A stretch of DNA of 32,000 nt from Bellilinea caldifistulae (lineage in GTDB: Bacteria > Chloroflexota > Anaerolineae > Anaerolineales > Anaerolineaceae). Numbering within the stretch: position 1 is the stretch's first letter; every line of letters begins with the position of its first letter. The notes under the pieces were generated by a model. The model was not told where the DNA came from and searched no databases. It saw nothing but the letters and a program-made list of their open reading frames with translations. Position numbers and translations under genes: made by a program. Shown in pieces: positions 1-32,000 of the stretch. The stretch is taken from positions 30,001-62,000 of the forward strand of contig NZ_LGHJ01000015.1 of assembly GCF_001306055.1 (NCBI RefSeq), written 5' to 3'.

Positions 1-157
1 GCGTTTCAAATGAAGCCGATTCGGCATTAAGCGGTGCGGCTGCCAGAGGGGTGTTGGCAGCATCCACCGTTGCCGGTGCGCAAGCCGACAACCCCAGCAG
101 AATGAAGACTGCCAGGACGGCCAGCGTTCCCATCCGAAAATTCGATTGAATGTTCAT
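1..157 (-). CDS. Putative lipoprotein, N-terminal fragment (gene continues beyond the left window edge)
   Basis: Reverse-strand ATG at 157 with GAGGAG at 168-173. Translation is MNIQSNFRMGTLAVLAVFILLGLSACAPATVDAAN..., a signal peptide with lipobox LSAC. Absent from the ORF track because it runs off the window. Confidence 0.5.
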   Translation of the reverse strand, partial: MNIQSNFRMGTLAVLAVFILLGLSACAPATVDAANTPLAAAPLNAESASFET

Positions 158-273
158 GGTGATTATTCTCCTCAATAAAATTTGTGTTTATCTATCCGGT
201 TAGTCGTATTTTTCCGCGAAAAGTTACGGGCAAGCGAGGGAATGGAACAGGAACATCAACCGGTTTTCTGAGG

Positions 274-279
274 TACAAT
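274..279 (+). promoter_or_regulatory. Candidate -10 box (TACAAT) 7 nt upstream of the ATG at 287; possible leaderless transcript
   Basis: TACAAT at 274-279, then tcagccg, then ATG. No Shine-Dalgarno and no convincing -35. Confidence 0.25.
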
Positions 280-286
280 TCAGCCG

Positions 287-466
287 ATGAACAACCAGAC
301 CAATCATCGCCAGAAGCGGTTGTACCTTTCCCTGCTGGCGCTGGCGGTGCTGATTTTGACCCCCTTTGGGTTGTATTTTGCCCTGCAGAGCGGCGCCGAC
401 CGACTGGCAGCCGTTTTGTTTGCCGTGTTAAGCAGCGGCATTCTGCTGGTGATGTGGAGCGGTTAA
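287..466 (+). CDS. Small hypothetical membrane protein (59 aa, two predicted TM helices)
   Basis: Hand translation: MNNQTNHRQKRLYLSLLALAVLILTPFGLYFALQSGADRLAAVLFAVLSSGILLVMWSG*. Third codon positions are GC-rich like neighbouring genes, and there are two hydrophobic stretches. It is shorter than every ORF in the supplied track. Its 3' end overlaps the convergent apbC stop by 4 nt. Confidence 0.35.
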   Translation: MNNQTNHRQKRLYLSLLALAVLILTPFGLYFALQSGADRLAAVLFAVLSSGILLVMWSG

Positions 467-1533
467 ACCGGGCGGGGTGGGGTTCGCACGGCTTCGACCT
501 GCTGAATGCGCTCGACGACTGCGCTCAGTTCCGGCAGGTGAACCTCTTCGGCGCGGCCGCTGTCGCAGCGTTCGCACCATTGCGGGTCAATCGGCAGGCG
601 TGCCAGCAGTGGCGCGCCGGCCGCCTCGCAAATTTCCGGCGCATGACTGGCCCCAAACACGGCGTATTCGCCGCCATCCGCCGGACAGCGAAAATAACTG
701 TAATTTTCCACTACCCCCAAAATGGGGATGTGAAGGGTTTGCAGCATGTGAACGGCTTTGCGCACTACCAGCGCCGAAAGTCCCTGCGGGGCGGTGACCA
801 GCACCACCCCGTTGACCGGCAGGGTGCGCAGTACGGTGAGAGCCGCGTCAGAAGTGCCGGGTGGCAAGTCCACCAACAGGACATCCAGTTTGCCCCACAG
901 CACCTGAGTCCAGAACTGCTGAATGGTGGCGGAAATCAATGCACCGCGCCAGATCACCGGCTGATCGGCTTCCGGCAGCAACAGGTTGGTGGAAACCACC
1001 CGAATGCCCTGGCGGGTAGTCGCCGGTAAAATGCCCTGCTCGCTGCCGCGCAGTCCGCCCGCCGGCAGCCCGAAGAAATGCGGAATGCTCGGGCCGGTAA
1101 GATCGGCATCGAGGATGCCGGTTTTCCAGCCGCGCCGGGTTAATTCCACCGCCAGCAGGGCGGTCAGCGAGGATTTGCCCACCCCGCCTTTGCCGCTCAT
1201 CACCGCAATGACCCGTTGAACCTGATTGAAAGCGTTGAGTTTGGGTAATTGCGGGGTGGCGCTGGCGATCACGGCGCGGCGTTCTTCATCGGTCATTGTC
1301 CCAAAGGTGATCTCCACCTGTTCAAAACCGAGTGGGCGCAGCACCTGTCTGGCGTTGAAAGCCATCTGATCCTTCATCGGGCAGGTTGGCACGGTCAGCG
1401 CCAGGGTGAAGGACAGTCGTCCATCCCCATGCAGGGTCAGATCGCGTACCATGCCCATCTCGACGATGTTGCGCCCGATTTCGGGGTCAATCACCTTGCG
1501 CAGGGCGTTGAGAATGGCGTCCGTTTCCATCAC
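463..1533 (-). CDS. apbC: Mrp/NBP35-family Fe-S cluster carrier ATPase (ApbC-like) with N-terminal DUF59/MIP18 domain
   Basis: N-terminus ILNALRKVIDPEIGRNIVEMGMVRDL is DUF59-like. Deviant Walker A AVMSGKGGVGKSS, then DADLTGPSIP. The GTG at 1533 overlaps the upstream stop (GTGA); an ATG at 1530 is an alternative start. Confidence 0.9.
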   Translation of the reverse strand: MMETDAILNALRKVIDPEIGRNIVEMGMVRDLTLHGDGRLSFTLALTVPTCPMKDQMAFNARQVLRPLGFEQVEITFGTMTDEERRAVIASATPQLPKLNAFNQVQRVIAVMSGKGGVGKSSLTALLAVELTRRGWKTGILDADLTGPSIPHFFGLPAGGLRGSEQGILPATTRQGIRVVSTNLLLPEADQPVIWRGALISATIQQFWTQVLWGKLDVLLVDLPPGTSDAALTVLRTLPVNGVVLVTAPQGLSALVVRKAVHMLQTLHIPILGVVENYSYFRCPADGGEYAVFGASHAPEICEAAGAPLLARLPIDPQWCERCDSGRAEEVHLPELSAVVERIQQVEAVRTPPRPV

Positions 1534-2567
1534 GCGGCAGGTGGTTGCAGGCGCACGCGCATCACGCAGCGCTGACGCGCCCCAAAGCGGTATTTATAAT
1601 CCTCGCCGCCGCGCATGAAATCAAATTCGCGGTAGCGGTTTTCAATCGCCCAGCGGATGAAATGAGAAAGCAGCACCCAGCCGGGTGAATAATCGTTGAA
1701 ACGCCGGTCAAAACCGGAATTGTACAGCCAGACCTGCTGCAAATAATCGAACGCCAGATAGGCGGCGGCTTTTTCCCCGCCAACTTCCAGAAAGACCAGC
1801 CGCAGGCAGCCCAGATCAAACGAGCATCGAATCATCTCGCGCATGGTCTCGCGCATCAATGGAGTCAGGAAGACACGTTTTTCGTCATCCTGCTCCATCA
1901 GGGCAAACAGGGCTTCGATTTCGGCATCCAGCGCGGCACGTTCACTGACCATGTACCAGCGCGCCGGCGGGCTGAGGGTTTCGGCACGGCGCAGTTTACG
2001 GCGGATTTCGTGGCGCTGCTTTTTATCCAGGCTGGCCAGGTAGGTTTCCCAATCATCCGGCAGAGGAATGGTGGGACACGGCTGGCAGAATTCTTTGAGA
2101 AATGACCAGCCGTGCCGGGCAGCCGCGGCTTCCAGCGCATCAAAGGTCGGCGATTCCTCCGGCAGGTTGTATAAATCCAGTGCGCTAAACGGTTGTTCGG
2201 TGCGCAATTCCTGCAGGGCGGGCAGCAGAGCATCCAAAAAGGCGGGCAGGTCTTCGGGTCGGGCGATAAAATCGAGATAGTCGGAGATTTCGATGCTGCC
2301 CAAAAACAGCAGCGCCGGCTCGCCAAGATGATCGGGCGTCCAGAACAGCGGGGCAATACCCAGCAGACGGTCATCCCGCCGGGCGGTAATCAGCGCCAGT
2401 TGCGATTCGGGCGGCCATTCACCGCCGCCGCGCCGCCGCCACCAGATATCGAGATACTCAAAGCGCAAAAAAGGACAGTGCGATGGACTTTCGGCCAGCA
2501 GGGCGTTCCAGTCCTCTTGCAGGGCCGGCGACCATTCGCGATGGAGTTGCAGTTCAAGGGTTTTCAT
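1530..2567 (-). CDS. GNAT-family acetyltransferase, BioF2-like/CelD-like (Acetyltransf_6 type)
   Basis: C-terminal AAAYLAFDY...LYNSGFD...SPGWVLLSHFIRWAIENRYREFDFMRGGEDYKYRFGA is typical of this family. Translationally coupled to apbC. Confidence 0.7.
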   Translation of the reverse strand: MKTLELQLHREWSPALQEDWNALLAESPSHCPFLRFEYLDIWWRRRGGGEWPPESQLALITARRDDRLLGIAPLFWTPDHLGEPALLFLGSIEISDYLDFIARPEDLPAFLDALLPALQELRTEQPFSALDLYNLPEESPTFDALEAAAARHGWSFLKEFCQPCPTIPLPDDWETYLASLDKKQRHEIRRKLRRAETLSPPARWYMVSERAALDAEIEALFALMEQDDEKRVFLTPLMRETMREMIRCSFDLGCLRLVFLEVGGEKAAAYLAFDYLQQVWLYNSGFDRRFNDYSPGWVLLSHFIRWAIENRYREFDFMRGGEDYKYRFGARQRCVMRVRLQPPAA

Positions 2568-2574
2568 GGTGGGA

Positions 2575-2580
2575 ATTATA
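2575..2580 (-). promoter_or_regulatory. Candidate -10 box (TATAAT on the minus strand) 7 nt upstream of the GNAT ATG; possible leaderless mRNA
   Basis: Minus strand reads gcggTATAATtcccaccATGaaaacc. No SD between the box and the ATG. The -35 is poor. Confidence 0.35.
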
Positions 2581-2650
2581 CCGCAGCAGTAATTCAGGTG
2601 AGGCGGTTTGTAATGGGAAAGAACCGCTTTACCGCCAATTTAACGAGCAA

Positions 2651-2679
2651 GGTCGGGTAAGCCATTGCTCAACCCGACC
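2651..2679 (-). terminator. Hairpin downstream of the MCP/CZB gene (possible terminator)
   Basis: GGTCGGGT (2651-2658) pairs with ACCCGACC (2672-2679), giving an 8-bp stem and 13-nt loop. The minus-strand tail ttgctcgtt is only moderately U-rich. Confidence 0.3.
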
Positions 2680-2720
2680 CGCTCCGGTGGATGGAAAGGT
2701 TATTTTATACAGGGGAAAAT

Positions 2721-3365
2721 TCAGATTACCCGCTTAAGGCTCTCCAACTTTTCGTCCACTTGCTTGGCAACCTGTTTGATTTCTTTGAGCATTTGGGCGC
2801 CATGATGACCGTTTTTCTGATTTGCGGCAAATTCACGCAGTAAATCATGGAATCGGATGTGGTCGGCCTCCACCGCTTTGAATTCAGAATGAGCGCCAAA
2901 TTCACGTTTGCCCAGCCCGTAATACCACTTTCCCAGCGCACAGTCGGTGTGAGCAGGCACGTCGCTCACACGCAGGGTCTCGGCGCCGCTGGCGGCTTTT
3001 TCCACCCGTTCCACCCATCTCAGATGGGCTTTTTGGAAGGTTTCAATCTCATCCAGCAAGTCGCTGCGGCTGGTTTGCTGCAACTTGAATTGCCGGACGA
3101 TTTCCTTGAGGTTTTGAGCCATCTCTTCCAGAGAACGGGCCGAAGCGGCCACTTCCTCAACCTGCGCGCTCATTTCCTCCGCCGAAGCCGAAACTTCCTC
3201 CACCGCGGCGCTGTTCTCCTCGCTGACCGAGGCAATGTTCTCGATGGCGCCGGTCACCTCGGTGGCGCCGGCAGCCATCTGTTCGGTGGCGGCGGTGTTT
3301 TCCTCGACGACCGCCATCACGGCATCTACTGCTGCTACCAGCTCGGCAGCCGATGCGCTCGCCAT
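2721..3365 (-). CDS. Truncated methyl-accepting chemotaxis-type helix fused to a CZB (chemoreceptor zinc-binding) domain
   Basis: The N-terminal ~95 aa resemble only the C-terminal descending helix of an MCP signalling domain (EQMAAGATEV...SEENSAAVEEVSASAEEMSAQVEEV...IVRQFKL). There is no hairpin tip, HAMP or TM segment. The C-terminus has HLRW-x24-CALGKW-x21-HIRFH, matching the CZB signature. Confidence 0.75.
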   Translation of the reverse strand: MASASAAELVAAVDAVMAVVEENTAATEQMAAGATEVTGAIENIASVSEENSAAVEEVSASAEEMSAQVEEVAASARSLEEMAQNLKEIVRQFKLQQTSRSDLLDEIETFQKAHLRWVERVEKAASGAETLRVSDVPAHTDCALGKWYYGLGKREFGAHSEFKAVEADHIRFHDLLREFAANQKNGHHGAQMLKEIKQVAKQVDEKLESLKRVI

Positions 3366-3485
3366 GACAGACCATGGGTGGAGCCCCCGCCTCCGCGATG
3401 GCTTTGGGGGAGAACGCCCAAAATCTGTAAACGAATTGAAAAGAAACTTTCACAAAAAATTTATGAAATACCTCTTATAAAGCCT

Positions 3486-3491
3486 TATAAT
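3486..3491 (+). promoter_or_regulatory. Candidate -10 box (TATAAT) for the HD-GYP sensor gene
   Basis: TATAAT lies in the AT-rich divergent intergenic region 3366-3554, 63 nt upstream of the ATG at 3555. TGAAAT at 3463-3468 is a weak -35 with a 17-nt spacer. Confidence 0.3.
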
Positions 3492-3554
3492 GAGACTGGT
3501 TTATCTTGTCTGATCAGGGCAAGTATTATCGGAGCGGTGACTGGGAAGAACGAA

Positions 3555-6500
3555 ATGCAGGGGAACATTTTTCTCACCTTAATTCAAAACATTGCCTTGC
3601 TGCTGGCAACCCTGCTGATATTCGATGTCCTCATCCGCCGGGAAGAGATTGGCAACCAGCGGCTGCGGCAGATACTGGCTGGCCTTTTCCTCGGCGGGGT
3701 CGGCCTCTTGCTGATGTCCACGCCGTGGACTTTTGCGCCGGGGATCATCTTCGACACCCGGTCGGTGCTGCTCAGCACCGCCGGGCTGTTTTTTGGGTTC
3801 ATCCCCACGCTCATCGCTATGCTCATCACCGCGGTTTACCGCTGGTGGATTAGCGGGGCTGCCGCCCTGACCGGTATTCTGGTGATTTTCGCAACCGGCG
3901 GGCTGGGGCTGCTGTGGCGTTACCGTCTCGGCCGGCAGGTGGAAAACATCCCGCTCTGGCAATTATGGGTATTTGGGGGGATCGTCCATCTGGTCATGCT
4001 GGGGTTGATGTTCACCCTGCCGTTACAGCGCGCTTTGGAAGTGGTGCGCATCATCAGCCTGCCGGTACTCTTGATCTACCCGCTGGGCAATCTGGCGCTG
4101 GGGGTGCTGCTGCAAAACCGCTTGCGGCGCGAGCGGCTGTGGCACGAGAACCAGCGTCAGATGGAGTACCTGCAATCCGCCTGGGATTTCTTTCAGGAAA
4201 CGCATCCTTCGCTGCAACGTTTTTTGAAAGCCGCCCTGGAGAAAGCCCTGCAGATCACCCGCAGCCGGTTGGGGTTTTTGTTCCTGTACGATGAACATCA
4301 GAAACGGTTTGTGATGAGTGTGGTCTCTCCACCCATGGAGAATGCAGAGGAAATCCCAAGCCGGATGTTTGAAGAAATCAGCGGCGGCATGTGGGCCGAA
4401 GCGATCCGGCAGAAAAAACCGGTCTGGGTCAACGATTACCACCCGCCCAACCCTCTCCAAAAAGAGATGCCGCCCGATCACCCAGTTTTGGAGCGGTTTA
4501 TGGGGGTTCCGGCGCTGGAAAATGGACGGGTGACCGCCCTGCTGGGGGTTGCCAACAGCCCGCAAGCCTATCATCAGGAAGATGCCCTGCGGTTGGCTCT
4601 GTTCATGGACGGTGTCTGGAAAGCCATCAAGCGCTTCCAAATGGAGCAGCAAATGCGCCTGCAATCTGCCGCGCTGGAATCTGCTGCCAGCGTGGTGGTG
4701 ATCACCGACCGGGACGGGCGGATCGAGTGGGCCAACCCGGCTTTTACGCGGGTGACCGGTTACGCGCTGGATGAGGTGCGCGGTCAAAACCCGCGCATCC
4801 TCAAATCCGGCAAGCAGGATCAATCTTTTTACGAAAACCTGTGGAACACCATCCTGTGCGGGCAGGTCTGGCGGGGCGAGATGACCAACCGGCGCAAGGA
4901 CGGCAGCCTGTACGTCGAACAGGCGGTCATTTCGCCGGTGTGCAACGAGGATGGCGAAATTGCCCACTTCATTGCCATCAAAGAAGACATCACCGAACAG
5001 CGCAAGGCCGAAGAAGCCGCCCGCGAAAGCGAGCAGCGCTTTGCGCTGATGGCCGAAGCCGCCCCGGTGATGATCTGGATGACCAAAGCCGACGGGAAGG
5101 ACGGCTACGTTAACCGCGCCTGGCGCGAATTTATGGGCTGCCGCGAGGATGACGACCTGAACCGCGTTTGGGAGGAACGCATTCACCCCCATGAACGGGA
5201 AACACTCCTTGAGGCTTACCGGCAATCCATGCAGTTGTGCCTGCCGTTCATCGCCGAATACCGCCTGCGCCGCGCCGACGGCGAGTACCGCTGGATCAGC
5301 GATCACGGCGAGCCGCGTTTTTCGGCTTCGGGTGAATTTTTGGGGATGATTGGGGTGTTTTACGACATCACCGAGCAGCGCCAGCAAAGCGCGCTGCTGG
5401 CAGCGATCAGCGCGGTGAATCGCGCCTTGACCCGCGCCATCCACCCGCAGGACATGTTCAACCGCATCGTCGGCGAAATCAACCGCCTGATGGAGGTGGA
5501 GGCGGCCATGCTGGAGCTGATTGACCCGCAAACCAATCGGATCGAAATCGTGGCTGCCAGCGGTGTGTGGCAGCCGCTGCAGGGACAAACCGAATCGCCG
5601 CTGGAACATATCCGTCAGCAGGTACTGGAAGAAGGAAAGCCCTACCTCGAAAATCATCAGGGTCATCTGACACAAAAGGGCATCCCTGCGCCGGCCTGCG
5701 GCTGTCAGGCGATTGCCAGCATACCCCTGGAAGTAGATTATCAGAATCTCGGCATCCTGACGATTGGCAGTTATCAGGCTATCTCGCCGGAAAAGGTGAA
5801 CTTGCTGCAGGGGATTGGCGAAGTGGTTGCCAGCGTCATCTACCGTGACGAACTGTACCGGCGCATCGAGCAAAATGCCTCCCGACTGGGCTCACTGCGC
5901 ATCATTGACACTTCCATCATCGAAGGGCAGGACCTCAAAACCGTCCTGCGAATTGTCCTGGAGCAGACTTCCCACCAGTTAAAGATGGACGCTGCTTCAA
6001 TTTTCCTGTTCAACCCGCAAAATTCGACCCTCGAACATGCCGCCGATTACGGCTTCAAAACCCGTGGGATCGAAAAGACTCTCAAACTGGGGCAAAGCCA
6101 CGCCGGCGTGGCTGCCCTGCAGCGGACGATTCTCACCTACCCCGACCTGCCGGCAACCCGCGATGAAATTGCGGCTTACCTGCTGGATGAAGAGGGCTTC
6201 CGCTTTCAAGCGGCGGCGCCGCTGGTCTCCAAAGGCGACCTGATCGGGGTGTTGGAATTGTTTGCGCGGCGTGATTTTCAGCCGAATGATGACTGGGTCA
6301 GTGATTTGCAGACCTTCGCGGATCAGGCAGCCATCGCCATCAACAACATCCAAAACTTTGTCGCCTTGCAAAACTCCAACCGCGAACTGCAAACGGCTTA
6401 TGAAGCCACCATCGAGGGCTGGTCACGCGCCATGGACCTGCGCGATCATGAAACCGAAAATCACACCCTGCGGGTGACGGATCTGACCCTGCGGCTGGCG

Positions 6501-6962
6501 CGCGCGATGGGCGTCCGCGAAGAGGAATTGATTCACTATCGGCGCGGCGCGCTGCTGCACGATATCGGAAAACTGGGCGTGCCGGATGCCATCCTGCAAA
6601 AAGCCGGTGCTTTGGACGATGACGAATGGCTGCTGATGCGCCAGCACCCGATTTATGCCTACCAGATGCTCTATCCGATTGAATACCTGCGGCCGGCGAT
6701 CGAGATTCCCTACTGCCATCACGAAAAATGGGACGGAACGGGTTACCCGCGCGGCTTGAAAGGCGAGGAGATCCCGCTGGCGGCGCGGATATTTGCGGTG
6801 GTGGATGTGTTCGATGCGCTGACCTCCGACCGGCCCTACCGCCGGGCATGGAGTATTCGCGAGGCGCTGGACTACATCAAGGAGCAGTCCGGTCAGCATT
6901 TCGACCCGCAGGTGGTGGAAGCGTTTTTGCGGCTGTACGGCACTGGCTCGTTGAAGATTTAA
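3555..6962 (+). CDS. Multidomain membrane sensor with C-terminal HD-GYP domain (predicted c-di-GMP phosphodiesterase): 5TMR-LYT, GAF, PAS, PAS, GAF, GAF, HD-GYP
   Basis: The track ORF 2847-6962 begins antisense to the CZB gene; a realistic start is the ATG at 3555 (MQGNIFLTLIQ...). 5TMR-LYT motif GIIFDTRSVLLSTAGLFFG (about 3555-4130). PAS regions at about 4660-5010 and 5040-5385 (VVVITDRDGRIEWANPAF; MIWMTKADG). GAF-like regions at about 4150-4640, 5400-5860 and 5880-6370. HD-GYP region: HTLRV...ALLHDIGKLGVP...HHEKWDGTGYPRGL (6718-6760)...FDALTSDRPYR. Confidence 0.88.
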   Translation: MQGNIFLTLIQNIALLLATLLIFDVLIRREEIGNQRLRQILAGLFLGGVGLLLMSTPWTFAPGIIFDTRSVLLSTAGLFFGFIPTLIAMLITAVYRWWISGAAALTGILVIFATGGLGLLWRYRLGRQVENIPLWQLWVFGGIVHLVMLGLMFTLPLQRALEVVRIISLPVLLIYPLGNLALGVLLQNRLRRERLWHENQRQMEYLQSAWDFFQETHPSLQRFLKAALEKALQITRSRLGFLFLYDEHQKRFVMSVVSPPMENAEEIPSRMFEEISGGMWAEAIRQKKPVWVNDYHPPNPLQKEMPPDHPVLERFMGVPALENGRVTALLGVANSPQAYHQEDALRLALFMDGVWKAIKRFQMEQQMRLQSAALESAASVVVITDRDGRIEWANPAFTRVTGYALDEVRGQNPRILKSGKQDQSFYENLWNTILCGQVWRGEMTNRRKDGSLYVEQAVISPVCNEDGEIAHFIAIKEDITEQRKAEEAARESEQRFALMAEAAPVMIWMTKADGKDGYVNRAWREFMGCREDDDLNRVWEERIHPHERETLLEAYRQSMQLCLPFIAEYRLRRADGEYRWISDHGEPRFSASGEFLGMIGVFYDITEQRQQSALLAAISAVNRALTRAIHPQDMFNRIVGEINRLMEVEAAMLELIDPQTNRIEIVAASGVWQPLQGQTESPLEHIRQQVLEEGKPYLENHQGHLTQKGIPAPACGCQAIASIPLEVDYQNLGILTIGSYQAISPEKVNLLQGIGEVVASVIYRDELYRRIEQNASRLGSLRIIDTSIIEGQDLKTVLRIVLEQTSHQLKMDAASIFLFNPQNSTLEHAADYGFKTRGIEKTLKLGQSHAGVAALQRTILTYPDLPATRDEIAAYLLDEEGFRFQAAAPLVSKGDLIGVLELFARRDFQPNDDWVSDLQTFADQAAIAINNIQNFVALQNSNRELQTAYEATIEGWSRAMDLRDHETENHTLRVTDLTLRLARAMGVREEELIHYRRGALLHDIGKLGVPDAILQKAGALDDDEWLLMRQHPIYAYQMLYPIEYLRPAIEIPYCHHEKWDGTGYPRGLKGEEIPLAARIFAVVDVFDALTSDRPYRRAWSIREALDYIKEQSGQHFDPQVVEAFLRLYGTGSLKI

Positions 6963-6994
6963 CAAAACTATAAACAAATTCCAAAAAAAGCCTC

Positions 6995-7024
6995 TTGACT
7001 CGAACCCCCCAATTAAGATAGACT
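6995..7024 (+). promoter_or_regulatory. Candidate sigma70-type promoter of the aro operon leader
   Basis: TTGACT (6995-7000), an 18-nt spacer, then TAGACT (7019-7024). CATAAT at 7029-7034 is an alternative -10 with no matching -35. This is the only AT-rich stretch between the HD-GYP stop and the leader ORF. Confidence 0.3.
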
Positions 7025-7055
7025 ATTGCATAATCTCGCACAAATTCTGATTCCT

Positions 7056-7130
7056 ATGCGATTTTTCCCCTGGTTTTACGCCTACTTCTTTTACGGCAAC
7101 GCCGCACGGCTTGCCGGGCGTGACGCTTAA
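7056..7130 (+). CDS. Candidate attenuation leader peptide (24 aa), aromatic-rich: MRFFPWFYAYFFYGNAARLAGRDA
   Basis: Hand translation from ATG 7056 to TAA 7128-7130. Residues 3-13 are FFPWFYAYFFY (5 Phe, 3 Tyr, 1 Trp). It lies 26 nt upstream of an intrinsic terminator and 77 nt upstream of aroH. No obvious SD. Confidence 0.6.
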   Translation: MRFFPWFYAYFFYGNAARLAGRDA

Positions 7131-7155
7131 GGGGAAGGGAACTCATCCACACCTG

Positions 7156-7187
7156 AGGCGGCGCAACCGGCGCCGCCTTTTGATTTT
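7156..7187 (+). terminator. Intrinsic terminator (attenuator) between the leader ORF and aroH
   Basis: AGGCGGCGC (7156-7164) pairs with GCGCCGCCT (7170-7178): 9 bp (eight G-C pairs plus the terminal A7156-T7178), loop AACCG. It is followed by TTTTGATTTT (7178-7187), then the aroH SD GGAGG (7196-7200) and ATG at 7207. Confidence 0.65.
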
Positions 7188-7206
7188 CCTCAACGGAGGT
7201 TGAACC

Positions 7207-15616: not shown

Positions 15617-16664
15617 TGTGCTCTCCCTGGCGTAAACACCACAACGCCTCCGGCTGAACGGCCAGCCGTCCCTGCCAGCCGGCAGGCAAGGCTTGCGGGA
15701 CATGGAAGGACAGGTTATGCCCCCCGCTGGCGAGGGTCAGGCGGTAGCCCTCGCCGCGAAAGATGACATCCCGCACCTCGGCGGTGAAGGTGTTGAATTG
15801 CTCGTCCGCGGATGCGCCTGTCAGCCCGCCGGGGCGGATCAGCAAGGTAACCGCTTCATTCAGCGCGGGTGGCTCGGCACAATCCACGGGGCAAAACACA
15901 CCGATTTCGGTTTGCACAGTGAGCGGCTGGCGGTTAACGACCCGGCCGGGCAGCAGATTGGTCAGCCCCAAAAAACGCGCCACCCACACGCTGGCCGGCT
16001 GCTGAACCACCCGGCTGGGGCTGCCGTCTTGAGCCACCCGCCCCTCGTGCAGTAAAATCAGCCGGTCGGCAATCATAAAGGCTTCTTCCTGATCGTGGGT
16101 CACATAAATGGCCGGCACGCCGCTTTCGTGCAACACCTCGCGCAAAAACTGGCCAAGTTCCTCGCGCAAAGCGCGGTCGAGCGCGCCGAGTGGTTCATCC
16201 AGCATCAGCAGGCGGGGACGAGGGGCCAGGGCGCGTGCCAGGGCAACCCGCTGCTGCTCGCCGCCGGAGAGGTCGGTTACCCGTCGGTCGGCAAATTGAT
16301 TGAGGTTGACGCGCCGCAGCACTTCCTGCACACGCTGTTCGATCTGGGCGGGTGGCAGGTTTTGCATGCGCAGCCCAAAAGCCACATTCTGGGCAACGCT
16401 GCGGTGAGGAAAGAGGGCGTAATCCTGGAACATCAGTCCAAAGCGGCGCTCATGCACCGGCACGCCGCGCAAGTCATGGCCTTCCCACAGCACCCGTCCG
16501 CTTTCGGCCTCTTCCAGCCCGGCGATGATGCGCAGCAGCGTGCTCTTGCCGCTGCCGGAAGCCCCCAGCAGGCAAACCGTTTCCCCCGCGCCGACTTCAA
16601 ACGAAACCCCGCGCAGCAGCGGCTTGCCTTCGTAATGTTTGTGGATGTTTTCGACGGTGAGCAT
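15603..16664 (-). CDS. thiQ: ABC transporter ATP-binding protein, thiamine-import type
   Basis: MLTVENIHKHY..., Walker [12 protein letters not shown], signature LSGGEQQRVALARAL, Walker B LLMLDEP, plus a C-terminal TOBE-like region. The real start is the ATG at 16664 (the track ORF is extended to 16754). Assignment rests on context with thiB/thiP. Confidence 0.8.
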   Translation of the reverse strand: MLTVENIHKHYEGKPLLRGVSFEVGAGETVCLLGASGSGKSTLLRIIAGLEEAESGRVLWEGHDLRGVPVHERRFGLMFQDYALFPHRSVAQNVAFGLRMQNLPPAQIEQRVQEVLRRVNLNQFADRRVTDLSGGEQQRVALARALAPRPRLLMLDEPLGALDRALREELGQFLREVLHESGVPAIYVTHDQEEAFMIADRLILLHEGRVAQDGSPSRVVQQPASVWVARFLGLTNLLPGRVVNRQPLTVQTEIGVFCPVDCAEPPALNEAVTLLIRPGGLTGASADEQFNTFTAEVRDVIFRGEGYRLTLASGGHNLSFHVPQALPAGWQGRLAVQPEALWCLRQGEHNGDD

Positions 16665-16693
16665 GGTGTTTTGTTTATACCATGATTGTTTTC

Positions 16694-18436
16694 TCAGAGG
16701 GAGCGTTCCTCCGGCAGGCGTACACGCTCCAACAAGGCAATGCCCAGCCCGCAAACCAGCAGCAAGAGAGTGGACATGGCCAGGGCCTGTCCGTAATTCA
16801 AGCCGCCGGGCTGGCTGATGAAGCGGAAAATCGCCACTGGCAGGGTTGGGTATTCGGGGCGCGCCAGAAAACTGGTAGCGCCGAACTCCCCCAGAGAGAT
16901 GGTAAAAGAAAAGATGGCCGCCACCAGCGCCGCCCGCGCCAGGATGGGCAAATCCACCTCTAACCAGACGCGTAAAGGTGAAGCGCCCAGCACGGCGGCT
17001 GCCTGACGCAGGTTGAGCGGGATTGAATTCAACACCGGCGTGAGGGTGCGCACGACGAACGGAAACGCTACCAGACTGTGGGCAATCGGTATCAAGAGGG
17101 GAAAGGAGCGCGCTTCCAGCGGCGGGCGGTTGAAGGTGAGGATGAAACCCAGGCCCAAGGTAACCGCCGAAGCCCCCAGCGGCAGCATCAGCAGCGGGTC
17201 GAGCAGACGGTTGAGCGGCGAGCGGCGGCTGAGCGCAGCCGCGGCCGGCAAACCCAGAGCGAGCGAAATGCCCACCGTCAGGCCGGCGTAAAGCAGCGAA
17301 TTGCGGGCGGCCTCAATCGGCGGCACGTAGAACAGCGAACCGCGGCGGTTGACGAACAGCTCGCGGTAGTAATCAAGGGTCAGGCCGCTTTCAAACCCGC
17401 CGCGCTGACCGCGTGCCGGTTCGAGGCGCGCCACCGAACGAGCGGCCAGCGCCGTCAGCGGCAGCACCAGCAGGGTAAATAACACCAGCACCACCCCTCC
17501 GACCAGCAATTTTTGACGCAGGGAGACCGGCGCAGCCGCACCCTCGCCGTGCAGGCGCGGGGTGAGCGGAATGTTCAGGCGCGAGGCAACCCGCGTATAG
17601 ACCACCGTCAACAGCAGGGTGCAGAGCAGCTGCACCAGCGAAAGCAGCCCGGCCAGCGGCAGGTTGAGCAGATGCAGTGCCTGAATGTAAATTTCGACCT
17701 CCAGCGTGGCGTAGCGCGCCCCGCCCAGCAGCAAAATCACCCCAAAACTGGTAAAGTCGAACAGAAAGACCAGCAAGGCGGCTGCCAGCAGCGAAGGCCT
17801 GAGCAGCGGTAGCGTGACTTCGCGGAAAGCGCGCCAGGGTGAGGCGCCCAGCACCCGCGCCGCCGCTTCCAGGCGCGGGTCGAGTTGTTCCCAGGCGCTG
17901 CCCACCACCCGCAGGATGATGGTGGTGTTGTAAAACACGTGCGCCAGCAAAATTGCCGCCAGCGAGTTGAGCAGGTTGAACGGCGGGGCGGGCAGGTTGA
18001 GCCACTCCATGGCCAGCAGGTTGAACCAGCCGCGCGGGCCGATCAGCGCGTTGAACGCCGCCGCAACCACCACGGTCGGCAGAATGAACGGCAGGGTGGA
18101 AAGCAGGCGCAACAGCCGTTTAGCAGGGAAATCAAAGCGGGCAAACACATAAGCGCCCGGCAGGCCGACCAGCACGGTCAGCAGCGTGGAAAGAGCCGCC
18201 TGATAAAAGGTAAAACCCAGGGCGCGCCCGAGCCGCTCGGCAGCAGCCGGGCTCAGCCCATCGGTGATCAATCCCCGTGCTGAGACCGACAGGATGCTGC
18301 CCAGGGGTACAAAGAAGAAAATGATCAGAAAGGCCAGGGGTGCCAGCCACAAAGCCAGCGCCTGCCAGATGGCAGACGCTGGCGGCTGCCCCTCAGGGGA
18401 TCGGCGGGCGGCAGGGGCAGTTGAGAAGAAATTCAC
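16694..18436 (-). CDS. thiP: ABC transporter permease with duplicated (two-domain) architecture, thiamine/Fe(III) type
   Basis: 580 aa with about 12 hydrophobic segments in two homologous halves. The GTG start at 18436 overlaps the thiB stop (GTGA). Confidence 0.8.
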   Translation of the reverse strand: MNFFSTAPAARRSPEGQPPASAIWQALALWLAPLAFLIIFFFVPLGSILSVSARGLITDGLSPAAAERLGRALGFTFYQAALSTLLTVLVGLPGAYVFARFDFPAKRLLRLLSTLPFILPTVVVAAAFNALIGPRGWFNLLAMEWLNLPAPPFNLLNSLAAILLAHVFYNTTIILRVVGSAWEQLDPRLEAAARVLGASPWRAFREVTLPLLRPSLLAAALLVFLFDFTSFGVILLLGGARYATLEVEIYIQALHLLNLPLAGLLSLVQLLCTLLLTVVYTRVASRLNIPLTPRLHGEGAAAPVSLRQKLLVGGVVLVLFTLLVLPLTALAARSVARLEPARGQRGGFESGLTLDYYRELFVNRRGSLFYVPPIEAARNSLLYAGLTVGISLALGLPAAAALSRRSPLNRLLDPLLMLPLGASAVTLGLGFILTFNRPPLEARSFPLLIPIAHSLVAFPFVVRTLTPVLNSIPLNLRQAAAVLGASPLRVWLEVDLPILARAALVAAIFSFTISLGEFGATSFLARPEYPTLPVAIFRFISQPGGLNYGQALAMSTLLLLVCGLGIALLERVRLPEERSL

Positions 18437-19488
18437 CGCAGGACAACCTGTGTCCAGGCTTCGATCCAGGCTTCACGCTTTTCGGCAATCAGCGCCGGGT
18501 CCAGCGTGGCGGGTTTGGCGGGGATTTGGGCATAACGCACAAATTCTTCCGGCAGTTGGGCGTTACGGTTGACGGGAAAGACGAACATCTGCAGGGGCAG
18601 GTCTTCCTGAAAACGCACATCCAGCATGAAGTCCACGAACTTCTCGGCCAGCGCCCGTTGTTGAGTGCCTTTGAGGATGCCGACAAACTCGATCTGCCGG
18701 AAGCACATATTCTCACCCACCAGAGAGGCGGTTGGGGCTTCTTCCAGCGGTTGTTCGGCAAAGATGACTTCGGCCGGCGGGCTGGAGCCGTAAGAGACGA
18801 CCATTGGCTGCGGGCCGCGCCCGGAGGAAGCCGAGAAGTTGGTGTAGTAAGCCGTCTCCCAGTCGTTGACCACCACCACGCCGTTCGCTTTCAACTGCCG
18901 CCAGAAGTCAAGGTAGCCGTCCTCGCCAAAGGCGGCAATCGTCGCCATCAAAAATGCCAGTCCAGGGGATGAGGTAGCCGGGTTTTCAACCACCAGCAGC
19001 CCTTTGTACTCCGGTTTGGTCAAATCGGCCAGGGATTGGGGAAGAGGGAGATTTTTTTCGGCAAAGTAGGCTTTGTCGTAGTTGATGCAAACATCCCCGT
19101 AGTCCACCGGCAGGGCGCGGTTTTGGGGGTCGAGTTTGAAGGCATCCTCAATCTGGGCCAGCAGGGGTGAGTTGTACGGCTCGAAAATTTCCTCTTTCAA
19201 AGCGCGGGAGAGAAAGGTGTTGTCCACGCCGTAGAACACATCCGCCAGGGGAGCGTTTTTGGTCAAAATCGCCTGATTGAGCGCCGAGCCGGTATCACCG
19301 GAGGGCAAAAAGGTCAACTTGACGTTGTTTTCCTGCTCAAAGGCGCGAATCACCTCCTCGCTGGCGGCAAACGAGTCGTGGGTCAGTACCCGTAATTCGA
19401 TCGGGGCGGCCGGGGTTTGCGGCGTACAGGCCACCAGTACCAGCGCCACCATAATGACCAGCAGCACAAAACGGCCAGTTGCTTTCAT
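18433..19488 (-). CDS. thiB: Thiamine ABC transporter substrate-binding lipoprotein
   Basis: Signal peptide plus lipobox (LVLVAC). Collinear by eye with my recollection of E. coli TbpA (not checked against a database): PQSL.DL, TSSPGLAFL, VVSYGSSPP, KPATLDP..I...REAWIEAW. SD GGAGGTG upstream. Confidence 0.82.
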   Translation of the reverse strand: MKATGRFVLLVIMVALVLVACTPQTPAAPIELRVLTHDSFAASEEVIRAFEQENNVKLTFLPSGDTGSALNQAILTKNAPLADVFYGVDNTFLSRALKEEIFEPYNSPLLAQIEDAFKLDPQNRALPVDYGDVCINYDKAYFAEKNLPLPQSLADLTKPEYKGLLVVENPATSSPGLAFLMATIAAFGEDGYLDFWRQLKANGVVVVNDWETAYYTNFSASSGRGPQPMVVSYGSSPPAEVIFAEQPLEEAPTASLVGENMCFRQIEFVGILKGTQQRALAEKFVDFMLDVRFQEDLPLQMFVFPVNRNAQLPEEFVRYAQIPAKPATLDPALIAEKREAWIEAWTQVVLR

Positions 19489-19576
19489 CGGTACACCTCC
19501 AAAAAAAGAATTGATCCAAAAGCCCGGGTGATCTTTTTTTCCGGCAGAGGGGAGGCCGAGAGAAATGCGGCGTTTT

Positions 19577-20236
19577 TTAACCGGCGCTCGACGACCGGCG
19601 GGTGTGCATGCACAACAGACGGCCGGTCAGCAGGCGGATCTCGGCGCGCTCGTCGGTCATCTCGTTGCTGATGCCGCGCGTCCGGTTGGGACACAGCGTT
19701 TCGTGGTTGAGGGCGTACTTCAAGCCGCTGGTCACGATGCCCTTGGTGCATTCGTTCATCGCCAGCAGCGATACGGTATCGCCGGGCCGACCTTCCACCA
19801 CCGCCTGATCGCGAATGATCAGGATTTCTTCCCGTCCGTCATCCAGCCGGATATCCACCCCTTCCAGGCCGGGCATTTCCAGCAGCGCCAGGTTGGCAAG
19901 CGTTTGGTCGAGCCGCCCGCCGAGGGCTGCCACCACCCGCATTTGCTTGAAGCCCTGCCCCAGCGCGTACTGGATGGCCAGTTCCAGGTCGGTTTCGTCT
20001 TTTTCGGCAGGGTGGCGTTCGATTTGGACGCCGGTCTGTTGCAGGGCAGCCGTTTCTTCCGGCGTCAGCGAATCGAGATCGCCGATCAGCAGATGCGGAC
20101 GCAGCCCCAGAGTTTGCAGGTGACGCAGCCCGCCGTCGGCAGCGATCAGGTAGTCATCGGGGCGCAGCCAGCCGCGGACGGCTTCGCCATCCGCCAGTTC
20201 GCCGTTGGCAAAAATCACCGCGCGTGTGTATTCCAT
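19577..20236 (-). CDS. thiN: Thiamine pyrophosphokinase
   Basis: MEYTRAVIFANGEL...DYLIAADGGLRHL...PHLLIGDLDS...EKDETDLELA, plus a C-terminal thiamine-binding domain. The start is the ATG at 20236 (the track ORF is extended to 20278 through the terminator hairpin). Confidence 0.85.
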   Translation of the reverse strand: MEYTRAVIFANGELADGEAVRGWLRPDDYLIAADGGLRHLQTLGLRPHLLIGDLDSLTPEETAALQQTGVQIERHPAEKDETDLELAIQYALGQGFKQMRVVAALGGRLDQTLANLALLEMPGLEGVDIRLDDGREEILIIRDQAVVEGRPGDTVSLLAMNECTKGIVTSGLKYALNHETLCPNRTRGISNEMTDERAEIRLLTGRLLCMHTRRSSSAG

Positions 20237-20239
20237 AAC

Positions 20240-20265
20240 AAAAAACCTCCTCGCCGGTGAGGAGG
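20240..20265 (-). terminator. TPP riboswitch expression platform: intrinsic terminator that also sequesters the thiN Shine-Dalgarno
   Basis: Minus strand: CCUCCUC-ACCGGC-GAGGAGG-UUUUUUGUU-AUG. The 3' arm GAGGAGG is the only SD for thiN. The upstream CUCCCCUCC can alternatively pair with the aptamer 3' GGAGGGAG as an antiterminator. Confidence 0.6.
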
Positions 20266-20287
20266 GGAGCAGCCGCAAGCCGTGTGA

Positions 20288-20385
20288 TTTCTCCCTCCGC
20301 CGGCATTACCCGGATCAGGTTCAGCGGGTCGAGGGCAGCCTCAGCCCTCCTCTCAGCCCGGTGCCCCGGGCTCCCCGTGTTGAAG
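20288..20385 (-). promoter_or_regulatory. TPP (THI-box) riboswitch aptamer
   Basis: Minus strand: ACGGGGAGC CCGGGGCACCGGG CUGAGA GGAGGGCUGAGGCUGCCCUC G ACCC GCU GAACCUGAUCCGGGUAAUGCCGGCGGAGGGAG. It contains the conserved CUGAGA and ACCUGAUC.GG.UAAUGCC.GCG.AGGGA elements and sits 5' of thiamine salvage genes. Boundaries are approximate. Confidence 0.85.
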
Positions 20386-20392
20386 CATCTAT

Positions 20393-20421
20393 AGTATAGC
20401 CTTGCGGCAAGGGGTTGTCAA
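20393..20421 (-). promoter_or_regulatory. Near-consensus sigma70 promoter driving the TPP riboswitch/thiN operon
   Basis: Minus strand TTGACA (20421-20416), an exact 17-nt spacer, then TATACT (20398-20393). Confidence 0.6.
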
Positions 20422-20452
20422 GAAAAAGTCCAATTTTGCACATCAGGTTCGT

Positions 20453-20458
20453 TATAAT
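20453..20458 (+). promoter_or_regulatory. Candidate -10 box (TATAAT) for the P450 gene
   Basis: TATAAT lies 32 nt upstream of the GTG at 20491. No well-spaced -35: TTGCAC at 20436 is only 11 nt away. Confidence 0.3.
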
Positions 20459-20490
20459 TTGGAGTAAATTTGGTTGTATTGGAGGTTGCC

Positions 20491-21690
20491 GTGTCTCACT
20501 CGCTGCGCGCTTTGGGAATTGATCTGCTTTCTCCGCAATTCATTGCCGATCCCTACCCCTTCTACGACCGGCTGCGCGCCGCCCGGCCGATCCTGTTCGA
20601 CCCGGAGTGGAACCTGTGGTTTTTCAGCGCTTATGAGGACATTGTCAGCTTGCTGCGCGACCGCCGGCTTGGACGGGATCTGGACGAGGCTCCCAAACCC
20701 GATCCGCAAACCCCATTCGGCTGGCTGCACGCTAACTCCTTGATGGAAAAAGAGCCCCCCGACCATACCCGTCTGCGCGGGCTGGTCAACAAAGCCTTCA
20801 CCCCGGCACGGGTCGAGGCGCTACGCCCGCTGATCGAACAGGCCGCCCATCGCTTATTGGATGAGGTTGTGGAACGCGGTGAGATGGACCTGCTGGCCGA
20901 TTTTGCCGAGCCGCTGCCGGTTTTGGTGATTGCCGATTTGCTGGGTGTGCCGCAGGAAGCCCGTTCCCGCCTGCGCCCGTGGTCGAATCGGATTGTGGCG
21001 ATGTATGAACTCTCCCCCAGCGCCGAGGATGCCCGCCACGCCAACCGCGCCGTGAGTGAGTTTGCCGCTTTCCTGCGCGGTCTGGCGGCAGAGCGTAAAT
21101 TGCGGCCGCAGGATGACCTGATCAGCGCGCTGGTGGCGGCTGAGGAGCAGGGCAGCCGATTGAGTGAGGACGAGCTGATTGCCACCTGCATCCTGCTGCT
21201 CAACGCCGGCCATGAGGCGACCGTCAATGCCATTACCAACGGGATGCTGGCGCTCTTCCAACACCCCGATTCCTACGCACAACTGCGCCGCTCGCCGGAA
21301 TGGATCAAAACTGCGGTGGAGGAGATGCTGCGCTACGATACCCCCTTGCAGCTGTTTCGCCGCTGGGTGCGTGAAGATGTGGAGTACAAGGGCTTTTTCT
21401 TGAAACGCGGCACACAGGTCGCTTTGCTCTACGGGGCCGGCAACCGTGATGGGGCACGCTTCCCCGATCCGCATGGTTTTGACATCACCCGCAGCGACAA
21501 CCCTCACCTGACCTTTGGGCTGGGCATTCACTACTGCGTTGGTGCACCGTTGGCGCGGTTGGAGATGCAGGTGGCGGTTCAGGCCCTGCTGGAACGCCTG
21601 CCCCGCCTGCGGCTGGCAGATGATGCGCTGCTGGTGTACCGCCCCACCTACGTAATTCGCGGTTTGAAGGCTTTACCGGTGCGCTTTTAA
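20491..21690 (+). CDS. Cytochrome P450
   Basis: I-helix LLLNAGHEATVNAI, ExxR (EEMLRYD), and heme loop FGLGIHYCVGAPLA. GTG at 20491 is preferred because GGAGG (20481-20485) sits 5 nt upstream; the track start TTG at 20470 is an alternative. Confidence 0.9.
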   Translation: MSHSLRALGIDLLSPQFIADPYPFYDRLRAARPILFDPEWNLWFFSAYEDIVSLLRDRRLGRDLDEAPKPDPQTPFGWLHANSLMEKEPPDHTRLRGLVNKAFTPARVEALRPLIEQAAHRLLDEVVERGEMDLLADFAEPLPVLVIADLLGVPQEARSRLRPWSNRIVAMYELSPSAEDARHANRAVSEFAAFLRGLAAERKLRPQDDLISALVAAEEQGSRLSEDELIATCILLLNAGHEATVNAITNGMLALFQHPDSYAQLRRSPEWIKTAVEEMLRYDTPLQLFRRWVREDVEYKGFFLKRGTQVALLYGAGNRDGARFPDPHGFDITRSDNPHLTFGLGIHYCVGAPLARLEMQVAVQALLERLPRLRLADDALLVYRPTYVIRGLKALPVRF

Positions 21691-21777
21691 GGGCAACCGC
21701 TGGTCAATGCTTCCCTGCTGCTTCTGCAACGGCGTTGCGGGAGACCGCCACGCTTCTGTTAAGCCTGCTGATTGCGC

Positions 21778-23004
21778 TCACTCGTAGCGCAGGGCTTCGA
21801 CCGGCTCCAAATTGGCCGCCCGGTTGGCGGGATACAGCCCAAAGAATAAGCCGACTGCGGTCGAGAAGATGGTCGCCAGTAAAATGGCATTGATGCCGAC
21901 CACCGGTGTGAAGGGTGTCCCGGAACGCGCCGCTACCTGTCCAACCACAAAGGCAATCAGCCAGCCGAATCCAATCCCAATCAGTCCGCCAAACAGGGAA
22001 AGCAGCGAAGATTCGGTCAGGAACTGAATCAGAATGTCCCGTTTGCGCGCGCCGATGGCCTTTCGCAAGCCGATTTCACGCGTGCGTTCGGTGACCGAGA
22101 CCAGCATGATGTTCATGATGCCGATGCCGCCCACCAGCAGAGAAATGGCGGCAATCCCGCCCAGAAAGACGGTCAACACGCCGGTGATGGTTTGAGCGGT
22201 GGCCACAAAATCTTGTTGGGAGAAGATGGTGAAGTCATCTGCGCCCAGTTCGGTGCGGTGGCGGGTGCGCAAAATCTGAGCGATTTCTTCGGTGGCCTGC
22301 GGCACCGCCTCGGCGCTGACTGCCTGCACCAGAATCAAATCCACCCGGTCACGAGTTCGACGGATGAGCCGACTTTGAGCCGTGGTAAACGGCACCAGAA
22401 TCAGGTCATCCTGGCTGCCGAAGGAACTGCCGCCTTTGGGCTCCAGTACGCCCAGCACGCGGAAGGGCTGCCCCTCGATGCGGATGGTCTCGCCGACAAT
22501 CCCCTCGCGCCGACCAAAGAGACGGTCGGCGACATCCGGCCCCAGCAGCGCCACCGAGGCGCGCCCCAGCAGGTGTTCGTTGTTGATAAATTCACCTTCC
22601 AGCAGGCGGTAATTGCGCACCGTCTCGTATTCGGGTGTGATGCCGGTAATTTGCGTGCGGGTCTGCTCCCCACCAAAAGTGACCGTGGCGTTACTCTGAA
22701 TGGCGGGAGCAACCGCTGCCACCGAGGGAGCCTGAAAGACATCCCCAATCGCTTCGGCATCGCCCAGCGTGAGCGGCTGGGGATTGCGGACATCTTCGTT
22801 GAAGTTGCCGGAAAACACGAACAGCAGATTACTGCCCAGCCCGCTGATTGAACCGGTAATGGTATCCTGCGCGCCGGTGCCGACTGCCAGCATGGCAATG
22901 ACCGCCGCCACGCCGATGACAATCCCCAAAATGGTCAGGCCAGAACGCAATTTGTTGGCTGCCAGACTTTCCAGCGCTTCGAGAATTGCCTGTCCCAGGT
23001 TCAT
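21778..23004 (-). CDS. MacB/FtsX-family ABC transporter permease
   Basis: An N-terminal TM helix, a large extracytoplasmic domain, then three C-terminal TM helices with [27 protein letters not shown]. Start overlaps the ATPase stop. Confidence 0.88.
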
Positions 23005-23684
23005 AGCCCATCCTCCACTACCAGCCCGTCATACAGGCGAATAATTCGCCCGGTTTGTTCGGCCACTTTGGGGTCGTGCGTTACGATAATCACGGTGGTG
23101 CCGCGCTCGCTGTTCAGCCGCAGCAACAGTTCCATGATTTCCTTGCCGGATTTCGAATCGAGGTTGCCGGTTGGCTCATCGGCCATGATGATGGCCGGGT
23201 CGTTGATCAGCGCACGAGCAATGGCTACCCGTTGCTGCTGCCCGCCGGAAAGTTCGGTGGGGCGGTGATGCAGGCGGTCGCCCAGTCCCACCGCTTCCAG
23301 CGCCTGTTTGGCGCGTTCGGCGCGCCCGCGGGTGACCCCCGCGTAGCGCAGGGGCAGTTCAACATTCGAGAGCGCCGAGGCGCGCGGCAGCAAGTTGAAG
23401 GACTGAAACACAAACCCCACCTTGCGGTTGCGGATGACCGCCAGTTGATCATCGTTGAGGTGTGAAACATCCTCGCCATCCAGAACGTATTGCCCGCCGC
23501 TGGGGTGGTCGAGACAGCCGAGGATGTTCATCAGGGTGGATTTACCCGAACCGGAAGGCCCCATGATCGAAACGATCTCGCCGCGGCGGATTTTGACGTT
23601 TGCGCCGCGCAGCGCATGGACTTCCACCTCGCCCATTTTATAGACTTTGCGAAGATCGGTAGCCTGAATGACCCAGTCTTCCAT
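23001..23684 (-). CDS. MacB/LolD-type ABC transporter ATP-binding protein
   Basis: [15 protein letters not shown]..., [39 protein letters not shown]. The real start is the ATG at 23684 (track ORF extended to 23876). A GGAGG SD lies in the 7-nt gap after the adaptor gene. Confidence 0.9.
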
Positions 23685-23691
23685 GATCGGA

Positions 23692-25098
23692 TTACCTCCG
23701 GACGAAGGGCGGCGGACCATTGGCTTCAATCTGGGCTGGCGGGTTGAGGATGACTGCGTCACCTTCCTTAATTTCGCCTTCCAGCACCTCACTGTAAGCA
23801 TCCGAAATAGCGCCAATGGTGATCGCCACGGGGGTAGCAGCCCCGTCTTTGAGCAGGTAAACGACCCGCTTACCATCCCGTAAGCGGACGGCGCGGTTGG
23901 GAACGATCAGGGCGTTTTCGATCTGATCCACGACGATGTTGACCGCGGCGGTCATACCCGGTCGGACGGCCTGATCGGCGTCTGCCAGTTCAATGGTCAC
24001 GGTAAAGTTGACCACACCGGCTACCGCCGTGCCAACCCGGCCGACCTGCACCACCCTGCCGCTATATTCTTTGCCGAGAATCGCATCGAAAGTGAGCCGG
24101 GCCGGCTGCCCGACCTGAATGCGGTTGATGTCAATTTCCGGCACCTGCACGTCCACCAGCAGGCGGGAAAGATCGTCAATCCGAAAAGCCAGCGTGCCGG
24201 GGTTGACCTGATCGCCGGGTTTGATGTTGACCTCGGTCATTGTGCCGGCGAACGGCGCCCGCAGCCGAACCTGATCCAGGGTAGCCTCGATTGCGGCAAT
24301 GCGCGCTTCGGCGGCTTTGATGTCATCCGGGTCGGGACCGTCTTTCAGACGTTCCCATTCCCGTTCGGCTTCTTTGAGGTTGGCTTCTGCCACTGCCAGA
24401 TTGGCATCGGCTTTTTCCACTTCCAGGGCATCCGGCAGGCTTTCCAGATAATTCAAATTCGCCTGAGCGCGCTGCAAATTGCGCTGGGCGGCCAGATAGC
24501 GCGAATAGGCGTTCATACGCTGCGGGTTGTCCACCTCTAAGTGGTCGAACATGTCGTAAACTCGCTCGGCCTCTTTTGCCTCGATCTTGGCCAGTTCCAG
24601 GTTGGTACGGGCTTCGTCCAGCGTCAGGGGGCTGGCGCGTTGATAATCTTTACTGGCACGTTGATCTTTGGCTTTCTTGTAGGCTTCCTGCGCCTGCGCC
24701 AGATTCAACTGGGCCTGAGCGCGGGCAACATCCGATTCCAGCAGGTTTTCCAGCGCCTTCCTGGCGTTGACCAGATCGGCTTCTGCCAGAATCAACGATT
24801 GGGGGAGGGAGCTTTTCTTCAACTCGGCCAGCACCTCATCCTGAGCGACCTGCTGGCCGACTTCCACCAGTACTTGCCCCACCTGACCGCTGGTTTGCCA
24901 GACCAGCACGGCCGTCTGATTGGCGCGGACGGTGCCGGTGGCACCCACCAGTGCGGTCAATTCACCCCGCCGCACCAGTTCGGTCTGAAAAGCCGAATTC
25001 TGGGCAGCCTGAGCCTGCTGATAGGACTGGTAGACAAAGTAGGCAGCAATGGCTGCAACCACACCGATAATGATCCAGATGACCGTTTTCCTCTTCAT
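23692..25098 (-). CDS. HlyD/MacA-family periplasmic adaptor (membrane fusion) protein
   Basis: N-terminal TM anchor, a long coiled-coil region (about 24300-24800), and beta-barrel/lipoyl-like segments (LRAPFAGT...V). First gene of the adaptor-ATPase-permease operon. Confidence 0.85.
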
Positions 25099-25178
25099 AG
25101 CAATACTACCTTTCTACAATCTTTATACGAGTCTATCACGTTCGGGTTTTGTTTTCAGGGGCGTGCATAACCATCGGG

Positions 25179-25184
25179 TATAAT
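25179..25184 (+). promoter_or_regulatory. Candidate -10 box (TATAAT) 8 nt upstream of the ATG at 25193; possible leaderless mRNA
   Basis: gggTATAATtccgcgcaATG. No SD and a poor -35. Confidence 0.35.
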
Positions 25185-25192
25185 TCCGCGCA

Positions 25193-26455
25193 ATGATCCC
25201 GAATCGTCTGCGATTGATCCTGCGTAACCTGTTGATCCTGGTGGTGTTTGCCCTTGTTCAGGTTCGCAGCGAGTACAACACCGCCGATCCGGTCGAGCGC
25301 GTGCGCCGCTTTACCCGCTGGATGGAATTTGATTATGTTTCCTGGACGCTGGACGCCTTGCGTCTGAAACAGCAGCAGGCTGCCCTCAACCTGCCGCGCT
25401 TTTTGAGCATCGAACAGCAGCGTCAGGTTGTGCTGCGCTATCTGGAAAGGGTTGAACGGCTCAATCAGGTGCGCAGCGAGATCAACGCCCTTTACGCTGA
25501 TCCCAACATTCTCAACCCCGAACAGGCTGCGGCCGGCTTGCTGGCCGAGCAAGAATCCCTGACTATAGAAATCAACCAACGCCTTGCGCCGCTGGCGGAG
25601 TCGGTGATGCAGTACCAGCTGAGTCTGGTAGTTGCCGATTTGGGGCTGGGGCTGGGCGGTCAACCCATCCCGCCGCCGCTCTATCATGTCACCAGTTTGC
25701 CGTATGCGTTGATCGTTTCGCCGCGTGAGGTGATTCGGCAGGATGCCGACATCTCGCTGGTTGCCGATCTCTCGCTGGATCAAATTGTACAACTGGAACG
25801 ACAAGTCGAACAGGGGTTGAATGTTTCGGCGCTGGTGGTGCCGGTGGGCGGGGTGGGCACCTACCCGACCATGGTGATGAGTACCACCGATTTGAACTGG
25901 CTGGCCGAGGTGATTGCCCACGAGTGGATTCACAACACGCTCACCCTGCGCCCGCTGGGGGCTTTGTACTACGCCTCGCCGGAGATGCGCACCATCAACG
26001 AAACAACCGCCTCGATTGCCGGGAAAGAGATTGGGGCGGCGCTGATCGAACGCTTCTATCCAGAGAAGGTTCCCCCGCCGGCGCCGCCATCTCCTCCGCT
26101 CCGGCCGTCGCAGCCGCAAGAACCGCCTGCTTTCGACTTTCGGGCCGAGATGCGCGAAACGCGCGTGACGGTAGATGCTCTGCTGGCAGAAGGGAAGATC
26201 GAGGAGGCAGAAAACTACATGGAACAGCGCCGGCGTGTCTTTTGGGAGAACGGCTACCGCATCCGGCGGCTGAATCAGGCTTACTTTGCCTTTTACGGCG
26301 CCTACGCCGATCAGCCCGGCGGAGCGGCCGGAGAAGACCCCGTCCCTGCGGCGGTGCGCGCTTTGCGCGCCCAAAGCCCCTCGCTGGCCGTGTTTATCAA
26401 CCGGATTGCGTGGGTCACTTCTTACGAAGCGCTGACCGCCATGCTCGAACCGTGA
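25193..26455 (+). CDS. Membrane-anchored hypothetical protein with HExxH (zinc-metallopeptidase-like) motif
   Basis: N-terminal TM helix (LILRNLLILVVFALV). AHEWIHN at codons 242-248 (HEWIH = DNA 25919-25933). Pro-rich linker PPPAPPSPPLRPSQPQEPP. The amino-acid composition looks protein-like, unlike the R/G/H-rich antisense ORF 25136-26461. Family not recognised. Confidence 0.6.
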   Translation: MIPNRLRLILRNLLILVVFALVQVRSEYNTADPVERVRRFTRWMEFDYVSWTLDALRLKQQQAALNLPRFLSIEQQRQVVLRYLERVERLNQVRSEINALYADPNILNPEQAAAGLLAEQESLTIEINQRLAPLAESVMQYQLSLVVADLGLGLGGQPIPPPLYHVTSLPYALIVSPREVIRQDADISLVADLSLDQIVQLERQVEQGLNVSALVVPVGGVGTYPTMVMSTTDLNWLAEVIAHEWIHNTLTLRPLGALYYASPEMRTINETTASIAGKEIGAALIERFYPEKVPPPAPPSPPLRPSQPQEPPAFDFRAEMRETRVTVDALLAEGKIEEAENYMEQRRRVFWENGYRIRRLNQAYFAFYGAYADQPGGAAGEDPVPAAVRALRAQSPSLAVFINRIAWVTSYEALTAMLEP

Positions 26456-26465
26456 AGTCACCCCA

Positions 26466-26864
26466 TCAGTCCAAATCGCTCATTCCGCCAAAGTCGCCGC
26501 CCTCGTCGCTGCCCAGTTCGGGCAGGTCGCGCTCAATATCCTCCGGCGATTGACCCTTTTCGAGCCGGTCGACCACCTCATCGAACACATCCCCCATGTC
26601 CTCGCCCAGTTCGCTCTTCATCTGACGCATCATGCGCCCCAGCGTGCGGGGGTCGTCTTCCAAACCGGCCAGATTATCCGGGTCTGCCAGACTTTCCAGG
26701 CGGCTCTCGTCCGAGCGGGCAACCCGAATCCGGCCGATGCGCCGCTGAACACGGGCGCTTCCGCAATGGGTACAGGTTACCGCACGCGTGCCATATTCGG
26801 AATAGGACATGAAGACTTCAAAGCGTTTACGGCAGTCCAGACAGCGATACTCGTAGGCAGGCAT
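26466..26864 (-). CDS. FmdB-family zinc-ribbon protein with acidic C-terminal tail
   Basis: MPAYEYRCLDCRKRFEV...CTHCGS (CxxC...CxxC), then a D/E-rich tail. The ATG at 26864 is preferred over the GTG at 26870. Confidence 0.8.
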   Translation of the reverse strand: MPAYEYRCLDCRKRFEVFMSYSEYGTRAVTCTHCGSARVQRRIGRIRVARSDESRLESLADPDNLAGLEDDPRTLGRMMRQMKSELGEDMGDVFDEVVDRLEKGQSPEDIERDLPELGSDEGGDFGGMSDLD

Positions 26865-26900
26865 TCTCACACTCCACTCATCAAAGAGTTCAATTTCTCT

Positions 26901-26908
26901 ATTATAAT
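26901..26908. promoter_or_regulatory. Palindromic ATTATAAT that could serve as a -10 box in both directions (fmdB-like gene and gmk)
   Basis: ATTATAAT is its own reverse complement. TATAAT reads at 26903-26908 on the plus strand and 26906-26901 on the minus strand, in the 100-nt divergent intergenic region. Confidence 0.3.
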
Positions 26909-26964
26909 CAACCCAATGTAAGAAAACCGTAAGAGCCTCTACCCACAGGAGAAATTAAACCCCC

Positions 26965-27588
26965 ATGGCGCATTCGCCCGTCTCGCTGCTGCCCGGTCAA
27001 AGTCCGCTGCTGGTGGTCATCTCCGGCCCTTCGGGGGTCGGCAAAGATACCGTGATTCAGGAACTCAAACGACGCAACCTGCCCCTGCATGTGGTGGTGA
27101 CTGCTACCGACCGTCTACCGCGCGCTGGAGAGGTGGACGGTGTGGACTACCACTTTGTCAGCACGCAGCGTTTCGAGGAGATGATTCGCAATCATGAATT
27201 GATTGAGTACGCGCGGGTGTACGATGATTACAAGGGCATTCCCCGGCGCGAAGTCACCGATGCGATGCAGAGCGGCAAGGATGTCATCTTCCGGGTGGAT
27301 GTGCAGGGGGCTGCCCGGCTGCGTCAGTTGTTCCCCGAAGCGGTGATGATTTTTCTGCTGCCCGCCAGCATGGAGGAACTGGAAGCGCGTCTGGCTGCCC
27401 GCCATACCGAAACCCCGGAAACCCTGAAAAAGCGCATCGAAACCGCCCGGGAAGAAATGAAGCGGTTGAACGAGTTTGAATACGCGGTGGTCAACGCGGA
27501 TGGTCAACTGGAAAAGACCATCGAACAAATCCTGGCGATCCTCACCGCCGAACATCTCAAAGTAAAACCCCGAACCTATTCGTTATGA
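26965..27588 (+). CDS. gmk: Guanylate kinase
   Basis: VVISGPSGVGKDTVI, TTR.PR.GE.DG.DYHF, EYA.VY...YG. Confidence 0.92.
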   Translation: MAHSPVSLLPGQSPLLVVISGPSGVGKDTVIQELKRRNLPLHVVVTATDRLPRAGEVDGVDYHFVSTQRFEEMIRNHELIEYARVYDDYKGIPRREVTDAMQSGKDVIFRVDVQGAARLRQLFPEAVMIFLLPASMEELEARLAARHTETPETLKKRIETAREEMKRLNEFEYAVVNADGQLEKTIEQILAILTAEHLKVKPRTYSL

Positions 27589-28358
27589 ATAACACACCTT
27601 ACACTCCGTACGATAATGACGAATATCCGCCACCCCCGCCCAGCGGGCCGGTACGCATCTTCCGGCGGCCGACTTCGGAACCGCCTTACGTGACTTATTT
27701 TATGATTGCCACCTGTGTGCTGGCCTTTTTGGGGCAGTTGTTGACCCAGACCACCTTCGGCACGGATTTGCTGGCGGCCTATGGCGCCAAAGTCAACCCG
27801 TTGATTACCGCCGGGCAGTACTGGCGGCTGATTACGCCGATGTGGCTGCACGGCTCGATCCTGCACATTGCCTTCAACATGTATGCCTTGTTCATTTTTG
27901 GCAGCAATCTGGAACGCTACTACGGTCACATCCGCTTCCTGCTGCTTTACCTGATCTCCGGTTACGCTGGAAATGTCATTTCTTTTATGATGACACCCCG
28001 TCCCTCGTTGGGTTCTTCCACGGCCATCTTCGGTCTGCTGGCTGCCCAGGCGGTGTTTCTTTACCAGAACCGCCAGCTGATTCGCAATGCGCGCAGCCTG
28101 CTGACCTCAACCCTGATGATTGCGGCGATTAACCTGTTGCTGGGTACTTCGCCGGGCATTGATAACTGGGGACACCTGGGCGGGCTGATCGGCGGGCTGG
28201 CCTTTGCCTGGTCGGCCGGGCCGATTTGGACGGTGCAGGCCGATTTCAACGGCGTCAGTCTGGTGAATCAGCGCAGCCGCCGGCGGGTGGCGCTGGTAGC
28301 GGTGGGCGTGACCCTGGTGTTCACTGCTCTGGCGGTTTTGCGCATCTGGATGGGGTAA
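27585..28358 (+). CDS. Rhomboid-family intramembrane serine protease
   Basis: WRLITPMWLHGSILHIAFNMYAL, catalytic GSSTAIFGL and WGHLGGLIGG. ATGA overlap with gmk. Confidence 0.88.
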   Translation: MNNTPYTPYDNDEYPPPPPSGPVRIFRRPTSEPPYVTYFMIATCVLAFLGQLLTQTTFGTDLLAAYGAKVNPLITAGQYWRLITPMWLHGSILHIAFNMYALFIFGSNLERYYGHIRFLLLYLISGYAGNVISFMMTPRPSLGSSTAIFGLLAAQAVFLYQNRQLIRNARSLLTSTLMIAAINLLLGTSPGIDNWGHLGGLIGGLAFAWSAGPIWTVQADFNGVSLVNQRSRRRVALVAVGVTLVFTALAVLRIWMG

Positions 28359-28488
28359 AAAGTCCTTTTTACGTTCGTCGGGGGATATTTTTCTATGCAG
28401 GTGTGGGTATCATCCCCCCGACGGCCTTGCGGGGGGTTGCCACACTCGCTTGCGCTCGATCGCAGCGACATAAAACCCCTTAAACAAT

Positions 28489-28527
28489 CCCTTCCCCCAA
28501 TTTCGCGGTCCGAAATTGGGGGAAGGG
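28489..28527. terminator. Perfect 17-bp inverted repeat between convergent operons (probable terminator of the minus-strand ABC-2 operon, possibly bidirectional)
   Basis: CCCTTCCCCCAATTTCG (28489-28505), loop CGGTC, CGAAATTGGGGGAAGGG (28511-28527). The minus-strand tail is ATTGTTTAAGGGGTTTTATG. Confidence 0.5.
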
Positions 28528-28539
28528 TACAAAAGCGGT

Positions 28540-29544
28540 TCAGGCGCGGATTTCCTGCCGCTGAAAGAGGATGTAAGCCAGTGCAAACAGGACGATGGTC
28601 GCGGCAATCAGACCGGTCAGCTGCGGCCAGATCAGCGCCACCGATTGGGAAAGCGGCAGAGGCGAACCCAAAATAGCCCCTTCCATCTGAGTCGGCAGTA
28701 AAATGCCCAGCGAACGAGTCTCCGGGTTGAGCAGGGCAATCATTGTCTCGGCGTACAGGGTATTGGGGGAAAAGCGCGCCAGTGCCAGTTGCAGGTTGGC
28801 CTGTGCCAGCAGTTCGCCCAGCGTTCCAAAGCGAATTGGGCTGAGCGATTGCGCCAGCAGACCGGCGATGATGTTCCAGAACACGGTGAAGAACAACCAC
28901 ACCGCGGTTGAGGTCAGCGCAGCCGTTGCCGGTTGACGAAAGATCACCGAAAAGACCATCGCCAGCGCCAGCCAGATTCCGCCGTAGAAGATGGTGGCCA
29001 CCAGGAACCACAGGGCGCGTCCCACCTCTTCACCGCCGGGGGCAACCCCCAGGCGTAAAATGCCCAAGCCGAAGATCAGCAGCCAGAGGGCCGTGCATAC
29101 CAGCGCCAGGGTGAAGAGCCCCGCCAGAAACTTTCCCATCAGCAGGGCATCGCGATAGATTGGCTGAGCCAGCACCCGTGAGAGGGTGCGCCGGCTAAAT
29201 TCACTGTTGACCGAGTCGAACGCCAGGGCAATGGCCACCAGCGGGATGAAGAAGGCCAGCAGCGCCGCAAAAGCCGGCAGCGGATCTTGAGCCGTGGTGA
29301 ACAGGCGCAGGTAGAGGAAGCGGTCCTGACTGACATTCTGGCTGATGTTTTGGGTGGCTACGTAAATCGAGCCAATCGCCGCCAGGACGACCAGAATTTC
29401 CAGTACCACCATGCGCGCGCTGGAAAGGTGGTCGGCCATCTCTTTGCCAACCACCGCCCACATGCCCTTCCACGGCGATCCTTCGCGAACGGGGCGGCTG
29501 GCGCTTTGCGGTTTAGCGGACACGGCTGGATTGGACTGTGCCAT
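28540..29544 (-). CDS. ABC-2-type transporter permease
   Basis: Six hydrophobic segments. The start is the ATG at 29544 (MAQSNPAVS...), preceded by AGGAGGTG, and overlaps the ATPase gene end by 32 nt. The track ORF is extended to 29739. Confidence 0.8.
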
Positions 29545-30478
29545 GTTCCACCTCCTTGAAGTAGGCGCTGTAAATCTCTTCCAGACTTTGGGTCTGCACA
29601 TCCAGTTTGTACAAACGCCCGCCGGCCTGGACAACCGCCTGAGCGGCTTCCGGGCGCAGGTCGCGGGCGGCTTCCATCGTGTACAGGTTCTCACCCGTCT
29701 GACGGATGTTGCGGAAGCCGTCCACCCGTTGTAAAGCACTCTGAATGGCCTGCGGGTCGCCTTCGGCTTGCAACTGAATGCGGTAGGCTCCGCCCAGCAC
29801 CCGCTCGGCCAGTTCGTTGACCGTGCCTTGCAGTACCATGCGGCCCTTGTGGAACAGGCCTACCCGGTCGCAGACCGCCTGCACCTGATAGAGCAGGTGG
29901 GAGGAAAGCAGGATGGTGATGCCTTCCCGTTTGAGGGCGCGGATCATTTCCAGAAATTCCAGCGAAGCCTCGGGGTCCAGACCGGAAGTGGGCTCGTCCA
30001 TGATGATCAGGCGCGGATTTTTGATCAGCACATCCGCCACGCCCAGCCGCTGGCGCATACCGCGCGAGAAGGTGCCCACCCGTTTATCCGCCACCTCGCG
30101 CAGGCCGACCCGTTGGAGGGCCTCATCCACGCGCGCCGGCAGCTGCGGAGTGGGAATGGGGTTCAGACGGGCAATGTAGGTCAGGTTTTCGCGGGCGGTC
30201 AATTCGTCGTAAAAACCGACCTGATCGGGCAGGTAGCCAACCCGCGATTTGACGCTGAGCGGCTGGCGGGTGGGGTCGAGTCCCAGCACCCGCACCGAGC
30301 CGGAGGTCGGCTCGGTCAGGCCCAGCAGCATGAGGATGGTGGTGGTCTTCCCCGCACCGTTGGGACCGAGCAGACCGAACACCTCGCCAGCCTGAACCTG
30401 CAGGTTGAGATGATCAACCGCCACGAAGGAGTTGTATTTTTTGGTCAGGTCGCGGGTTTCAAGGACGGTCTCGCTCAT
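29513..30478 (-). CDS. ABC transporter ATP-binding protein (ABC-2/CcmA-like subfamily)
   Basis: [15 protein letters not shown]..., [34 protein letters not shown]. The start is the ATG at 30478, preceded by GGAGGTG. Confidence 0.9.
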
Positions 30479-30515
30479 ACTCACCTCCACAGAGAAAGAA
30501 ATCGGGAAGCGAGGA

Positions 30516-31682
30516 TCAGCGCCGCCCAAAGCGGGAAACCGCCATGCCCACCGCCGCTACCGCCACCGCAATCAGGGCAATGCCAGCCACACCCCACAGG
30601 GTCGAGGTCACCACGGTGATGCGGAACTCGGCGGATTGCTGCTTGCTGTCCACCGGGCGAGCGTTGATGGTCAGCAGGTAGTCACCGGCAACCGCTTTTT
30701 CGGCAGGTTTGATGGTGGCGGTGACTTCCACCTGCTGGCCAGCGGGGATTTCGACGATTTCCTTGGGCTCAAAGGTAACCGACCAGCCGCTGGGTTCAAT
30801 GGAGCTGAGTTGAATGCCGCGCAGCGCAGCCGTACCGGTGTTCTTGAGGATGATCTTGAGTGGATTGTCCTGTCCGGCAGTCGCCTGACCGGAAAGCCGC
30901 CCATCGGGGGTGGTGATGGAGAGACGCCCTTCACCGATCACATCGGCAGCCAGATCCATGCTGGCTTCCACATCACCGGCGCGGGCGTAGATTTTGAAGG
31001 GGTAACGCCCGGCTTCGAGGGTGATGAGCGGTTCGGCGACGACCGTCAGGTTCTTGCTTTCGTTGGCCGCCAGTTGAATTTCGGTGACGGTCTGGCCAGC
31101 CGATTCAAAGCGTACCTGCATGTTGGTCGGTTGATCGGCCGACAGGGCAACGGTCAGGTCTTCACCACCTTCATTCTTGAGGGTCACGGTGTAGCGGAAG
31201 GTGGTGCTGGGTGTGCCGCGCTGAATCGGCAGTCCGTCCATGTCCAGCGAAAGGCGCGGGGGCAGTTTTTCCTTGACCGTCAGGATGATGGGTATTTCGG
31301 CGGTTTGGGTTTTGCCCTTTGCCACCACCTTCATGGTGTATTTACCGGCTTCGGGGTTGGCGGGCGGTTCGATGCGCACATCCACATTGACGGTGGTTTC
31401 GCCATCCAGGTAGACCGCATCCACAATCCGGTTGCCGCCGCGGAAACTGGCTTCCCAGCCTTCCGGCAGCCCCGCCATTTCCAGATTGACCATTTGCGGG
31501 CTGTCTGCACGCAGCTTAAGGGTGAGGGTGACCACTTCGCCAAAGCCGATGATCTGGCTTGGGTAGGTGGTAGAGATGGTCAGCCCGGCAGCAGGGGTTT
31601 CATCCTGAGCCTGCACCGGAAGCGGTAGCACGAACAAAGCAATCAGCAGCAAAACCAGTGAAATCGGCAGCAGACGCTTCAT
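30516..31682 (-). CDS. Secreted, C-terminally membrane-anchored protein with three tandem NEW3/CARDB-like Ig-fold repeats
   Basis: Signal peptide [26 protein letters not shown]. Three repeats of about 110 aa end in [25 protein letters not shown] and [13 protein letters not shown]-terminal TM helix plus RFGRR. First gene of an operon with the ABC-2 exporter. Confidence 0.75.
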
Positions 31683-31802
31683 ACTTCTTCACTCCTTTTG
31701 TGCAAAGATGTAAAGAATGTGGGGTTTTTGACGGATGCTATCCTACTACAACAAGATAAGAAAATGATTAGAGAATTGTTAAGGTTCTTCCTTAACGGCA
31801 TG

Positions 31803-31829
31803 CCGGGGCAGGTGTCCGTTCTGCCCCGG
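31803..31829 (-). terminator. GC hairpin downstream of the partial upstream gene (possible terminator)
   Basis: CCGGGGCAG (31803-31811) pairs with CTGCCCCGG (31821-31829), loop 9 nt. No U-tract follows on the minus strand. Confidence 0.3.
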
Positions 31830-31856
31830 TAGCGTAAGAAAAAAATTGAAGGAGGA

Positions 31857-32000
31857 TTAATCCGTTGCGATAGACGGCTCGGCAGCTGCCACGATGATCT
31901 TCCCGCCGGGCTGCTGATCATCCAGCGTGTTGATCATCCGGACGGTTAAGCCGATGAAACCCATCAGCAGGCACATCCCACCGCCGAACAGATACCACGC
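31857..32000 (-). CDS. C-terminal fragment of a hypothetical membrane protein (gene begins beyond the right window edge)
   Basis: An open minus-strand frame runs from the window edge: AWYLFGGGMCLLMGFIGLTVRMINTLDDQQPGGKIIVAAAEPSIATD*, with the stop (TAA) at 31859-31857. Not in the track because no start codon lies in the window. Confidence 0.35.
   Translation of the reverse strand, partial: AWYLFGGGMCLLMGFIGLTVRMINTLDDQQPGGKIIVAAAEPSIATD

Follow-up and report, generated by a model that had tools for sequence, protein, structure and literature searches.

A putative ribosome-mediated transcription attenuator ahead of the Bellilinea caldifistulae operon for aromatic amino acids

In Bellilinea caldifistulae (Anaerolineae, Chloroflexota), an operon for aromatic amino-acid synthesis follows a gap of 244 nt that separates the upstream gene's stop codon (6962) from the aroH ATG (7207), in which the GenBank record calls no gene. 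The question raised by this gap is whether it holds a switch for the operon. We analyzed a stretch of 32,000 nt that includes it (hereafter the window, whose numbering is used throughout). The original prediction had read a short ORF and a terminator in the gap as an attenuator, and we also favor a ribosome-mediated transcription attenuator, with a probability of roughly 85%; low aromatic amino acids would then most likely turn the operon up. The reading stands on an ORF and a terminator that are conserved far above background, covariation within the terminator, antiterminator complementarity that is kept among relatives, and ribosome-masked folds that switch.

Pfam assignments and gene calls agreed with the earlier description of the common pathway, chorismate mutase, and tyrA in one operon. 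Its eight tightly packed genes supply each of the seven steps of the common pathway, two of them through the aroK-aroB fusion, along with chorismate mutase and tyrA (Table 1), and make chorismate, prephenate, and the Tyr branch. The promoter scan revealed no sense-strand promoter-like sites within the operon, and terminator-like sites there showed no excess over the shuffled expectation.

Table 1. Features of the leader region and of the operon behind it (window coordinates)
Feature	Position	Strand	Description	Basis
A-rich element	6976-6988	+	AAATTCCAAAAAA; 6 nt 5' of the -35 element; single occurrence in the window	
Sigma-70-like promoter	6995-7024	+	TTGACT-18-TAGACT	Promoter scan
Leader ORF	7056-7130	+	24 codons plus stop; product MRFFPWFYAYFFYGNAARLAGRDA	Translation
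Aromatic codon run	7062-7094	+	Codons 3-13; putative sensing segment	Translation; F/Y/W totals across leaders
P0, 5' strand (region 1)	7064-7082	+	Long-range anti-antiterminator helix; pairs with 7117-7137	Minimum-free-energy (MFE) fold
P1 hairpin	7094-7116	+	C-GGCAA-C-GCC / GGC-UUGCC-G; begins at the last aromatic codon	Folding
Antiterminator, 5' strand (region 2)	7107-7128	+	Ends in the stop codon UAA (7128-7130)	Constrained folds
P0, 3' strand	7117-7137	+	Shares bases with region 2; includes the stop codon	Folds; duplex shuffles
Small apical stem-loop	7131-7154	+	7131-7133:7152-7154 and 7138-7140:7146-7148; caps the antiterminator	Folds
Intrinsic terminator	7155-7187	+	Stem 7155-7164/7170-7179, loop AACCG, U-tract to 7187	Terminator scan; folding
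aroH SD and start codon	7195-7199; 7207-7209	+	GGAGG; ATG	Sequence reading
Regulated operon	7207-14985	+	Eight genes	Pfam assignments; gene calls
aroH	7207-7575	+	Chorismate mutase type I	
aroF	7592-8665	+	DAHP synthase with FXD domain	
tyrA	8643-9527	+		
aroA	9524-10858	+		
aroE	10855-11784	+		
aroC	ends 12965	+		
aroK-aroB	12962-14551	+	Fusion	
aroQ	14542-14985	+		

The leader ORF had the coordinates and translation originally given, and a recount again found nine aromatic residues among residues 3-13 of the peptide (5 Phe, 3 Tyr, and 1 Trp; 9/11), against an F/Y/W background of 6.6% in the 3279 residues of seven window proteins. The GC content of the window is 60.9%. No Shine-Dalgarno (SD) sequence was seen ahead of the leader AUG in the window group, as had been remarked before, and translation of the ORF in Bellilinea is assumed, not deduced from an SD. 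In several relatives, the -10 element ends 6-12 nt 5' of the leader start codon, which suggests that their leaders are leaderless mRNAs. For the ilvBNC operon of Corynebacterium glutamicum, a leader peptide lacking an RBS has been documented, as cited in PMC4046766.

The elements follow one another in the order promoter, ORF, terminator, and aroH SD and ATG. The promoter is nearly identical in loci L163-L175; it was absent from the features listed in the original prediction. Transcription would start near 7030-7032, and this putative start gives the leader ORF a 5' UTR of about 25 nt. The A-rich element ahead of the promoter, which is kept in the Bellilinea relatives and L001 despite differing upstream genes, may serve either as an UP element or as a site for a regulator.

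An intrinsic terminator does lie between the ORF and aroH, although the terminator scan gave a stem of 10 pairs, 8 of them G-C, followed by TTGATTTT, instead of the 9 pairs first described. The tail quoted at that time, TTTTGATTTT, counted T7178 twice; the letters that follow a 9-bp stem are TTTGATTTT (7179-7187). The aroH SD and ATG come shortly afterwards, as stated. The isolated terminator hairpin had a free energy of -20.2 to -20.7 kcal/mol. Across relatives, 91% of its alignment cells were paired, with compensatory changes in 7/10 pairs, and RNAalifold independently predicted the terminator together with the outer stem of P1.

Homologous aromatic ORFs were present in nine close relatives and at more than 25 distant loci. 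The close relatives (AroH 69-87% identical) were obtained only via exact look-ups of AroH homologues, while the best matches from DAHP synthase searches of genomes and metagenomes were 71-75% identical. All nine have an aromatic-rich ORF at the same place, encoding peptides such as MRLFPFFYAYYFYGKAARLAGRNA, MRTITFCFPIYYYYGNPRGFAGPGVS, and MRTNTFSRFYFWYYYYGYRASAAVGGA. Comparison with relatives, a check named in the original prediction, showed that the mini-ORF and terminator are conserved. A mini-ORF (at least six F/Y/W within 12 residues) plus a terminator was found at 27 of 161 DAHP synthase loci. Among the GC-rich loci, this combination occurred 21 times in 155 kb of upstream sense sequence and 0 times on its reverse complement, whereas downstream sequence gave 0 in 388 kb sense and 3 in 388 kb antisense; on these counts, the association of the predicted leaders with DAHP synthase genes is far above background. 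The AT-rich Firmicutes-like loci L074, L139, L141/L151, L159, and L046 were kept as candidates only, because aromatic codons are frequent by chance in AT-rich DNA. Nearly all Anaerolineae relatives carried the mini-ORF and terminator ahead of their DAHP-synthase operons, irrespective of the gene upstream.

These comparisons bear on a simpler account, in which the hairpin either ends transcription of the upstream signalling gene (2847-6962) or acts as an insulator, and the mini-ORF is a chance frame. The upstream gene lacks its own terminator in 6962-7155, so the hairpin could also stop its read-through. However, the conserved promoter sits between that gene and the hairpin, and the ORF and terminator stay with the aro operon when the gene 5' of it changes, as it does among the close relatives (GAF/PAS/HD protein, NfeD, MFS, Wzy_C, or other). 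The aromatic run is strand-specific and kept over phylum-level divergence, and its density, compared with the background, is not that of a chance frame. The comparative data have by now largely refuted this account, and we regard it as very improbable.

Conservation of the ORF in many genomes could equally be expected if its product were a functional small hydrophobic peptide, such as a membrane or signalling micro-protein, with no role as a sensor. Yet nothing is conserved in the peptide sequences except aromatic richness, and the C-terminal tail is kept as nucleotides, not as amino acids: relative to L013, L084 has a frameshift in the ORF tail but retains the nucleotides CGGTTGCCGTTGG(C/T)GGCGCTTAAG. 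In addition, the terminator always follows the ORF, its 5' arm can pair with the 3' end of the ORF, and the ORF is always linked to DAHP synthase operons. A functional peptide is thus scarcely credible here, and an attenuator remains the preferred reading.

At the RNA level, the covariance model R1 (Anaerolineae aro-leader RNA) describes a family with an aromatic ORF ending ...GGC-hairpin-GCC...GCGCUUAAG and, behind it, a terminator that carries at its top CCAA or CCGG, complementary to region 2. The window fits this description and scores 94 bits, a value to be read as that of a training sequence. A weaker leader, that of L002 (AAFAFYFG), was found independently by covariance model with E = 9e-4, and L019 and L011 matched R1 weakly. 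R1 reaches one Anaerolineae clade only; the predicted leaders of L004, L007, L010, L019, L057, and L077, and those in other phyla, are best described as analogous, with RNA-level homology not detectable.

Folding of 7030-7210 gave -69.3 kcal/mol (z = -4.7), a value matched by 0/200 shuffles. Two of the pairings originally picked out by eye, the local hairpin over CGCC (P1) and UUCCCCU:AGGGGAA (within P0), belong to the MFE fold. P1 had a free energy of -14.6 kcal/mol, and its 3' half is part of the antiterminator. It covaries among relatives, with inner-stem variants GCC/GGC, GCU/GGC, UCC/GGA, CCGG/CCGG, and CCGA/UCGG; MAFFT aligned the inner stem of the Bellilinea group in a different register from that of the remaining sequences, and the pair count of 69% is therefore too low. 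Next to the P1 value of -14.6 kcal/mol, P0 had -22.1 kcal/mol; as a duplex, P0 of the window had -27.6 kcal/mol and z = -3.35 against shuffles. P0 was tested sequence by sequence and was found in 18/18 MFE folds with a mean duplex z-score of -1.95, although it was no better than shuffles in L173 and L175. MAFFT plus RNAalifold did not recover this long-range helix, because the 5' parts of the ORFs do not align.

The antiterminator pairs region 2 with 7156-7175, which comprises the terminator 5' arm, the loop, and part of the 3' arm, and had a predicted free energy of -24.6 kcal/mol. In 18 sequences, its columns were 80.3% paired, compared with 31-51% after sliding by 1-3 columns, and 0/500 shuffles reached the observed value. 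Covariation was modest, with double changes at two pairs and most columns simply conserved; alignment pair 43:107 is G-C in eight sequences and U-A in six. Relatives have equivalent small apical hairpins of other sequences. A different antiterminator had been proposed, namely CGCCGC (7100-7105) with GCGGCG (7158-7163). The two are indeed exact reverse complements, but this pairing is not the favored one (-9.1 versus -24.6 kcal/mol); it never appeared in constrained folds, a ribosome that stalls on codons 11-13 would cover it, and we reject it as the main antiterminator.

Ribosome-masked folding, also named in the original prediction, revealed switching in the expected direction: a stall on the aromatic codons gave the antiterminator, whereas a ribosome on the stop codon, or none, gave the terminator. 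At equilibrium, placing the A site on codons 12-14 lowered the probability of the terminator to 0.0-0.4; codon 15 gave 0.7, and most of the other ribosome positions gave roughly 0.9 or higher. In growing transcripts with stalls at codons 4-13, the lower part of the antiterminator appeared once the terminator 5' arm existed, and the full antiterminator was the MFE structure at transcript end 7175 for stalls at codon 7 or later; with a stop-codon ribosome, the terminator alone remained. In full-length equilibrium folds, the antiterminator was favored only by stalls at codons 12-14, and for stalls at codons 6-10 P1 plus the terminator was more stable, with a margin of 3-7 kcal/mol that varied with the footprint. 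The model therefore needs kinetic trapping.

Among 35 leaders, the terminator 5' arm was mostly paired upstream in 22 with the ribosome on the last aromatic codon, in 5 without a ribosome, and in none with the ribosome on the stop codon. A simple MFE test left 13/35 leaders that failed to switch. Full-length equilibrium folding alone made the switch visible in only about half of the relatives, and truncated transcripts were needed to see it beyond those folds.

In the attenuator that we propose, transcription would start at the sigma-70-like promoter and the leader RNA would encode the 24-residue peptide. With ample charged Phe- and Tyr-tRNA, the ribosome would reach the UAA and cover region 2; the terminator would then fold and RNA polymerase would halt before aroH. 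If these tRNAs were scarce, a ribosome stalled in the aromatic run would keep P0 open, and its leading edge would melt the 5' half of P1, best at codons 10-13. Region 2, once freed, would pair with the antiterminator 3' strand ahead of terminator formation, allowing read-through into aroH, aroF, tyrA, aroA, aroE, aroC, aroKB, and aroQ. In an untranslated leader, P0 and P1 would sequester region 2 and the terminator would form. This scheme supposes leader translation, a response to aromatic supply, and coupling of ribosome and polymerase, a coupling that is not known from Chloroflexota.

The conserved structured RNA of the leader (P0, P1, and the conserved GGCGGCGCUUAAG) and the lack of an SD ahead of the ORF would also suit a switch set by a T-box-like tRNA sensor, a metabolite riboswitch, or a TRAP/PyrR-type protein, with the ORF incidental. 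The Rfam scan envisaged in the original prediction returned no relevant match: no amino-acid leader family (Trp, Phe, His, Leu, Thr, or leu/phe) matched the leader at gathering thresholds in a scan of the whole window, and 6960-7260 gave, at E up to 10, only two spurious matches (TUG1_4 and PreQ1-III) and none to T-box (RF00230), riboswitch, or protein-binding leader models. The distance of about 125 nt from the putative transcription start to the terminator is too short for a T-box, and the leader contains no (G/U)AG repeat arrays. What is conserved is the amino-acid class and not the nucleotides: Phe and Tyr interchange, as do TTT with TTC and TAC with TAT, and one frame always runs from the start codon through the aromatic run to a stop within region 2. 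A sensor of this kind is therefore improbable.

Granting a leader-peptide attenuator, its output might still not be aromatic-specific, reflecting general translation capacity or Phe only. Whatever slowed a ribosome on the leader would look like a stall, and for C. glutamicum aroR, PMC11802643 summarizes that only Phe limitation relieved attenuation, despite Tyr in the peptide. Against this, Tyr codons match Phe codons in abundance within the family (F 105, Y 125, and W 25 in the 35 leaders), they lie closest to P1 (for example, YYYYG in L173, L175, and L178), and tyrA is part of the operon. We consider such an output possible but doubtful; the codon totals suggest Phe and Tyr as the main residues sensed.

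In silico, the locus shows the features of the trpL/pheL class: a short leader ORF, enrichment of cognate codons, a terminator, an antiterminator, and an anti-antiterminator with matching stop placement. With E. coli pheL-pheA and trpL-trpEDCBA (the Phe and Trp leader families of Rfam), the proposed attenuator shares the four-region logic, regulatory codons just 5' of region 1/P1, a stop codon that lets the terminating ribosome cover region 2, and super-attenuation without translation. Unlike these leaders, it fits no Rfam leader model, has a mixed Phe/Tyr(/Trp) sensor instead of a single amino acid, controls the common pathway and not a terminal branch, contains an extra hairpin (P1 nested in P0), and lacks an SD. 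The T-box and TRAP systems of Firmicutes and TyrR/TrpR of Proteobacteria likewise tie aromatic genes to amino-acid or tRNA-charging status, the first two through a terminator/antiterminator choice, but they sense uncharged tRNA directly or use a protein, with no translated sensor ORF.

The arrangement had been thought undescribed for this kind of organism. Our search of the literature on Chloroflexi/Anaerolineae and leader-peptide attenuation found no earlier description; the kind itself is known, in C. glutamicum aroR and the Acholeplasma uORFC-13-1 motif. In the accounts given by PMC11802643, which summarizes Neshat et al. 2014, and PMC4046766, where it was first noted, aroR is a Phe-Tyr-Phe leader peptide 5' of the aroF operon with experimental support. 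As described there, it resembles the Bellilinea leader in its mixed Phe/Tyr content, in an attenuator before the gene for the first shikimate enzyme, and in relief by stalling, and that organism is known to have SD-less or leaderless leader ORFs. It differs in phylum (Actinomycetota versus Chloroflexota), in having a Phe-Tyr-Phe triplet versus 9/11 aromatic codons, in the regulated unit, which in Bellilinea comprises the seven common-pathway steps with chorismate mutase and tyrA, and in being experimental where ours is in silico. We treat the two as analogues, compared by function and position, and not as one family. The uORFC-13-1 motif (PMC8632094) is, like our leader, a bioinformatic prediction: a Phe-codon uORF that lies beside an intrinsic terminator and is known only from sites upstream of DAHP synthase (aroF). 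Unlike our leader, it is confined to Acholeplasma and unassigned environmental sequences, has an RBS, and has a U-run coding for at least one Phe. This likeness is one of description, and the motif was not among the Rfam-scan matches.

The leader family is absent from Rfam and seems to be uncatalogued in Chloroflexota. In 2010, leader-peptide attenuation was known only from Proteobacteria and Actinobacteria and was newly predicted in Firmicutes (PMC2965389). The Bellilinea attenuator, if functional, would be the first evidence of ribosome-coupled attenuation in Chloroflexota, often from SD-less or leaderless ORFs, and would extend such attenuation and, by implication, transcription-translation coupling to this phylum and probably to Gemmatimonadota and Planctomycetota. 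The mechanism is a textbook one and changes no principle. One RNA switch would set the whole aromatic pathway in the poorly studied, hard-to-grow Anaerolineae, atop the allosteric FXD domain. The alignment and model are ready for annotating such leaders in genomes and MAGs, and the leader may serve as a natural Phe/Tyr-responsive part, possibly a biosensor. On balance, it is somewhat probable that Phe/Tyr-rich attenuators form a widespread, uncatalogued gate into the shikimate pathway, in most sampled Anaerolineae and, as analogues, in Gemmatimonadota, Phycisphaerales, and possibly Negativicutes/Clostridia. Phe/Tyr-rich leaders precede both FXD-type and AroG-type DAHP synthases.

Translation, a consensus scan and folding all agreed on the aromatic mini-ORF and terminator upstream of aroH (Table), so that the observation behind the original prediction was real; its U-tract is also present, although the tract as quoted counted one T twice, the sole slip in that observation. 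Nine of leader residues 3–13 are aromatic (five Phe, three Tyr and one Trp), against an F+Y+W background of 6.6% across seven proteins encoded in the window, which has a G+C content of 60.9%. The fold of 7030–7210 reached −69.3 kcal/mol (z = −4.7 versus dinucleotide shuffles), and the leader carries no gene call in the GenBank record of B. caldifistulae (GCA_001050215.2, contig DF967971.1). The window AroH shows 100% identity to the B. caldifistulae protein in that record, which assigns the DNA to the Anaerolineae within the Chloroflexota. On the strength of conservation, covariation and masked folds, the overall attenuator interpretation stands, and we put at roughly 85% the probability that this leader, which would control the aro operon, belongs to the leader-peptide transcription attenuator class.

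Table. Features of the window and of leader-like units at other DAHP synthase loci (L numbers)
Feature	Coordinates	Strand	Details
AAATTCCAAAAAA element	6976–6988	+	6 nt 5' of promoter −35; sole copy in window
Sigma-70-like promoter	6995–7024	+	TTGACT-18-TAGACT; consensus scan
Leader ORF	7056–7130	+	ATG start, 24 codons, MRFFPWFYAYFFYGNAARLAGRDA then stop; translation
P0 (long-range helix)	7064–7082 with 7117–7137	+	−22.1 kcal/mol
P1 (local hairpin)	7094–7116	+	−14.6 kcal/mol
Antiterminator helices	7107–7110:7172–7175; 7113–7117:7167–7171; 7120–7122:7162–7164; 7124–7128:7156–7160	+	Constrained folds
Terminator-like hairpin	7155–7179	+	10 pairs, 8 G-C, loop of 5, then TTGATTTT (consensus scan); −20.7 kcal/mol
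aroH GGAGG	7195–7199	+	3' of terminator; aroH ATG at 7207
aroH, chorismate mutase type I	7207–7575	+	Pfam, gene calls
DAHP synthase, N-terminal FXD domain	7592–8665	+	Pfam, gene calls
tyrA	8643–9527	+	Pfam, gene calls
aroA	9524–10858	+	Pfam, gene calls
aroE	10855–11784	+	Pfam, gene calls
aroC	to 12965	+	Pfam, gene calls
aroK-aroB fusion	12962–14551	+	Pfam, gene calls
aroQ, type II dehydroquinase	14542–14985	+	Pfam, gene calls
ABC importer ATPase	15603–16754	−	After permease gene
ABC importer permease	16694–18436	−	After binding protein gene
ABC importer binding protein	18433–19488	−	After thiamine pyrophosphokinase gene
Thiamine pyrophosphokinase gene	19577–20278	−	3' of TPP riboswitch
TPP riboswitch	20274–20387	−	62.1 bits, above Rfam gathering score
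Gemmatimonadota units	L044 2839–2977; L068 2838–2977; L079 2827–2965		5' of FXD-type DAHP synthase
Phycisphaerales MAG unit	L036 2815–2946		5' of FXD-type DAHP synthase
Units in unclassified GC-rich contigs	L049 2821–2956; L127 2335–2473; L142 2302–2444; L094 2326–2446		5' of FXD-type DAHP synthase
AT-rich candidates	L074 1595–1800; L139 2260–2459; L141 941–1115; L151 2266–2440; L159 96–263		5' of DAHP synthase

Conservation was evaluated in 160 loci of DAHP synthase relatives from genome and metagenome collections (n = 161 with the window), scanning 1.6 kb upstream for ORFs of 10–45 codons with at least six F/Y/W per 12-residue window and a hairpin plus T-run no more than 130 nt after the ORF. 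The mini-ORF and terminator were kept in 27 of the 161 loci, the window included, and in nine closer relatives found by exact look-up of AroH homologues (69–87% identical to the window AroH). Among loci above 50% G+C, 21 such units lay in 155 kb of upstream sense DNA and none in its reverse complement; 388 kb of downstream DNA held none in sense and three in antisense. Almost every locus labelled Chloroflexota or Anaerolineae had a leader (L001, L004, L007, L010, L011, L013, L019, L030, L057 and L077), and L002 has a weaker aromatic run (AAFAFYFG) below the scan threshold. The closer relatives' leaders include MRLFPFFYAYYFYGKAARLAGRNA, MRFTPWFYACYFYGNAARPAGRNA, MRSMPLFYALYFYYGNAARLAGRNA, MRTITFCFPIYYYYGNPRGFAGPGVS, MTLVYCSFRYYDYGAPPTAAGGRA and MRTNTFSRFYFWYYYYGYRASAAVGGA; since the gene 5' of the leader differs among these relatives (a GAF/PAS/HD protein, NfeD, MFS or Wzy_C), the leader is linked to the aro operon rather than to the adjacent upstream gene. 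Aromatic residues in 35 leaders totalled 125 Tyr, 105 Phe and 25 Trp. The attenuator is predicted, with good support, to sense Phe and Tyr and only marginally Trp; the response in expression, like all that we say on expression of the leader and the aro operon, is what we infer.

Gene content behind the leader varied. The first gene in L004 (1638–2947) and L010 (1627–2944) encodes an AroG-like DAHP synthase (DAHP_synth_1, no FXD domain) in tandem with an FXD-type enzyme, and the order in L011 (1555–2926) is leader, aroH, prephenate dehydratase (pheA) and DAHP synthase.

One plan recurred in the unconstrained minimum-free-energy folds of the alignable subfamily (18 of 18 leaders). P0 pairs the early ORF with the ORF's 3' end and stop codon; within P0 lie the aromatic run, which is unpaired, and P1, which starts with the Gly codon immediately after the last aromatic codon; and the terminator follows 3'. 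The hairpin at 7095–7115 and the UUCCCCU:AGGGGAA pairing noted in the original prediction are both real and conserved, and correspond to P1 and part of P0, respectively. P0 strand sequences vary among relatives, with a mean duplex z of −1.95 against shuffles (−3.35 in the window), and in L173 and L175 the duplex was no better than shuffles. In an unfitted MAFFT alignment of the 18 sequences, 91% of terminator cells were paired and compensatory changes affected 7 of its 10 pairs, and the outer P1 stem was invariant while its inner stem occurred as GCC/GGC, GCU/GGC, UCC/GGA, CCGG/CCGG and CCGA/UCGG; RNAalifold independently gave the terminator and outer P1 stem. L084 (1821–1901) and L013 (946–1023) share the nucleotides CGGTTGCCGTTGG(C/T)GGCGCTTAAG, read in different frames past the aromatic run, with the L084 stop 4 nt further downstream, which argues that selection acts on the RNA of the ORF tail rather than on the peptide it encodes.

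To model a ribosome, we masked the RNA that begins with the ORF and ends 12 nt 3' of the A-site codon's first base. As the attenuator interpretation anticipated, the terminator was lost with stalls in the late aromatic codons and kept at the stop codon: its equilibrium probability was at least about 0.9 at most masked positions, 0.0–0.4 with the A site on codons 12–14 and 0.7 on codon 15. The structure displacing it pairs 7107–7128 (region 2) with 7156–7175, at a total of −24.6 kcal/mol, and its 5' strand shares sequence with the 3' half of P1 and that of P0 and has its last bases within the stop codon. In growing-transcript folds, stalls at codons 4–13 allowed the lower antiterminator (7120–7128:7156–7164) to form once the terminator 5' arm was made, and by transcript end 7175 the full antiterminator was the minimum-free-energy structure for stalls at codon 7 and later. 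With a ribosome on the stop codon the 5' arm stayed unpaired upstream, and without a ribosome region 2 was held by P0 and P1; the terminator folded in both cases. Across 35 leaders, the 5' arm was mostly paired upstream in 22 when the ribosome sat at the final aromatic codon, in none when it sat at the stop codon and in five without a ribosome.

Antiterminator column pairs were complementary in 80.3% of cells (18 sequences), compared with 31–51% when the partner was slid by 1–3 columns, and 0 of 500 shuffles reached the observed value. One pair alternates cleanly (G-C in eight sequences, U-A in six); covariation is otherwise modest because most columns are conserved. The antiterminator proposed originally, CGCCGC (7100–7105) with GCGGCG (7158–7163), is an exact complement yet weak (−9.1 kcal/mol) and missing from every constrained fold, and a ribosome stalled at the end of the aromatic run would also cover it. 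In our models, the exact helices as drawn and codons 10–13 as the most effective stall sites are moderately probable.

The lack of a Shine–Dalgarno sequence before the leader AUG, already noted in the original prediction, extends to the whole Bellilinea group, where the −10 box ends 31–32 nt ahead of the AUG. This distance is only 6–12 nt in L001, L013, L090, L084, L011, L030 and L036, which suggests that their leader mRNAs are leaderless or nearly so. A leader peptide made without a ribosome-binding site has been recorded for C. glutamicum ilvBNC (reference 42 of PMC4046766). The AAATTCCAAAAAA element is kept in the Bellilinea relatives L163–L175 and in the more distant L001 despite different upstream genes; possible functions are those of an UP element or of a regulator binding site, either of which would provide a second control layer.

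Leader-like units also lie directly 5' of DAHP synthase in Gemmatimonadota, a Phycisphaerales MAG and several unclassified GC-rich contigs, with peptides such as MTTHATSYLAYFTSFWGYSPGSR and MKASDLRYWGWFGGYFYPRTHIAS. These were not matched by R1, a covariance model built from Anaerolineae aro leaders, and are therefore probably independent inventions or highly diverged. Among the 160 loci, R1 recovered its nine training loci and one independent member, L002, and matched L019 and L011 weakly; the RNA-level family is accordingly the Anaerolineae clade, and leaders elsewhere are analogues. Aromatic-rich mini-ORFs with terminators occur in AT-rich loci too, one labelled Phascolarctobacterium, and count as candidates only, since chance alone makes such codons common at this base composition.

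The switch logic, as judged from predicted folds, is like that of E. coli trpL and pheL. The leader belongs to no Rfam leader family: an Rfam scan gave no match to it at gathering thresholds, and extending the scan to E up to 10 yielded two spurious matches and nothing else. In function, the nearest precedent is C. glutamicum aroR, whose Phe-Tyr-Phe leader peptide lies 5' of the aroF operon and whose attenuation is relieved by Phe but not Tyr limitation (PMC11802643 and PMC4046766); a second is the predicted uORFC-13-1 motif 5' of aroF in Acholeplasma (PMC8632094). Given these two, a mixed aromatic sensor ahead of the common pathway is not new in kind. As far as could be found, what is new is the phylum, how dense the sensor is (9 of 11 codons), how broad the family is, and that a single predicted switch would control chorismate mutase and tyrA along with all seven steps of the common pathway. 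A 2010 survey knew leader peptides only in Proteobacteria and Actinobacteria and added predictions in Firmicutes (PMC2965389), and the RegPrecise RNA regulon survey covered Chloroflexi with Rfam models only (PMC3766115). We found no literature on leader-peptide attenuation of aromatic genes in Anaerolineae or Chloroflexi, in a search that covered subscription journals thinly, so that an earlier mention is possible.

Most adjacent aro genes overlap by 4–23 nt, and scans within the operon found no promoter-like site on the sense strand and no excess of terminator-like sites over shuffled expectation, making one transcription unit the simplest reading. The aroK-aroB product (529 residues) fuses shikimate kinase to 3-dehydroquinate synthase. 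The FXD domain of the window DAHP synthase is ferredoxin-like, as in Thermotoga-type enzymes; FXD-bearing synthases of this type are allosterically controlled, so the pathway is probably under allosteric feedback besides the predicted attenuator. The gene 5' of the leader (2847–6962, + strand) codes for a signalling protein of 1371 residues that combines a 5TM-LYT membrane module with three GAF, two PAS and an HD domain (HD-GYP-like, HD_5), and the scan found no terminator belonging to this gene ahead of the aro leader terminator. On the minus strand, the TPP riboswitch directly precedes the thiamine pyrophosphokinase gene, and the genes behind the riboswitch (15603–20278) resemble an operon for salvage and uptake of thiamine.
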